This document shows, in pieces, positions 1 to 64,000 of a stretch of 64,000 nucleotides of DNA. The position numbers and the translations under genes are program-made. The notes beneath the pieces are model-generated. The model searched no databases and had not been told where the DNA came from. It was given only the letters and a program-made list of their open reading frames with translations. The first letter of the stretch is position 1, and every line of letters starts with the position of its first letter. Origin of the DNA: Acutalibacteraceae bacterium (GTDB lineage Bacteria > Bacillota > Clostridia > Oscillospirales > Acutalibacteraceae); contig JAZRBF010000013.1 in the NCBI GenBank assembly GCA_045634985.1, forward strand, positions 23,450 to 87,449, read 5' to 3'.

Positions 1-3000
1 TGGTCGCCGATATCGGTTGCTTCAGAATTTGTCAAGTCGGCTTCGGTGAGATTTTTACATCCGTAGAATGTATATTCCTTAATATCCTTTAACTTTTCAA
101 GACCGTTCAGACTTTCGATTGAGCTGTAAGCAAAAGCATATTTTCCTGCTTTGCTTATTTTACTATCAATACCAATCGAAGTGAGTTTTTCACATTCATA
201 GAAAGCATATTCTCCGACCTCAAGAAGATTATCAAGACCGCTTAACGTTTCTATTCCGCTGTTTGCAAAAGCATAGTTTCCTGCTTTGGTTATTTTACTG
301 TTTTCAATGCCAACCGAAGCAAGGTTTTCGCATTCATAGAAAGTATAGTCGCCAACCTCAAGAAGATTTTCAAGACCGCTTAATGATTCTATTCCGCTGT
401 ATGCAAAAGCATAATTCCCCGCTTTGGTTATTTTACTGTTTTCGATATCAAGCGAAGTGAGATTTTCGCATTCATAGAACGTATAATCTTCAAGCTTGGT
501 TATTCCTGACATACCCGTTACAGTTACAACACTGCTGAATGCGAATGCGCCCTTGCTGAGAGCTTTTATGTTGTCGGGAATATGCACGGTTTTAAGCTTT
601 GTCATATAACAGAAAGTGAAATCGGGAAGAGTCTGAACGTTTTCGCCGATAACGATGCTTTTAAGTTCATCGCCGCAAAACGGAGAATCGTAAATGCCGT
701 CAATTTCTGTTTCACTGGAAGCGGTTTCAAAAACACAGTTTTTGCAGTTGTAATATAACACGTCAGCCACAATCTCCGAAAATGCACGTTCTTTAGCATT
801 TTCAAGACCTTCGGGCAGAGTGATTGCGGGAATCGTTATTCCGAAGAACGCAGACTTGTAAACGGTTTTTACGCTTTCGGGAATAACAAGAGCTTTTTCG
901 ATAGTGCAATACTCAAACGCATCTTCGCCTACGGCAACAATATTATCGGGGAGAACAAGCTCTTCTATGTTCGCCTTATACGCAATCGCTGTGGGGATAT
1001 ATTTTACGTTTTCACCGATAATAAATTTACCTATCTGTACACCGCTTGAGCTGACAATTCCTCTAAATCTTCCGCTTACATTCAGTTTTAAAGAACTGTC
1101 TTTGCAAGGAACTAAATCGGATTCATAACAGGTTGCGTTGAAAACAAAGTTTTCGATTCTGTCAACATATCGGAACACGTAATCGGAACGAATTTCTTTC
1201 ATGCTCGGAGGAATAACAATGCTCTCAATCGTGCCATAGGTGGCAAACGCATAGCCATCAATATATTCAACACCGTTTTCGAGCGTTATGTTTTTCAAAT
1301 CATAACAGGTGTCGAAGCAATGTTCGGGCACGGTTTTGATGTTTGCAGGGATTGTAACTTCCGTAATGCAGTTGCCTGCAAACGCATATTTGCCGAGATG
1401 CGTTACGGTTGACGGGAAATCAACATAGGTTAAGCTTGAATATTTGAACGCATAATCTTCAATTGAAACAAGACCCTCCAAAAGCGGTGCTGATTCAAGA
1501 GCATAACAGCCGTTAAAGGCGCTTGCACCGATTGTTGTTACTCCGCCGTGCATCACAACAGAGGTAAGATAAGGGCTTTCCATAAACATATTTTCAGGGA
1601 TAGCCTTTATGCTTTCGGGGATAACAACCTCGCCGCTTGCACCCGAATATTCAAACGCACCTTTTCCGATTTCTTTGATTGATGACGGAAGTGTGAGCGA
1701 ATATTCTTCAAGAATATCAAGAAAATTGTCGTGGTTTGCGAATGCGTTTTCACCGATTATTTCAAGGCCCTCATTAAGTGTCAGAGAAGTTATAAGCGGA
1801 TTTGCATAAAACGCTTTTGGACCTATGGATTTAACCGACGAGGGAATAACGATTTCAGAAGCGGGTCTTTTGCCTGCAAACGCACCTTCGCAGATATAAA
1901 CAACGCTTTCGGGAATGGTTATTTCACTCATACTGCTGCAAAGACTGTAGGTATAAGGTTCAATTACCGTTATGCCTTCGGGAATGTTTGTTTTGGTCAG
2001 ATTTGCACATTGGTTAAAAGCATATGCTTCTATTTTTCTTACCGTTTCGGGAAGAATGATTTCCGCTGCGGTTGCGCCCTCAAAAGTTTTTGTGCCGATT
2101 GCAATAACAGGATATTCAACCCCTTCGTTTTCAAAAACGTCGGGAACGGTCACAACACCCGTTGACGTTCCGCTGTAATCGGTTATTATTGCACCGTTTG
2201 CGGTCAAATCGTACGTATAATCGCCGCTTACAAAGCCGCTGCCCTGCGGTCTGAATTCTTCTTCACCCGAATATTCTTTTGAATAAATGCAATAACCTGT
2301 TTCGGGGTCAATGCGCTGGTAATAATTCAGCTTATCCACAAGAACTTTGCTGATATTTTCGTTATAGCCGTCTGTGAGAATAACTGTTTCGGGAGCATAA
2401 GTCTTTTCTGTATAATAGGTATAGCTTCCGCCAGGAGAAGTAACGTTATGTTGTGTTACACTGACGAAAAACGGATTCTCCTCGATTACTCCCGTTCCTT
2501 TAATAATCAGCGTTTTAAGATTCGGGTAGCAGATGGCACCTTTTGCAATACCCATATCTTCAATCGTCAGGCTTTCAAGGTATTCACTTGAGCCGAGAAG
2601 AGATGATGTCAGTTTGCTGAAAATCGGAGGAAGAACAATTTCTTTAATCCTTGTGCCGTCAAGAAGATAGCTCATAGATTTAAGATTGCGCGGAATATCA
2701 AGCTTTTCTATCTTGGTACCTCTGATAAAAGAGCTTCCGAGCCTTTGAATGCTTTCGGGAAGAACCAACGTTTTAAGAGCAGAACAATACTGGAAAGCAT
2801 ACTGTTCTATTTTGCAAAGACCTTCATTGAGAACAATTTCGGAAAGTGAACCGCAACTTTCAAATGCATTGGATTCAATAACTTTCAATGAAGTGGGAAA
2901 TTTAACAGAAGTAAGTGATGTACATCTTTTAAAAGCGGCGTAACCGATTCTTGTGAGTCCCTTCCCCTCTCCATAAAGAAAAGTGACGCTTTTAAGTGCG

Positions 3001-3500
3001 CTGCAATCTGCAAACGCATAGCTCCCGATCGTTTCAACGCCTGCAGGAATTGCTATTGATTTGAGGGCAGACATTTCCTCAAATGAATATGACGATATCA
3101 CCTTAAGCGTTTTGGGAAGAGACACTGTTTCAACGTTTTTTCGTTTTGAGCCGCGATAATAACATTTATCATTTACAAACTGAACGGCGATAACGGGCTT
3201 GCCGTCAAGATATTCGGGAATATCAACGTTTGTATCCGAGCCGTGATAGTCAAGAATACGCACGCCCTCAACCGTTACGGTTTCAACCTCATCGCCAACA
3301 AGTTCCTCCTGCTGGCTCCAGGTATAATCCTCGTATGCCCATGTTCCGTCGTTATACTGTGCTTTGGTGAAAACTTCGCATTCTTTTTCAGCCGCATATG
3401 CTTTTATAATGCCTAAGGCAAATTCGCCGAATAACTGTGTGCCCGCAATAAGCGATATTGCAAGAAATACTGAGCATATCTTTAAAAAAGTTTTTTTCAT
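1..3500 (-). CDS. Large BspA/TpLRR (LRR_5)-type leucine-rich-repeat surface protein with signal peptide; 3'-truncated by window edge (>1166 aa)
   Basis: ATG at 3500 with AAGGAGG RBS (3509-3515). Manual translation begins MKKTFLKICSVFLAISLIAG (signal peptide) followed by dozens of 'IP..V..IG..AF..C..L.S' units. The frame was checked at 3020, 2024, 1388 and 140 and stays open to the window edge, which is why the ORF track omits it. Confidence 0.92.
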   Translation of the reverse strand, partial: MKKTFLKICSVFLAISLIAGTQLFGEFALGIIKAYAAEKECEVFTKAQYNDGTWAYEDYTWSQQEELVGDEVETVTVEGVRILDYHGSDTNVDIPEYLDGKPVIAVQFVNDKCYYRGSKRKNVETVSLPKTLKVISSYSFEEMSALKSIAIPAGVETIGSYAFADCSALKSVTFLYGEGKGLTRIGYAAFKRCTSLTSVKFPTSLKVIESNAFESCGSLSEIVLNEGLCKIEQYAFQYCSALKTLVLPESIQRLGSSFIRGTKIEKLDIPRNLKSMSYLLDGTRIKEIVLPPIFSKLTSSLLGSSEYLESLTIEDMGIAKGAICYPNLKTLIIKGTGVIEENPFFVSVTQHNVTSPGGSYTYYTEKTYAPETVILTDGYNENISKVLVDKLNYYQRIDPETGYCIYSKEYSGEEEFRPQGSGFVSGDYTYDLTANGAIITDYSGTSTGVVTVPDVFENEGVEYPVIAIGTKTFEGATAAEIILPETVRKIEAYAFNQCANLTKTNIPEGITVIEPYTYSLCSSMSEITIPESVVYICEGAFAGKRPASEIVIPSSVKSIGPKAFYANPLITSLTLNEGLEIIGENAFANHDNFLDILEEYSLTLPSSIKEIGKGAFEYSGASGEVVIPESIKAIPENMFMESPYLTSVVMHGGVTTIGASAFNGCYALESAPLLEGLVSIEDYAFKYSSLTYVDFPSTVTHLGKYAFAGNCITEVTIPANIKTVPEHCFDTCYDLKNITLENGVEYIDGYAFATYGTIESIVIPPSMKEIRSDYVFRYVDRIENFVFNATCYESDLVPCKDSSLKLNVSGRFRGIVSSSGVQIGKFIIGENVKYIPTAIAYKANIEELVLPDNIVAVGEDAFEYCTIEKALVIPESVKTVYKSAFFGITIPAITLPEGLENAKERAFSEIVADVLYYNCKNCVFETASSETEIDGIYDSPFCGDELKSIVIGENVQTLPDFTFCYMTKLKTVHIPDNIKALSKGAFAFSSVVTVTGMSGITKLEDYTFYECENLTSLDIENSKITKAGNYAFAYSGIESLSGLENLLEVGDYTFYECENLASVGIENSKITKAGNYAFANSGIETLSGLDNLLEVGEYAFYECEKLTSIGIDSKISKAGKYAFAYSSIESLNGLEKLKDIKEYTFYGCKNLTEADLTNSEATDIGD
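60..490. repeat. Tandem ~135-138 bp coding repeat (two LRR units, ~46 aa per copy), about 3 copies plus a partial one, inside the LRR gene
   Basis: Copies start at ~116, 251 and 389. The first 100 nt of the copies at 251 and 389 differ at 13 positions by manual count. Confidence 0.85.
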
Positions 3501-3541
3501 AAATATTACCTCCTTTGATTTATGATAAATTCGTAATCAAA

Positions 3542-4480
3542 CTATTCCTTAAACACCATAAACGAGCACGAGCATCCTTTGTAACTGACGGTAACGAAAG
3601 CTTCTTTCGGCTTGAACACCGTCTTTCCGATTTCGGTTTCAACCGTATATTCATCGGCTGAAAGCTCCGTTTCATCGCCGTTGCTGTAAACCGCATAAAC
3701 CTGCATTTCTGAAAGATCGATGTTGTTAAGATCATTCGCCGTGAAATCAAAACTTTCAGGGAATATTGCATAAATCGACGTCAGTTTTTTCGTTTCCAGG
3801 CTTTCGATAACTCTGACTTCAAGAGTCTGCGTGAAATCACCGACTGTGATTTTAACCGTTTCATATTTCGGCTCTGTACCGAAGCTGTCGGAAACCTCAA
3901 CGGTGTAATCATCAATACGGACAAGCATTCTTTCGCCGTTATCGTATTCACCGAAAACCTTGAGTCCGTTTCCGCTGAAGCTTTCGCCAACAATATATTC
4001 CGTTTTGAATTCGGGAATTGTTTCAACGGTGATATTAATTAAACTTGCTTCTTTTTCTGTGGTAGTTCTTACAGGCTGAGTTGTTTCATCTTCTGAAATA
4101 ACATTTTCAAAGAATTCCGAAACGAAACCTGAAAGTGCCTGAACAAGAGTAACGTTTTCTTCAACTTTAATCTGTGTGCCTGCGGTGAAAAGGACCGTAA
4201 TCGCAGCACAAGCCGCAATAAGAGCCTTAAATTTGCGTTCGGTTTTGATACCGACTTTCTTTAAGAAATCCTTGCGTGAAATAAGGGGAAGAATCTTTGC
4301 TTCATCACCCGATCGGATTGCATTTATCGCATCAGCACATTCATCGATAAAATCAAAATCCGTGTCATCGCCTTTATCAAATTCAGCATCAATAATCGCT
4401 TCAAGCATATGGCAAAGCTCATCGGCAAGATTGCCCATAAAATCGGGGTGCATAAGTATTTCTTTGCTTACTGTCATCAT
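3542..4480 (-). CDS. Putative anti-sigma factor: cytoplasmic N-domain, one TM helix, Thr-rich linker, two bacterial Ig-like (Big_3-type) domains
   Basis: Starts 4 nt after the ECF stop with RBS AAGGAGG. TM segment ALIAACAAITVLFTAG. Big_3-like 'KTEYIVGESFSGNGLKVFGEYDNGE' and 'DLSEMQVYAVYSNGDETEL...YTV'. The anti-sigma role is inferred from position. Confidence 0.7.
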   Translation of the reverse strand: MMTVSKEILMHPDFMGNLADELCHMLEAIIDAEFDKGDDTDFDFIDECADAINAIRSGDEAKILPLISRKDFLKKVGIKTERKFKALIAACAAITVLFTAGTQIKVEENVTLVQALSGFVSEFFENVISEDETTQPVRTTTEKEASLINITVETIPEFKTEYIVGESFSGNGLKVFGEYDNGERMLVRIDDYTVEVSDSFGTEPKYETVKITVGDFTQTLEVRVIESLETKKLTSIYAIFPESFDFTANDLNNIDLSEMQVYAVYSNGDETELSADEYTVETEIGKTVFKPKEAFVTVSYKGCSCSFMVFKE

Positions 4481-4484
4481 TCCG

Positions 4485-5024
4485 TCAGCCTCCTTTCTTT
4501 TCAATATCAAAAGAATAAACCATATCTTTAATCTTGTTTCTTAATCGCATTAACCGCATCGATGCGGCAGGTCTTGATATTCCGAGTCTTTCTGCAATCT
4601 CCTCAACTCCGATTTTATGTATGTACCGCAAATCGTAAATTTGTTTTTCTTCATCGGTCAGAAGATTCAGAAGAATTTTTGCGATTTCTTCGTAGTCAAT
4701 CAGGTCAAGCCGTGATAAATATTCATCCGTGACTCCGACTTCAGCCGCATCTTCAAGCGGAATACTCCGCTTTGATTCAACGGCATCTTTTTGCTTTTGC
4801 CGTCTAACAAAATTATCCGCCGTGCGGTAGAGAAACGCTCTCGGATTTTCAAATTCTTCTCCGTTGAGAAGTTTGTTATAAAAAACAATGAAGGTCTCTT
4901 GCACACAGTCATCTGCAGCCTCCCGTGAACCGTCAAGGCGTGAAAGACAATAGTTGAAAAGCTTTATGCGGTATTCGTTATAGCATTCCTGCAGTAATGC
5001 GTTTGCACGCTTCTTTTCGCTCAT
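4485..5024 (-). CDS. ECF-type RNA polymerase sigma-70 factor
   Basis: Region 2 motif 'AADDCVQETFIVFY' and region 4 HTH 'EEIAERLGISRPAASMRLMRLR'; ~179 aa; RBS AAGGAG. Confidence 0.92.
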   Translation of the reverse strand: MSEKKRANALLQECYNEYRIKLFNYCLSRLDGSREAADDCVQETFIVFYNKLLNGEEFENPRAFLYRTADNFVRRQKQKDAVESKRSIPLEDAAEVGVTDEYLSRLDLIDYEEIAKILLNLLTDEEKQIYDLRYIHKIGVEEIAERLGISRPAASMRLMRLRNKIKDMVYSFDIEKKGG

Positions 5025-5056
5025 TATCCTCACTCCTTTCATCAGCCTTCATAATG

Positions 5057-5084
5057 TAGTCAACAAATTTTAAAAATGTAACGC
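5057..5084 (-). promoter_or_regulatory. Possible autoregulatory ECF promoter (GCGTTACA...GACTA)
   Basis: Non-sigmaA bipartite motif ~35-60 nt upstream of the ECF start, after an AT-rich tract. Pattern similarity only. Confidence 0.25.
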
Positions 5085-5230
5085 AAAAATTTCAAAAAAT
5101 TTAAAAATATTTTTCTGACTCCATTATAACCTTATAAATTGAATATAGCAACATAGTGGCAACGTAAATAATAGAAAATCAAATTATAACAGTTAAAGAT
5201 AAACAAGAAATACATTATATTACCGAATAA

Positions 5231-5272
5231 AAAAGACAGCAGTTGGGGAATCCCTTCTGCTGTCTGGTTTTT
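5231..5272. terminator. Intrinsic terminator-like hairpin
   Basis: AGACAGCAG-loop-CTGCTGTCT flanked by A and T runs. Confidence 0.6.
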
Positions 5273-5292
5273 CGGGTGTTTTGTGCCTTCAA

Positions 5293-5439
5293 AAAGGGGG
5301 CACATAAAGGGGCACATAGCTATCGAAAATGTGCGATATTTTGCGGTAATGATGCTAATTTAGAAAAATAGCGATTTTTAAAAAAAGCAAAAGAAAAATC
5401 CTGAAACCCTTATACATCAACGGTTTCAGGACTTGTTCG
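5293..5439. mobile_element. Putative integrative-element end (att junction remnant) at the 3' end of tRNA-Trp
   Basis: Tandem direct repeat AAAGGGGGCACATA/AAAGGGGCACATA (5293-5318), resembling integrase arm sites. Hairpin TCCTGAAACC-N13-GGTTTCAGGA (5399-5431) lies 8 nt from the tRNA CCA end. No integrase in the window. Confidence 0.5.
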
Positions 5440-5515
5440 TGGCAGGGGCAGAAGGACTTGAACCCTCGGCACGCGGTTTTGGAGACCGCTGCTCTACCAA
5501 CTGAGCTATACCCCT
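5440..5515 (-). tRNA. tRNA-Trp (CCA)
   Basis: Reverse complement AGGGGTATAGCTCAGTTGGTAGAGCAGCGGTCTCCAAAACCGCGTGCCGAGGGTTCAAGTCCTTCTGCCCCTGCCA; cloverleaf, anticodon CCA, encoded CCA end. Confidence 0.97.
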
Positions 5516-5527
5516 ATATTTAATTGG

Positions 5528-5604
5528 TGGTGGGCCATCAGGGACTCGAACCCCGGACCGACCGGTTATGAGCCGGTTGCTCTAACCAACTGAGCTAATG
5601 GCCC
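5528..5604 (-). tRNA. tRNA with CAT anticodon, most likely tRNA-Ile2 (lysidine-modified)
   Basis: Reverse complement GGGCCATTAGCTCAGTTGGTTAGAGCAACCGGCTCATAACCGGTCGGTCCGGGGTTCGAGTCCCTGATGGCCCACCA. It resembles Firmicute Ile2 and lacks the fMet GGG/CCC anticodon stem. Confidence 0.9.
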
Positions 5605-5627
5605 TTATTGCATTCGCAACATTTGAT

Positions 5628-5656
5628 ATCATACCAAAAACTTTTTCATTTGTCAA
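5628..5656 (-). promoter_or_regulatory. SigmaA promoter of the tRNA pair
   Basis: TTGACA (5651-5656), 17-nt spacer, extended -10 TGgTATGAT (5628-5636). Confidence 0.8.
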
Positions 5657-5694
5657 TATATATTTTCAGATTTTTTGATATTAGTTTTAATTTA

Positions 5695-5735
5695 AAAATG
5701 CAGATAACAAGGTTTCGTCCTGTCCTCTGCATTTT
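5695..5735 (-). terminator. Terminator after sdaAA
   Basis: AAAATGCAGA...TCTGCATTTT inverted repeat just past the stop codon. Confidence 0.55.
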
Positions 5736-5743
5736 CTCTATTT

Positions 5744-6616
5744 TCATCCGAATATTTTGCATTTAAGCGCGCAGCCTGTGGGCGTTGCAGCGCAACCGCC
5801 AAGCGCAGTTTCACGCAATTCCATAGGAAGTTTTTTGCCGACACGATACATCGCATCAGTCATTTCATTAAACGGAATTGCAGATTTAATTCCTGCAAGA
5901 GCCATTTCAGCACTTGTAAGCGCATTGGATGCACCTGCGGCATTTCTGCTCTGACAAGGCGCTTCAACAAGACCTGCAATCGGGTCGCAGACAAGACCGA
6001 GCATATTGCCGATTGCAATTGCCGCCGCCTCAAAACATTCCTCAGGTGTGCCACCCATAAGCTCAACCGCCGCTGCTGCAGCCATCGCTGCCGCAGAGCC
6101 GATTTCAGCCTGACAGCCTGCTTCCGCGCCCGAAACAGATGCATTTTTCATAAGAATTGAACCGACTGCACCTGCGGTAAACAATGCATCACAAAGCTTC
6201 TCATCGGGAATATCAAATTCCTCTGCAAGTGCAAAAATAACGGCTGGAACAACACCTGCAGAGCCTGCAGTAGGCGCTGCAACGATAACACCCATTGATG
6301 CATTAACCTCAAGCACAGCCTGGGAAAATATGAGTGCTTTCGTCAGCACATTGCCGCAAATTGACTTGCCCTCTACCCTTCTCTGCTCAAGCATTTTGGC
6401 TTCGCCGCCAATCATTCCGCCCATTGATTTCATTGCGTTTTTGAGCGGTGCGTGTGCAGATTCCTTCATTATTCTGAGAGATTTCATCATCCTCGCTTCA
6501 ACCTCATCGGCATCGCTTTCACCATAAACAATCTCCCGAAGGCGCATAATTTCAGATATCTTTTTATCTTCTTTTTTGCAAAGAGCAATAAGCTCCTGCG
6601 CTGTATTGAAATCCAT
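5744..6616 (-). CDS. sdaAA: L-serine dehydratase, Fe-S dependent, alpha subunit
   Basis: Motifs 'AAPTAGSAG', 'SGAEAGCQAE', 'LGLVCDPIAGLVEAPC', 'LRETALGG'. Confidence 0.95.
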   Translation of the reverse strand: MDFNTAQELIALCKKEDKKISEIMRLREIVYGESDADEVEARMMKSLRIMKESAHAPLKNAMKSMGGMIGGEAKMLEQRRVEGKSICGNVLTKALIFSQAVLEVNASMGVIVAAPTAGSAGVVPAVIFALAEEFDIPDEKLCDALFTAGAVGSILMKNASVSGAEAGCQAEIGSAAAMAAAAAVELMGGTPEECFEAAAIAIGNMLGLVCDPIAGLVEAPCQSRNAAGASNALTSAEMALAGIKSAIPFNEMTDAMYRVGKKLPMELRETALGGCAATPTGCALKCKIFG

Positions 6617-6637
6617 AATTTTTCTCCTTAACGGACA

Positions 6638-7309
6638 TTACTTTCTTTTGATAAGCATCGTGTCTTTAACAAAAGGATTCTTTTCAATTTCCTCAACCGT
6701 TGCTTTTGTGATTTCTTCGTCAGATTCAATAATCATATAAGCAACTCCGCCCTTTGTTTCGCGATAAACACGCAGATATGCAATGTTTACCTTGCATTTT
6801 GAAAGAGCCGTTGTAACATAAGCGATAACACCCGGATGATCTTTATGCTCGACAATAAGTGAGTGATATTCTCCTGTGAAATGCACCTTAACACCGTCGA
6901 TTCTTGTCAGACGCACTTTACCGCCGCCGATTGATTCACCTCTGACAGTATGTACTCTGCCTGTTACATCCTCAATAATCATATCAACTGTATTGGGATG
7001 CACATCGGTTTCAACGGTATTTGCTTCAAAAACAAATTCAAGCCCCTCTGTTTCAGCAATTTCAAATGAATCTCTGATTCGAATATCGTCGGTTTCAAAT
7101 CCCATCATACCGCCGAGAAGTGCTCTGTCTGTACCGTGACCTCTGTAAGTCTGAGCAAATGAGCCGTAAAGAATAAAAGTTACCTTTTTGATTTTTTCGT
7201 GCATCAGCTTGCGTGCAAGTCGGGCAATCGATGCCGCACCTGCAGTATGTGAGCTTGACGGACCGACCATATTTGGGCCGATTACTTCAAAAACGCTGAT
7301 AAAAGCCAT
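6638..7309 (-). CDS. sdaAB: L-serine dehydratase beta subunit with ACT domain
   Basis: Motifs 'IGPNMVGPSSSHTAGA', 'GHGTDRAL', 'SIGGG'; C-terminal ACT domain. Confidence 0.95.
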   Translation of the reverse strand: MAFISVFEVIGPNMVGPSSSHTAGAASIARLARKLMHEKIKKVTFILYGSFAQTYRGHGTDRALLGGMMGFETDDIRIRDSFEIAETEGLEFVFEANTVETDVHPNTVDMIIEDVTGRVHTVRGESIGGGKVRLTRIDGVKVHFTGEYHSLIVEHKDHPGVIAYVTTALSKCKVNIAYLRVYRETKGGVAYMIIESDEEITKATVEEIEKNPFVKDTMLIKRK

Positions 7310-7518
7310 AAAAAATTAACTCCTGTCAAGTTATTCTTCCATTATTATATTTATTATCATCCGCTATGTCAATAACATCAGATAATACAATATCTGATTT
7401 TACAAATGTTTGTGAGTTTATTCAACAAATATGTATAAAATGCAAATATTATCTTGATTTTTTATATGACTTGAATTATAATTATTATATATTATTCATT
7501 AATCAGGATGTGATTCCG

Positions 7519-8088
7519 ATGGAGCTTTTAAAGCAAAAAATACTTACCGAAGGCAAGGCTGTCGGTAACGATGTTGTCAAGGTCGATATGTTTCTCAACC
7601 ATCAGATTGATGTTGATTTGCTCAACGAAATCGGCAAGGAATTCAGAAGGCGTTTCCCTTCAGATAAAATAACAAAAATCGTTACAATTGAAGCTTCGGG
7701 TATCGGTATTGCGTGCATCGTTGCGCAGTATTTCGGCGTTCCTGTTGTTTTTGCAAAAAAAGGCGCAAACAGAAATGTAGGCGATAACCTTTACAAAGCA
7801 GATGTTTTCTCTTTTACAAAGGGAACAACAACAACCATCGGCATATCAAAGGACTATCTTTCACCCGATGATCACGTTCTTATTATCGACGATTTTATGG
7901 CAAACGGTAAGGCAGTTCACGGTCTTATCAACATTCTCAACCAGTCGGGCGCAACCGTTGAAGGCGTTGGTATCGTTATCGAAAAAGGCTTCCAGCCCGG
8001 CGGAGATTCTCTTCGTTCTCTTGGCTTTAAGGTTGAGTCATTGGCAATTATTAAATCCATTGATGACGAAAACATCATCTTTGGTTAA
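7519..8088 (+). CDS. xpt: Xanthine phosphoribosyltransferase
   Basis: 'KVDMFLNHQID', 'TIEASGI', PRPP motif 'VLIIDDFMANG'. Start re-assigned to ATG 7519. Confidence 0.93.
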   Translation: MELLKQKILTEGKAVGNDVVKVDMFLNHQIDVDLLNEIGKEFRRRFPSDKITKIVTIEASGIGIACIVAQYFGVPVVFAKKGANRNVGDNLYKADVFSFTKGTTTTIGISKDYLSPDDHVLIIDDFMANGKAVHGLINILNQSGATVEGVGIVIEKGFQPGGDSLRSLGFKVESLAIIKSIDDENIIFG

Positions 8089-8112
8089 TAAAAATTTCAG
8101 GAGGTAACCCAA

Positions 8113-9336
8113 ATGAAGAAAACAGTCAAAATTCTCGCACTCGTTCTCTCTCTCATTCTTGCTGCTACCTGCGTATTCTCACTTGCAGGCTGCAACAAAG
8201 AAAACCCCGACACACCCGACGCACCCGCAGATGAACTCAAGGTAGGATTCATCTTCCTTCACGACGAAAACTCAACCTACGATAAAAACTTTATCGTTGC
8301 TGCTGAAGCTGCTTGCCAGGAACTCGGCGTTGAGTACATCATGAAGAAGAACATTCCCGAAACAGCAGAATGCCAAGAAGCTGCAGAAGACCTTGTTGAC
8401 CAGGGTTGTGACATCATCTTCGCTGACAGTTTCGGTCACGAAAGCTACATGATCGAAGTTGCAAAGGAATATCCCGAAGTTCAGTTCTGCCACGCTACAG
8501 GCACAAGAGCTCACACAGAGGGTCTTGCTAACTACAGCAACGCTTTCGCATCAATCTACCAGGGCAGATATCTTGCAGGTATCGCTGCAGGTATGAAGCT
8601 CAACGAAATGATCGCTGCAGGTAAATTCACTGCTGAAGAAGCAAAGATGGGTTATGTTGGTGCATACACCTATGCAGAGGTTATCTCCGGTTACACATCA
8701 TTCTACCTTGGCGCAAAGTCGGTTTGCCCCACAGTCACAATGGATGTTCAGTTCACAGGCTCATGGTACGACGAAGCTGCTGAAAAAGAAGCTGCTACAG
8801 CTCTTATCAACGCAGGTTGCAAGCTCATCAGCCAGCACGCTGACTCAATGGGCGCTCCCTCCGCTTGCGAAAACGCAGGTATCCCCAATGTTTCATACAA
8901 CGGCAGCACACAGGCAGCTTGTCCCACCACATTCATCGTTTCCTCAAGAATCGACTGGACACCTTACTTCAAGCACATCATTGATTGCGTGAAGAACGAC
9001 AAGGACATCGAAGACGACTGGACAGGCACACTCGAAACAGGCTCAGTTGTTCTCACAGATGTTAACACAGCAGTTGCTGCAGAAGGCACAATAGAAGCTA
9101 TCGCTGACGCAAAGGCAAAGCTCATCAGCGGCGAAATCAATGTATTTGATACAGCTACATTCACAAAGGATGGCGCTCCCCTCGCTTCTCACCTTGCAGA
9201 TGTTAACACAGACGAAGCATACACACCTGATACAGAAGTTATCGCTGACGGTTACTTCCACGAATCCGAATATCGTTCAGCTCCTTACTTCGACATTCAG
9301 ATTGACGGCATCAACCTTCTCAACACAAAGTTCTGA
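8113..9336 (+). CDS. BMP-family ABC substrate-binding lipoprotein (purine/nucleoside)
   Basis: Lipobox 'SLAGC'; BMP motifs 'IIFADSFG', 'TGSWYD', 'SQHADS'. Confidence 0.9.
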   Translation: MKKTVKILALVLSLILAATCVFSLAGCNKENPDTPDAPADELKVGFIFLHDENSTYDKNFIVAAEAACQELGVEYIMKKNIPETAECQEAAEDLVDQGCDIIFADSFGHESYMIEVAKEYPEVQFCHATGTRAHTEGLANYSNAFASIYQGRYLAGIAAGMKLNEMIAAGKFTAEEAKMGYVGAYTYAEVISGYTSFYLGAKSVCPTVTMDVQFTGSWYDEAAEKEAATALINAGCKLISQHADSMGAPSACENAGIPNVSYNGSTQAACPTTFIVSSRIDWTPYFKHIIDCVKNDKDIEDDWTGTLETGSVVLTDVNTAVAAEGTIEAIADAKAKLISGEINVFDTATFTKDGAPLASHLADVNTDEAYTPDTEVIADGYFHESEYRSAPYFDIQIDGINLLNTKF

Positions 9337-9357
9337 TTTCAGAATAACTCAATAATC

Positions 9358-9395
9358 AAAGGCGGAGCTTCGCGCTCCGCCTATACCCTTTTTTA
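9358..9395 (+). terminator. Intergenic hairpin after the binding-protein gene (partial terminator or mRNA stabiliser)
   Basis: AGGCGGAGC-TTCGC-GCTCCGCCT followed by a T run. Confidence 0.6.
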
Positions 9396-9466
9396 TGAGT
9401 TAATTTTCAAAAGTGTTCTGAACAGATTTCAGCATAGTTTTGAAAATTAAAACAGGAGGTATCGAA

Positions 9467-11002
9467 TTGGGAACACCTGCTATTGAATTAAAAAATATCA
9501 CCAAAACTTTCGGCCCGATTGTTGCCAACAAGGATGTTTGTCTTACCGTCAACAAGGGTGAGATTCTTTCCATCCTCGGTGAAAACGGAAGCGGCAAAAC
9601 CACACTTATGAATATGATTTCGGGTATTTATTATCCCGACCACGGTCATATCTATATCGACGGCAATGAGGTGCTTATCCGTTCACCCAAGGATGCATTC
9701 AAATACAAAATCGGTATGATTCATCAGCATTTTAAACTTGTTGATGTTTTCTCGGCAACTGAAAATATCGTTCTCGGACTTAAGGACGAAGGTAAATTCA
9801 GCCTCAAAGAATCAGAAAAGAAAATCCGCGAAATCACAGCGCAGTATGGTTTCGAACTTGATCCTGCAAAGAAAATCCACGAGATGTCAGTTTCCGAAAA
9901 ACAGACAGTTGAAATCATCAAGGTGCTTTACAGAGGTGCTGATATTCTTATTCTTGACGAACCTACAGCCGTTCTTACTCCCCAGGAAACAAAGAAGCTT
10001 TTTGCAGTTCTTCGCAATATGCGTGACAGCGGCAAAGCTATTATCATCATTACTCACAAGCTTCACGAAGTGCTTTCCCTTTCAGACAGAGTTTCTGTTC
10101 TCCGCAAGGGTGAATATATCGGAACAGTCAACACATCCGAAACAAGCGAAGCCGAGCTTACCGAAATGATGGTCGGCAAAAAGATTGAGCTTAATATCAA
10201 CCGCACAAAGGTTGAAGAAACTCCCGACAGACTTGAAATCAAAAACATCTCCTGCATCAACAGAGACGGTGTTACTCTGCTTAACAATGTTACCTTCACT
10301 GTCCGCGCAGGTGAAATTCTCGGTATTGCAGGTATTGCGGGCAGCGGTCAGAGAGAGCTTCTTGAATCAATCGCAGGTCTGCAGAAACTTAACGGCGGCG
10401 AAATTCTTTATCACGACCCCGCAACAGGATACGTGGAAAACCTCCGTGATAAATCCCCTCTTAAAATCAAAGAGCTTGGTGTGCGCCTTTCCTTCGTTCC
10501 CGAAGACAGACTCGGTATGGGTCTTGTTGGTAATATGGATATTATCGACAATATGCTTCTCCGAAGCTACAGAAAAGGCAAAACAGCTTTCCTTGAAAGA
10601 AAGAAACCGAAAGACCTTGCTAACAAAATTATTGAAGAGCTTGAGGTTGTCACTCCCAGCGCAAAAACTCCTGTTCGCCGTCTTTCAGGCGGTAATGTTC
10701 AGAAGGTACTTGTCGGCAGAGAAATCGCCGCAGCTCCCACCGTACTTATGGTTGCTTACCCCGTAAGAGGTCTTGATATCAACTCCTCTTATCTCATTTA
10801 TAATCTTCTTAACAAACAGAAGGAAAGCGGCGTTGCTGTTATCTTCGTTGGCGAAGACCTTGATGTATTGCTCGAACTTTGCGACAGAATTATGGTCATC
10901 AATTCCGGTAAAATCACAGGCATAGTTGACGCTGAAGAAGCAACAAAAGAAGGTATCGGTCTTCTTATGACAAAAAATGACGGAGGTGAAAGCAATGAGT
11001 AA
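9467..11002 (+). CDS. Nucleoside ABC transporter ATPase (tandem NBD, NupA-like)
   Basis: Walker A 'GENGSGKT', 'ILDEPT', 'LSGGNVQK'. TTG start after GGAGG. Confidence 0.92.
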   Translation: MGTPAIELKNITKTFGPIVANKDVCLTVNKGEILSILGENGSGKTTLMNMISGIYYPDHGHIYIDGNEVLIRSPKDAFKYKIGMIHQHFKLVDVFSATENIVLGLKDEGKFSLKESEKKIREITAQYGFELDPAKKIHEMSVSEKQTVEIIKVLYRGADILILDEPTAVLTPQETKKLFAVLRNMRDSGKAIIIITHKLHEVLSLSDRVSVLRKGEYIGTVNTSETSEAELTEMMVGKKIELNINRTKVEETPDRLEIKNISCINRDGVTLLNNVTFTVRAGEILGIAGIAGSGQRELLESIAGLQKLNGGEILYHDPATGYVENLRDKSPLKIKELGVRLSFVPEDRLGMGLVGNMDIIDNMLLRSYRKGKTAFLERKKPKDLANKIIEELEVVTPSAKTPVRRLSGGNVQKVLVGREIAAAPTVLMVAYPVRGLDINSSYLIYNLLNKQKESGVAVIFVGEDLDVLLELCDRIMVINSGKITGIVDAEEATKEGIGLLMTKNDGGESNE

Positions 11003-12110
11003 TCCCGCAACCAAAAACCGTGAGCCTCTTTTTCATATTGTCAAAAGACCTGCGATTCCGATGTGGCAATCATTGCTCATCCGAGCAGGTGCTATTATCG
11101 CGGCACTTATCGTTGCCGGTGTGATTACATATTTCTTCACAGGTCTTAACCCTCTTAATGTTTACTCAACAATGATCGAGGGCGCAATCGGAACAGAGAA
11201 AAGATTCTGGAACCTCCTTCAGGGTATTGCTCTTCTTCTCTGCGTCTCACTTGCCGTTACTCCTGCTTTCAAAATGAAGTTTTGGAATATCGGCGCTGAA
11301 GGTCAGGCTCTTATGGGCGGTCTTGCAGCAGCTCTTTGTATGATTCTTCTGAGCAACAAACTCAGCGGCGGTATGCTTATGCTCGTAATGATTGCAACAA
11401 GTATCGTGCTTGGTGCGGTATGGGCGCTTATTCCTGCAATATTCAAAGCAAAATGGAACACAAACGAAACTCTTTTCACCCTGATGATGAACTACATTGC
11501 TACACAGATTGTTTCATATTTTTCTTACAAATATTCTGTTCCCAAGGGCTCGGGAAGCATCGGCATCATCAACAGCTCAACAAAGCTTGGTTGGTTCCCC
11601 TCAATTCTTGATCAGAAGTATCTTCTTAATATTATTATTGTTACTGTTCTTACAATTCTTCTTTATATTTATCTCAAGCACAGCAAACACGGATATGAAA
11701 TTTCCGTTGTAGGCGAAAGCGAAAACACCGCAAAATACATCGGCATCAATGTTAAAAAAGTTATCATCCGCACAATGATTCTTTCAGGTGCAATCTGCGG
11801 TATCGCAGGTCTTCTTATGGTCGCAGGTACAGACCACACAATTTCAACAGGAACTGTCGGCGGCAGAGGTTTCACCGCAATTATGGTTTCCTGGCTTGCA
11901 AAATTCAATCCGATTATGATGTTCCTTACCTCATTCCTGATTGTTTTCCTTGAAAAAGGCGCAATCGCGATTTCATCGGAATTTGACCTCAACAACTCAT
12001 TCTCCGATATAATCACAGGTATTATCATTTTCTTCATTATCGGCAGCGAATTCTTTATCAATTATTCAATCAAATTCAGAGAATCTGACAAGGAGGGTAA
12101 AAGCAAATGA
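10995..12110 (+). CDS. Nucleoside ABC transporter permease 1
   Basis: 'WNIGAEGQ' motif, multiple TM helices, operon context. Confidence 0.9.
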   Translation: MSNPATKNREPLFHIVKRPAIPMWQSLLIRAGAIIAALIVAGVITYFFTGLNPLNVYSTMIEGAIGTEKRFWNLLQGIALLLCVSLAVTPAFKMKFWNIGAEGQALMGGLAAALCMILLSNKLSGGMLMLVMIATSIVLGAVWALIPAIFKAKWNTNETLFTLMMNYIATQIVSYFSYKYSVPKGSGSIGIINSSTKLGWFPSILDQKYLLNIIIVTVLTILLYIYLKHSKHGYEISVVGESENTAKYIGINVKKVIIRTMILSGAICGIAGLLMVAGTDHTISTGTVGGRGFTAIMVSWLAKFNPIMMFLTSFLIVFLEKGAIAISSEFDLNNSFSDIITGIIIFFIIGSEFFINYSIKFRESDKEGKSK

Positions 12111-13084
12111 TAGTATCATTCATTCAGCGTGCAATTATGCAAGGCATTCCCCTTCTTTACGGTTCAACAGGTGAAATCATAACCGAAAAAAGCGGTCATC
12201 TCAACCTCGGTATTCCCGGAATAATGTATGTCGGTGCTATTTCAGGCGTTATCGGCGCTTTCCTTTATGAGCAGAATACAGAAACCGTAAATCCCATTCT
12301 TGCAGTTATGATTCCGCTTCTCTCGTCGATTATCGGATCTCTTCTTATGGGTCTTATCTATTGTGTACTTACAGTTACCCTTCACTCAAATCAGAATGTT
12401 ACGGGTCTTGCACTCACAACCTTCGGTGTCGGTTTCGGTAACTTCTTCGGCGGCTCACTCATCAAGCTCACAAACAGTGACACACCCTCAATCGCACTCG
12501 TTGAAACAAGCCGTTATTTCAAAACCGCTCTCCCCTTTGCGGACAAGCTCGGAGCAATCGGCGAACTGTTTTTCTCATACAGCTTCCTTGCTTATGCAGC
12601 GATTATTATTGCTATCGTTTCTGCAATCATTCTCAGCAAAACAAGAATAGGTCTGCATCTGAGAGCAATCGGCGAAAACCCCGCAACAGCTGATGCCGCA
12701 GGTATCAATGTTGACAGATACAAATATGTTGCAACCTGCATCGGCAGCGTTATCGCAGGTCTTGGCGGTCTTTACTATGTTATGGACTATGCGGACGGCA
12801 TCTGGTCAAACAACGCATTCGGTGACAGAGGTTGGCTTGCAATCGCACTTGTTATTTTTGCAGTTTGGAAACCCAATATGAGCATAATCGGCTCAATTCT
12901 TTTTGGCGGTCTTCTTATTGCTTACAACTACATTCCCAATCTTTCGTTTGAACAGGTTGAGCTTATCAAAATGATGCCTTATGTTGTTACAATACTTGTT
13001 CTGATTATCATCAGTATGAGAAACAAGAAGGAAAATCAGCCTCCTGCAAGTCTTGGTATTCCCTATTTCAGAGAAGACAGATAA
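12107..13084 (+). CDS. Nucleoside ABC transporter permease 2
   Basis: 'EKSGHLNLG', 'GENPATADAAGINV', 'RGWLAIALV'. Confidence 0.9.
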   Translation: MIVSFIQRAIMQGIPLLYGSTGEIITEKSGHLNLGIPGIMYVGAISGVIGAFLYEQNTETVNPILAVMIPLLSSIIGSLLMGLIYCVLTVTLHSNQNVTGLALTTFGVGFGNFFGGSLIKLTNSDTPSIALVETSRYFKTALPFADKLGAIGELFFSYSFLAYAAIIIAIVSAIILSKTRIGLHLRAIGENPATADAAGINVDRYKYVATCIGSVIAGLGGLYYVMDYADGIWSNNAFGDRGWLAIALVIFAVWKPNMSIIGSILFGGLLIAYNYIPNLSFEQVELIKMMPYVVTILVLIIISMRNKKENQPPASLGIPYFREDR

Positions 13085-13090
13085 ACTATC

Positions 13091-13126
13091 GGCTCTGCGG
13101 TCATTAGCCGCAGGGCCTTTATTTTT
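13091..13126 (+). terminator. Intrinsic terminator of the xpt-ABC operon
   Basis: GGCTCTGCGG...CCGCAGGGCC followed by TTTATTTTT. Confidence 0.75.
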
Positions 13127-13156
13127 GTAATAAAAACCTCTCCGTTTTCATAAGAT
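13127..13156 (+). promoter_or_regulatory. SigmaE-like promoter of spoIIID
   Basis: ATA (13130-13132), 16 nt, CATAAGAT (13149-13156) fits the sigmaE consensus. spoIIID is sigmaE-controlled in model spore formers. Confidence 0.55.
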
Positions 13157-13187
13157 TTATAAGAACATCTTAATCGGAGGGTTTGAT

Positions 13188-13433
13188 TTGAAAAACACAG
13201 TTGAACACAGAGCCATTGAGCTTGCTGAATATATTATCGAAAACAATGCAACCGTCAGATCTGCGGCAAAAAGATTCGGAATTTCAAAAAGCACCGTACA
13301 TATGGATATTACCAAAAGGCTGAAACATTCAAATCCTCTGCTTTATATTTCCGTCAGAAAAGTGCTCGACATCAACAAAGCAGAAAGACATATCCGAGGT
13401 GGTCTTGCAACAAAAGAAAAATATTCAAAATAG
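13188..13433 (+). CDS. spoIIID: Stage III sporulation transcriptional regulator
   Basis: 'ATVRSAAKRFGISKSTVHMD' and 'NKAERHIRGGLATKEKY'. Confidence 0.95.
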   Translation: MKNTVEHRAIELAEYIIENNATVRSAAKRFGISKSTVHMDITKRLKHSNPLLYISVRKVLDINKAERHIRGGLATKEKYSK

Positions 13434-13517
13434 CATTGAATAGTGTTGAATTTAATAACAGAATATGATAAAATTATCAAGAATAAGGGTTTATCCCGAC
13501 GGAAAGGACCGATAAAT

Positions 13518-14531
13518 ATGGAACAGCTCAGAATTGGTATCATCGGCGCCGGCAGAATCGGTTATGTTCACGCAAAGTCAATCACTTATAACGTACCCAC
13601 AGCCGTTGTTGCAGGTATCACCGATGTTTACAGAGCAAATGCGGAAAAGGTTGCCGCAGAGCTCAACATCTCCAAGATTTACGCAGATTATAAAGAAATG
13701 CTCGCAGACCCCGAGGTTGACGCAGTTCTTGTTTGCTCATCAACTGACACTCACGCTGATATTGCTATTGAAGCAGCTCAGGCAGGCAAGCACATCTTCT
13801 GCGAAAAGCCCGTTGACCTCACACCCGAGAAGGTTAATGCTGTTATCGACGCAGTTGCAAAGGCAGGCGTTAAGCTTCAGGTTGGTTTCAACAGACGCTT
13901 TGACCATAACTTTGCCGCTGTAAGAGCAATGGTTAACGACGGCAAAATCGGTGATGTTCACATCATCAAAATCACATCAAGAGACCCTGCTCCCCCTCCG
14001 GCAGAATATTCGGCTGTCAGCGGCGGTATGTTCCTTGATATGACAATTCACGATTTCGATATGGCTCGCTTCCTTGCAGGCAGCGAAGTAACAGAAGTTT
14101 ATGCAAACGCAACTTGCCTTGTTGACCCCGCTATCGGTGAAGCAGGTGACGTTGATACAGCGGTTATCAGCCTTAAGTTTGAAAACGGCGCAGTAGGCGT
14201 TATCGATAACAGCCGCAGAGCTGCTTACGGTTATGACCAGAGAATCGAAGTTTTCGGCAGCAAGGGTGCAGCCGCAGCTTCAAATGACACACCCACAAAT
14301 GTTGTATTTATGGGCGAAGAAGGCGTTGTTGCTGATAAGCCTCTCTATTTCTTCCTTGAAAGATATATGCAGTCATTCAGAGATGAAATGCTTCAGTTTG
14401 TTGATGCAGTACTCAATGATAAGGAAACTCCCACAACAGGCGCTGACGGTCTTAACTCAATCCTTGTTGCTCTTGCAGCAAAGAAATCAGTTGCAGAAGG
14501 CAGACCTGTTCAGCTTTCCGAAATGATGTAA
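13518..14531 (+). CDS. iolG: myo-inositol 2-dehydrogenase (Gfo/Idh/MocA family)
   Basis: 'GIIGAGRIG', 'CEKP', 'VGFNRRFD', 'SRDP', 'DMTIHDFD', 'YGYDQRIEVFG'. Confidence 0.88.
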   Translation: MEQLRIGIIGAGRIGYVHAKSITYNVPTAVVAGITDVYRANAEKVAAELNISKIYADYKEMLADPEVDAVLVCSSTDTHADIAIEAAQAGKHIFCEKPVDLTPEKVNAVIDAVAKAGVKLQVGFNRRFDHNFAAVRAMVNDGKIGDVHIIKITSRDPAPPPAEYSAVSGGMFLDMTIHDFDMARFLAGSEVTEVYANATCLVDPAIGEAGDVDTAVISLKFENGAVGVIDNSRRAAYGYDQRIEVFGSKGAAAASNDTPTNVVFMGEEGVVADKPLYFFLERYMQSFRDEMLQFVDAVLNDKETPTTGADGLNSILVALAAKKSVAEGRPVQLSEMM

Positions 14532-14535
14532 ACAC

Positions 14536-14569
14536 AAAAACTCCGATGAATTAAGCTTCATCGGAGTTT
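14536..14569 (+). terminator. Hairpin between iolG and the GDPD gene
   Basis: AAACTCCGATGAA...TTCATCGGAGTTT. Confidence 0.6.
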
Positions 14570-14589
14570 GAATTTAGGAAGGAAATATA

Positions 14590-15588
14590 ATGATTATTTT
14601 GAAAATTGTTATCACGGTTATTGCTGTTGCTCTGCTCATTGCGTTAACACTGTTCGGAATTCTGGTTGCAGGTCTTATCAACTTCAAGAAGCCGGGAAAA
14701 GGCGCTCAGCAGGAAAAGACAAATCCGCATATCACAAAAGACGGAGAAACACTTGTTGCAGCTCACCGCTCAGGCGCAGGTATTGCTCCTGAAAACACTC
14801 TTATGGCATTTCAACATTGTCTCGGAAGCAAAGATTTCTATGTTGATATCTATGAATTCGACCTTGCTCTTACAAAGGACAACCGTCTTATCCTGCTTCA
14901 CGATGACACTCTTGACAGAACAACAAATGCCTGCGAGCATTTTGCAAGCAAGGACATTGAGCCTAAAACAAAAACTCTTGCAGAGCTTCGCGAACTTAAT
15001 TTCGGCGAAAACTTCTGCGACAAAAACGGCAACTACCCTTACAGAGGCCTTCGCGGCATGGATATTCCCGACAACCTCCGAGCCGTAACTATTGAAGAGG
15101 TTCTTGACCTGCTCGAAAGCGTAAAAGAATACAGATATATCATCGAACTCAAGGATCCGGGAGAGCAAGGATTCAAAGCCTGCGAAGAGCTTTACAGAAT
15201 TCTCAAGGAAAGAAATATGCTTGAGAGAGTTTCTGTAGGTACATTCAATAACGAAGTTGCAAAATATGCAACAAAGCATCATCCCGACCTTATCCGTTCA
15301 GGCTCTCCTTTTGAAATTTTCCTCTATTACCTTTGCGTTATTACCAATTTCAAAATCAAGCCCACAACTTTCGGCTTTACCGTTCTTCATATTCCCAACG
15401 AAAGATATCCGGGAATCAGACTCGGCACAAAAAGGCTGGTTGAATATTCCCACAGAAATAACATCGCTGTTCAATTCTGGACAATCAATGACACCTGGGA
15501 GATGGATTATCTTCACCAGCTCAATGCCGATGCAATTATGACAGATACCCCTGATGTTGCCTACAAGGTTTTCAATTCAAGAGATTGA
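14590..15588 (+). CDS. Membrane-anchored glycerophosphodiester phosphodiesterase (GDPD)
   Basis: N-terminal TM helix; 'AHRSG...APENTL', 'EFD', 'HDDTLDRTT', 'WTIND', 'IMTDTP'. Confidence 0.9.
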   Translation: MIILKIVITVIAVALLIALTLFGILVAGLINFKKPGKGAQQEKTNPHITKDGETLVAAHRSGAGIAPENTLMAFQHCLGSKDFYVDIYEFDLALTKDNRLILLHDDTLDRTTNACEHFASKDIEPKTKTLAELRELNFGENFCDKNGNYPYRGLRGMDIPDNLRAVTIEEVLDLLESVKEYRYIIELKDPGEQGFKACEELYRILKERNMLERVSVGTFNNEVAKYATKHHPDLIRSGSPFEIFLYYLCVITNFKIKPTTFGFTVLHIPNERYPGIRLGTKRLVEYSHRNNIAVQFWTINDTWEMDYLHQLNADAIMTDTPDVAYKVFNSRD

Positions 15589-16089
15589 TTCATTTTCTTT
15601 CAAAGTCAGTCCTGACTCCCTTTCCGGTGCAAAGCGCTTGTTTTCAACGCTGAAAAACGTTCCGTTTTCTGTTTGAGAAAAAGCATAGCTGTACCACAGA
15701 GTTTCATAATATGAAAAATAACCCCCATCAGTAATGCTCTGAAAAACGGCTTCAATATCCTCATCGGGAGCAAAAACCAACAGAACATCTTTCGCAAAAC
15801 TCAACAAACATTCCGCCTTGTCTGCACCACTGCAGGCAAGGCTTATTTTTTGCAATCTCCCCTGCAAATCCGATTTCATCTCAAGCGCAAAACGATTGCC
15901 TGCAATGTCATTCACAAACACAACGGATTTATCATCCTCGAAAAAAATTTCATCAATTTCCGAGCGATAATCGGGAAATTTCTCTGAAAATCTTGTGAGA
16001 AAAAGTTGAGAATTTATCTCCTTCTGAATGGTACACGAGCAAAGAAACAAAAGAAAAAACGCAGTCAGCGGTATAATTTTTTTCATCAT
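15577..16089 (-). CDS. Hypothetical lipoprotein
   Basis: MKKII + hydrophobic stretch + 'LCSC' lipobox-like motif; RBS AGGCGG. Its 3' end overlaps the convergent GDPD gene. Confidence 0.6.
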   Translation of the reverse strand: MMKKIIPLTAFFLLFLCSCTIQKEINSQLFLTRFSEKFPDYRSEIDEIFFEDDKSVVFVNDIAGNRFALEMKSDLQGRLQKISLACSGADKAECLLSFAKDVLLVFAPDEDIEAVFQSITDGGYFSYYETLWYSYAFSQTENGTFFSVENKRFAPERESGLTLKENESIS

Positions 16090-16100
16090 CGCACCGCCTG

Positions 16101-16514
16101 TCAATATTTGATTTTTTGTTTTATATTTGCTGCAACAACGCCGCCGATTGCCCCACCAATAACGCTTGCAACAACAACCAGAATCAAGCCCTTTCCGACA
16201 TTGCCTTCATTGACAATTGCAAGAATGATATCGCTTATAATCGCTTCAATCGCACCTGTCAACGCGCCGCTTGCGAGCGCATTCTTTTTGTGCTTACAAA
16301 CCGCCGCAAATCCTGCCGCAAAAGAAGATATTACTGCCGCCGCAAGACCCACAGGCAAATAGAATCCATTTCCAAAAGCCATTTTCAATTCTGCAAAAGA
16401 AAACAGAATCAGCTCAAGAAAATACAAAGATGCACCAATAACCGAGCAAAGACCGATTCTTTTTATCGGAATTATTCCGCTGTCATTTTCTCGTCTCTTT
16501 TTCTTTTCAGGCAT
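16101..16514 (-). CDS. TIGR04086/YrzE-like 4-TM membrane protein
   Basis: Four hydrophobic helices with a Gly-rich last helix 'IGGAIGGVVAAN'; this family typically follows yajC. Confidence 0.65.
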   Translation of the reverse strand: MPEKKKRRENDSGIIPIKRIGLCSVIGASLYFLELILFSFAELKMAFGNGFYLPVGLAAAVISSFAAGFAAVCKHKKNALASGALTGAIEAIISDIILAIVNEGNVGKGLILVVVASVIGGAIGGVVAANIKQKIKY

Positions 16515-16545
16515 AAAAAAACTCCCCTCATATTACCGATAATCA

Positions 16546-16574
16546 ATAATATGAAGAGAGATTTTATTTTATTC
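16546..16574 (-). promoter_or_regulatory. SigmaE-like promoter upstream of the TIGR04086 gene
   Basis: GAATA, 16 nt, CATATTAT on the minus strand. Confidence 0.4.
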
Positions 16575-16578
16575 GGAA

Positions 16579-17043
16579 TCAGGAATCGAAAGTATCGTCC
16601 TTTTTCTTTGTCTTCTTGCGTCTTGCCTTGCTCTTATCTGCTGCCTCTTCCATTCTTGCCTTCTTTTCAGCTTCTGCAGCCTCTGCAGCTGCCTTTCTTT
16701 CAGCCTCAGCCTTTTCCATAGCTGTGTTGTTGGTTGAGATAGCCCACTTTGCAATCTTCATCTTGTTTCTGTCAGCACCTGTTTCGATAACAAGAGTGTC
16801 TTCCTTAACGGTAACAACTCTGCCCATGATGCCGCCGATTGTTGTGATTTCATCACCAATCTGAACGTTATCGCGCTTTTCCTGCTCTTCCTTCTGCTTT
16901 TTCTTCTGTGAGCGGTTAGTGAAGAACATCATAGCAACCATAACAACTACCATAATGATAATGGGAGTTGAACCCATTGAACTTGTTGAAGTGCCTGATG
17001 CGGCGCTGCTTGTTGCAGGCATTAAAAGTGAGAGAAAATCCAT
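16579..17043 (-). CDS. yajC: Preprotein translocase subunit YajC
   Basis: TM helix then 'QKKKQKE...IGDEITTIGGIMGRVV'; follows tgt. Confidence 0.9.
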   Translation of the reverse strand: MDFLSLLMPATSSAASGTSTSSMGSTPIIIMVVVMVAMMFFTNRSQKKKQKEEQEKRDNVQIGDEITTIGGIMGRVVTVKEDTLVIETGADRNKMKIAKWAISTNNTAMEKAEAERKAAAEAAEAEKKARMEEAADKSKARRKKTKKKDDTFDS

Positions 17044-17117
17044 AAAAAGTTACCTCCAAAACATAATGTTAAAAGTATACATTATTTCAGCTTATAATGC
17101 AATAGTTTTTCGAAAAT

Positions 17118-18248
17118 TTATATTCTTGTATCGTATAAATCAACGTATTTCGCTCTGAATTCGTCAAAAGTTCCGTTATCAAGACTGTCACGGATTCTTT
17201 CCATAAGCGTATTATAGAAATAAAGGTTATGAATAACACAAAGGCGCATCGCAAGCATTTCCTTTGCCTTGAAAAGATGACGGATATATGACCTTGAAAA
17301 ACTTCTGCAAGCAGGGCAATCACATTCGGGGTCAATTGGCAGAGGGTCTTTCTCATATTTTTTATTATTAAGATTGATGATACCCTTCTGAGTGAAAAGA
17401 TGACCGTGGCGAGCGTTTCTGCTTGGCATAACGCAGTCAAAAAGGTCAACGCCTCTGTATACCGCTTCGATAATATTGCCGGGTGTACCTACGCCCATCA
17501 GATATCTGATTTTATCCGCAGGCATATGCGGTTCAACGGCTGAAATGATTCGGTACATATCCTCTTTCGGTTCACCGACAGCAAGACCGCCGATTGCGTA
17601 ACCATCAAGGTCAAGCTCTGCAATCTTCTTCATATTTTCAACACGAAGATCGTCATATGTGCTGCCCTGATTGATGCCGAAAAGAAGCTGATTCGGGTTG
17701 ACTGTATCGGGCAGAGAATTGAGCCTTGCCATCTCCGCTTTACAGCGTTCAAGCCAGCGGACTGTTCTTTCGCAGGACAGTTTGGCGTACTTATATTCTG
17801 CAGGATTCTCAACACATTCATCGAATGCCATAGCAATTGTTGAACCGAGATTTGACTGAATCTGCATACTTTCTTCAGGACCCATAAAAATATGTCTGCC
17901 GTCAACATGTGACTGGAAGAAAACGCCTTCTTCCTTGATTGTGCGAAGCTTTGCAAGGGAAAAAACCTGAAAACCGCCGCTGTCGGTAAGAATAGGGCCG
18001 TTCCAATTTGTAAACTTATGAAGACCTCCCATTTCGCGCACAAGTGCATCACCGGGTCTTACATGGAGGTGATAAGTATTTGAAAGCATAACCTGACAAC
18101 CGATTTCCTTGAGGTCATCAGCCGAAAGTGCTCCCTTGATTGCGCCGCAAGTGGCAACATTCATAAACGCAGGAGTCTGCACCGTTCCGTGAACCGTTGT
18201 GAACTCGCCCCTTCTTGCATTGCCTTGTTTTTTGATAAGTTTATACAT
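17118..18248 (-). CDS. tgt: tRNA-guanine transglycosylase
   Basis: 'NTYHL', 'TDSGGFQVFSL', 'GGLAVGE', 'YLMGVG', Zn motif 'CDCPAC'. Confidence 0.97.
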   Translation of the reverse strand: MYKLIKKQGNARRGEFTTVHGTVQTPAFMNVATCGAIKGALSADDLKEIGCQVMLSNTYHLHVRPGDALVREMGGLHKFTNWNGPILTDSGGFQVFSLAKLRTIKEEGVFFQSHVDGRHIFMGPEESMQIQSNLGSTIAMAFDECVENPAEYKYAKLSCERTVRWLERCKAEMARLNSLPDTVNPNQLLFGINQGSTYDDLRVENMKKIAELDLDGYAIGGLAVGEPKEDMYRIISAVEPHMPADKIRYLMGVGTPGNIIEAVYRGVDLFDCVMPSRNARHGHLFTQKGIINLNNKKYEKDPLPIDPECDCPACRSFSRSYIRHLFKAKEMLAMRLCVIHNLYFYNTLMERIRDSLDNGTFDEFRAKYVDLYDTRI

Positions 18249-18266
18249 TATGTTCTCCGTTATAAT

Positions 18267-19295
18267 TTATTCGCATATTAAACAAGCGTCTCCGAAGCTG
18301 AAAAATCTGTATTTTTCTTCAACAGCAAGTTTATATGCATTCATCGTGTTTTCATAACCGCAGAAAGCACTTACAAGCATAATCAATGTGCTTTCGGGTA
18401 GATGGAAATTAGTGATGAGGCAATCAATGCACTTGAATTCATAACCGGGATAAATGAAAATATCGGTATCGCCTTCTGCTTCCTTGATTTCGCCCGTAAA
18501 AGTTGCAACCGATTCAAGAGTCCTGCAGCAGGTTGTACCAACGGCAAAAACCCTGCCTCCGTTTGCTTTTGTACGGTTGATAATATCTGCAGTTTCTGCA
18601 GGCAGATAATAATGCTCCGAGTGCATATGATGGTCTTTGATATCATCCGCCTTGACAGGACGGAATGTACCGAGACCGACATGGAGTGTTACAAAACCGA
18701 TTTCAACACCCTTTGCTCTGACTTTTTCCATTAATTCGGGCGTGAAATGCAAACCTGCAGTCGGTGCGGCGGCACTGCCTTCCTTTTCGGCAAAAACCGT
18801 CTGATAACGCTCTTTGTTTTCGAGCTTTTCGGTAATGTAATGTGGCAGAGGCATCTCACCGATTTTATCGATAACCTCATAGAAATTGCCTTCAAAACCA
18901 AACTTTGCAATTCGGTTTCCGTCAGGCAAAACCTCAATGATTTCAGCCGTCAGCGAGCCATCACCAAAGGTGAATGAATGACCGACTCTCGCCTTCTTGC
19001 CGGGACCTGTGATTACCTCCCAGGTATCCTCCGCTTTACGGCTGAGGAGAAGGAATTCGACAACCGCGCCGGTATCAACTCTTGTGCCGTACATTCTGGC
19101 AGGAAGCACCTTTGTGTTGTTAAGAATCAGGCAATCGCCCTCTCTGAAATATTCGGTTATATCACTGAAGATTCTGTGTGAACAATCGCCCGTTTTCTTG
19201 TCGATAACAAGCATTCTTGAGCTGTCTCTCGGCTCAACAGGAGTCTGCGCAATCAGCTCCTTGGGCAAATCATAAAAAAATTCGCTACGTTTCAT
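18267..19295 (-). CDS. queA: SAM:tRNA ribosyltransferase-isomerase
   Basis: '[10 protein letters not shown]', 'TLHVGLGTF', '[10 protein letters not shown]', 'YRFFSFGDA'. Confidence 0.97.
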
Positions 19296-19349
19296 ATAAA
19301 GTCCTTAAAATATTAATAAATTTATATAATATATTGTTATAAATGACAT

Positions 19350-19405
19350 TTGATTTTTCGAGGCATTTGTGATATCATCATAATATTATCGGAGATTTTT
19401 GTCAA
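19350..19405. promoter_or_regulatory. Overlapping divergent sigmaA promoters for asd (+) and queA (-)
   Basis: Plus strand: TTGATT (19350), 17 nt, TGaTATCAT (19373-19378). Minus strand: TTGACA (19400-19405), 17 nt, TATGAT (19377-19382). Confidence 0.55.
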
Positions 19406-19463
19406 GCTTTAAATTTAAGCTTGAATCTGCCGAAGAAACATTACCGAAATGAGGTATAATGAA

Positions 19464-20558
19464 ATGAAGAATTACAAAGTTGGTATCGTTGGCGCAACAG
19501 GTATGGTTGGTCAGCGTTTCATCACACTGCTCGCAAATCACCCCTGGTTCAATGTTACAGTTCTTGCGGCAAGCCCCCGTTCCGCAGGCAAGAAATATAA
19601 AGATGCTGTCGGCGCAAAATGGTGCATGGCTACCGAAATCCCCGAAAACATCGCTGACATCGTTGTTATGGACGCAACAGCAGATATCGAAAAGATTGCA
19701 GCAGCAGTTGACTTCGTTTTCTGCGCAGTTGATATGAAGAAGGATGAAATCAAAGCTCTTGAGGAAGCATACGCAAAGGCAGAATGCCCCGTTGTTTCCA
19801 ACAACAGCGCACACAGACACACTCCCGATGTTCCGATGATCGTTCCCGAGCTTAACCCCGATCACGCAGAAATCATCGCAGCTCAGAGAAAGCGCCTCGG
19901 CACAGAAAGAGGCTTCATCTCTGTTAAATCAAACTGCTCACTTCAGAGTTATGTTCCCGCTCTCTTCCCCCTTGATAAGGCTGGTTACAAAGTAAAGGAT
20001 GTTCTCGTTTGCACATATCAGGCAATTTCAGGTGCAGGTAAGACATTTGAAACATGGCCCGAAATGGTTGACAATGTTATCCCCTACATCGGCGGCGAAG
20101 AAGAGAAGTCCGAAGTTGAGCCCCTCAAAATCTGGGGTAAGATTGACGGCGATAAAATCGTTAACGCAACTGCTCCCAACTTCACAGCACAGTGCCTTCG
20201 CGTTCCTGCATCAGACGGTCATATGGCCGCAGTTTTCGTAAGATTCGAAAACAAACCTTCAATCGAAGAAATGAAGAAGGTTTGGGCGGAATTCAAGGGC
20301 TACCCCCAGGAAGCAGAGCTTCCCAGCGCACCCAAGCAGTTCCTCAACTACTTTGAAGAGGATAATCTCCCCCAGACAAAGCTCCAGAGAAATCTTGAAA
20401 ACGGTATGGCAGTTTCAATCGGTCGTCTCAGAGAAGACAGCCAGTTTGATTACAAATTCGTTTGCCTTTCACACAACACCCTCAGAGGCGCAGCAGGCGG
20501 CGCTGTTCTTATGGCTGAACAGCTTTGCGCTCAGGGATACATCACTCCCAAGAACTAA
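19464..20558 (+). CDS. asd: Aspartate-semialdehyde dehydrogenase
   Basis: 'GATGMVGQ', catalytic 'SNCS', 'QAISGAG', 'HNTLRGAAGG'. Confidence 0.96.
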   Translation: MKNYKVGIVGATGMVGQRFITLLANHPWFNVTVLAASPRSAGKKYKDAVGAKWCMATEIPENIADIVVMDATADIEKIAAAVDFVFCAVDMKKDEIKALEEAYAKAECPVVSNNSAHRHTPDVPMIVPELNPDHAEIIAAQRKRLGTERGFISVKSNCSLQSYVPALFPLDKAGYKVKDVLVCTYQAISGAGKTFETWPEMVDNVIPYIGGEEEKSEVEPLKIWGKIDGDKIVNATAPNFTAQCLRVPASDGHMAAVFVRFENKPSIEEMKKVWAEFKGYPQEAELPSAPKQFLNYFEEDNLPQTKLQRNLENGMAVSIGRLREDSQFDYKFVCLSHNTLRGAAGGAVLMAEQLCAQGYITPKN

Positions 20559-20602
20559 TTATTGAGAACAGATTTTTGTTCATATAACGAAAGGAGTCAG
20601 CT

Positions 20603-21490
20603 ATGAAGCAGACTGTTTTTACCGGTGCAGGCGTTGCAATTGTAACTCCTTTTACCGCTGATAATAAGATTAATTTTGACAAACTCGCAGAGCTTCTTGA
20701 ATTCCAGATTGCCAACCATACAGATGCTATCATCATCTGCGGCACAACAGGCGAAGGCTCAACCCTCGACCACGACGAACATTCCGAAGCTATCCGCTTC
20801 ACCGTTGAGGTAGTTAACAAGAGAATCCCTGTTATTGCAGGTACAGGCAGTAACGATTCCGCTTATGCAGTAAAGCTCTCAAACGAAGCTGAAAAAGCAG
20901 GTGTAGATGCTCTTCTCTCTGTTACCCCTTACTATAACAAGACTTCACAGAGAGGTCTTATTGCTCACTACAATTTCATCGCTGACAGAGTAAGCGTTCC
21001 GATTATCACATACAATGTTCCTTCAAGAACAGGTGTAAATATCCTTCCCGAAACCTATGTTGAACTCGCAAAGCACCCCAGAATCGTAGGTACAAAGGAA
21101 GCAAGCGGTGACATTTCCGCAGTTGCAAAGACAATTTCTCTTTGCGGTGCAGATTTCTCCGTTTACTCAGGTAACGATGACCAGGTAACCGCTCTTATGT
21201 CACTCGGCGGTAAGGGAAGCATCTCTGTTCTTTCGAACATCCTTCCCCAGGTTGCTCACGATATTCCTGCAAAGTTCCTTGCAGGCGATTACGAAGGCAG
21301 CCGTAAGCTTCAGCTTGAATATCTTGACCTTTGCAATAATCTCTTCCTCGATGTTAACCCAATCCCCGTTAAGGAAGCAATGAATATGATGGGTCTTGAT
21401 GTCGGCGCTTGCAGACTCCCCCTCTACGAAATGACAGACGCTGCAAAAGAAAAGCTCAGAGCAAGTCTTGCAAAGCATGGTCTTGTATAA
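20603..21490 (+). CDS. dapA: 4-hydroxy-tetrahydrodipicolinate synthase
   Basis: 'GTTGEG', 'YNVPSRTG', 'KEASG', 'NPIPVK'. Confidence 0.96.
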   Translation: MKQTVFTGAGVAIVTPFTADNKINFDKLAELLEFQIANHTDAIIICGTTGEGSTLDHDEHSEAIRFTVEVVNKRIPVIAGTGSNDSAYAVKLSNEAEKAGVDALLSVTPYYNKTSQRGLIAHYNFIADRVSVPIITYNVPSRTGVNILPETYVELAKHPRIVGTKEASGDISAVAKTISLCGADFSVYSGNDDQVTALMSLGGKGSISVLSNILPQVAHDIPAKFLAGDYEGSRKLQLEYLDLCNNLFLDVNPIPVKEAMNMMGLDVGACRLPLYEMTDAAKEKLRASLAKHGLV

Positions 21491-21514
21491 TTAATTAATT
21501 TGAGGTAATTCAAA

Positions 21515-22279
21515 ATGGCAGGAATTTTATTAAGCGGATGCAACGGAAAAATGGGTAAGGCTGTAACTGCAAATGTTGCCGTTACAAAGGATGCCGAAAT
21601 AATCGGCGGCATTGACATCTTTGCCGAGAATCTCTACGGCTATCCCGTATACTCCTCCCCTGCACTCATCCCCGATGAAATAACAAAAAAAGCCGATGTT
21701 ATCATCGACTTTTCAAACCCGTCTGCGCTCGGCGGTTTGCTTGAATATGCAGTAACAAACGGTATCCCTGCAGTTATCTGCACAACAGGTCTTAACGAAT
21801 CGCAGAAATCGCTTTTAAAATCAGCTGCCGAAAAGATTCCCGTTTTCTTCAGCGCAAATATGTCGCTCGGTGTTAACCTTGTTGTTGAACTTGCAAAGAA
21901 AGCAACTGCAGTTCTCGGCAACGATTTTGATATCGAAATCGTTGAAATGCATCACAATCAGAAAATTGACGCTCCCAGCGGTACTGCTCTTATGATTGCA
22001 GACGCAATCAAAGATGAGCTTGACGGCGAAACAACCTACGAATATGACCGCCATTCCAAGCGTGAAAAAAGAACAAAGAACGAAATCGGTATTCACGCAG
22101 TCAGAGGCGGCACAATCACAGGTGAGCACGAAATCATTTTTGCAGGCCACGATGAGATTATCAAAATCTCCCACTCCGCAAGAAGCAAAGAGCTTTTTGC
22201 AACAGGTGCGGTCAACGCGGCGAAATTTATCTGCGGTAAACCTGCAGGTATGTACGATATGAGCGCAATGCTGAAATAA
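21515..22279 (+). CDS. dapB: 4-hydroxy-tetrahydrodipicolinate reductase
   Basis: 'GCNGKMG', 'IDFS', 'EMHHNQKIDAPSGTA'. Confidence 0.96.
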   Translation: MAGILLSGCNGKMGKAVTANVAVTKDAEIIGGIDIFAENLYGYPVYSSPALIPDEITKKADVIIDFSNPSALGGLLEYAVTNGIPAVICTTGLNESQKSLLKSAAEKIPVFFSANMSLGVNLVVELAKKATAVLGNDFDIEIVEMHHNQKIDAPSGTALMIADAIKDELDGETTYEYDRHSKREKRTKNEIGIHAVRGGTITGEHEIIFAGHDEIIKISHSARSKELFATGAVNAAKFICGKPAGMYDMSAMLK

Positions 22280-22294
22280 ACGGAGGATAACAAA

Positions 22295-22759
22295 ATGAAA
22301 CTCGTTGAAAATATTTTCATCACAGAAGATGTTACTCTTTTCTCGCTTTGCGATGCGCCTGCAGATATCGAGCATATCGCAGAGGTTTTCAAGCTCATCG
22401 CAGATGCAGGTATTGATGTTGATATGATTTCACAGTTCCCTGCAAGCGGCTCAAGCTCAGGATTTTCGTTTACAGTAAGCGATAATGATTTCATCCCCGT
22501 TCTTGCAATCGCATCAAAGCTTCGTGAAATCAATCCCAAAACAAAAATCAGCGTCAGCAGCGGTAACTGCAAGCTGACTGTCAGCGGCGAGGCAATGAGA
22601 GGCACTCCCGGTGTTTCCGCAAAAGTTTTCAAGGCTGCAGCAAGTGCAGATGCAGATGTCAGAATGATTACAACATCTGAAATCGAGATTGCAATGCTCG
22701 TTGTTAAATCCGACGTTGATAATGTTATTGCAGCTATTGAAAAAGAGTTTGCTGAATAA
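22295..22759 (+). CDS. Stand-alone double-ACT protein resembling the aspartokinase beta (regulatory) subunit
   Basis: 'VFKLIADAGIDVDMISQ' and 'KLTVSGEAMRGTPGVSAKVF...MITTSEIEI' match the aspartokinase C-terminal ACT pair; no kinase domain. Confidence 0.85.
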   Translation: MKLVENIFITEDVTLFSLCDAPADIEHIAEVFKLIADAGIDVDMISQFPASGSSSGFSFTVSDNDFIPVLAIASKLREINPKTKISVSSGNCKLTVSGEAMRGTPGVSAKVFKAAASADADVRMITTSEIEIAMLVVKSDVDNVIAAIEKEFAE

Positions 22760-22774
22760 TATATACATTATATA

Positions 22775-22815
22775 AAAATAAAAGCAGGAAGCGAAAGCCT
22801 CCTGCTTTATTTTTT
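22775..22815. terminator. Bidirectional terminator between the dap operon and the cyclophilin gene
   Basis: TAAAAGCAGGA...TCCTGCTTTATTTTTT. Confidence 0.75.
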
Positions 22816-23413
22816 ATGCAATTTCTTCAACATCAATGCCGAGAATAACAACCTCGTTGAGGGGCTTATCCATAGCGTTTCTTTTAACTGCGGCGATTGC
22901 ATCAACATTATCCATACCTTCGATTACCTGACCGAAAACAGTATGCTTAAAATCGAGCCAGGGTGTGCCGCCGAGAGCCTTGTAATCCTCAACACAAGCA
23001 GTGGGGAAGCCTCTGTCAGCAAGCTGTTCCATCTGCGAAATAAAACCGGGGTCAACCTCTTTCGCCTGAACAATGAAGAACTGGCTGCCATTTGTACCGG
23101 GGCCTCTGTTCGCCATTGAAAGAGCACCTCTGATATTATGATAGTCAACGCTGAATTCATCCTTGAAGTCACTGCCCCAGATGCTTTCTCCGCCTGCACC
23201 TGTGCCTGTGGGGTCACCACCCTGAATCATAAAATCAGGAATTACTCTGTGGAAAATGATGCCGTTATAATAACCGTTTTTTGCATGGGTTGTGAAATTC
23301 TCAACCGTCTTGGGTGCAGCATCGGGGAAAAGAAGAATTTTTATATCACCCATTGTTGTTTTCATTGTTGCAACAATATCGCCTTTTTCGGGAGTTCTTA
23401 CCTGTTTACTCAT
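22814..23413 (-). CDS. Cyclophilin-type peptidyl-prolyl cis-trans isomerase
   Basis: '[19 protein letters not shown]', 'LSMAN', 'NGSQFFI', '[12 protein letters not shown]'. Confidence 0.95.
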
Positions 23414-23430
23414 TTTAAATGCCTCTTTCT

Positions 23431-25059
23431 TTATTTATTGGGATCATATACATCAGAAAGCTTCATAAAGTCAACCTTTGCCATTTTTGTTCTGGGGAAG
23501 CTTTCCATAATTTCTATCTTTCTCGGACAAGAGAATCTCGCAAGATTCTTCTTACAATATGTCTGAATCTGATTGATTGCTTCTTCATTATCCATCTTTT
23601 CTTTGAGAGTTACGCAGAGCTTTACACAAGGCTTATTCTTGATATAACCCTGAACCGCACAAGCTTCGCTGACAAAAGGAAGCTGAAGAACTGCATTTTC
23701 AATATCAGCAGGATAAACATTGTATCCCGAGATGATAATCATTCTCTTCTTTCTGCCTGTAAAATAAACGAAACCGTCAGCGTCCATATATCCGAGGTCA
23801 CCTGAAAGCACCCATCTTGTGCCATCTTTATCAACATAAACACCATCGTTTTCAACTGTGTCTTCACCGTTGAAGTAACCCTGCATAACTGTTGAACCTG
23901 TAATAACGATTTCGCCCGTCTGACCTGCAGGAAGCTTATTTTTCATTTCGTCCCAGATTTCAACGGTCATACCTGTAAGAGGTTTGCCGATTGAATCCTC
24001 GCGAACATCCTTATAATTATTAACAGTACAAACTGACGCAACCTCTGTAAGACCGTATCCTCTGAAAAGTCTGCCCTTGCCGCCGTGCTTTGCAACTGTA
24101 TGGTTAAACTCCTTAACAAGTCTTTCCGAGAGGAAGTCACCGCCGCAGAAAACAAGGCGAAGATTCTTAAGATGAGCGCCCTCGAAGTTTTCATCCTCCA
24201 TCATCTTTTTATACATATTCGGAACGCCGAGGAGGAATGAAACGGGATATTTCTTAAGCTGCTTATTTGCTGCCGAAGCAGTAAACTGAGGCATCGGAAG
24301 CAAGGTGTATCCGTGAGTTATGGGGTAATGCATCGCAACTGCAAGACCGAATGCGTGGAACATCGGAAGAACAACAAGCGAGCATTCTGCACCGGGTACG
24401 TGAGGACTGTCAAGCGGTTCAAGCTTTTCAGCAAGGCAATTGATATTGTTGCTCGAAAGCATAATTGTTTTGCTCTTGCCCGTTGTACCGCCACCATGAA
24501 GATAAACTGCAGTAAGATCACCGTCGTGAATTTCGGTGCACTCTTTTCCTGCTCCTGCCGCAATAACCTTAGTATACTTGACGCTGTTTTTGAAGCGGTC
24601 AAGACCCTTACCCTTCACCATCTCAAACACCTTGATTGCAGGTGTCAGAGGGAAAGAAACATAATCAGAGTTCGAGCAGATTATGCAGGGAATATCAAGT
24701 TCATTTATAGCATCCGCATAAGGTGCAGCAAGAATATCAAGAATGAATACTGCCTTTGCATTTGTGATTTTAACACTCTCCGCAAGTCCTTCGGGAGAAG
24801 TCAGCGGATGAACGATGTTTGCGATAACACCGATTTTGTTGAGTGCATAAAAGGAAACAAAAGCGTGAATTGTTGTGGGCAAAAACACAGTTACAACATC
24901 GCCTTTACCTACACCCTTAGAGGTAAAGTAAGCCGCTAAAGCATCAACATCTGCCATAAAACGCGACATCTTGATTTTGTTTCCGAATGAAATTGCCCCG
25001 ACAAAATCGCCATTGATTTTAACACTCTCTTTGAGATAGTCGTAACAAGTAAAGCTCAT
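23431..25059 (-). CDS. AMP-forming acyl-CoA synthetase / long-chain fatty acid-CoA ligase
   Basis: P-loop variant '[10 protein letters not shown]', 'LPMFHAFG', 'GYGLTE', 'SGDLG', '[16 protein letters not shown]'. Confidence 0.88.
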
Positions 25060-25098
25060 AAATAATTCCTACCTAATATATATTTGACAGCCGATTTA

Positions 25099-26112
25099 TC
25101 AACTGTGAATATTGCTTGTTAAAATAATTTCATCTGAATCTGTGAAGGTTGCGATGATTCCGTTTCGGTCATATGTTGAATAAAACGGCGCTTTTGCAAC
25201 CATTGTGAAATTCCATTTGACATTGGGATAAACCTTACCGAGCTGATTTGTAACAATAACCAGTTCGGGGGTCAATTTTTTGAGGAATAATGCAGATGAT
25301 GAGCCGTAATAACCGTGATGACCTGCTTTGAGAAGGTCAATATCTCCGACTACATCACCGTAAATCTGCTCAAGTCCGCAAGATTTGGTCATATCCGCCG
25401 CAAGAAATGCAGTCTTTGTGCCTTTGGTAACCTTGATTCCGATGCTTGAAGCATTTTCACCTTTACCTGCAAGTTCTTTCGGAGTTACCGTATTGTATAA
25501 ATCCAGCTTGAAATCGCCGAGATACATAATTTCGGGAATTTCCTTAAAAATATCGATGTTGCGCACAGTCAATGCATTGATAATCTGGTTATATGTTTCG
25601 TTGATAAGCCAGCTCTTGATTTCGTAATCTTTGGCAATTTCCTTATCGAATTCTTTGAAATATGCCTTACCGATAACAATATCAGGATCAACTATAATTG
25701 CTTCAAACGCGCCTACATGGTCATAATGGCAATGCGTACCGAGAATAAATTCAAGATATACTTTTCCGCTCGAATCCTTGGCAACCTTTTTGAGATAAGA
25801 AATAATCTCCTCTTCGTAGCCTTCATATGCAGTTTCTCTTCTCGGATTGCTGTCACCTTCGCCTGAATCGATGAGAGCAAATTTGCCGTTACTTTCAAGC
25901 AGAATAGCATCAGAATTCTTGGTGTTGATAAAATGGATGCGGTCATCACCTGCTGAGAGAGTGAATGTTTCTTGCTCGATTTCATATCGTCTTGCGTAAC
26001 GGTTGCAAAGAGCAACTGTTATTATATCAAGAACAAATATCGCAATCATCAACGGAACAATTATCCATGTGATAATCTTTTTGACATTTCTTTTTTTCAT
26101 ACAAAACCCCAT
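25099..26112 (-). CDS. Membrane-anchored metallo-beta-lactamase-fold hydrolase, Pce/CbpE (phosphorylcholine esterase)-like catalytic domain
   Basis: N-terminal TM; 'SDAILLESNGKFALIDSGE', 'THCHYDH', 'LLKAGHHG'. The true start may be ATG 26100. Confidence 0.75.
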   Translation of the reverse strand: MGFCMKKRNVKKIITWIIVPLMIAIFVLDIITVALCNRYARRYEIEQETFTLSAGDDRIHFINTKNSDAILLESNGKFALIDSGEGDSNPRRETAYEGYEEEIISYLKKVAKDSSGKVYLEFILGTHCHYDHVGAFEAIIVDPDIVIGKAYFKEFDKEIAKDYEIKSWLINETYNQIINALTVRNIDIFKEIPEIMYLGDFKLDLYNTVTPKELAGKGENASSIGIKVTKGTKTAFLAADMTKSCGLEQIYGDVVGDIDLLKAGHHGYYGSSSALFLKKLTPELVIVTNQLGKVYPNVKWNFTMVAKAPFYSTYDRNGIIATFTDSDEIILTSNIHS

Positions 26113-26260
26113 GATAATTTATAATTACATTATTTTATCATATAAAAATATTTTTTACCATAGTTAAATTGAAATTTTATAAAATATTTTATAAAATACT
26201 TGTATCCTTTTTCCTTTTATTGTAAAATATCTTTTATCAGAAACGATTGGAGAGATTTCA

Positions 26261-27424
26261 TTGAGCTCTGAAAAGATTTCCGCTAAATTCAGCATTGCGG
26301 AAGCATCATATATTTTTTCATTCATATTCCCTCTCGCATTAAGTATGGCTGTATGCTCGGGAATAGGCATTGCAGGCGGAATGGTTGCCTGCGCTACGGC
26401 GTATCTTCTTGTTTCAGCAAAAAAGACAAAGCTTATAATGCCCGTATTCACTTCATATCTTATTGTTACACAAACTTTCAAGGAATTTGGCGCGTCAACA
26501 ACTGCGGCAGCAATCGGATTCGGAGGCTTGCTGATGCTCCTTGTTGCTGTTACAGGTTTTGACTACAAAAGAGTAGTTTTCAAGCCTGTTGCAGTTGCAA
26601 TAATGCTTGCAAGCGCAATCTCCCTTACTGTGCTTGACACAACCCTTTATTTCGGAATCGGAGCAAGCGGAAACATCGTAGGAGAAATGATAGATTCCTA
26701 TCGCTCTCTCGGTTTCCATCCGAATTGGCGTGATATTCTTTACGGCACAATTATGATGGTAATTATGATTACCTATCCTAAGAAATTCAAAAAAGCTGAC
26801 AATGTTGTAAGAGCACCATTTATCGGTCTTGTTTTTGCTCTTGTGCTTAATTACTTCCTCAATCCTTCAGATATGATAACCGCAATCAACGAAGTCGGCA
26901 CATATTCGCTCTCTCCCTCGTCAATCCTCTTCCCTGCATTCAAAAACGATTTCAGCTTTGCAGGTCTGATTTCATCAGGTATAGCTTTATTTATTATCAA
27001 CGCTTACTCTGTTTCGCTTGAAAAAGGAAACAGCCTTGAATATGCCGTTGCAGGCGGCGCAAACATCCTCGGCTCATTTGTCACAGGTGTGTTTATCCCC
27101 TTCTGCCCGAGAAACCATAAAAACATCAGTTTTTCCGGCATTCCTGCCGCAATACTTACTGTTGTTTTACTTGTGCTTTGCAGAGATTATATCGCCAGAA
27201 TCCCTGTTGCCGCATGCGCAGTTATACTCATTGTCGGAGCGTGGCAAAGCGTAAAATGGGGTGAAATCAAGAAGACATTTATTGATGTGCCTTCTCTCGC
27301 CTGTCTTATTGCGGTTACCGCATTTATGCTTATTTTCGGCACAGTCAAGGGCGTACTTTTCGGAGCACTTTGCTCATTCATCTGCTCTTTCCTGCCCAGT
27401 GCACAGCATTTTGCCGAAGAATAA
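26261..27424 (+). CDS. Divergent SulP/SLC26-like anion permease without a STAS domain
   Basis: About 12 hydrophobic helices; 'PLALSMAVCSG' and 'YIARIPVAACAVILIVGAW' resemble SulP segments. Confidence 0.6.
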   Translation: MSSEKISAKFSIAEASYIFSFIFPLALSMAVCSGIGIAGGMVACATAYLLVSAKKTKLIMPVFTSYLIVTQTFKEFGASTTAAAIGFGGLLMLLVAVTGFDYKRVVFKPVAVAIMLASAISLTVLDTTLYFGIGASGNIVGEMIDSYRSLGFHPNWRDILYGTIMMVIMITYPKKFKKADNVVRAPFIGLVFALVLNYFLNPSDMITAINEVGTYSLSPSSILFPAFKNDFSFAGLISSGIALFIINAYSVSLEKGNSLEYAVAGGANILGSFVTGVFIPFCPRNHKNISFSGIPAAILTVVLLVLCRDYIARIPVAACAVILIVGAWQSVKWGEIKKTFIDVPSLACLIAVTAFMLIFGTVKGVLFGALCSFICSFLPSAQHFAEE

Positions 27425-27443
27425 CTTACAATAAAAAACAATA

Positions 27444-27489
27444 AAAAACGGATTGCAATGGATAAAATCCAGGCAATCCGTTTTATTTT
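27444..27489. terminator. Bidirectional terminator
   Basis: AAAACGGATTGC...GCAATCCGTTTT between convergent genes. Confidence 0.75.
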
Positions 27490-27510
27490 ATGTTAATGAT
27501 AATTCAGAGG

Positions 27511-28317
27511 TTATTCCTTGCCATCTGCAAGTGATTCAAGCACACCCATCAGATTTTCAACGCTTGCTTTAAGCATAACTGATGATGACTCATAATTAAT
27601 GCAAGCGGTTTTAATTCTTTCATTCGCCTGAGCAACCGATGCAATGGCATCACCAACGGCGGCACCTCTCTGCAAATCCGCCTCATCAGCCTTTACCTTT
27701 GCATCAGCAAGAATTCTGTTCGCCTCTTCGATGATTTCATCTGCTTTGCTACGCGCCTGAGCAAGAACAGCTTCCGCTTGCGCTATAATTTCATCTGCCT
27801 TGACCTGAGCGGCGGCAACTGCTTTTTCAGATTCTTCAACTTTGCCGTATGATTCTTCAAGCTTTGCTATCATCGCCTCTATTGAAGCAAGTTTCTCGCG
27901 ATAAAGAGCGAGCTTTGAGTCATATTCGCTCCTCATTGCTTCGATTTCATCAGCGTGCGCCTTATCGGAAGCGACTTTATCAGCAAGAGTTTTTTCAAGT
28001 TGAGCCGAAATAGCAATTCTTTCATCCTCGACGGTCTGCCAGTCAGCAAGAATACCTGTTCTTTCTATTTCGGCTGCCTTAAGCTCAGTCTTGAGTTTCT
28101 CAACTTCTGCCGAAAGCGATTCAATTTCTGCTGCCGTTGTTTCTGACTCGGATAACTTGCGCTCGAGAGTTTCAATTTCACCGTTTTTCTCTGCTATCTC
28201 ATCTTTAAGACGGCTGATTTCAAGCTGAAGCTGCTCGATATAATTGAGTACGCCCTCTTTCTGGAAACCGCCGACAAAGGATTTCTTTAAAATCTGTTTT
28301 GAAGCCATAACTGCCAC
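27511..28317 (-). CDS. Coiled-coil protein with a DivIVA-like N-terminal motif
   Basis: 'LKKSFVGGFQKEGVLNYIEQL' followed by a long heptad-rich helix with 'KADEII..A' repeats. Confidence 0.7.
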   Translation of the reverse strand: MAVMASKQILKKSFVGGFQKEGVLNYIEQLQLEISRLKDEIAEKNGEIETLERKLSESETTAAEIESLSAEVEKLKTELKAAEIERTGILADWQTVEDERIAISAQLEKTLADKVASDKAHADEIEAMRSEYDSKLALYREKLASIEAMIAKLEESYGKVEESEKAVAAAQVKADEIIAQAEAVLAQARSKADEIIEEANRILADAKVKADEADLQRGAAVGDAIASVAQANERIKTACINYESSSVMLKASVENLMGVLESLADGKE

Positions 28318-28321
28318 CCTT

Positions 28322-30244
28322 TCAGTTGAACAATATTATTTCCGTTGCATCGACTGCAACCTCTACCGATTTACCGTCATTGTAAATTCTGAGGGTTGTT
28401 ACACCATCGGAATTCTCAACAAATGCGCACGCACCATCCTTGCGAGTTACAAAACTGGAAACCACAACGCTGTCACCAACCTTGATTTCTTCACCGTCGG
28501 AATACGCATAGCAATCCGCAAGAGGCTCGCTGTAAAAACCGTTATATTCTTTAAGCACAAGAATATCCTCTGCCCCGTTAAGGACAAAATCAACGGCGGA
28601 ATTAGATATTTTTATTGATTCAGTACCGTCAAAACTGAAAATATCGCCCGTTACCTTACCGACATCTGTTTTAAGGTAAACTGCGGAATTTTTTTTGATA
28701 CCGAAACTTGTTATACTTGCCGCAACTGTTTTCTTTTCAGAAGGTTTGCTTTGAGAAAGAGAGCTTGTAAAAAGACTGTATCTCTCTCCTTGAGTATCCT
28801 TTACAAGAGCGAAAAGATTTTCACCGTCCTGCGAAAAACTGAACTGAGTCCTGCTCTTATCATAATCCGTCAGCTCATAGGTTATTCCAGAGCCATTTTG
28901 GACAACCGCAACCGCCATACCTTTTGTATCAACGCTGTTAGCAACAATACTGCAGGCATAATTTATAACTTCATCCATACCGCTTCTTGCCGCTATCTGC
29001 GAAAGAGTTGCCATATCGGTTTCTTTTTCTTTAATGGTTGTGTTTTCAAAAACTATCTTCGGGTCACCGAATGACGCGAATGCATATACCTTTGCAGGAT
29101 CAACATTCTGCGCAATCTTGCAAACAGATTCGCCGTTATAAGCAAAAGCAGTATATACAGGTGCAGTAAATCCGCCCTTCTCTACCGTTTCGTCAAGTGC
29201 CGCTCTGATTTCATCTCTTATCAGCTTATCCTGATAAGCTACATATGCCTTATTATAAGCTTCAGTAACACCGAATAAATCCCAATAATCCATTCTGTTG
29301 GGTTTTATTATTGATTTATCACTTTCAGCATAATCATCAGAGATAACATAGCTCCAGGAAACACTCTCCTGCGATGTTGTAAAATAATAAAGATTGCCTC
29401 CAGACTCATAGTTATCATACATAACATTCGTTGCGCTGTCGCAAAGCATTTCGGGAGATTCGCCCTCATAGACCACATAAAGCTGTGACGATGTGGTTGC
29501 AATTCCTGTTCTTGATTCATAAATCAGATGAGGTTTTTCGGCATTGCCGAAGCTGTAAATCTGATAAATATTGCGGCAGACCTCAAGAGGCGTTTCTTCA
29601 AAAAAGCTGTAAAGCACCTTGTTGGCGCCATGCATTTTTGTGAAATAAATTCCGCTTTCACCCATAATATAAATCTCATCAACATTTGATGCGAATGATG
29701 TTATTTTTTTGGATTTAATCTCACAGACGCAACCGTCATTGGCATTTGATTTACTGTTAAATTTGAGATAATAAACCTTGCCGTCAGATACCTCAAAATC
29801 TTTTTCAATACCGAAATCTATTATGGCAGGTGCAGTAATTTCACTACCGTCAAGCTCTACATAATAAAGGTCAAAAAGTTTCTCGTCGTATGCTGACGGT
29901 ATGGTATAATAAACTCTTTTATTCTTTGTTTCTGCTTTAAAGCTTACCGCATCAGAATCAGGCAAGGCAAGCTCCTTATCATTTATTCTTACAACAAATT
30001 CATTGCCTTTTTTAAAAACAAGAATGCTGTTATTTTCAATGTTATTACTTTGAACAAGCAAGATTATAAGAACAATAACCAATCCGACAACAACTGCCGC
30101 CGCGCTGGCGATTATCCCTATCTGCGCTTTTTTAGGAATTTTCTTAAACGAATCAAACATTGCAGGCAGAATTGATTTCTTACTGCCCTTTTCGGATGAT
30201 TCTCCATTTGTTATTCCGTTATCAAATCTGTTTTCCTCTGACAC
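28322..30244 (-). CDS. Hypothetical single-TM protein with a large beta-rich extracellular domain (possible beta-propeller)
   Basis: 640-aa ORF, TM at ~aa 43-64, recurring 'VYY/LYY/IYF' strands. The fold is inferred. Confidence 0.7.
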   Translation of the reverse strand: MSEENRFDNGITNGESSEKGSKKSILPAMFDSFKKIPKKAQIGIIASAAAVVVGLVIVLIILLVQSNNIENNSILVFKKGNEFVVRINDKELALPDSDAVSFKAETKNKRVYYTIPSAYDEKLFDLYYVELDGSEITAPAIIDFGIEKDFEVSDGKVYYLKFNSKSNANDGCVCEIKSKKITSFASNVDEIYIMGESGIYFTKMHGANKVLYSFFEETPLEVCRNIYQIYSFGNAEKPHLIYESRTGIATTSSQLYVVYEGESPEMLCDSATNVMYDNYESGGNLYYFTTSQESVSWSYVISDDYAESDKSIIKPNRMDYWDLFGVTEAYNKAYVAYQDKLIRDEIRAALDETVEKGGFTAPVYTAFAYNGESVCKIAQNVDPAKVYAFASFGDPKIVFENTTIKEKETDMATLSQIAARSGMDEVINYACSIVANSVDTKGMAVAVVQNGSGITYELTDYDKSRTQFSFSQDGENLFALVKDTQGERYSLFTSSLSQSKPSEKKTVAASITSFGIKKNSAVYLKTDVGKVTGDIFSFDGTESIKISNSAVDFVLNGAEDILVLKEYNGFYSEPLADCYAYSDGEEIKVGDSVVVSSFVTRKDGACAFVENSDGVTTLRIYNDGKSVEVAVDATEIILFN

Positions 30245-30275
30245 TAAAAATCACCCCTGTCCCCTTAAGCTTCTT

Positions 30276-30311
30276 CGGCGGCTGCCTTGCAAGAATCCAA
30301 AACAGCCGCCG
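30276..30311 (-). terminator. Hairpin after transketolase
   Basis: CGGCGGCTG...CAGCCGCCG inverted repeat with no strong U tail. Confidence 0.45.
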
Positions 30312-30317
30312 CAACAA

Positions 30318-31265
30318 TTATTTGAGTGAAATAGCCTGCTTTGCCTTTGCAACTATATTCTGTGCATCAAGGCCGTAAATATGAAGTAATTCTACTGCAG
30401 GTCCGGATTTTCCGAATTCATCGTTAACACCAAGTCTGACAACGGGCACACATTTGCCGCTTTCGCAGACTGCCTCTGCAACTGCACCGCCGAGACCGCC
30501 GATAATACTATGCTCTTCAGCGGTAACGATTGCACCTGTTTTTGCTGCTGATGCAAGGATTGTTTCAGCATCAAGAGGCTTGATTGTGTGAACATTGATA
30601 ATTTCAGCACTGATGCCTTCTGCGGCAAGGAGTTCCTTTGCCTGAATTGCTTCGTTAACCATAAGACCTGTTGCACAGATAGTTACATCTGTACCTTCGC
30701 TGAGAACAACTGCCTTGCCCCACTCGAATTTATAATCTTCGTTAAAAATTCTCGGAACGGCAAGTCTGCCGAATCTCATATAAACAGGGCCCTCATATTC
30801 TGCTGCTGCAAGAACTGCTGCTCTTGTTTCAACATCGTCTGCAGGGTTGATGATAACCATATTGGGGATTGCTCTCATAAGAGCGATATCCTCACAGCAC
30901 TGGTGGCTTGCACCGTCTTCACCAACGGAAATACCTGCGTGAGTTGCACCGATTTTAACATTGAGGTTGGGATATGCGATTGAGTTTCTGACCTGCTCAT
31001 AGGCTCTGCCTGCCGCAAACATAGCAAATGTGCTTGCGAATACGGTATAACCTGTTGTTGCAAGACCTGCTGCAACGCCCATCATATTGCTTTCTGCAAT
31101 ACCTGTGTCAAAAAATCTCTCGGGAAATTCCTTTTTGAACATACCTGTTTTTGTTGCTGCTGCAAGGTCAGCATCAAGAACAACAACTTTATCAGTTAAT
31201 CCGCCAAGCTCTACAAGTGCTTTACCGTAAGCATCGCGGGTAGCGGTTTTAATTACATCTGCCAT
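30318..31265 (-). CDS. Transketolase, C-terminal subunit
   Basis: 'ATRDAYG', 'GIAESNM', 'GEDGASHQ', 'AEEHSIIGGLG'. Confidence 0.95.
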   Translation of the reverse strand: MADVIKTATRDAYGKALVELGGLTDKVVVLDADLAAATKTGMFKKEFPERFFDTGIAESNMMGVAAGLATTGYTVFASTFAMFAAGRAYEQVRNSIAYPNLNVKIGATHAGISVGEDGASHQCCEDIALMRAIPNMVIINPADDVETRAAVLAAAEYEGPVYMRFGRLAVPRIFNEDYKFEWGKAVVLSEGTDVTICATGLMVNEAIQAKELLAAEGISAEIINVHTIKPLDAETILASAAKTGAIVTAEEHSIIGGLGGAVAEAVCESGKCVPVVRLGVNDEFGKSGPAVELLHIYGLDAQNIVAKAKQAISLK

Positions 31266-31284
31266 AGTATTATACCGTCCTTTC

Positions 31285-32127
31285 TTATGCCTCAATTTCA
31301 GCAAGAGCCTGCTGGAGCTCACTCATAGCCTGCTCATACTGCTCTGCGTTAGGTGCTGTGCCATGCCATGAGCACTGGTCTTCCATAAATGAAACGCCCT
31401 TACCCTTAACGCTGTTAGCAATAATAACTGAGGGCTTACCCTTGAATTCAGCGGCGGCATTGAATGCTGCGTCAATTTCATCGAAGCTGTGAGCATCAAT
31501 TTCAATAACATTCCAGCCGAATGCCTTGAATTTTTCGGGAATGGGATAAGGAGAGTTAACCTCTGAAATCTTGCCATCAATCTGAAGGCCGTTGTTATCA
31601 ACAACAGCAACAAGGTTATCAAGACCCTTTGCAGAAGCATACATTGCTGCTTCCCAGACCTGACCTTCCTGAATTTCGCCGTCACCAAGTACAGTAAATA
31701 CTCTGAAGCTCTTACCGCTGAGTTTTGCGCCGAGAGCCATACCGCAAGCAGCAGAGATACCCTGACCAAGTGAGCCTGTGCACATATCAACACCGGGAGT
31801 GTACTTCACGCTGGGATGACCCTGAAGCATAGAATTGCTCTTTCTGAGAGTCTTAAGCTCTTCAACAGGGAAATAACCTCTGAGAGCAAGTACGGAATAA
31901 AGAGCAGGAGCAGCATGACCCTTGGAAAGAACAAATCTGTCTCTGTTTTCGTCCTTGGGATTCTGGGGATCAACATTCATATGGTTGAAATAAAGATAGG
32001 TAAGAATATCGGCGCAGGAAAGCGATCCACCGGGATGACCCGATTTAGCATTGAAAACGCCCTCAATGATACCCATTCTGGCCTTGCAAGCTTTGATTTT
32101 CAACTGTTTTCTGATAACTGCATCCAT
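31285..32127 (-). CDS. Transketolase, N-terminal subunit
   Basis: 'SGHPGGSLS', 'DRFVLSKGH', TPP motif 'GDGEIQEG...NN'. Confidence 0.95.
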   Translation of the reverse strand: MDAVIRKQLKIKACKARMGIIEGVFNAKSGHPGGSLSCADILTYLYFNHMNVDPQNPKDENRDRFVLSKGHAAPALYSVLALRGYFPVEELKTLRKSNSMLQGHPSVKYTPGVDMCTGSLGQGISAACGMALGAKLSGKSFRVFTVLGDGEIQEGQVWEAAMYASAKGLDNLVAVVDNNGLQIDGKISEVNSPYPIPEKFKAFGWNVIEIDAHSFDEIDAAFNAAAEFKGKPSVIIANSVKGKGVSFMEDQCSWHGTAPNAEQYEQAMSELQQALAEIEA

Positions 32128-32146
32128 TGCAGCCACCTCCTGTAAA

Positions 32147-32968
32147 TTATTTTGTTTCAATGTATTCGAGGAAATCAGCTACAGCGCCGCTGTTGCAGTG
32201 GCACGCAACGAATTCCGAAATCTCCTTAAGTTCTTTCGGTGCTTGTCCGCAACAGGCGGGAACACCAACAGTCTTCAGCATATCGTAATCATTAAAGTAA
32301 TCACCGATTGCCGCGGTATGTGACGCGTCAATTCCAAGAATTTCAGCCAGTTTCATAACCGCTGTACCCTTATGCGTATTTTTAGCAAGAATTTCAAAAC
32401 TGCAAACCGAAGAAGACATAAGAGTAAGTTCGGAGGAATTGAGCTTCTCGAAATACTTCTTTATCCTTGCAATATCCGTCGGAAGACCTGAAAAAATAAC
32501 TTTACCCCAGTTCTCCTTCGGAACCTTGGCTATATCATAGATATGCTTATGCTTAAGCTTATCAACAACAACAAACCACTTGCCGAAAGCACCAAGACCT
32601 GTGATATATATTATATCCTTTGCTACAACGACAACATCAACCGTCCAGAATTTTTTTGCGGCCTTGACGGCAATCTCCATTGCTTCATCGTTCATTGCGC
32701 TGAAATGAATCATTTCCTGCTTCCGGAAATCATAAATACCTGCTCCATTGATAACAACTGCAGGTGTGCCTGAAATCGGCAGGCCCTTGAAATGTCTTTC
32801 CATTGATTGGGGATTTCTGCCCGATGCAAGGGTGAAGAAACCACCTTGAGCAACAAATTTTTCAATAGCTTTCTTGTTCCTTTCGGGTAGCTTTCTTGCT
32901 TTATTATTCAATGTTCCGTCAATATCCGAAACAACAAGCCAATCTGAAAACTTTTTCTTTGCTTCCAT
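32147..32968 (-). CDS. Cof-type HAD-IIB hydrolase
   Basis: 'SDIDGTL', 'ASGR', 'HKG', 'IGDYFNDYDML'. Confidence 0.9.
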   Translation of the reverse strand: MEAKKKFSDWLVVSDIDGTLNNKARKLPERNKKAIEKFVAQGGFFTLASGRNPQSMERHFKGLPISGTPAVVINGAGIYDFRKQEMIHFSAMNDEAMEIAVKAAKKFWTVDVVVVAKDIIYITGLGAFGKWFVVVDKLKHKHIYDIAKVPKENWGKVIFSGLPTDIARIKKYFEKLNSSELTLMSSSVCSFEILAKNTHKGTAVMKLAEILGIDASHTAAIGDYFNDYDMLKTVGVPACCGQAPKELKEISEFVACHCNSGAVADFLEYIETK

Positions 32969-32972
32969 TCTC

Positions 32973-33914
32973 TTACTTTATTCTCCTTAGGAAATCAGTG
33001 AAATACTCAGGCAACGGCGACTCAACGCGAACTGTTTCGCCGCTTGACGGATGAACGAATCCAAGCAAGCCTGCGTGAAGGCATTGACCACCAAGAGAGG
33101 TCACGCCGTTTTTAGGGCCGTAGACAGGATCGCCTGCTACAGGGTGGCCGAGATAAGCCATATGCACTCTTATCTGATGAGTTCTGCCGGTTTCAAGCCT
33201 AAGCTTCAAAAACGAAAAATCTTTATATTCTTCAAGCACCGTATAATGGGTAACGGCGTTTTTTGAATTTCTGTCGGTTACGCACATTTTCTTGCGGCCA
33301 TTGGGATGTCTGCCGATTGGTGCATCAACAATACCCTCCTGATTCTTCAGGTGACCGTGGATAACCGTTCTGTATTCCCTGGCAAGGGAGTGTTCTTTAA
33401 TCTGCTCGGAGAGCGAAATATGCGCTGAATCAGTTTTTGCAACAAGAAGCAAACCGCTTGTGTCCTTATCAATGCGATGAACAATTCCGGGACGGATAAC
33501 ACCGTTTATACCCGAAAGATTGCCTTTACAATGATGCATCAACGCATTGACAAGCGTTCCCGAATAATTACCCGGTGCGGGATGAACAACCATTCCTCTG
33601 GGTTTATTGACAACAAGAAGTTCACTGTCTTCATACATAATCTCAAGAGGAATGCATTCGGGTTCAAGCGAGAGCATCTTCGGCTCGGGAACGGTAAAAG
33701 AAAGCTCATCGCCATTCTTGGGCTTATAGCTTTTTGTTATAACTTTTCCTTTACACGAAACAAGCTCATCCGCAAAAAGATTCTGCACAAACGAACGCGA
33801 ATAATCCGAAAGTACGGCAGAGAGGAGTTTATCCGCCCTCTCTCCTGCCCATTCATCATCAACCCTGATGATAACAGGCTCATTATATTCAATTGATGTT
33901 ACTGATTCAATCAT
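32973..33914 (-). CDS. rluD: RluA/RluD-family pseudouridine synthase
   Basis: S4 domain, 'VNKPRGMVVHP', 'HRIDKDTSG', 'TGRTHQIRVH'. Confidence 0.92.
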   Translation of the reverse strand: MIESVTSIEYNEPVIIRVDDEWAGERADKLLSAVLSDYSRSFVQNLFADELVSCKGKVITKSYKPKNGDELSFTVPEPKMLSLEPECIPLEIMYEDSELLVVNKPRGMVVHPAPGNYSGTLVNALMHHCKGNLSGINGVIRPGIVHRIDKDTSGLLLVAKTDSAHISLSEQIKEHSLAREYRTVIHGHLKNQEGIVDAPIGRHPNGRKKMCVTDRNSKNAVTHYTVLEEYKDFSFLKLRLETGRTHQIRVHMAYLGHPVAGDPVYGPKNGVTSLGGQCLHAGLLGFVHPSSGETVRVESPLPEYFTDFLRRIK

Positions 33915-34407
33915 TTTCGTTTGCCTTTTCTTCTTTTGCTTTATTCTTCTTGCTTTCTCGGACAACTTCAAAAATCTCATAACCGATAAGCATAAACGCA
34001 CCAACAGTTATGCAGCAATCCGCAAAATTAAAAACTGCAAAATCAATGAAAAGAGGTTCTATAAAATCAACAACATAACCGTTAACGAAGCGATCAATCA
34101 GATTCCCGAGACCGCCCGCGGCAACAAGCACCAAGCAGACATTAACAAATTTCGACTCAATCTTCTTGGTAAGGAGCACGATAAGTACGCCGATAAGAAG
34201 AAGTCCCGAAAAAAGGATGAGAATAAGTTTATTCTCGGAAAACGAACTGAAGGCTGCGCCTGTATTTTCAACATATCTGAATTGAAACAAACCAAAAAGG
34301 AATTCAAACGGCCCATTGACTTTTACGGTGTTGATTGCGGCATATTTGGTAAGCTGGTCAGCAACGGTCAGCAAAGCAATTGCCGCGATACAAATAACCT
34401 GGAACAT
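33907..34407 (-). CDS. lspA: Lipoprotein signal peptidase
   Basis: 'DQLTK', 'NTGAAFS', 'GNLIDR', 'VVDF', 'FNFAD'. Confidence 0.95.
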   Translation of the reverse strand: MFQVICIAAIALLTVADQLTKYAAINTVKVNGPFEFLFGLFQFRYVENTGAAFSSFSENKLILILFSGLLLIGVLIVLLTKKIESKFVNVCLVLVAAGGLGNLIDRFVNGYVVDFIEPLFIDFAVFNFADCCITVGAFMLIGYEIFEVVRESKKNKAKEEKANEND

Positions 34408-34426
34408 AGTAACCTCTCAAAAAAGC

Positions 34427-35797
34427 TTATTCTCCGAAAAAGCTGTCAAAAAGTGAAGTAATATCATCCGAATCATCGGAATCTGAAGTTATATCATCAA
34501 GGTCAACCTTGAAGCCTTCAAAATCATCGTCATCATCAAAATCGAAATCAAAATCTTCATCATCATCTGATTTCTCTTCAACGGGTTCAACAGGAATTTC
34601 GGCAACAGGTATATCCTCAACCGAGGGAATCTCTGCATCAGGAATCTCAACTGCAATATCATCAAGAGTTGCAGGAATTTCTTCGGGAGCAACGATATCA
34701 TCGAAGCTGAGTTCTTCAATCATACTGAAAAGATCTTCAACATCTTCTTCGTCTTCTGCAGAAACTTCTGTTTCAGCAGGAGCTTCGGGAATGTCGATAA
34801 ATTCTTCCTCTTCTTCTGCAGGAACTTCTTCAGTTTTCTCTTCAACTGCAGGAATTTCTTCGACTACCTCGATTTCTTCAATCGGTTCTGCTGCAATTTC
34901 TTCTGCTGCAACGGGAGTTTCTTCTTTTTCAACTTCGCCGAAAATTTCAGCAAGAAGATTGCCTGTTACAGGTGCGGAAATTGTTTCTTCAGAAGCAGGA
35001 GTTTCTTCTGCTGCAGGAGCGGGATTTTCCTCAACGGGCTCAACAATCAGGTCGGCCTCGGCAACTTCTTCAATGATTTCTTCGATTGTATCAGGCAGAT
35101 CAGGTTCATAAACTGCTTCCTCTTCGGTTGCAGGAACAACAATTTCAGACTCCGAATCAGGAAGAGATGAAACAAGCTCCATCTGACCTGCAAGAAGCGA
35201 TTCAACTGTTGCTTTGAAAGTTGCGGTCTCTTTTTTGATTCTTCCAAGCTCGGATGTATAATATTCAAAATCAGCTTTGCTTTTGCCGACAATTTCCTTG
35301 CTCTGAGCTTCAGCCTTGATAATAATTTCAGTTGCTTTCTGCTGAGCCGCAGTAATAGCCTGCTCAGTTTCTCTCTGCGCTCTGTCGGTCAACGACTGAA
35401 CAGCAACCCTTGCATTATCAACAATTCCCTTTGCGCTTGCTCTTGCTTCATCAGTGATGCGTGCGGCTTCAGCCTCGGCTGCTTCACGAATAGCTTTGGC
35501 TTCTTCTTCAGCGGCACCGACTGTTGATGCTGCCTTTGCTGTTGCTTCCTTGTTGATGGATTCAGCAAGACGGCGAGCATCAAGCAACGCAAGCTTGATG
35601 GCCTCTTCGTCACTGCGATAGCTTTCAATCTTATCGGCAAGAATGCTTATTTTCTTAATGAGCTCCTTATTTGTATGAAGAGCTTCTTCATAGGATTCAG
35701 CAACTCTCTTGAGGAAAAGATCAACTTCCTCTGCGCTGTAAGCACCACTGACTACGGGAGTAAAAATTGCGTTTAAAATCTGTTCGGTTGTAAGCAT
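34427..35797 (-). CDS. DivIVA-domain protein with a long acidic low-complexity C-terminal tail
   Basis: 'MLTTEQI...F...GAYSAEEVDLFL' DivIVA motif, coiled coil, then an E/D/P/A-rich region; yggS-sepF-divIVA synteny. Confidence 0.85.
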   Translation of the reverse strand: MLTTEQILNAIFTPVVSGAYSAEEVDLFLKRVAESYEEALHTNKELIKKISILADKIESYRSDEEAIKLALLDARRLAESINKEATAKAASTVGAAEEEAKAIREAAEAEAARITDEARASAKGIVDNARVAVQSLTDRAQRETEQAITAAQQKATEIIIKAEAQSKEIVGKSKADFEYYTSELGRIKKETATFKATVESLLAGQMELVSSLPDSESEIVVPATEEEAVYEPDLPDTIEEIIEEVAEADLIVEPVEENPAPAAEETPASEETISAPVTGNLLAEIFGEVEKEETPVAAEEIAAEPIEEIEVVEEIPAVEEKTEEVPAEEEEEFIDIPEAPAETEVSAEDEEDVEDLFSMIEELSFDDIVAPEEIPATLDDIAVEIPDAEIPSVEDIPVAEIPVEPVEEKSDDDEDFDFDFDDDDDFEGFKVDLDDITSDSDDSDDITSLFDSFFGE

Positions 35798-35823
35798 AAA
35801 ATGTCTTCCTCTCTCACAAATGA

Positions 35824-36309
35824 TTATTCTTCAAACATTGCGCCGCTGATTTCATCAACAAGCTCACCTGAAACGGGAACATTATAAGGTGTGATGATAT
35901 ATGCTCTGCCTGCAATCTTTCTGAAATCGCCGTGATTTGCATAAGCGACACCGTAAAGGAAGTCGATAATTCTCTGTGAAACATCATTGGGGCAGGTTTC
36001 AAGGTTGAGGATAACAATTCTCTTTTCGTTAAGAATATCTGCAACCTCGCCTACTTCTTCAAATCTGTCAATCTTCTGGAAAACGACGTGGGGTTTTGAT
36101 GCCTGACCGGGATTGCCCTTGCCTGATCCGATATTCACAACATTTGAGCCGGATTTGTCTCCGCCTCTTGATGAAGGCTGCGGCTGGGGCTGTGTGGGCT
36201 GCTGGGGAGCAAAATCAAATTCCTCCTCTTCATAACCTTCCTCTGCACCGTCAACATAATCGTCATCGGTAACATTGATAAACTTCTTGAATTTCTCAAT
36301 AAAATTCAT
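35824..36309 (-). CDS. sepF: Cell division protein SepF
   Basis: 'VILNLE...QRIIDFLYGVAYANHG...IITPYNV'; follows yggS. Confidence 0.92.
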   Translation of the reverse strand: MNFIEKFKKFINVTDDDYVDGAEEGYEEEEFDFAPQQPTQPQPQPSSRGGDKSGSNVVNIGSGKGNPGQASKPHVVFQKIDRFEEVGEVADILNEKRIVILNLETCPNDVSQRIIDFLYGVAYANHGDFRKIAGRAYIITPYNVPVSGELVDEISGAMFEE

Positions 36310-36327
36310 ATCAAATTTCCTCCTTAA

Positions 36328-37053
36328 TTATCTGTAAATCCTTGCGCCGAAAATTGCCGAGCCGATTCTGACAAGATTCGCACCTTCAAGGATTGCACTT
36401 TCATAATCTCCTGACATTCCCATTGAGAGAATATTCATATTTATATTATCTATTTTTTTAGCGCCGATGTCAATAAACATACGCCTCATATTCGAAAAAA
36501 CAGCACGAATTTCAGCTTCTTTTTCGCAAATCGGGGCTACACACATCAAACCGTTGATACATACACCGTCAATCTCTGCAATTTCACAGGCTCTCTCAAA
36601 CAACTCATCCGCGGTAAATCCGAATTTACTGTCTTCGTTTCCGACATTCACCTCAAGCAGAATGTTGGTTGTAATCCCCTGCATAACAGAGCGTTTGCCG
36701 ATTTCTCTTGCAATATCAACCGTATCAACAGACTGAATCGTATCAACTTTGCCTACGATTTTTCTGACCTTGTTTGACTGCAGATGCCCGATAAGATGAG
36801 CTTTGCACGAATCAAGCAACAAATCAGGCTCTTTAAGCAAAAATTCCTGCACTTTGTTTTCGCCGATAAGGCTGATTCCGCATTCTATTGCTTTATTGAT
36901 GAATCGCGGCTCAACAGTTTTTGTAACCGCCATAAGACCGATATCCTCAAAACTTCTGCCGCTGCGCAACGCCGCTTCAGCAATATCGCTTGAGATTATC
37001 TTCAAATTCTCTTCAATCGCCAAAAAGCGTTCTTCATCCGATAACCATACCAT
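36328..37053 (-). CDS. yggS: PLP homeostasis protein (YggS/YlmE family)
   Basis: 'AVTK', 'GENKVQE', 'HLIGHLQSNK', 'LSMGMSGDY', 'VRIGSAIFG'. Confidence 0.95.
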   Translation of the reverse strand: MVWLSDEERFLAIEENLKIISSDIAEAALRSGRSFEDIGLMAVTKTVEPRFINKAIECGISLIGENKVQEFLLKEPDLLLDSCKAHLIGHLQSNKVRKIVGKVDTIQSVDTVDIAREIGKRSVMQGITTNILLEVNVGNEDSKFGFTADELFERACEIAEIDGVCINGLMCVAPICEKEAEIRAVFSNMRRMFIDIGAKKIDNINMNILSMGMSGDYESAILEGANLVRIGSAIFGARIYR

Positions 37054-38266
37054 CGCTTAAATCCTTTCCCGAAACAATAACTTCGTCATACAACTCAAGA
37101 TGAGCGTAATTCAATTTAACAGAATCATCTGCCGCTGCAACAACAAATTTATCATCCGTATACAGAATATTCAGACTCCTGAAATTCACAATATTTGCTC
37201 TGCGGATATAAACACCGGGCTGACCTTCATCATCAAAACGGATTGCATCCTTGCTAACCTTAAGACCTGAATATTCATTGATTACAACCTTACCCTCTAC
37301 TTTACGCAAAGATGCAAGGTCTTCATTCATAAGATTACATTCAAAAACAACAAGAGTATTGTTGCCCTCAACTGAAAGCATTGAATGCACCTTTGTGGTA
37401 ACAGTCTGCGAAGACGAATCACCAAGAATAAGTTTCACTGTTTTGCCCTGTGAAAAACCGACAGTTTTGCCTGTATCAATTACAGTTGCAATATACCATT
37501 TGTAACCGTTGATGATTTTGCCGATTGAGTTTTCGGGAACATCTTCCCTTTTACTCTCATATGCCCCATCGAGCATTTCAGGAGTAAGTTTATCAAGCGA
37601 TTCAACTGTCAGAACATTTTCATAGCCGTCCGAAGTGCCTACATAATAACCCGACGCTTCGGCGGTAATGATTGAGCTTACAGTTGCGGAAGATTCAAGA
37701 GAAGCGATTTTGGAAGACAAAGCCGCAATTTTATCCGAACAATCGACAGGCTGTTCAAGGGAAACCTGCTTTCTTGAAAGTTTTTCGCTGAATGAAAGTT
37801 TGCATTCCTCAAGGGAGGAATAGTCATTGTTATACGCATCATTGATAATGTTCATATATTCCTTATCAATTTCTGCGGAAAGCTTATCCATATCAATATT
37901 TGCAAGTTTAAGCTGGCTGTCAATAGACTTATAGACCTCCAGCTTGTTTTTTAACGAATCAGCTTCAACATAATTCTTTGCTGATGTTTCGTCTGCAAAA
38001 ACAGCGGCAATCGAACTTCCCTTGCTGACTCTCTCGCCGTTTTCCGCAAGCTGCACCGTTACACCTGCGGTGTTTGTGGTCAGAATTGTTTCATCGCGGA
38101 TAACATACATCTTTGCGCTTACAGTTTCCGGAACTGTCTGCGTATATACGGTTTGAGTTGTATAAGAATGTGCCGTCAGACCATAAAGCTCGGCTGCAAA
38201 ATAAATAACGATAATAACTGCTGTGGCCGCCGCCAGAATACCCAGCAGTCTGTTACCTGCCTTCAC
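37034..38266 (-). CDS. Membrane-anchored HlyD/membrane-fusion-like protein conserved upstream of yggS in clostridia
   Basis: N-terminal TM, lipoyl-like halves 'ENGERVSKGSSIA' and 'ITAEASGYY...DGYE', coiled coil, C-terminal 'LELYDEVIVSG'. Confidence 0.75.
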   Translation of the reverse strand: MKAGNRLLGILAAATAVIIVIYFAAELYGLTAHSYTTQTVYTQTVPETVSAKMYVIRDETILTTNTAGVTVQLAENGERVSKGSSIAAVFADETSAKNYVEADSLKNKLEVYKSIDSQLKLANIDMDKLSAEIDKEYMNIINDAYNNDYSSLEECKLSFSEKLSRKQVSLEQPVDCSDKIAALSSKIASLESSATVSSIITAEASGYYVGTSDGYENVLTVESLDKLTPEMLDGAYESKREDVPENSIGKIINGYKWYIATVIDTGKTVGFSQGKTVKLILGDSSSQTVTTKVHSMLSVEGNNTLVVFECNLMNEDLASLRKVEGKVVINEYSGLKVSKDAIRFDDEGQPGVYIRRANIVNFRSLNILYTDDKFVVAAADDSVKLNYAHLELYDEVIVSGKDLSDGMVIG

Positions 38267-38270
38267 CCTC

Positions 38271-39209
38271 TCACTTCCTTTCGATTTTTTCGAGCACGGC
38301 TCTGAGCATTTCATCCGTACTCTTGTAATCATCGATGAATATAAACTTCATCTTCTCATCACGCCTGAACCAGGTAAGCTGGCGCTTGGCGTATCTCCTT
38401 GTCTGCATCTTCAGATTATCGATGCACTCCTCAAATGTTTTTTCCCCTGCAAAATATGGATAAAGTTCCTTATATCCGATTGCTTGTTTTGCTGTCCTTC
38501 CGAGCGGATTTTCAAAAAATGCTCTTGCTTCAGCCTCGAGCCCGCATTCAAGCATAATGTCAACTCTTCTGTTGATTCGGTCATAAAGATATTGCCTGTC
38601 CCTTGCATCAAGACAGAATGCTACAGTTTCAAACGGAGTTTCATTGCTGTGCGACATTTCGTTCTGCTCGGTGATTGTTTTACCCGTTGTCCGATAAATC
38701 TCAAGCGCTCTTATAATTCTGCCGAGATTATTCGGATGAAGCCTTGATGCAGCTTCGGGGTCAACGGCGGCAAGCTCATCGAGCAAGACCTGCGCGCCTT
38801 CCGCTTCGGCTCTCTTTCTGAGTTCCTCGCGATATTCAAAATCCGTATCCTCGGGAAGAAACTCTATATTATCGACAAGCGATGAATAATAAAGACCTGT
38901 ACCTCCTGCAAGAACGGCTTTTTTACCTCTTGAATGAATATCGGATATGATATTTTTTGCCATTTCGCAATACTTTGCGACGCTGAAAACATCGTCAGGC
39001 TCGGCAAACCCGATCATATGATGCGGAATGCCCTGCATTTCCTCAACGGTAGGCTTGGCGGTTGCAATATCCATTCCTTTATAAATCTGCATGGAATCGC
39101 AGGAAACCACTTCGGCGCCGATTGCTTTACAAAGAGCAACAGCAAGGGAGGTTTTGCCGGACGCTGTCGGGCCGACTATTGCTATCAACGGTATTTTAGA
39201 CTCTGCCAA
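38271..39209 (-). CDS. miaA: tRNA dimethylallyltransferase
   Basis: 'GPTASGKT', 'DSMQIY', 'GGTGLY', 'YAKRQLTW'. Confidence 0.97.
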   Translation of the reverse strand: MAESKIPLIAIVGPTASGKTSLAVALCKAIGAEVVSCDSMQIYKGMDIATAKPTVEEMQGIPHHMIGFAEPDDVFSVAKYCEMAKNIISDIHSRGKKAVLAGGTGLYYSSLVDNIEFLPEDTDFEYREELRKRAEAEGAQVLLDELAAVDPEAASRLHPNNLGRIIRALEIYRTTGKTITEQNEMSHSNETPFETVAFCLDARDRQYLYDRINRRVDIMLECGLEAEARAFFENPLGRTAKQAIGYKELYPYFAGEKTFEECIDNLKMQTRRYAKRQLTWFRRDEKMKFIFIDDYKSTDEMLRAVLEKIERK

Positions 39210-41178
39210 AATTCTTTTCCAGCTCTCTTTTTGTCATTTCGATTAACACGGGTCTGCCGTGCGGACAGTAACGGATATCAGGCATCGAAAGAAGCTGTTT
39301 TGCAAATCTTTCCATCTCAAGGCGCGATGTGAAGTTGCCTGCCTTGATTGCGCTTCTGCAAGCAACGGAATGGAAAATCCAATCCATCTTTTCGAATGCA
39401 ACATCCTGTTTTTTCTCAACAAATCTGCCTGCGATTTCACCGATAACTTCTTCAACATCATCTGCTGAAAGCTCCATCGGACACTCTCTGACAATAACGC
39501 ATCCGCCGCCGAAATCTTCAACATCAAAGCCTGAGCTGTTGATAAGTTCAAGATTTTCAAGTACTGCGGAATATTCCTCTTTTGAAAGAGTGACAGTCAC
39601 AGGTAAAAGAAGAATCTGCGGAGTTCTTTCTCCGCATTCTTTTTTCAGTTTTTCATAAATGATTCGCTCGTGTGCGGCGTGTTTATCAATGATAACCATT
39701 TTGCCGCGATATTCACAGAGAATATATGTTTTAAAAGCTTCGCCGATAAGAAGAAAATCCTCATCATTGAACGCCTCTTTTTCAACTTTGATTTCAACCT
39801 GAGGCTCTGCAGATTCAACAACAGGAATAACCTCAACCGGTCTTATTTCAACTTCATCAATTCTGACCTCAACGGTTTTCTTTTCTGACGGCGAATGAAG
39901 AAGAATATCTTCGTCCGTTTCAACTGCTTTTGTCGGCTTTGTTTCAGGCGAAGAAACAAACACCGTAGGAGAAACCGCTTTTTCGACAGGTCTGACCTCA
40001 AACGAGGGTTTCGCCGCAGGAGAAGCAGGTTTCGGAGTTTCTTCCTTCGGGGGTTCCGACTTCGGAATATGCTGCCAGAAACCGGAAACAGGTGCAGGCG
40101 CAGATTTCTGCGTCATAACAAACTGTTCCGCAGGGGTTTCAGGTGCTTTGCGGTAATCCTTTGCAATCTCCCTTATCTGCTTGGGTTTATCGCCTGAATC
40201 AAGTGCATTTTTACAAGCATAATAAACCGCATTGAATATCATTCTCTCATCTGAGAATCTGACCTCTGTTTTTGCAGGATGCACATTGACATCAACCAAC
40301 GAAGGGTCAATTGAAATATTAAGTACGCACGATGGGAATTTACCCACCATAATTGAATTTTTATATGCCTCGCTCAAAGCGGCACTTCCTGTGCCTGTTT
40401 TGATAAGACGGTTATTGATAAAGAAAAACTGCATATTGCGATTAGGTCTTGCAGACGAAGGTCTGGACACAAAACCGTTGACGGACACACCATTTGTTTC
40501 GGCTGATGCAGGAATGAGCGAATCAGAAAATTCCTTACCGAAAACTTCTCGCACACAGGTGAGCAAGTCACCTCTGCCGCTTGTGATAAGCACCTGCTTA
40601 CCTTCGCGGATAAAGCGGATTGAAACCTCGGGATGAGAAAGAGCAATTCTGTCAACAACGCCTGCAACAGCATTTGCCTCTGTAACATCTTTCTTGAGAA
40701 ATTTCATTCTTGCAGGGGTGTTATAAAACAAGTCCCTTACAATAATCGTTGTACCCTTGGGGCAACCTGCATCGTCGCAGAGAATCTCTTCGCCGCTTTC
40801 TATAACATAACGTGTGCCGATATCCTCATCTTCAGTTGCGGTCATAACCTCAACTCGTGCAACCGCGCTCACACTTGCAAGAGCCTCTCCTCTGAATCCG
40901 AGAGTCATTATGCTGTTAAGGTCGTTTGCATCAGCAATTTTGCTTGTCGCATGGCTGACGAATGCATTTCTGATATCATCTCTTGAGATACCGCATCCGT
41001 TATCGGTTATGCGGATATAGGTTACACCGCCGTTTTTGATTTCAACGGTAACAGTATCTGCACCTGCGTCAATTGAGTTTTCAAGAAGTTCCTTAACAAC
41101 TGATGCGGGACGCTCAACAACTTCACCTGCGGCTATAAGCTCGGCAAGTTGTTTTGAAAGCACATTAATCTTCGGCAT
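39196..41178 (-). CDS. mutL: DNA mismatch repair protein MutL
   Basis: 'IAAGEVVERP', 'GFRGEAL', endonuclease motifs 'DKHAAHER', 'ACR', 'CPHGRP'. Confidence 0.97.
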   Translation of the reverse strand: MPKINVLSKQLAELIAAGEVVERPASVVKELLENSIDAGADTVTVEIKNGGVTYIRITDNGCGISRDDIRNAFVSHATSKIADANDLNSIMTLGFRGEALASVSAVARVEVMTATEDEDIGTRYVIESGEEILCDDAGCPKGTTIIVRDLFYNTPARMKFLKKDVTEANAVAGVVDRIALSHPEVSIRFIREGKQVLITSGRGDLLTCVREVFGKEFSDSLIPASAETNGVSVNGFVSRPSSARPNRNMQFFFINNRLIKTGTGSAALSEAYKNSIMVGKFPSCVLNISIDPSLVDVNVHPAKTEVRFSDERMIFNAVYYACKNALDSGDKPKQIREIAKDYRKAPETPAEQFVMTQKSAPAPVSGFWQHIPKSEPPKEETPKPASPAAKPSFEVRPVEKAVSPTVFVSSPETKPTKAVETDEDILLHSPSEKKTVEVRIDEVEIRPVEVIPVVESAEPQVEIKVEKEAFNDEDFLLIGEAFKTYILCEYRGKMVIIDKHAAHERIIYEKLKKECGERTPQILLLPVTVTLSKEEYSAVLENLELINSSGFDVEDFGGGCVIVRECPMELSADDVEEVIGEIAGRFVEKKQDVAFEKMDWIFHSVACRSAIKAGNFTSRLEMERFAKQLLSMPDIRYCPHGRPVLIEMTKRELEKNFGRV

Positions 41179-41208
41179 ACGGCACCTCCTTTTCAGTAGT
41201 GATTAAAG

Positions 41209-43809
41209 TTAGTTTTTTGCTTGTTTGGTCAAATCATATAGTACGCTCATTGCTTCAATTGGTGTGAGCGTATTCACATCAAGATTTCTCAATGCTTCAA
41301 CAATCGAATCTGCCGCAGAACTTCCGAATGAAATCTGCTCGGATTCATCGTCCTTCGAAACAGTAACAACCCTTGTTACACCTTCGGTTTCAAGCTCGTG
41401 AAGAACAACCTTTGCTCTTTCAACAACGCTGTTAGGCACACCTGCAAGCTTTGCAACCTCGATACCATAGCTGCCGTCAGCACAACCGGGCACGATTCGG
41501 CGAAGGAAAGTGATATTATCTCCCCTCTTTTTAACGGCGATATTGTAATTCTTAACACCGTCAACACTCTGCTCAAGCTCTGTAAGCTCGTGATAATGAG
41601 TTGCGAAGAGAGTTTTTGCTCCGAGCCTGCGTTTATCAGCGGAATACTCAAGCACCGCTCTTGCAATACTCATACCGTCAAAGGTTGAAGTACCTCTGCC
41701 GATTTCATCAAAAATTATAAGGCTCTTTGCAGTTGCATTTTTGAGAATATCGGCAACCTCATTCATTTCAACCATAAATGTTGACGAGCCTGACGCAAGG
41801 TCATCGCTTGCGCCGATTCGGGTATAAATACCGTCAACAACGCAAAGCTCTGCCGATGCGGCAGGAACAAAGCTGCCTGCCTGCGCCATAAGAGAAATGA
41901 GTGCCACCTGACGCATATATGTTGATTTACCCGCCATATTCGGACCTGTGATAATTGCGCAGCGGTTATCAGCACAATCAAGTCTTGTATCATTGGGCAC
42001 AAACGGATTATCAAGCATTTTTTCAACAACAGGATGTCTGCCGTGTGTAATATCAATCATTGAACCTGCATTCATTACAGGGCAACAATAGTTATTTTCT
42101 GACGCAACCTTTGCAAACGAAACAAGCACATCAACCGCCGCTACACACGAAGCGGTTTTCTGAATTTCATAAAGATGCTCTGCGGTCTTTTTACGGACAG
42201 AATCAAAAATCTCATATTCAAGACGAACGATTCTTTCCTGAGCACCGAGCACTTTTGATTCAAGCTCTTTAAGCTCCTGGGTTATGTATCTCTCACAGTT
42301 TGCAAGAGTCTGCTTTCTGATATATTCTTCGGGAACAAGTTCCTTATATGAATTCGAAACTTCGATATAATAACCGAAAACACGGTTATAACCGATTTTA
42401 AGCTTCTTGATACCTGTCTTTTCCTGCTCGCGAAGCTGAATATCGGCAATATAGCCTTTACCGTTATTGACAATATCGCGAAGGGAATCAAGCTCTTCGT
42501 TGAATCCATCTTTAATCATACCGCCTTCACGCACTGAAAACGGAGGCTCATCGCAGATGGAATTTTCAATCATCTCAACGATTTCATCAAGGGAATATAT
42601 TCCGTTGCAAAGTTCACCGAGCATTGCACTCTTGCAGGAAGCAAGATATTCCTTGATAACAGGCATCCTTGCAAGGGTTGCCGAAAGAGCTTTAAGCTCC
42701 CTTGCGTTTGCGGTTGAATAGGCAATTCTTGTTATCAGACGCTCCATATCCTGGCAACCTGTCAACGAAGAAACAAGGTCATCGCGGAGAATCGGATTTT
42801 CATAAAGTTCCGAAACCGCATTGTGACGCTTTGTTATGCCTGCGATACCGACAAGAGGCTGTTCAAGCCACGAACGAAGCATACGCTTACCCATTGAGGT
42901 CTTTGTTTTATCAAGCACCCAAAGGAGCGAGCCTCTTTTTTCTCTGTTACGCATTGTTTCGGTAATCTCAAGGTTACGCATTGCCGCAACATCAAGACGC
43001 ATAAAGCTGCTGTCACCGTAATAATCAATGCCCTTTATGTTTTCGAGTTCGGTTTTCTGAACGCTTCTGAGATAATCCATAACTGCGCCGAGGACTGACA
43101 CCGCCGCAGGAGCATTCTCAAGACCGAGGTCCGAAAGTGACGCAACCGAAAAATGCTTCATCAGCATTGCGGAAGCTTTTGAAAGATCAAAGCATTCCTC
43201 ATCAAGCAGATCGCAGGAAGAATGGAGTCTTGATTTGACAAAATCAGTCACCTGAGTGAGTTTAAGCACATCAGGGCTGATAATCAGTTCGCTTGGCATA
43301 AATCTGCCGAGTTCATTAATTATCCTGCGCTGTGAGTTTTTGCTTTCAAAGGCGGTAACATGAATACTGCCCGTGGAGATATCGGCAAAGCAAAGACCGA
43401 TTGTGTCCTTTGAAGCGAAAATACCTGCAAGGAAATTATTTTTGCTTTCATCAAGCATCGTACTTTCGATAACCGTTCCGGGAGTGAGGACTCTTGTAAC
43501 ATCTCTCTTAACAAGTCCCTTTGCGGTCGCAGGGTCTTCAAGCTGTTCGCAGATAGCAACCTTATAGCCTTTTGCAACAAGACGGGCGATATAAGAATCA
43601 GCGCTGTGGAAAGGAACGCCGCACATAGGCGCTCTCTCTTCCTGACCGCAATCTCTGCCTGTAAGCACAAGCTCAAGTTCTGCAGAAACAAGCTTTGCAT
43701 CATCAAAGAACATCTCATAGAAATCGCCCAGACGGAACATAAGAATTGTGTCAGGGTAATTCTTTTTGATTTCAAAATATTGCTTCATCATCGGGGTAAG
43801 CTCTGCCAT
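41209..43809 (-). CDS. mutS: DNA mismatch repair protein MutS
   Basis: 'TPMMKQY', 'GDFYEMF', 'TGPNMAGKST', 'DEIGRGTS', 'SYGIEVA'. Confidence 0.97.
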   Translation of the reverse strand: MAELTPMMKQYFEIKKNYPDTILMFRLGDFYEMFFDDAKLVSAELELVLTGRDCGQEERAPMCGVPFHSADSYIARLVAKGYKVAICEQLEDPATAKGLVKRDVTRVLTPGTVIESTMLDESKNNFLAGIFASKDTIGLCFADISTGSIHVTAFESKNSQRRIINELGRFMPSELIISPDVLKLTQVTDFVKSRLHSSCDLLDEECFDLSKASAMLMKHFSVASLSDLGLENAPAAVSVLGAVMDYLRSVQKTELENIKGIDYYGDSSFMRLDVAAMRNLEITETMRNREKRGSLLWVLDKTKTSMGKRMLRSWLEQPLVGIAGITKRHNAVSELYENPILRDDLVSSLTGCQDMERLITRIAYSTANARELKALSATLARMPVIKEYLASCKSAMLGELCNGIYSLDEIVEMIENSICDEPPFSVREGGMIKDGFNEELDSLRDIVNNGKGYIADIQLREQEKTGIKKLKIGYNRVFGYYIEVSNSYKELVPEEYIRKQTLANCERYITQELKELESKVLGAQERIVRLEYEIFDSVRKKTAEHLYEIQKTASCVAAVDVLVSFAKVASENNYCCPVMNAGSMIDITHGRHPVVEKMLDNPFVPNDTRLDCADNRCAIITGPNMAGKSTYMRQVALISLMAQAGSFVPAASAELCVVDGIYTRIGASDDLASGSSTFMVEMNEVADILKNATAKSLIIFDEIGRGTSTFDGMSIARAVLEYSADKRRLGAKTLFATHYHELTELEQSVDGVKNYNIAVKKRGDNITFLRRIVPGCADGSYGIEVAKLAGVPNSVVERAKVVLHELETEGVTRVVTVSKDDESEQISFGSSAADSIVEALRNLDVNTLTPIEAMSVLYDLTKQAKN

Positions 43810-43886
43810 TTAAGTCTACCGTACCTTTCAAAAAATCCCGCAATAGGTACGGGAATGAATTTCACTCCCGTACCGTAATCGGTTAA

Positions 43887-44300
43887 TTAGTGGCAACCGC
43901 CGCAGGATGAGCATTCACCGCCGCATTCGTGCTGCTCCTGCTGGGGCTCGCAAGTTGCGGGGTCTGCACCCTGAAGGCAAAGAGCAAAGATACCGTTGAT
44001 GTAATTCATAAGGTTATCAATCTCTGTTCTTGCTGCCTGATATGCTGCCATATTGGGGTTAGCCATAATCTTGGTGTAGATTTCACCGAATTCCTTGTCA
44101 TAAGCTTCAAGCTTCTGCTCATTCTTGTCTTCCTTCTGAGCTTCGTGCTGGAATGACATCTGGATAAGCTGAATTCTTGCGAGGAGCTCATTGAGCTCTG
44201 TGTCCTCTTCGCTTGCCTTCTGTGCTGCAACGAAAGCTGTGTAGCGCTCGTCCTGCTGAAGGAGTGCTCCGAGTTCTCTTGCTTTTGCAATTACGTCCAT
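43887..44300 (-). CDS. YlbF/YmcA (Ric)-family regulator with a Cys-rich C-terminal tail
   Basis: Helical 'ARELGALLQQDERY' N-terminus, position between miaB and mutS, tail 'CGGECSSCGGCH'. Confidence 0.8.
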   Translation of the reverse strand: MDVIAKARELGALLQQDERYTAFVAAQKASEEDTELNELLARIQLIQMSFQHEAQKEDKNEQKLEAYDKEFGEIYTKIMANPNMAAYQAARTEIDNLMNYINGIFALCLQGADPATCEPQQEQHECGGECSSCGGCH

Positions 44301-44370
44301 TTTTGTTTCTCCTAACTGAAAAAATATTTTTGATAAATTACGAATTACCGTAAATTATAACCTACATTAA

Positions 44371-45795
44371 TCATTCGCAGAGTTCGCCTCTGAGAATCCA
44401 GGTAAGCGATTCCGTTACCTTAACTTCCCTGAATGAACCGATAACCGATTTATCTGCAGGGAATTCAATGATAATATTGCCTTCTGTTCTGCCTTCAATC
44501 AAGCCGCCTTTGCTGACACTCTCACAAAGCACTCTGTAAGTTTTACCAACCATTGAAGCAGTTCTTTCTGCGGCAATTTTCTCCTGGGCATCAAGCAGTT
44601 CTTTAAACCACTTGCCTTTTTCTTCTCTTGAAACAGGGTCAGGCATTGACGCCGCTTTTGTTCCCTCTCTCGAAGAAAAAATAAATGTAAACATCGAAGT
44701 GAAATTCGCCTTCTGAACAAGAGTTACCGTTTCGCAGAATTCCTCATAGGTTTCACCGGGGAAGCCGACGATAACATCGCTTGTGACAGAAAGATTCGGC
44801 ATCAGAGAATATGCATATTCCAGAAGGCTGAGATATTTTTCTCTTGTGTATCTTCTGTTCATCGCATCAAGCACTCTGTTGCTTCCGCTCTGGAAAGGCA
44901 GATGCAAATGCTTTGCAACCTTCTCACATTCAGCCATTGTTTCAAGCAACTCGTGAGTGCAATCCTTGGGATGAGAGGTCATAAAGCGGATTATGAAATC
45001 TCCATCGATTGCGTTAAGCTCCCGCAGAAGCTGCGAGAAATTGCAACCGTAATCGGGATATTTGCCGTACGAATTGACATTCTGACCGAGAAGGGTGATT
45101 TCTTTATAGCCTTTTGCTATAAGCTCCTTTGCCTCGGCAATGATAATTTCAGGGTCGCGGCTTCTTTCTCTGCCTCTGACATAAGGCACGATACAGTATG
45201 TGCAGAAATTATTGCATCCGTACATTATCGGAATCCACGCCTTGAAGTCGCTGTCGCGGTGAAGCGGCATATCTTCAACAATAACGCCATCAACGTCGGG
45301 AAGCTCATAAATCTTCTTGCCTGCACTCAGACTCCTATAAAGAAATTCGGGAAGTTTATGAATAACATGAGTACCGAATACGATGTCGACAAAAGGATAG
45401 CTTGTCCTGATTTTTTTTGCAATTCTCTCCTGCTGCATCATACAGCCGCAGAGAAGAATTTTCATATCTTTTTTTGCCGCTTTGATATTCTTCAGCGCTC
45501 CGACATTGCCGAAAACTCTGTCTTCCGCGTGCTCGCGGATTGCACAGGTATTATAAAGCACGAGATCTGCTTCATCAAGAGTATCTGTCATAACATAACC
45601 CATTTGCTCAAGCATACCCTTGAGTCTTTCGCCGTCAGCAACATTGCCCTGGCAACCGTAGGTATGGACAAAAGCTTTGGGAGGAGCCTCAAATCGCTGA
45701 CGGATAATCTCCGAAGCAAGCGCAGTAAACTCCTTTTGCCTCTTAACCTCTTCGTCGCTTATGCTGATTTTGATTTTATCAGAACTAACAGACAA
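44371..45795 (-). CDS. miaB: tRNA-i6A37 methylthiotransferase
   Basis: 'TYGCQGN', 'NTCAIRE', 'GCMMQ', radical SAM 'CNNFCTYC', TRAM domain. Confidence 0.96.
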   Translation of the reverse strand: MSVSSDKIKISISDEEVKRQKEFTALASEIIRQRFEAPPKAFVHTYGCQGNVADGERLKGMLEQMGYVMTDTLDEADLVLYNTCAIREHAEDRVFGNVGALKNIKAAKKDMKILLCGCMMQQERIAKKIRTSYPFVDIVFGTHVIHKLPEFLYRSLSAGKKIYELPDVDGVIVEDMPLHRDSDFKAWIPIMYGCNNFCTYCIVPYVRGRERSRDPEIIIAEAKELIAKGYKEITLLGQNVNSYGKYPDYGCNFSQLLRELNAIDGDFIIRFMTSHPKDCTHELLETMAECEKVAKHLHLPFQSGSNRVLDAMNRRYTREKYLSLLEYAYSLMPNLSVTSDVIVGFPGETYEEFCETVTLVQKANFTSMFTFIFSSREGTKAASMPDPVSREEKGKWFKELLDAQEKIAAERTASMVGKTYRVLCESVSKGGLIEGRTEGNIIIEFPADKSVIGSFREVKVTESLTWILRGELCE

Positions 45796-45915
45796 AGCCG
45801 TATTCCTCCATTATTTTGATATAATAATTATATATTATATAATAAAGCGCCACATTATTCAAGAGCAAAATGAATAATACAGCGCTTATTTTTAAAAAAA
45901 ATTATGAATTTTCGG

Positions 45916-46137
45916 TTATTCTTCGTCAAAAAGAGATTCAGCAAGGTCAAACAGCTCATCTTTGCGTTTTTCGGTTTCATAACCGCTTGCAATATAGCCG
46001 TCCGCACCGTCAGAAATGATGATGCTTCCCTCTTTGATTTCACCTTTTATTTTGGATAACTCAATGTAAAACGCGTTACCGAAATCATCAATACAAACCG
46101 CAAAACCGTTAACAATTCTGTCAATACTCAGAAACAT
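45916..46137 (-). CDS. DUF3006-like small protein
   Basis: 'IDRIVNGFAVC...IKEGSII...ETEKRK'; typical partner downstream of ComEC-type MBL genes. Confidence 0.75.
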   Translation of the reverse strand: MFLSIDRIVNGFAVCIDDFGNAFYIELSKIKGEIKEGSIIISDGADGYIASGYETEKRKDELFDLAESLFDEE

Positions 46138-46147
46138 TCTTTTCACC

Positions 46148-47116
46148 TCACTGATTTTCATAGGAAACCGAAAGATCCTTACCGTCAGACTCAATAATTA
46201 TATCGCCGCATATATCAGTCCTGTAAATGATTTCGGTCTGTTTTTTTATTCTCTTGACTGCGCTTTCGTTCGGATGACCGTATTTATTATCTTCACCGCA
46301 TGAAATAATGCAAATTTCAGGAGTTACCGCCGAGAGAAAATCCTTGCTCGACGAAGTGCTTGATCCGTGATGTCCCGCCTTGAGCACATCGCAATCAAGA
46401 TAAGCGCCGTTTTCAAGAATTTCCTTCTCCTCCTCTGTTTCGGCATCGCCTGTAAAAAGGAAGGATTTTTCGCCGAATTCAAGACGCATCACAACAGACA
46501 TATTGTTGATATCCTCGGCATCGTTTGTTACAGGGCCGAGAATTTCAAACTCAGATGTGCCTAATGTATACTTTGCGCCTACCTTTGCTTCAATAACCTT
46601 TGCTTCAGAATTCTGCACAGCCTGAAGAAAATCTTTATATGTGGAATTGGTCGGTGTCTGCTCTTTGGTAAGTCGGGGCATAATTATTTTATCCGCATTG
46701 AATTCAGAAAGCACTTCTGCCATACCGCCGATATGGTCGGAATGCTGATGCGACGCCACGATATAATCAAGCTTTTCCACACCAAGCTTTCTGAGGTAAT
46801 TGATAACCGCATCCTCATACCCGTTTTCACCTGCATCGATAAGCATATATTTGCCGTCGCATTCAACAAGCTCACAATCACCCTGACCGACATCAATATA
46901 ATGCACCTTGCAATAGCTGACGGACGAAGCACCACCATCCGAAGGGTTTTCAATCGGAGCATCCGCCTGCAAATCTATCAAATATCCTGCCAAAGCCACT
47001 GCCGCAACAACAAGAAAAATCAAAACACAGTAAATGACCTTACCTTTTTTCGTTTTGATATTCTTGCCAACATCATCTACGGCCTCTGCTATTTCTGTTA
47101 CCTGTCTTTTTTTCAT
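46148..47116 (-). CDS. ComEC/Rec2-type metallo-beta-lactamase-fold hydrolase, membrane-anchored
   Basis: 'IDVGQGD', '[10 protein letters not shown]', 'FTGDAE', 'KAGHHGS', 'NKYGHP'. It has no competence channel domain. Confidence 0.88.
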
Positions 47117-48965
47117 CTTTTTTACCTCTGTTGCCGTTTGTACGGCTGTTTTTTGCATAGGATGCAGGCGATTTCACAGGTGCCCTGACAAGGCATTTAT
47201 CCGAATTGCCTATCAGGTCACTTCTGCCCGCTTTCCTTAACGCTTCAATAACAAGAACTTTCTTTCTCGGATCAAAATACTGAAGCAAGGCCCTCTGCAG
47301 AGCTTTTTCGTGAGGGTCTTTTGCAACATATACTTCCTTCATCGTGTAGGGATCAAGCCCCGTATAGAACATACAGGTCGAAACCGTACCGGGGGTCGGA
47401 TAAAAATCCTGCACCTGCTCGGGACGAATACCGATTTTTTTCAAAAACAAAGCAAGCTCAACGGCATCCTTAAGAGTACTGCCCGGATGCGATGACATAA
47501 GGTAAGGCACAAGATACTGCTCCTTGCCTTCCTTCTTGCTGAAACTGAAATATTTCTTTGAAAATTCAACATATGCTTCGATATGCGGTTTACCCATTTT
47601 ATCAAGCACCGCCGCGGAGCAGTGCTCGGGCGCAACCTTGAGCTGACCGCTGACATGATGAGCAACAAGCTCTCTGAAAAAGCTATCATCTTTATCAGCA
47701 AGCATATAGTCATAGCGTATTCCCGATCGAACGAAAACCTTCTTGATTTTCGGCAACGCACGTACTGTACGCAAAATATCAAGATACTCCGAATGGTCGG
47801 ATTTAAGATTCGGGCAAGGTGCAGGAGCAAGACATTTTTTACCCTTGCAAAGCCCCTTTTTCTCCTGATTCGGACAGGACGGATGGCGGAAATTCGCAGT
47901 CGGGCCGCCGATATCATGGATATATCCCTTGAAATCAGGCAATTCCGTCAGAAGCTTTGCTTCAGCAACAACAGACTCCTTGCTTCTGGTGGTGATATAT
48001 CTTCCCTGATGAAACGCAAGGGAGCAGAAATTACAAGCACCGAAACATCCTCTGTTATGCGAAACAGAAAAACGCACCTCTTCAATACCCGGGATTCCTC
48101 CGTCTTTCTCATACATCGGATGATAAGTCCTCATATATGGCAACGCATAGACCTCATCGAGCTCCTCCTGCGACAGCGGAATTGCAGGCTGATTCTGGAC
48201 AAGCATCCTGCTTCCGTGACGCTGTTTTATCGCTTTACCTCTGAAAAAATCCTGCTCATCCTGCTGAATTCTGCAGGAAACTGCATATTCTTTTTTTGAT
48301 GCGCAAACATTTTCAAACGAGGGACATTCCGCACCGATATATGGTGTTTCACGCACATCCACGCTGTAGCAAGTGCCCCTTACATCTCTGATTTCAGAAA
48401 CAGGCACACCATCATCGAGAAGCTGCGCAATTTCAACCATCGAGCGCTCACCCATACCAAACGAAAGCAGGTCTGCCTGCGAATCAAAAAGAATCGAGCG
48501 ACGTACCTTGTCATCCCAATAATCATAGTGAGCAAAGCGGCGCAACGATGCTTCAAGACCACCTATAACAATCGGAATATCTCCGTAAATTTCTCTTATT
48601 TTGTTGCAATAAACAATGACCGCCCTGTCAGGTCTGAACCCTGCTTTACCGCCCGGACTATATGCATCATCGCTGCGTTTTTTCTTTGCCGCAGTATAAT
48701 GAGCAACCATCGAATCGATGTTGCCGCTGCTGACAAGAAAACCGAGCCTTGGTCTGCCGAAACGCTTGAAATCCTTATCGGAATGCCAATCAGGTTGAGC
48801 AAGAAAAGCGACCCTGAAGCCTTTGCTTTCAAGTACCCTCGTAATTATAGATGCGCCGAAAGAAGGGTGGTCAACATAGGCATCACCGCTGACATAAACA
48901 AAATCAGGGCAATCCCATCCTCTTTCGGTCATTTCTTCTTTTGTGACAGGCAAAAATCTGTTCAT
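47073..48965 (-). CDS. YgiQ-family (UPF0313) radical SAM protein
   Basis: '[11 protein letters not shown]', 'CFGACNFC', '[10 protein letters not shown]'. Confidence 0.93.
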
Positions 48966-49043
48966 ACTTACCTCTCAAACAAAAGGCGGTCAATTAAAAA
49001 ATCAACCGCCGTTTCAATTTGAATAATTTTAATTCCGATGTAA

Positions 49044-51572
49044 TCAGATTTCTCCGAAGGTGTCATAATCCTCATATACATCGAAATCTTCGTCATCATC
49101 AAAAACATCATCGATATCAGGAGCGGCGCCCTGTGCGAGAGCCTGCATCTCATACCACTGCTGCTTTGAAACAAGGACAGCTCTGGGTTTTGCACCTTCG
49201 GGAGGACCGACAATGCCTTTTTCTTCAAGCTGATCCATAACTCGGGATGCTCTTGCATAACCGAGCTTAAGCTTTTTCTGGAGCATTGTTGTAGAGGCTG
49301 CGCCTGCGGTTACAACAACCTCAATTGCATCCTCAAGAAGAGGATCCCACTCGGTATCACCATCGTCATCAGCAGGCTTTTTCTTTGCATTTTCTGCTTC
49401 AGCGGCCTTGTTTTCAATTTCTCTGATGGTTTCTTCATTATAAGTAGTTGTTGTCTGCGATTTGATATGCGAAACAACGCTGAGCACTTCCTCATCAGAA
49501 ATAAAGCATCCCTGAACTCGGTTTGGCTTTGAACCAATCGGACAGAAGAGCATATCGCCGTAACCGAGAAGTTTTTCTGCGCCGCTTGTATCAATAATAA
49601 CTCTTGAATCGGTTGCAGAAGATACAGAAAGAGCAATTCTGCTGGGAATATTAGCCTTGATAAGACCTGTGATAACATCAACAGAAGGTCTCTGGGTTGC
49701 AATAACGAGATGGATGCCCGCGGCTCTTGCCTTCTGTGCAAGTCGGATGATTGAATCTTCAACTTCCTTGGGAGAAACCATCATAAGATCTGCAAGCTCA
49801 TCAATAAAGATAACAATCTGATGCATCTTTTTAAGCTCGGGCTTTGATTCACACAGAGTGTTGAACGCCTTGATATCTCTGACACTATACTCAGCAAACA
49901 AAGAATATCTTTTATCCATTTCAGCGGCTGCCCAACTGAGCGCACCTGCCGCCTTTCTCGGATTTGAAACAACGGGCACTTCGAGATGTGCAATGCCGTT
50001 ATACATCGAGAATTCAACCATCTTGGGGTCAATCATAACAAGCTTGACCTCATCCGGAGTTGCATTATAAAGAATGCTGACAATCATTGAGTTAAGGCAA
50101 ACAGATTTACCCGAGCCGGTTGTACCTGCTACAAGAATATGAGGCATCTTCGCAAGGTCAGCGCAGATAACATCGCCTGTGATATTCTTTCCGAGAGCAA
50201 CATTCAACTTGCTCGAAGAAGCTCTGAAAGCAGGGCTGTCAATGACTTCACGCATTGTAACCGTTGACTTTGTGCTGTTGGGCACTTCAATACCGATTGT
50301 GGAATTGTTGGAAACAGGAACAATACGCACGCTCGGAGCTGCAAGTCTGAGCGCGATATCATCAGCAAGATTGATGATTTTCTGAATTCTTACGCCCTCT
50401 TCAGGAGCAATCTCATATCGGGTAACCGAAGGGCCTCTTGTAATTTTTGTAACCTGAGCTTTGATTTTGAAGCTTTCAAGCGTGGAAAGAAGTTTAGCAG
50501 AGAAATGCTGATTCTCCGCCTCAATGTTTGTTACTCCGTCTTTCTTGACTTCTTTAAGACAATCAAGGGGCGGCATAACATAAAGAACAGTTCCCTTCTT
50601 GTCATCTGAAGCGATAACTTCAGGCTCTGTATCGGGTGCAGGAGGAGTTTTTATTCTTCGTCTGCTTTCTTTGGGTGCTTTTTTCTCGCCTGCATCTTCC
50701 TCGGATTCATCAGGCAATGCCACAACAGGAATTTCAGGCGTTTTCTCTTCTTCAGGGGTGAATGTTATAACAGGATCTTCCGCAGGAGTTGAGCTTTCGG
50801 GAATTTCTTCCTCTTCGATATCATCGGCAGAAATCGTAGGCTGCGGAGGAGGTGAAAATTTCTTTCTTTCTCTCTCTGCTTCTTCTCTTTCTGCGGCAAT
50901 TCTTTCGCGGCGCTCTTCTCTTTTTTCTGCACTGCGTTCAATTTTTTCGCTTGTAAATTCACCGATTTTCTTGACAGGTTTTTCAAAAAGAGAAACAATC
51001 GTATCAAGAGTTATACCTGTAACAATAAGGAATGTGCAGACAAGAAGGATAATCGAAACAATCATTGCAGGAACCTTGCCGATACCGATGGCAAGAGAAC
51101 CGCCAAGCAATGCGCCAAGAAGTCCGCCACCCTTCGCAGGAGTTTCACTTTCCCAGATATCAACGAACTGCTGACCCCACTCTATAGTTGCAAAATACTC
51201 TTTACTATTGAATGCAATATGCAACACAGAACACAGGAACGCAATCAGCGCACCGATACCAATCACATATTTGAGCCATTTTTTACCTTCTTCACCCTTC
51301 GAATAAACAAAGGTTGCATAAACCATATAAAATGTCACAGGCACTGTAAGGAATCCAAAAAGCGCATAAAATTTGTTATGCATCCAGGTCCAGACACTCT
51401 GTCCCTCAATAATCGCAACGAAGAACAGAAGCACAGCCACACCGATAAGAACAACCGAAACTATTTGTCTGTTTTTTTCTTCCTCGGTAAGCTTACGCTT
51501 CTTGTTATTTTTCGCTTTTGACGAGGTAGGTTTCTTTTTTGACGAAGCAGGTTTTTTAGTGGAACTTGCCAT
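49044..51572 (-). CDS. ftsK: DNA translocase FtsK/SpoIIIE
   Basis: N-terminal TMs, 'PHILVAGTTGSGKS', 'IDELADLMM', 'ATQRPS', gamma domain 'GYARASR'. Confidence 0.96.
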   Translation of the reverse strand: MASSTKKPASSKKKPTSSKAKNNKKRKLTEEEKNRQIVSVVLIGVAVLLFFVAIIEGQSVWTWMHNKFYALFGFLTVPVTFYMVYATFVYSKGEEGKKWLKYVIGIGALIAFLCSVLHIAFNSKEYFATIEWGQQFVDIWESETPAKGGGLLGALLGGSLAIGIGKVPAMIVSIILLVCTFLIVTGITLDTIVSLFEKPVKKIGEFTSEKIERSAEKREERRERIAAEREEAERERKKFSPPPQPTISADDIEEEEIPESSTPAEDPVITFTPEEEKTPEIPVVALPDESEEDAGEKKAPKESRRRIKTPPAPDTEPEVIASDDKKGTVLYVMPPLDCLKEVKKDGVTNIEAENQHFSAKLLSTLESFKIKAQVTKITRGPSVTRYEIAPEEGVRIQKIINLADDIALRLAAPSVRIVPVSNNSTIGIEVPNSTKSTVTMREVIDSPAFRASSSKLNVALGKNITGDVICADLAKMPHILVAGTTGSGKSVCLNSMIVSILYNATPDEVKLVMIDPKMVEFSMYNGIAHLEVPVVSNPRKAAGALSWAAAEMDKRYSLFAEYSVRDIKAFNTLCESKPELKKMHQIVIFIDELADLMMVSPKEVEDSIIRLAQKARAAGIHLVIATQRPSVDVITGLIKANIPSRIALSVSSATDSRVIIDTSGAEKLLGYGDMLFCPIGSKPNRVQGCFISDEEVLSVVSHIKSQTTTTYNEETIREIENKAAEAENAKKKPADDDGDTEWDPLLEDAIEVVVTAGAASTTMLQKKLKLGYARASRVMDQLEEKGIVGPPEGAKPRAVLVSKQQWYEMQALAQGAAPDIDDVFDDDEDFDVYEDYDTFGEI

Positions 51573-51604
51573 TAATTTTATCCTTCCTTTTATAGAATTA
51601 TCAT

Positions 51605-52369
51605 TCAAAGATTTTTGTTTTTATTGTTATTTTCAATCATTCCGTAAAGGCATTCAAGCGCCTCTGACAAAGAACCGATTGAGTCAATCAGACCTTCGCT
51701 GACCGCTTTTTCACCCTCAAGGACTGTGCCGACATCGAGAACGAGTTCGCCAGTTGCGAGCATCAGTTCTCTGAATCTGTCTGCCGATATATCCGAATTA
51801 TCGGAAACAAAGCGAACAATCCTCTCCTGCATCTGTTCAAAATACGAAAGTGTCTGCGGCACACCGAGAACAAGTCCGTTCATTCTCACAGGATGCACCG
51901 TCATTGTTGCTGACGGAGTTATGAATGATTTATCTGCCGACACAGCAAGAGGAACACCGATTGAATGACCTCCGCCGAGCACAAGAGAAACACTCGGTGT
52001 TTTCATTCCGCTTATCAATTCTGCAATTGCAAGACCCGCTTCGATATCACCGCCGACAGTATTCAGAATAAGCATCAGCCCATCGACACAATCGCTCTCT
52101 TCAACAGCAATAAGCTGCGGGATAACGTGTTCATATTTTGTAGTTTTATTTTGTGCAGGCAGAATATAATGCCCCTCAATCTGACCGATTACAGTCAGAC
52201 AATGGATAACACAATCGCCTTTCTTCACTGTGATTGATCCTGTTTCAATAATGTTGCTCATCGCATCGCTGAAACCTGATTCGGAATTACTTCCCGTACA
52301 ATCAGGAGCAGACCACGAAGGCGGCGAAATATAAAAATTTTCCTTTTTCTCATTTCTGTTTTTTCTCAC
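51605..52369 (-). CDS. tepA: ClpP-like translocation-enhancing protein TepA
   Basis: 'IGQIEGH', 'TTKYEHVIPQL', 'NTVGGD', 'LGGGHSIGVPLAVS'; lies upstream of spoIIIE as in Bacillus. Confidence 0.9.
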   Translation of the reverse strand: MRKNRNEKKENFYISPPSWSAPDCTGSNSESGFSDAMSNIIETGSITVKKGDCVIHCLTVIGQIEGHYILPAQNKTTKYEHVIPQLIAVEESDCVDGLMLILNTVGGDIEAGLAIAELISGMKTPSVSLVLGGGHSIGVPLAVSADKSFITPSATMTVHPVRMNGLVLGVPQTLSYFEQMQERIVRFVSDNSDISADRFRELMLATGELVLDVGTVLEGEKAVSEGLIDSIGSLSEALECLYGMIENNNKNKNL

Positions 52370-52403
52370 GAAAAACTTCCTTTCACAAACATTTTTATGA
52401 AGT

Positions 52404-52432
52404 TAGTATTCGTAAATCAAACAAAAATAGAC
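52404..52432 (-). promoter_or_regulatory. Possible forespore (sigmaG-like) promoter of tepA
   Basis: GTCTA, 17 nt, AATACTA on the minus strand; partial match to consensus. Confidence 0.3.
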
Positions 52433-52542
52433 ACAATCGGGCATTTTCTAAATTATAACACCGCAAAGAATTTTTTGCAACTGATAAACGCAATATTTTG
52501 TATTATATTTGTTAATTTTTTCAATATATGTTGGATATTCCT

Positions 52543-52580
52543 AAAAAAACAGACCCTTCCGTAACGGAAAGGTCTGAAAA
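52543..52580 (-). terminator. Terminator after fhs
   Basis: CAGACC(C)TTCCG-TAA-CGGAAAGGTCTG with a T run on the minus strand. Confidence 0.75.
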
Positions 52581-52590
52581 ATATTTTTTA

Positions 52591-54258
52591 TCAGAAGAGG
52601 CCGCTGATTCTGCCGTTTTCATCAACATCAATTTTCTCTGCTGCAGGCACTTTAGGAAGACCGGGCATAGTCATAATATCGCCTGTAAGAACAACGATGA
52701 AGCCTGCACCTGCTGATACTTTTACATTTTTGATGGTAACGGTAAAGTTTTCGGGAGCGCCGAGCTTTGTTGCGTCATCCGAGAAGCTGTACTGTGTTTT
52801 TGCAACGCAGATAGGAAGGTCTGCATAGCCGTTTGCAACAAGAGTTGCAATCTGCTTCTTCGCAGCAGGAAGAACTGTTATTCCGTCGCCGCCGTAAACC
52901 TTCTTTACAACCGCTTCAATCTTCTCTTCGATTGTGCAATCAAGTTCATATGAGAAGGTGAAATCGTTAGGTTGTTCGCAAAGAGCAACAACTTCTTTTG
53001 CAAGTTCCTCGCCACCCTTGCCGCCTTCTGCCCAGACATTTGAGAGAACAACATTTACACCGAGTTCCTTGCACTTTTCGATAATAAGTTCAACCTCTGC
53101 ATCGGTGTCTGTGGGGAAACGGTTAACCGCAACAACAGAAGGAAGCTTATAAACATTCTTGATATTTGATACGTGGCGAAGAAGGTTGGGAATACCCTTC
53201 TCAAGAGCCTCAAGATTCTCTGTGCCAAGCTCTGTTTTTGCAAGTCCGCCATGCATTTTGAGAGCTCTGATTGTTGCAACAATAACAACTGCATCAGGCT
53301 TGAGACCTGCGTAACGGCACTTGATATCAAGGAACTTTTCTGCACCGAGATCAGCACCGAAACCTGCTTCTGTTACTGCATAATCGCCGAGTTTCATTGC
53401 AAGTTTTGTTGCCATAACAGAGTTACAACCGTGAGCAATATTTGCAAAGGGTCCGCCGTGAACAAGCGCAGGTGTGCCTTCAAGAGTCTGAACAAGATTG
53501 GGTTTGAGAGCATCCTTGAGAAGAGCTGTCATTGCACCTGCAGCATTAAGTTCACCTGCAGTAACAGGCTTCTCATCGTATGTATAACCGACAATGATTC
53601 TTGAAAGTCTTTCTTTAAGGTCGGTGATTGATGTTGCAAGGCAAAGAACTGCCATAATTTCAGATGCAACGGTAATATCGTAACCATCTTCTCTGGGCAC
53701 GCCGTTGACTCTGCCGCCGAGACCGTCGGTAACAAAACGAGGCTGTCTGTCATTCATATCAACGCAACGCTTCCAGGTAATTCTTCTGGGGTCAATATTG
53801 AGTGAGTTGCCCTGATAAATGTGGTTATCAAGCATAGCTGCAAGAAGGTTGTTTGCCGCACCGATTGCGTGGAAGTCACCTGTGAAATGGAGGTTGATAT
53901 CTTCCATAGGAACAACCTGCGCATAGCCGCCGCCTGCAGCACCGCCTTTAACACCGAAAACAGGACCGAGAGAAGGCTCGCGAAGAGCTACCATAACATT
54001 TTTGCCGATTCTTCTCATACCGTCAGCAAGACCGATTGTGGTTGTGGTTTTACCCTCGCCGGCAGGTGTGGGAGTGATTGCGGTAACAAGGATGAGCTTA
54101 CCCTCTTTTCTGTCGCTTTCCTTAAGAAGTGAAAGATCAACCTTTGCTTTGTAGTTGCCGTACTGCTCAAGATATCTGCTGTCAATCCCTGCAGTTTCCG
54201 CAATTTCGGTAATAGGTTTCATTTTAACGGACTGAGCAATTTCGATATCGGTCATCAT
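52591..54258 (-). CDS. fhs: Formate-tetrahydrofolate ligase
   Basis: '[12 protein letters not shown]', '[12 protein letters not shown]', '[11 protein letters not shown]', 'TMPGLP'. Confidence 0.97.
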
Positions 54259-54321
54259 AGTGATACGCATCCCTTCTGATAGATAGTCTGATTAACTGAC
54301 CGTTTTGCCATAAAAACAAAC

Positions 54322-54354
54322 AAAGACAGTCCCATCACAATTGACAGAACTGCC
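54322..54354 (-). terminator. Riboswitch-controlled intrinsic terminator in the fhs leader
   Basis: GGCAGTTCTGTCA-ATTG-TGATGGGACTGTC then TTTGTTTGTTTTT; its 5' arm overlaps the aptamer's 3' GGGCA. Confidence 0.8.
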
Positions 54355-54428
54355 CAGACGGTCGACATAAAAACAGATTTTTTGCTCCTTTGCAGTACTC
54401 TGCCAAATCCGTCAGTTGCAAAAAATCT
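54351..54428 (-). ncRNA. ZMP/ZTP (pfl) riboswitch aptamer
   Basis: Minus strand: P1 GATTTTTTGC/GCAAAAAATC, AACTGACGGA junction, P2 GCAG-AGTA-CTGC, GGAGC, 3' GTCGACCGTCTGGGCA; pseudoknot GACGG/CCGTC. fhs is a classic ZTP target. Confidence 0.9.
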
Positions 54429-54446
54429 TCTTCAATTTATGACTGA

Positions 54447-54475
54447 ATTTTATCATAGTATCCGTAAAATGTCAA
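54447..54475 (-). promoter_or_regulatory. SigmaA promoter of the ZTP-fhs transcript
   Basis: TTGACA (54470-54475), 17 nt, TGaTAAAAT. Confidence 0.75.
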
Positions 54476-54600
54476 GCGGTTATAACCTGTGATTTTTCGT
54501 CTTTTCGGTCATATTAAACAATCAGAATCCGCCGTATGATTACCGATGGTTTACAAAACAATAAAATTTGTAAAGTTAAATAGAAATTGCGAATAAAGTA

Positions 54601-54629
54601 TTGTTTTGAATAAAATATTGTGATATACT
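54601..54629 (+). promoter_or_regulatory. SigmaA promoter of the oxidoreductase operon
   Basis: TTGTTT, 17 nt, TGaTATACT. Confidence 0.55.
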
Positions 54630-54665
54630 CATTAGTCGGAAATTAATATTACGGAGGTTTTATTC

Positions 54666-56096
54666 ATGAATTATGATGTTGCCGTTATAGGTGCAGGCGT
54701 AATCGGCTCTCTCATCGCCCGTGAGCTCAGCCGTTACGATGTAAGCGTTGCACTTGTTGAAAAATGCAACGATATGGCTATGGCTACTTCTAAAGCCAAC
54801 AGCGCAATTGTTCATGCCGGTTTCGATGCAAAGCCCGGTTCAATGAAAGCAAAAATGAATGTCGAAGGTACAGCACTTATGCCTGCATTATGCAAGGAAT
54901 TAAGCGTACCCTTCAAGCCTGTAGGCTCACTCGTTGTCGCTTTCTCTGACGAGGAAATGGTTACCCTCAACGAACTTCTCGAAAGAGGTAAGGGAAACGG
55001 CGTACCCGGTCTTGAAATTTATGATGTTACAAAACTTCGCGAGGAAGAACCTTTTATCAGCGAAGAAGCCAAAGGCGCTCTTTGGGCACCTTCAGCAGGT
55101 ATTGTCTGCCCCTACGAGCTTACAATCGCCGCAGTTGAAAACGCGGTAGTCAACGGCACCGAATTCATCCGTAATTTTGAAGTTAAAAAGATTGATTTTG
55201 CTGACGGTATCTTCACTCTTTCAAACGGTGAATCTGAAATCAGCGCAAAATATGTTGTCAACGCCGCAGGCGTTTTCTGCGATGAAATCGCCGCTCTTAT
55301 CGGTGACAATTCAATCTGCACAATGCCCAGAAAGGGCGAATATATGCTCTGTGACAAATCAATCGGTCACCTTGCAAATCACACAATTTTCCAGTGCCCC
55401 TCAAAGATGGGTAAAGGTATTCTTGTCACTCCCACAGTTGACGGCAACCTTCTTATCGGTCCGAGCGCACTTGACATTGAAGATAAAACTGATGTAACAA
55501 CAACCGCCGGTACTCTTGCAGATGTCCTCACAGCCGCAAAGAGATCTGTTCCCTGCCTTACAACAAGAGAAGTTATCACTTCATTTGCAGGTCTGAGAGC
55601 TCATTGCACAAGAGATGATTTCATTATCGAACCCAGCGAAAAGAACGCACAGTTCATCAACGTTGCAGGCATCGAATCACCCGGTCTTTCATCCGCTCCT
55701 GCAATCGGTCTTTATGTCAAAGATATGCTCATCAAGGAACTCGGCGCAAGCGAAAAGGCAGACTTCAAAGCCGAAAGAGAAGAGCCTGTCCGCTTCAGAC
55801 ATATGAGCAACGAAGAACGCAAAGCAATCATTGCAAAGAATCCTGCTTACGGCAGAATCATCTGTCGCTGCGAAACAATCACAGAGGGTGAAATCCTCGA
55901 CGCAATCCACGCTCCTGCAGGTGCAAGAGATGTTGACGGCGTAAAACGCAGAACAAGAGCTGGTATGGGTCGTTGTCAGGGTGGCTTCTGCGGCTCAAAA
56001 GTTGTTGAGCTTCTTGCGAGAGAATTTGGCGTTGAAATCAACGAAATCACCAAATGCGGCGGAAATTCAAAAATTCTTTATGACAGAACAAAGTGA
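54666..56096 (+). CDS. FAD-dependent oxidoreductase, GlpA/LhgO-like (putative glycerol-3-phosphate dehydrogenase) with a BFD-like [2Fe-2S] domain
   Basis: 'VIGAGVIG', 'TSKANSAIVHAG', 'GIESPGL', 'ICRCE...RAGMGRCQGGFC'. Confidence 0.85.
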   Translation: MNYDVAVIGAGVIGSLIARELSRYDVSVALVEKCNDMAMATSKANSAIVHAGFDAKPGSMKAKMNVEGTALMPALCKELSVPFKPVGSLVVAFSDEEMVTLNELLERGKGNGVPGLEIYDVTKLREEEPFISEEAKGALWAPSAGIVCPYELTIAAVENAVVNGTEFIRNFEVKKIDFADGIFTLSNGESEISAKYVVNAAGVFCDEIAALIGDNSICTMPRKGEYMLCDKSIGHLANHTIFQCPSKMGKGILVTPTVDGNLLIGPSALDIEDKTDVTTTAGTLADVLTAAKRSVPCLTTREVITSFAGLRAHCTRDDFIIEPSEKNAQFINVAGIESPGLSSAPAIGLYVKDMLIKELGASEKADFKAEREEPVRFRHMSNEERKAIIAKNPAYGRIICRCETITEGEILDAIHAPAGARDVDGVKRRTRAGMGRCQGGFCGSKVVELLAREFGVEINEITKCGGNSKILYDRTK

Positions 56097-56106
56097 GGCG
56101 GAGATT

Positions 56107-57360
56107 ATGCTTAATTATGATATAGTTGTTATCGGCGGCGGTCCCGCAGGTATGGCGGCTGCGCTCAAAGCAAAGGAATGCGGCGTTGACAGCATCCTTA
56201 TTCTCGAAAGAGCCGAAACCCTCGGCGGTATTCTTGAGCAGTGCATACATACAGGCTTCGGTCTCCACTACTTTGGCGAAGAGCTTTCGGGTCCCGAATA
56301 TGCCGACAGATTCATTTCTCTCGTTGACGAGCAGAAAATCGAATATAAAACAGATACAATGGCTCTTGAAATCACAGAAAACAATGTGGTTTATGCCGTA
56401 AACAAAACTGACGGTCTGCTTGAGATTCAGGCAAAGGCTGTTATCCTCGCAATGGGTTGCCGTGAAAGACCCAGAGGCGCACTCAACATCGCAGGCTCAA
56501 GAGCATCAGGTGTTATGAGCGCAGGTACTGCACAGAAGTATGTCAACATTGACGGCTATATGCCCGGCAAAAAGGTTGTTATTCTCGGCTCGGGTGATAT
56601 CGGTCTTATTATGGCACGCCGTATGACTCTTGAAGGCGCAGAAGTCAAGGTTGTATGCGAACTTATGCCCTATTCAAGCGGTCTTACAAGAAACATCGTT
56701 CAGTGCCTTGATGACTTCAACATCCCCCTTCGTCTGAGCTGCACCGTTATCGGTATCCACGGCAAGGACAGAGTTGAAGGCGTTACAATCGCAAACGTTG
56801 ACGAAAATCGCAGACCTATCCCCGGCACAGAAGAATATATCGAATGCGATACTCTTCTTCTTTCCGTTGGTCTTATCCCCGAAAATGAGCTGACACGAGC
56901 AGTCGGAATTGAGCTTGACCCCGTTACAAGCGGTGCTGTTGTTGATGAAAACAGAGAAACATCACACAAGGGTGTTTTCGCTTGCGGCAATGTTCTTCAT
57001 GTTCACGATCTTGTTGACTATGTTACTCTTGAAAGCCAGACCGCAGGCGAAGGCGCAGCAAAATTCGTTCTCGGCGGCGACAATAAGCCTGAATATATCA
57101 CAACAAAGGGCGTCAGCGGTGTGCGTTACATCGTGCCCCAGAAGGTAAACATCAAAAATGAAGGCGATGTAAAACTCTATTTCAGAGTCGGTCAGGTTTA
57201 TAAAAACGCAAAAACCGTTGTTAAATATAACGGCGAAGAAATCATCACCAAAAAGAGACCCCGTCTTGCACCCGGCGAAATGGAAAGCGTTATCATCAAG
57301 AATGAAATGCTTAAAGGCTTTGCCGAGGGCGGCGTAATTGAAATTTCGGTAGAGGAGTGA
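56107..57360 (+). CDS. NAD(P)/FAD-dependent pyridine nucleotide-disulfide oxidoreductase (partner subunit)
   Basis: 'IGGGPAG', 'GGILEQCIH', 'AMGCRER', 'ILGSGDIGLIMARR', 'CGNVLHVHDLVD'. Confidence 0.88.
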   Translation: MLNYDIVVIGGGPAGMAAALKAKECGVDSILILERAETLGGILEQCIHTGFGLHYFGEELSGPEYADRFISLVDEQKIEYKTDTMALEITENNVVYAVNKTDGLLEIQAKAVILAMGCRERPRGALNIAGSRASGVMSAGTAQKYVNIDGYMPGKKVVILGSGDIGLIMARRMTLEGAEVKVVCELMPYSSGLTRNIVQCLDDFNIPLRLSCTVIGIHGKDRVEGVTIANVDENRRPIPGTEEYIECDTLLLSVGLIPENELTRAVGIELDPVTSGAVVDENRETSHKGVFACGNVLHVHDLVDYVTLESQTAGEGAAKFVLGGDNKPEYITTKGVSGVRYIVPQKVNIKNEGDVKLYFRVGQVYKNAKTVVKYNGEEIITKKRPRLAPGEMESVIIKNEMLKGFAEGGVIEISVEE

Positions 57361-57365
57361 TTGAA

Positions 57366-57731
57366 ATGCAGAAAAACATTATTTGCGTAGCTTGTCCTAT
57401 GGGTTGCGGCGTTACTGTTGAACTCGATGACAACGGCACAATTGTTTCCGTTACAGGCAACACTTGCAAAAGAGGCGATGCATACGCCAGAACAGAAATC
57501 ACAAATCCCGTAAGAAGTCTCGCTACAACCGTTAAGGTTGATGGCGGTGTTTTCAATGTTGTTCCCTGCAAATCATCATCAGCTCTTCCCAAAGATAAGA
57601 TTTTTGATTGCATGGAAGTAATCAACAATGTTTCTGCCAAAGCTCCCGTTAAGCTTGGCGATGTTCTTGTTTCCGACATTCTCGGTACAGGTGTTGACAT
57701 TGTTGCTACAAATCATTGCCCCATTAAATAA
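57366..57731 (+). CDS. DUF1667-family CxxC metal-binding protein
   Basis: 'CVACPMGC...GNTCKRG...NPVR'; third gene of the conserved trio. Confidence 0.85.
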   Translation: MQKNIICVACPMGCGVTVELDDNGTIVSVTGNTCKRGDAYARTEITNPVRSLATTVKVDGGVFNVVPCKSSSALPKDKIFDCMEVINNVSAKAPVKLGDVLVSDILGTGVDIVATNHCPIK

Positions 57732-57735
57732 TTTC

Positions 57736-57766
57736 AGCGGCGGAGCCATTGGCTTCGCCGTTTTTT
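57736..57766 (+). terminator. Intrinsic terminator
   Basis: CGGCGGAGCC-ATT-GGCTTCGCCG-TTTTTT. Confidence 0.85.
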
Positions 57767-57905
57767 CTGCAAAAAATTATGATAAAAAATTTCAAATTCT
57801 TCCTTTTTAGGGGTTTATTTATTGAAAATAATATGATATAATATATCGAATATAATAAGGTTAATGCGGTCTTTATTCATTATGACAAATAATTTGAATA
57901 AACAT

Positions 57906-57964
57906 TATGCATATATATGCAACTAAACGTTGACCTTTCCTGTAGTTTTGTTTATAATTATTCA
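57906..57964 (+). promoter_or_regulatory. argF-carB sigmaA promoter with ARG-box-like (ArgR/AhrC) operators
   Basis: Perfect palindrome TGCATATATATGCA (57908-57921); TTGACC (57930), 17 nt, TATAAT (57953); second box-like TTTATAATTATTCA (57951-57964) over the -10. Confidence 0.7.
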
Positions 57965-57990
57965 CAGATATTGCATGATCGGAGGAAATT

Positions 57991-58902
57991 ATGGAAAACA
58001 AGCATTTACTTAAGCTCATGGACCTGAGCACCGAAGAAATCAATGAGATTCTCAATCTCGCAGACCAGCTCAAGTACGAAAAGAAAAACGGCATTGAGCA
58101 TCACCTTCTCAAAGGCAAGACTCTCGGTATGATTTTTGCAAAATCATCAACAAGAACAAGAGTTTCCTTTGAAGTCGGTATGTATGACCTCGGCGGTCAG
58201 GCTCTTTTCCTCAGCTCACACGACATTCAGCTCGGCAGAGGCGAACCTGTTAATGACACAGCAAGAGTTCTTTCGGGTTATCTTGACGGCATTATGATCA
58301 GAACCTTTGATCAGAGCGATGTTGAAACTCTCGCAGAATTCGGCTCAATTCCGATCATCAACGGTCTTACAGACTATTGCCACCCCTGCCAGGTACTCGC
58401 AGACCTTATGACAATCCGCGAATTCAGAGGCGCCATCAAAGGCAACAAGCTCTGCTACATCGGTGATGGTAACAATATGGCAAATTCACTCATCGTTGGC
58501 GGTATTAAGATGGGTATGAGCGTAAGCATCGGTTGCCCCGACGGCTACAAACCCGATGCCGAAATTATGAAGTGGGCTTCAGAAAACGGTGATTTCACCT
58601 GCACAAGCGATATTTTCGAAGCTGCAAAGGATGCCGATGTTCTTTACACAGACGTATGGGCATCAATGGGTCAGGAAGCTGAAGCTGAAGAACGCAAAAA
58701 GATTTTTGCCGGCTATCAGATTAATGACAGCGTTATGGCTGTTGCAAAGTCTGACGCAATGGTTCTTCACTGTCTTCCTGCACATCGCGAAGAAGAAATC
58801 ACAGCAAAGGTATTTGAAGAACACGCAAGAGAAATTTTTGAAGAAGCTGAAAACAGACTCCACGCACAGAAGGCTGTTCTCGTAAAGCTTCTTAAAGACT
58901 GA
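57991..58902 (+). CDS. argF: Ornithine carbamoyltransferase
   Basis: 'STRTR', 'HPCQ', 'DVWASMG', 'HCLP', 'AENRLH'. Confidence 0.96.
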   Translation: MENKHLLKLMDLSTEEINEILNLADQLKYEKKNGIEHHLLKGKTLGMIFAKSSTRTRVSFEVGMYDLGGQALFLSSHDIQLGRGEPVNDTARVLSGYLDGIMIRTFDQSDVETLAEFGSIPIINGLTDYCHPCQVLADLMTIREFRGAIKGNKLCYIGDGNNMANSLIVGGIKMGMSVSIGCPDGYKPDAEIMKWASENGDFTCTSDIFEAAKDADVLYTDVWASMGQEAEAEERKKIFAGYQINDSVMAVAKSDAMVLHCLPAHREEEITAKVFEEHAREIFEEAENRLHAQKAVLVKLLKD

Positions 58903-58923
58903 TAAATAAAGGGAGGAAATGCA

Positions 58924-61900
58924 ATGCCAATCAGCAAAGATATCAAAAAAGTAATGGTTATCGGCTCCGGCCCCATTGTTATCGGTCAGGCTGCCGAATT
59001 TGACTATGCAGGCACTCAGGCTTGCCGCGTACTTAAAGAAGCCGGTCTTGATGTTGTCCTTGTTAACTCAAACCCTGCAACAATTATGACCGATAAGGCT
59101 CTTGCAGATGAAATTTATCTTGAGCCTCTCACCGCTGAAACCGTTAAAAGAATTATTGAAAAAGAGCGTCCTGACAGCCTGCTCGCAGGTCTTGGCGGCC
59201 AGACAGGTCTGACCATCGCAATGCAGCTGAGCAAAGACGGTTATCTTGACAGAATGGGTGTTAAGCTCCTCGGCACAAATGCCGAAGCTATTGACAAGGC
59301 TGAAGACAGAAAAATGTTCCGCGACACAATGACATCCATCAATCAGCCTGTTATCCCCTCCGAAATTGCAAACGATGTTGAAACAGCAGTTGAAATTGCT
59401 GCTAAAATCGGCTACCCCATCATCATCCGTCCTGCATTCACACTCGGCGGTGGCGGCGGCGGTGTTGCCGAAAACGAAGAAGAACTCCGCGTTATCGCAA
59501 AAACAGGTCTTGACCTCTCTCCCATCACTCAGGTTCTTGTTGAAAAATACATCTTCGGCTGGAAAGAAATCGAGTTTGAAACAATGCGCGACTCCGCAGG
59601 TAACTGCATTGCAGTCTGCAGCATGGAAAACTTCGACCCCGTAGGTATTCATACAGGCGACAGTATCGTTGCCGCACCTGCACTCAGCCTTACAACAGAG
59701 GAATTCGAGATGCTCCGCAAGGCATCACTCGATATCGTTGATGCACTCGGAATCATCGGCGGTTGTAACTGCCAGTTTGCTCTTGACCCCAACAGCATGG
59801 ATTATGCTGTTATTGAGGTTAACCCCAGAGTTTCCCGTTCATCCGCACTTGCAAGTAAAGCAACAGGTTACCCCATCGCAAAGGTTACAGCAATGCTTGC
59901 TCTCGGTATGACCCTTGATGAAATCAAGAATGATAAGACCGGTCTTAACTGCGCAAACTTTGAGCCCGATGTAAAATACATCGTTGTAAAGCTTCCCAAA
60001 TGGCCCTTCGATAAATTTGTTAACGCAAGCCGTAAGCTCGGCACTCAGATGAAGGCAACAGGCGAAGTTATGTCCATCGGCCCCACATTCGAGATGGCTA
60101 TTATGAAGGCTGTCAGAGGTGCTGAAATTTCGCTTGATACACTCAATGCAGAGCCCAAGACAGACGCTCCTCTTGAAGAACGAATGAGAGAAACCGACGA
60201 TATGCGTCTTTTCTCCGTATTCGAAGCTATCAAAGGCGGCATGTCACTCGATAAGGTTCACGAAATCACAAAAATTACAAAGTGGTTCCTTGAAAAGCTC
60301 AAGAATCTCGCTGACTTCGAAAAATCAATCGAAGGCGGCAACCTTACAGAAGAAAAGTATTATCAGGGTAAGGATTACGGCTATACAGATGCTGCTCTCA
60401 AACGTCTTTCAGGTGTTAAGGAGCTTCCTGCTCATAAAGATGCTGTTTACAGAATCGTTGACACCTGCACAAAGAACTTCAACACAGCTGCACCCTATTT
60501 CTACTCAACATACGGCGATGAATGCGAGGCAAGACCTCTCATCGACGATAAGAAAGAAAAGATTATCGTTCTCGGTTCAGGCCCCATCAGAATCGGTCAG
60601 GGTATCGAATTCGACTATTCATCAGTTCATTGCGTATGGACTCTTAAAGAACTTGGTTATGAGGTTGCAATCATCAACAACAACCCCGAAACCGTTTCAA
60701 CTGACTACGACACATCTGACAGACTCTACTTTGAACCCCTCACTCCCGAAGATGTTATGAACATCATCAAGGTTGAGAAGCCCATCGGCGTTGTTGTTGC
60801 ATTCGGCGGTCAGACAGCAATCAAGCTTACAAAGTTCCTTGACGAAAACGGAATCCGTATTCTCGGCACATCTGCTGACGGTATTGACACCGCTGAAGAC
60901 AGAGAAAGATTCGATGCACTTCTTGAGCAGTTTGGCATTCTTCGTCCCAAGGGAATGGGCGTTATGACAAAGCAGGAAGCTCTTAATGCTGCTGCTGAAC
61001 TCGGTTATCCCGTTCTTCTCCGTCCTTCATATGTTATCGGCGGTCAGAATATGACCATCGCATACAGCGATGCTGATGTTAACCGCTATATGGATATTAT
61101 TCTCTCAGGCGAAATTGAGAATCCCGTTCTTGTTGACAAATATATGATGGGTACAGAGCTTGAGGTTGACGTTATTTCCGACGGCACAGATGTTCTTATT
61201 CCCGGTATTATGGAACACGTTGAAAGAGCAGGCGTTCACAGCGGTGACTCCATCGCAGTTTACCCGCCCTACAATCTCAACGACAAGATGAGAAAGAACA
61301 TTATCGAATGCTCCGAAAAACTTGCTCTTTCTCTCGGCACAAAGGGTCTTGTCAACATTCAGTATCTTATCTATCAGAATAAACTCTATGTTATCGAAGT
61401 TAACCCCAGAGCATCAAGAACAATTCCTTATATCAGCAAGGTTACAGGCGTTCCTATGGTTGACATTGCCGCAAAGGTAATGATCGGTATGCCCCTCAAA
61501 GACCTCGGCTACGGAACAGGTCTTTATAAGACTCCCCCCTACTTTACCGTTAAAGTTCCTGTATTCTCATTTGAAAAGCTCAGCGATGTTAACTCCATCC
61601 TCGGCCCTGAAATGAAATCAACAGGTGAAGTTCTCGGTATCGGTAAGACAACTGCTGAAGCTCTCTTCAAGGGTCTTACCTCTGCAGGCTTCAAGATTCA
61701 GCTTCCCACCGCTGAAAATGAAATCGGTCTTCTTCTCAGCGTTGATACACACGATATTCTTGATGCAGTTTCACTTGCAAAGAAACTTGATGACCTCAAA
61801 ATCAAGATTTATGCAACTCCCGAAACCGCAGAAGCTATCTCACATCTCGGTATTGATGTTAATGTTGTCAAGGGCTTCAGCGAAGGCAACGATATGTTTG

Positions 61901-62958
61901 AACTCCTTGAAACAGGTAAAATCAATTATATTGTTTACACCGGCGCTAACTACGGCTCGGCAATGAACGATTATATCGCTCTCCACAGAAGAGCAATCCA
62001 GCTTTCAATTGCTTGCATCACTTCTCTTGATACAGCAAATGCACTTGCAGACATCATCGCTAGCCATTTCAATCAGCAGAATACAGAGCTTGTTGACATC
62101 AACAATATGCGTTCAGAAAGACGCACTCTTAAATTCTTCAAGATGGATGCATCAGGCAATGACCACATCCTTATCGAAAACTTTGATAACTCCATCACCT
62201 GCCCCGAAAGCCTCTGCGTAAGCCTTTGCGACCGCAACCACGGTATCGGCAGCGACGGTATTGTCCTTGTTGAAAAATCAGATGTGGCTCAGGTCAAGAT
62301 GAGAGTATTTAACCTTGACGGTAGCGAAGGAAGAATGGGCGGTAACGCAATGCGCTCCGTTGCAAAGTATGTCTTTGACAAGGGTTATGTTGACACCGAA
62401 ACAGTTACAATTGAAACTGCAAGCGGCGTCAAGAGCGTTGACCTGTACCTTATGAATGGCAAGGTAAGCTCTGTTTGCGCTAATATGGGCAAGGCAGAGC
62501 TTGACGGTGCTGTTACAAGCACAAACGGCATCGAAAGATTCGTTGATTATCCTGTTATCCTCGGCGGTGAGGATTACAGAATCACCTGCGTATCAATGGG
62601 TAACCCCCACTGCGTAGTATTCTGCCCCAGAGTTGACAATATCGAAATCGAAAAGATCGGCCCCAGATTTGAGAAGGCTTCAATCTTCGCTCACAGAGTC
62701 AACACAGAATTCGTAAGAGTTGTTAACGAAACAACACTTAAGATGAGAGTCTGGGAAAGAGGTAACGGCGAAACTCTTGCTTGCGGCACAGGCGCCTGCG
62801 CAGCTGTTGTTGCTGCTGTAGAAAACGGTTACTGCAAGAAGAATACAGACATCATTGTTAAAGTTAAGGGCGGCGACCTCATCGTTAACTATACTGATGA
62901 CGGCGTTTACCTTACAGGTACAACCAAGCTTGTATTCGAAGGCACTGTAGAATATTAA
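58924..62958 (+). CDS. carB: Carbamoyl-phosphate synthase large subunit fused to a C-terminal DapF-fold domain
   Basis: aa 1-~1065: 'IGSGPIVIGQAAEFDY', two ATP-grasp halves, MGS domain. aa ~1068-1344: 'KM..SGND', 'GIGSDG', 'NPHCV', 'RVWERG.GETLACGTGA'. Confidence 0.93.
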   Translation: MPISKDIKKVMVIGSGPIVIGQAAEFDYAGTQACRVLKEAGLDVVLVNSNPATIMTDKALADEIYLEPLTAETVKRIIEKERPDSLLAGLGGQTGLTIAMQLSKDGYLDRMGVKLLGTNAEAIDKAEDRKMFRDTMTSINQPVIPSEIANDVETAVEIAAKIGYPIIIRPAFTLGGGGGGVAENEEELRVIAKTGLDLSPITQVLVEKYIFGWKEIEFETMRDSAGNCIAVCSMENFDPVGIHTGDSIVAAPALSLTTEEFEMLRKASLDIVDALGIIGGCNCQFALDPNSMDYAVIEVNPRVSRSSALASKATGYPIAKVTAMLALGMTLDEIKNDKTGLNCANFEPDVKYIVVKLPKWPFDKFVNASRKLGTQMKATGEVMSIGPTFEMAIMKAVRGAEISLDTLNAEPKTDAPLEERMRETDDMRLFSVFEAIKGGMSLDKVHEITKITKWFLEKLKNLADFEKSIEGGNLTEEKYYQGKDYGYTDAALKRLSGVKELPAHKDAVYRIVDTCTKNFNTAAPYFYSTYGDECEARPLIDDKKEKIIVLGSGPIRIGQGIEFDYSSVHCVWTLKELGYEVAIINNNPETVSTDYDTSDRLYFEPLTPEDVMNIIKVEKPIGVVVAFGGQTAIKLTKFLDENGIRILGTSADGIDTAEDRERFDALLEQFGILRPKGMGVMTKQEALNAAAELGYPVLLRPSYVIGGQNMTIAYSDADVNRYMDIILSGEIENPVLVDKYMMGTELEVDVISDGTDVLIPGIMEHVERAGVHSGDSIAVYPPYNLNDKMRKNIIECSEKLALSLGTKGLVNIQYLIYQNKLYVIEVNPRASRTIPYISKVTGVPMVDIAAKVMIGMPLKDLGYGTGLYKTPPYFTVKVPVFSFEKLSDVNSILGPEMKSTGEVLGIGKTTAEALFKGLTSAGFKIQLPTAENEIGLLLSVDTHDILDAVSLAKKLDDLKIKIYATPETAEAISHLGIDVNVVKGFSEGNDMFELLETGKINYIVYTGANYGSAMNDYIALHRRAIQLSIACITSLDTANALADIIASHFNQQNTELVDINNMRSERRTLKFFKMDASGNDHILIENFDNSITCPESLCVSLCDRNHGIGSDGIVLVEKSDVAQVKMRVFNLDGSEGRMGGNAMRSVAKYVFDKGYVDTETVTIETASGVKSVDLYLMNGKVSSVCANMGKAELDGAVTSTNGIERFVDYPVILGGEDYRITCVSMGNPHCVVFCPRVDNIEIEKIGPRFEKASIFAHRVNTEFVRVVNETTLKMRVWERGNGETLACGTGACAAVVAAVENGYCKKNTDIIVKVKGGDLIVNYTDDGVYLTGTTKLVFEGTVEY

Positions 62959-62968
62959 TATAACCAAT

Positions 62969-63016
62969 AAAAAGCCCCTGACGGAATCGGAAGAAACCGT
63001 CAGGGGTTTATGTTTT
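62969..63016. terminator. Bidirectional terminator
   Basis: GCCCCTGACGG...CCGTCAGGGGT with A and T flanks. Confidence 0.8.
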
Positions 63017-63540
63017 TATTTGGTAAGACCTGATTTTTTAAGCGCCATAACGATTGGCGGAATAACAAGAATATGAATTATGATAGCCGGTATTGCATTT
63101 GTAAATGCGCCTGCAATAAACATTGCAAAGGTGAATTCGCTACCCGAAACACCCGACATAATGAGCCTTGCAACACCCCAGATAACTCTGCCTGCAATCA
63201 TCGAGATTATAAGCGCAGGATAGATATACACATTCTTTTTGGGAAAGAGTTTATAAAGCAAACCTGCAAACAATCCGTATGCGGCAAGCTCAAACATCAT
63301 TCCGAGAGCAACGGGATACATCGGAGGCATTCCGACAATCACGCTTCGGAGAATCGGCGCAACTGCGCCAACAATCACCGCATATTCCCAGCCGCATATA
63401 AAACCGCATACCAAAACGGGTATATGCATCGGTGAAATCATATTCCCGATTTGAGTGTTTCCTCCCGTTATTGTGGGAAGGACAAAACACAGGGCAAGAC
63501 ACATTGCTGAAAACGCTACATTTTTCACTATCTTGTTCAT
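63016..63540 (-). CDS. ECF transporter S component (substrate unknown)
   Basis: About 6 TM helices; 'SAMCLAL', 'PMHIPVLVCGFICG', 'MMFELAAYG'. Confidence 0.85.
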   Translation of the reverse strand: MNKIVKNVAFSAMCLALCFVLPTITGGNTQIGNMISPMHIPVLVCGFICGWEYAVIVGAVAPILRSVIVGMPPMYPVALGMMFELAAYGLFAGLLYKLFPKKNVYIYPALIISMIAGRVIWGVARLIMSGVSGSEFTFAMFIAGAFTNAIPAIIIHILVIPPIVMALKKSGLTK

Positions 63541-63559
63541 TTTATCGCACCTGATTATA

Positions 63560-63643
63560 TCAGATTTTTTGCCGTTTGATTCCGAAAATCAGACCGAGAA
63601 TGCCGCTGAGCATCTTCGGGCTGCGCACAACAACCACTTTCAT
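63560..63643 (-). CDS. spoVM: Stage V sporulation protein M (27 aa)
   Basis: MKVVVVRSPKMLSGILGLIFGIKRQKI with the characteristic Pro9 and an amphipathic helix; RBS GGAAAGGGAG; near rsgA as in Bacillus. Confidence 0.85.
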   Translation of the reverse strand: MKVVVVRSPKMLSGILGLIFGIKRQKI

Positions 63644-63660
63644 ATGTCGCTCCCTTTCCG

Positions 63661-63804
63661 TCAGTATCGGCTTAGGCTCAACCCTGCGATAATCAGCACG
63701 CAGGCAATGACAACGATTGCAATTGTATACGGAAACAAAGCTGCAACCAGCATTCCTGCCGCAAAGCAGATGCAGGCAGAGCTTCTCGCATCACAGCATC
63801 TCAA
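63661..63804 (-). CDS. Small 2-TM Cys-rich membrane protein upstream of spoVM
   Basis: TTG start after GGCGGTGA; 47 aa (M)RCCDARSSACICFAAGMLVAALFPYTIAIVVIACVLIIAGLSLSRY. Confidence 0.55.
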   Translation of the reverse strand: MRCCDARSSACICFAAGMLVAALFPYTIAIVVIACVLIIAGLSLSRY

Positions 63805-63884
63805 AAAATCACCGCCCGACTGTATCGTTAACGGCTGTCGGACAAAACCGAGCACCGAATGAGCCTTTGCTCATTACAGTATAA

Positions 63885-64000
63885 TCATCGGCGAAGATTT
63901 TCGTTACTTTTATTTCGGAGTTTACCAATCTCCCATTCTTTAATTTCCTTTGCCTGCTCCATCATCGCGCAATAGCTTTCATGACGGCTTGCAGAAATCT
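63885..64000 (-). CDS. rsgA: 3' end of ribosome small subunit-dependent GTPase A (partial)
   Basis: Manual translation ISASRHESYCAMMEQAKEIKEWE...; resembles the RsgA C-terminal 'I..SR..SY' helix; rsgA-spoVM synteny. Confidence 0.6.
   Translation of the reverse strand, partial: ISASRHESYCAMMEQAKEIKEWEIGKLRNKSNENLRR

Follow-up and report, generated by a model that had tools for sequence, protein, structure and literature searches.

Positions 58924..62958 on the forward strand of the window, the whole 64,000-nucleotide stretch of gut-bacterium DNA that was analysed, form one unbroken open reading frame of 1344 codons in which CarB, the large subunit of carbamoyl-phosphate synthetase (CPS), is joined to a domain resembling the diaminopimelate (DAP) epimerase DapF. 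The fusion gene, here carB::dapF*, starts 21 nucleotides after argF (57991..58902, +), which encodes ornithine carbamoyltransferase (TIGR00658, 424.8 bits, cut-off 280.85), with no carA between them. A candidate sigma-70-type promoter for the two genes (57930..57958, +) agrees with the consensus at 11 of 12 positions; it is a consensus match only, the best of 6 sites where 8.0 would be expected in shuffled sequences. Just upstream of its -35 element is a perfect palindrome (57908..57921, +) resembling an ArgR (ARG) box, as judged by what we take to be the ARG-box consensus. The pattern occurs 11 times in the genome against 4.7 expected, and the matches that precede arg genes are the present one and another in front of argG; argR is present in the genome. 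A looser pattern was found upstream of 2/41 loci whose fusions lack the first DapF cysteine and 0/19 loci whose fusions retain it, which is uninformative. Between the fusion and a convergent gene for an ECF S-component lies a 13-bp hairpin with A-/T-rich flanks (62972..63009), likely a two-way terminator.

Residues 1-1048 (58924..62067, +) match the CarB profile NF003671 with 1400.6 bits (cut-off 599) and contain the two ATP-grasp halves, oligomerisation domain and MGS domain of a full-length CarB. The MGS allosteric domain (61720..62067, +; Pfam match at residues 948-1033) has its nucleotide-site residues partly replaced. A conserved, stop-free linker (residues 1049-1069; 62068..62130, +) leads into the 275-residue DapF-like domain (residues 1070-1344; 62131..62955, +), of which residues 1070-1342 match TIGR00652 with 249.8 bits (cut-off 114.65). 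Modelled in isolation this domain gave a pTM of 0.91 and a fold with a TM score of 0.89 to 9mro_A. The fusion would be expected to synthesise carbamoyl phosphate, given its motifs and its argF neighbour. A strictly arginine-specific enzyme is not general to the family, as no CarB other than the fusion was found in the query genome or in 15 of 29 genomes with a fusion lacking the first cysteine.

The first catalytic cysteine of DapF is replaced by Gly1139 (GGC, 62338..62340, +) in SEGRMGGNAM (1134-1143), and the second, Cys1287 (TGC, 62782..62784, +), is intact in ETLACGTG (1283-1290). Apart from Gly1139 the PROSITE DapF signature, as quoted in PMC8225329, is matched. Contigs of runs X1, X2 and X3 cover the Gly1139 codon without difference and contigs of runs X1, X2 and X4 cross the CarB-DapF junction gap-free (X1 and X2 belong to one study, possibly that of the source sample, X3 to a second and X4 to a third); neither a stop or frameshift at the junction nor TGC at 62338 is present in them. 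These contigs, together with the 0/121 homologues that carry a cysteine at 1139, rule out an assembly error, and the single fused frame, the missing first cysteine and the intact second one that the sequence-only reading had described are all borne out. That reading had also remarked on the drift of KMHGLGND to KMDASGND (1073-1080); the change is in the sequence, but drift here is not a special feature, the histidine being Gln in 17/21 cysteine-retaining fusions and 34/110 standalone DapFs. Among the aligned sets, Asp at this position is restricted to fusions that lack the first cysteine.

Among 200 further genomes of the order, 83 have the CarB-DapF fusion, the related genomes in these counts being non-independent samples, and among the cultured species with family members are Oscillibacter ruminantium GH1 and O. 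valericigenes. A literature search found no paper describing it; the sequence-only reading had supposed that such fusions may already sit in databases and knew of no functional study. The fusions fall into two clades. In one the CarB nucleotide-effector site is kept and both cysteines are often kept. In the other, that of the query, the first cysteine is absent in 41/41 members of an even sample, arg genes adjoin in 38/41, the UMP/IMP site has decayed and the DAP pocket is almost invariant. The query's clade is one branch in both the CarB-only tree (49 rows, support 98, FastTree) and the DapF tree (49 rows, support 99, quick search). Position 1139 in its 41 members is Ala in 36, Gly in 4 and Ser in 1. 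Tabulating the same position, equivalent to Cys73, in 121 proteins, the query with its 120 top-scoring long homologues, gave 65 Gly, 56 Ala and no Cys, with Cys1287 kept in 121/121.

The even sample holds 60 fusions without the first cysteine, the 41 of the query's clade and 19 others. These 19 have an intact MGS site, from which it follows that the cysteine can be lost without MGS decay, and in five of them position 1139 holds a bulky residue, Phe or Tyr. A single cysteine loss tied to MGS decay, suggested by a set of the best 80, was overturned by this sample; the tree has the cysteine changing 8 times, with starred branches forcing at least 6 of these changes, and the cysteine has been lost several times among the fusions. 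The cysteine-retaining fusions (Ruminococcus and others) form a sister clade with the same architecture and linker, have as neighbours not arg genes but dapL, pyrG, purF, glnA and an ANTAR regulator, and are probably bifunctional.

The allosteric-site residues of E. coli CarB include S948, T977, K993 and T1042 (PMC6245113, in the part available). In the query the equivalents of S948, T977 and T1042 are kept and that of K993 is replaced. Also replaced are the equivalents of K954, H995, N1015 and T1017, which we take to be nucleotide-site residues in E. coli, and with these substitutions the protein does not qualify as an E. coli-type UMP/IMP-regulated CarB. Across the query's clade the five MGS nucleotide-site positions have drifted to a conservation of 0.36. 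The equivalent of T1042, a residue of the ornithine site, is kept in 77/77 fusions, as are those of Glu783 and Asp791, presumably further residues of this site together with Glu892; at the position of the last, every group has Val or Ala, the unfused CarBs among them. A natural chimera (L173), with an N-half from the query's clade and an unfused C-half, carries the canonical K954, K993 and N1015 equivalents, though no second such case is at hand and its genome carries 7% contamination. That the UMP site was lost could simply reflect use in the arginine pathway, or control at PyrB/PyrI, which the query genome encodes (pyrB-pyrI).

The substrate pocket of the DapF-like domain has fared differently from the MGS site. 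The substrate residues of C. glutamicum DapF (CgDapF), N15, N74, N85, N159, N194, E212, R213 and T223, are all kept, as N1079, N1130, N1141, N1227, N1260, E1278, R1279 and T1289 respectively. In the query's clade the pocket is conserved at 0.945 and the domain on average at 0.727 (permutation p=0.0001), over a divergence long enough to leave a mean identity of 62% across the compared sequences, and dN/dS for the domain is 0.045-0.172 (7 pairs). Asn1079 has become Asp in 19/41 members of the clade and in 0/36 other fusions, a clade-specific change which suggests that an amine is still bound near this position. Pocket conservation may nevertheless be structural, because it is just as high (0.976) in the 19 other fusions without the first cysteine, including the five with bulky Phe/Tyr at 1139.

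A complex model placed the DapF-like domain on the second ATP-grasp with a score of 0.64, the best of 3 controls scoring 0.00; the two docked chains are halves of one polypeptide. The docking mark used, reached by 116/157 solved complexes and 2/215 mismatched pairs, is roughly valid here, the models having been built from our own alignments. At least 93% of contacts are shared between runs, the partner pLDDT is at least 87, and a single-chain model of residues 541-1344 gave a pTM of 0.85. The main predicted docking surface is residues 786-791 (61279..61296, +), in which Asp787 is found in 41/41 of the query's clade, although the interface as a whole is conserved at 0.67 against a domain average of 0.73 (p=0.85), so that the interface conservation test is negative. 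The sequence-only reading had proposed the interface with the MGS domain for modelling; the model does not place the DapF-like domain on the MGS pocket, and docking there was set aside.

We think there is about an even chance that the protein is an ArgF-linked CPS large subunit in which the disarmed DapF domain is likely a non-catalytic ligand sensor, predicted to dock on the second ATP-grasp and probably replacing the decayed nucleotide-effector site. The first proposal of a pseudo-enzyme sensor is partly supported: the loss of epimerase function is well founded, and a sensor role would be consistent with the conservation of the pocket, the decay of the nucleotide site in MGS and the passing docking model. 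The starting point would have been a fusion of carB and dapF that was bifunctional, as the two-cysteine relatives probably are; these are often beside dapL without another DapF. In the query's clade, with Ala, Gly or Ser at 1139 and meso-DAP from Ddh or a separate DapF, epimerase activity would have been lost and binding in the pocket kept. Strands spanning both lobes of the domain are predicted to seat it on helix 786-791 and the loops beside this helix, some ten residues past the ornithine/HSGDS loop, from where ligand-driven lobe closure, known for DapF, might alter carbamate phosphorylation. The ligand would most likely be DAP, with lysine, arginine, ornithine and citrulline as alternatives. 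Retention of Cys1287 in 40/41 is not demanded of a pure sensor and counts against this reading.

A less probable explanation, although one that we take seriously, is that the domain is a structural relic which binds nothing relevant and is needed for the folding, stability or oligomerisation of CarB. The repeated loss of the cysteine from a domain that is always kept would fit this, as would the bulky residues at 1139 beside an unchanged pocket, the conserved linker, the passing docking model, and the dimeric state reported for DapF (PMC13728532, in the part available), formed via terminal strands. A relic does not readily account for a pocket whose conservation greatly exceeds that of the interface and of the domain on average at the identity given above, nor for the small residue at 1139 throughout the query's clade and its own Asn1079 to Asp change.

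It is rather unlikely that the domain works as an enzyme with a single cysteine and catalyses a new kind of reaction (elimination, hydrolysis or carbamoyl transfer) by means of Cys1287, His1229 and Glu1278. His1229 and Glu1278 are invariant and Cys1287 nearly so, the Cys-Thr dehydratase 6r76 is among the fold matches, and the available part of PMC3958920 describes Cys-Thr members of the proline-racemase family as dehydratases and Ser-Cys members as of unknown function. The pair here is Gly-Cys, not Cys-Thr, and identity is 12-13% to Cys-Thr proline-racemase-family chains against 37% to DapF. Further, the pocket is that of DapF with no new conserved catalytic group across the clade, Cys1287 is Ser in 1/41 of the clade and in 3/19 other fusions without the first cysteine, and no recurrent partner gene was found beside the fusions beyond arg genes and carA.

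The loss of epimerase function finds good support in the absence of the first cysteine across the clade, in the almost inactive C83A mutant of CgDapF (PMC5296763, in the part available) and in other routes to meso-DAP, since a check for a separate dapF found Ddh or a second DapF-like match in 59/60 genomes of the even sample whose fusion lacks the first cysteine. The query genome has Ddh and LysA and lacks DapL. Among the cysteine-retaining genomes, 6/17 have neither Ddh nor a second DapF-like match. In a set of 50 genomes all 8 with DapL and a fusion lacking the first cysteine also have a separate DapF, and 16/17 cysteine-retaining genomes with DapL have the fusion alone as DapF. We consider it very improbable that the domain remains an active epimerase in which water or a different residue does the work of the first cysteine: the domain scores over the TIGR00652 cut-off and is the sole DapF-like sequence in the query genome, one genome in 60 (G205) and two of 29 in another set (G108, G112) have neither Ddh nor a second DapF, and Ser/Ser DapFs exist (PMC13728532), but Gly and Ala offer no acid-base side chain, as the CgDapF mutant bears out, no such fusion of the query's clade depends on DapL alone, and 107/110 standalone DapF representatives keep the first cysteine.

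No CarA match was found in the query genome (85% complete), which thus shows no encoded partner for a glutamine-dependent CPS II (CarAB), nor in 10/14 nearest genomes or 9/29 high-quality genomes of the genus. Residues 255-265 (59686..59718, +), 340-352 (59941..59979, +) and, in the oligomerisation domain, 510-524 (60451..60495, +) are altered in CarA-less lineages; we presume them to be CarA-contact segments from their co-variation with carA loss alone. With carA missing from the assembly and most near relatives and the presumed contact surface decayed, the enzyme probably uses free ammonia. The thought that the DapF-like domain, with its remaining cysteine, replaces CarA as the ammonia source where CarA is missing is very improbable, since a carA match adjoins 55/60 fusions without the first cysteine in the even sample, unfused pyrimidine-operon CarBs of the same genus have no carA beside them and their surface has decayed in the same way with no DapF domain, and docking is predicted on the C-half, which was the half modelled, whereas ammonia is delivered to the N-half (PMC6245113, in the part available).

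Taking the ligand-sensor reading together with the loss of CarA, we tentatively propose, as something short of an even bet, a bacterial CPS that is CarA-free and uses ammonia, and in which a DAP epimerase, captured and disarmed, has taken the place of nucleotide control; this domain would sense the pool of cell-wall/lysine precursors, or else a basic amino acid, and pass the signal through its hinge to the domain that phosphorylates carbamate. CPS is a textbook allosteric enzyme. Bacterial CPS is described as a glutamine-dependent two-subunit enzyme regulated through MGS (PMC6245113, in the part available). The query shares with E. coli CarB (PDB 1a9x/1bxr; TIGR01369, NF003671) the domain order, catalytic motifs and Thr1042 equivalent, and differs in its C-terminal DapF domain, decayed nucleotide-effector residues, lack of CarA in operon and assembly, and altered presumed CarA-contact segments. 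With DapF (EC 5.1.1.7; TIGR00652, PF01678; PDB 2otn, 9mro, 3ejx, 5m47) it shares the fold, the CgDapF substrate residues and the second cysteine, whereas the first is Gly, the domain is fused to CarB and the genome makes meso-DAP via Ddh; the cysteine-retaining fusions differ in keeping both cysteines and the MGS nucleotide site. E. coli DapF sets a precedent for this fold having an effect on a partner, as it activates RppH without need for catalysis (PMC13728532, PMC6061791, in the parts available), but there DapF is active and separate and no ligand sensing is claimed, while the query domain is fused and disarmed. CPS I and yeast Ura2, with its inactive DHO-like domain, likewise show a CPS with a dead enzyme domain or use of free ammonia (PMC6022934, PMC6245113, in the parts available); CPS I still has a dead glutaminase fused to it and uses N-acetylglutamate, whereas in the query the small subunit is apparently gone and DapF added.

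About 40% of the sampled genomes of a dominant gut order have a different CPS design under a database label that is simply CarB. If our reading is correct, a large part of the gut's Oscillospiraceae-type Clostridia would regulate CPS in a new way, and the stage of an active enzyme would survive in the sister clade. As the family spans active, disarmed and CarA-free stages and includes cultured species, evolution from enzyme to sensor is directly testable in it. For annotation, a DapF profile match in a genome with the fusion is not proof of a working LL-DAP route. The unfused CarBs of about 1057 residues in the genus are not secondary domain losses, being pyrimidine-operon CarBs with 47-48% identity. 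Nor are the unfused carA-carB-dapF-dapL operons (L126, L128) supported as direct ancestors, with CarB on a long separate branch and DapFs that are not sister to the fused ones; what they share with the fusion is just gene order.

The fusion gene is a single open frame of 1344 codons on the forward strand (58924–62958), in which a CarB part (residues 1–1048; NF003671, 1400.6 bits, cut-off 599) is followed by a DapF-like part (residues 1070–1342; TIGR00652, 249.8 bits, cut-off 114.65). Modelled alone, the DapF-like domain has a pTM of 0.91 and its top structural match is DapF, with a TM score of 0.89 to 9mro_A. The second catalytic residue is Cys1287; the first position, from the motif and from alignment to PDB DapF chains, is Gly1139 (GGC, 62338–62340, forward strand), which aligns with the first cysteine of the solved DapFs. 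Both the continuous frame and this glycine had been read from the sequence alone, and both are confirmed by contigs from sequencing runs: the codon is unchanged in those of X1, X2 and X3, and the junction is crossed without gaps in those of X1, X2 and X4, where X1 and X2 are one study, perhaps of the source sample, and X3 is a separate one. GC3 is alike in the two parts (0.44 and 0.50). The upstream argF ends 21 nt before the fusion gene, the pair is preceded by a candidate consensus promoter and a candidate ARG-box-like palindrome, both sequence matches, and a hairpin closes the fusion gene at its 3′ end. Further upstream (54666–57731, forward strand) are an FAD oxidoreductase with a 2Fe-2S domain, a pyridine-nucleotide oxidoreductase and a DUF1667 protein, a cluster that we take to be probably of the glycerol-3-phosphate dehydrogenase type, and an ECF transporter S component lies convergently downstream (63016–63540, reverse strand).

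The fusion is real and widespread. Searching proteins of 739–2352 residues with residues 1040–1344 gave 6838 matches at E ≤ 1e-20 among 7992 scored candidates; the best 120 of the 6838 all bear CPS and DapF Pfam domains, and few of them are named, mostly plainly as CarB. An even draw of 200 other genomes across the order (the even sample) has the fused frame in at least 83, among the matches listed, with 56 weaker matches besides. By their record titles, the best 80 loci of the species collection come from Acutalibacteraceae, Oscillospiraceae, Ruminococcus, Lachnospiraceae, Peptococcaceae and Syntrophomonadaceae. The fusion is apparently undescribed in print: titles and opening lines of abstracts in mainly open-access literature yielded no description of it, of a DapF pseudoenzyme or of a CarA-free CPS, and a genome-comparison table in a supplement could already list the architecture.

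No Cys occurs at position 1139 in the window's protein and the best 120 of the 6838 homologues, which have Gly (65) or Ala (56) there and all keep Cys1287. Among the best 80 loci, 77 of which were parsed, position 1139 is Ala in 34, Cys in 24 and Gly in 19 (the remaining three have Ala, Ala and Ser); arg genes lie next to 33 of the 53 Cys-less loci and none of the 24 Cys-retaining ones, and for dapL the counts are 0/53 and 16/24. Because this set is biased towards the query, the fusions of the even sample were fetched (80 of 83 retrieved, 77 parsed), giving 17 Cys, 38 Ala, 12 Gly, 4 Ser, 4 Phe, 1 Tyr and 1 Thr. The cysteine loss first noticed in this one gene recurs across homologues, with Cys in 0 of the 121 nearest sequences and 60 of the 77 even-sample fusions Cys-less. 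Phe or Tyr at 1139 with the pocket otherwise intact is seen in loci L231, L233, L234, L240 and L239, and both cysteines are gone in L054, L223, L244, L245 and L213, the replacing pairs being Ser/Ala, Gly/Ser, Thr/Ser and Ala/Ser.

A CarB tree built on residues 1–925, with the trait columns excluded, divides the even-sample fusions into two clades. One (36 fusions) keeps the nucleotide site of the allosteric MGS domain, with K954 in 34/36, K993 in 34/36 and H995 in 30/36 (E. coli numbering; we assume that K954 and H995 belong to this site), and Cys is retained in 17 and repeatedly lost in 19. The other, the window's clade, lacks the Cys in 41 of 41 (36 Ala, 4 Gly, 1 Ser), adjoins arg genes in 38 of 41 and has a decayed nucleotide site (K954 4/41, K993 10/41, H995 0/41). 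The equivalent of the ornithine-site Thr1042 is retained in all 77; S948, T977, K993 and T1042 are given as CarB effector residues in excerpts of PMC6245113. In a quick-search DapF tree of 90 rows, which held few of the independent Cys losses, all fusions form one branch (96), within which 49 Ala/Gly rows form another (99).

Substitution patterns indicate that the DapF-like domain is kept for a purpose. Its dN/dS, from seven pairwise comparisons that include the window's gene, is 0.045–0.172, with 0.015–0.080 for CarB 1–925 and 0.024–0.194 for the MGS domain in the same comparison. The window's protein has all eight side chains that matter by mutagenesis for DAP binding in C. glutamicum DapF (CgDapF), and in its clade the eleven pocket positions have a mean conservation of 0.945 versus 0.727 for the domain (p=0.0001), with five MGS nucleotide positions down to 0.36. 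The pocket is as well conserved in 19 independent Cys-less fusions (0.976), five of them with Phe or Tyr at 1139, which tells against reading the conservation as binding; some of it may be structural. That the domain is a structural relic seems rather unlikely. An enzyme with new chemistry, built on the same pocket and Cys1287, we regard as quite improbable.

The reading we favour, in which a disarmed domain docks on an ammonia-using CPS as its ligand sensor, we judge about equally likely to be right or wrong. The AlphaFold2 model of residues 541–1344 has a pTM of 0.85 and a mean pLDDT of 86, and a two-chain model (541–1064 with 1067–1344) has a complex score of 0.64, the best of three controls being 0.00; 116 of 157 solved complexes reach the docking mark, as do 2 of 215 mismatched pairs, counts that give a rough guide only, as own alignments were used. 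The docking runs agree in at least 93% of contacts, with partner pLDDT of at least 87; PDB searches found no solved chain holding CarB and DapF parts together. The predicted contacts (CarB residues 786–788, 790–791, 818–820, 869–870 and 953; domain residues 1175–1185, 1238, 1268–1271, 1309–1320 and 1331–1332) span the hinge and both lobes of the domain, within lobe limits that we assume, and lie on the second ATP-grasp. The sequence-only reading had looked to the MGS domain for this interface; the model places the domain on the second ATP-grasp and not at the MGS pocket. Asp787 is invariant in the window's clade, in which interface conservation does not exceed the domain average (0.67 vs 0.73). 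Since DapF lobes close on ligand (excerpts of PMC5296763 and PMC13728532), closure could be felt at the predicted interface.

Retention of both DapF sub-sites favours DAP as the presumptive ligand; from chemistry, lysine, ornithine, arginine and citrulline could, by chain length, be ligands of the L-specific distal site. Asn1079 is replaced by Asp in 19 of 41 members of the window's clade and in 0 of 36 others, a variant better suited to a cationic amine than to citrulline. A chimeric argF-carB locus (L173; genome G167, contig C16, 154–3342, reverse strand) joins the N-half of the window's clade to the unfused C-half of another CarB type; it has canonical MGS nucleotide-site residues and no DapF domain, which fits the idea that the DapF domain and decayed MGS co-occur, as a single case in a genome with 7% contamination.

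The Cys-less fused domain is probably no longer an epimerase and the window's copy is outside the active DapF class; a working epimerase is very improbable with the first Cys replaced, as CgDapF C83A, like C221A, is nearly inactive (excerpts of PMC5296763). This Cys is present in 107 of 110 standalone DapF representatives. In the source genome (G000, 85% complete) the fusion is the sole CarB and sole DapF-like sequence found, and DapL had no match in the assembly; Ddh and LysA are present, so meso-DAP can be made without an epimerase by the established pathway. Fifty of the 80 best-locus genomes were searched (20 Cys, 29 Cys-less, 1 Ser). Among the 20 Cys genomes, 18 have no DapF besides the fusion and 17 have DapL (two split over contig ends). 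A separate dapF, for which the sequence-only reading had proposed to look, accompanies the Cys-less fusion in 19 of 29 genomes, with Ddh in 16 and one or the other in 27; all 8 with DapL also have a separate DapF. Both cysteines were seen in the separate genes of 17 of these 19 genomes, five of the 17 being a divergent type of 28–31% identity. Divergent two-Cys genes of this identity occur in Oscillibacter-type genomes (L129–L132, L135), and in L130 the gene is followed by one for a dicarboxylate/amino-acid symporter, which makes a substrate other than DAP conceivable. Of the 60 Cys-less genomes in the even sample, 43 yield another DapF-like hit, taken at the level of the search, and either Ddh (with an internal stop in one case) or a separate DapF is present in 16 of the remaining 17; 6 of 17 Cys-retaining genomes have neither Ddh nor another DapF. 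As kin genomes are not independent, these are given as counts without statistics. At L242 (G251, contig C29) a standalone second dapF directly follows a Cys-retaining fusion.

G000 carries argJ, argB, argD, argG, argH, argR and pyrB-pyrI. CarA, PyrG and GuaA had no match in its assembly, which may reflect the 85% completeness or a broader loss of glutamine amidotransferases; the single class-I glutamine amidotransferase match (PF00117) sits in the histidine operon. CarA also had no match in 10 of the 14 nearest genomes, and in 3 of the 4 that bear it (G065 left out) the gene belongs to a different operon, which includes an unfused CarB of its own. Among 29 high-quality genomes of the genus CarB is present in all and CarA missing from 9, and 7 of these 9 have no CarB besides the fused frame. 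Twelve CarB positions, all in the carboxyphosphate and oligomerisation domains, were scored, ten from the window's clade's own changes (circular for that clade) and two chosen as CarA contacts that we presume. All 62 rows whose locus includes carA score 7–12, and of the 31 whose locus lacks it, 26 score 0–3; the other five score 9–12, four being cut upstream by a contig end or assembly gap and one having carA elsewhere in the genome. Among the low scorers are lineages that played no part in choosing the positions (L161/L162, L171 and the unfused CarBs of pyrimidine operons). CarA sits on these two domains of CarB in excerpts of PMC6245113, which also term free ammonia physiologically irrelevant for bacterial CPS. 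The CarA next to 130 fusion loci (a few genomes read twice) has a changed glutaminase triad in 31 and has lost the catalytic Cys in 26, in both clades, including the window's near relatives L024, L026, L168 and L169, as well as L036 and L231. As read from these sequences, the series suggests CarA passing from active to dead to lost, with free ammonia used. CarA dies or disappears in lineages that have a DapF domain and in others that lack one, so this domain would not be the ammonia source, and that it substitutes for CarA is scarcely credible. Eight unfused CarBs of the genus (L154–L160, L172), with pyrB nearby in 7 of the 8 loci and no adjacent carA, show the same decay of presumed CarA-contact segments as the fusion clade and may be a second CarA-free CPS lineage.

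Cys-retaining fusions sit among glnA, an ANTAR regulator, purF, pyrG, carA and dapL, and unfused operons ordered carA-carB-dapF-dapL exist; most simply, the fusion would have arisen by stop loss in an operon of this type. These particular unfused operons are not supported as direct ancestors by the DapF and CarB trees. L126, L128 and the Ruminococcus-type loci L051–L085 hold a nitrogen-assimilation cluster with fused and unfused forms, in varying subsets of glnA, ANTAR response regulator, guaA, pyrG, purF, carA, carB, dapF, dapL, nadE and asnB. Other DapF fusions are seen in P0209 and P0237, which join DapF to a Mur ligase and an aminotransferase to DapF.
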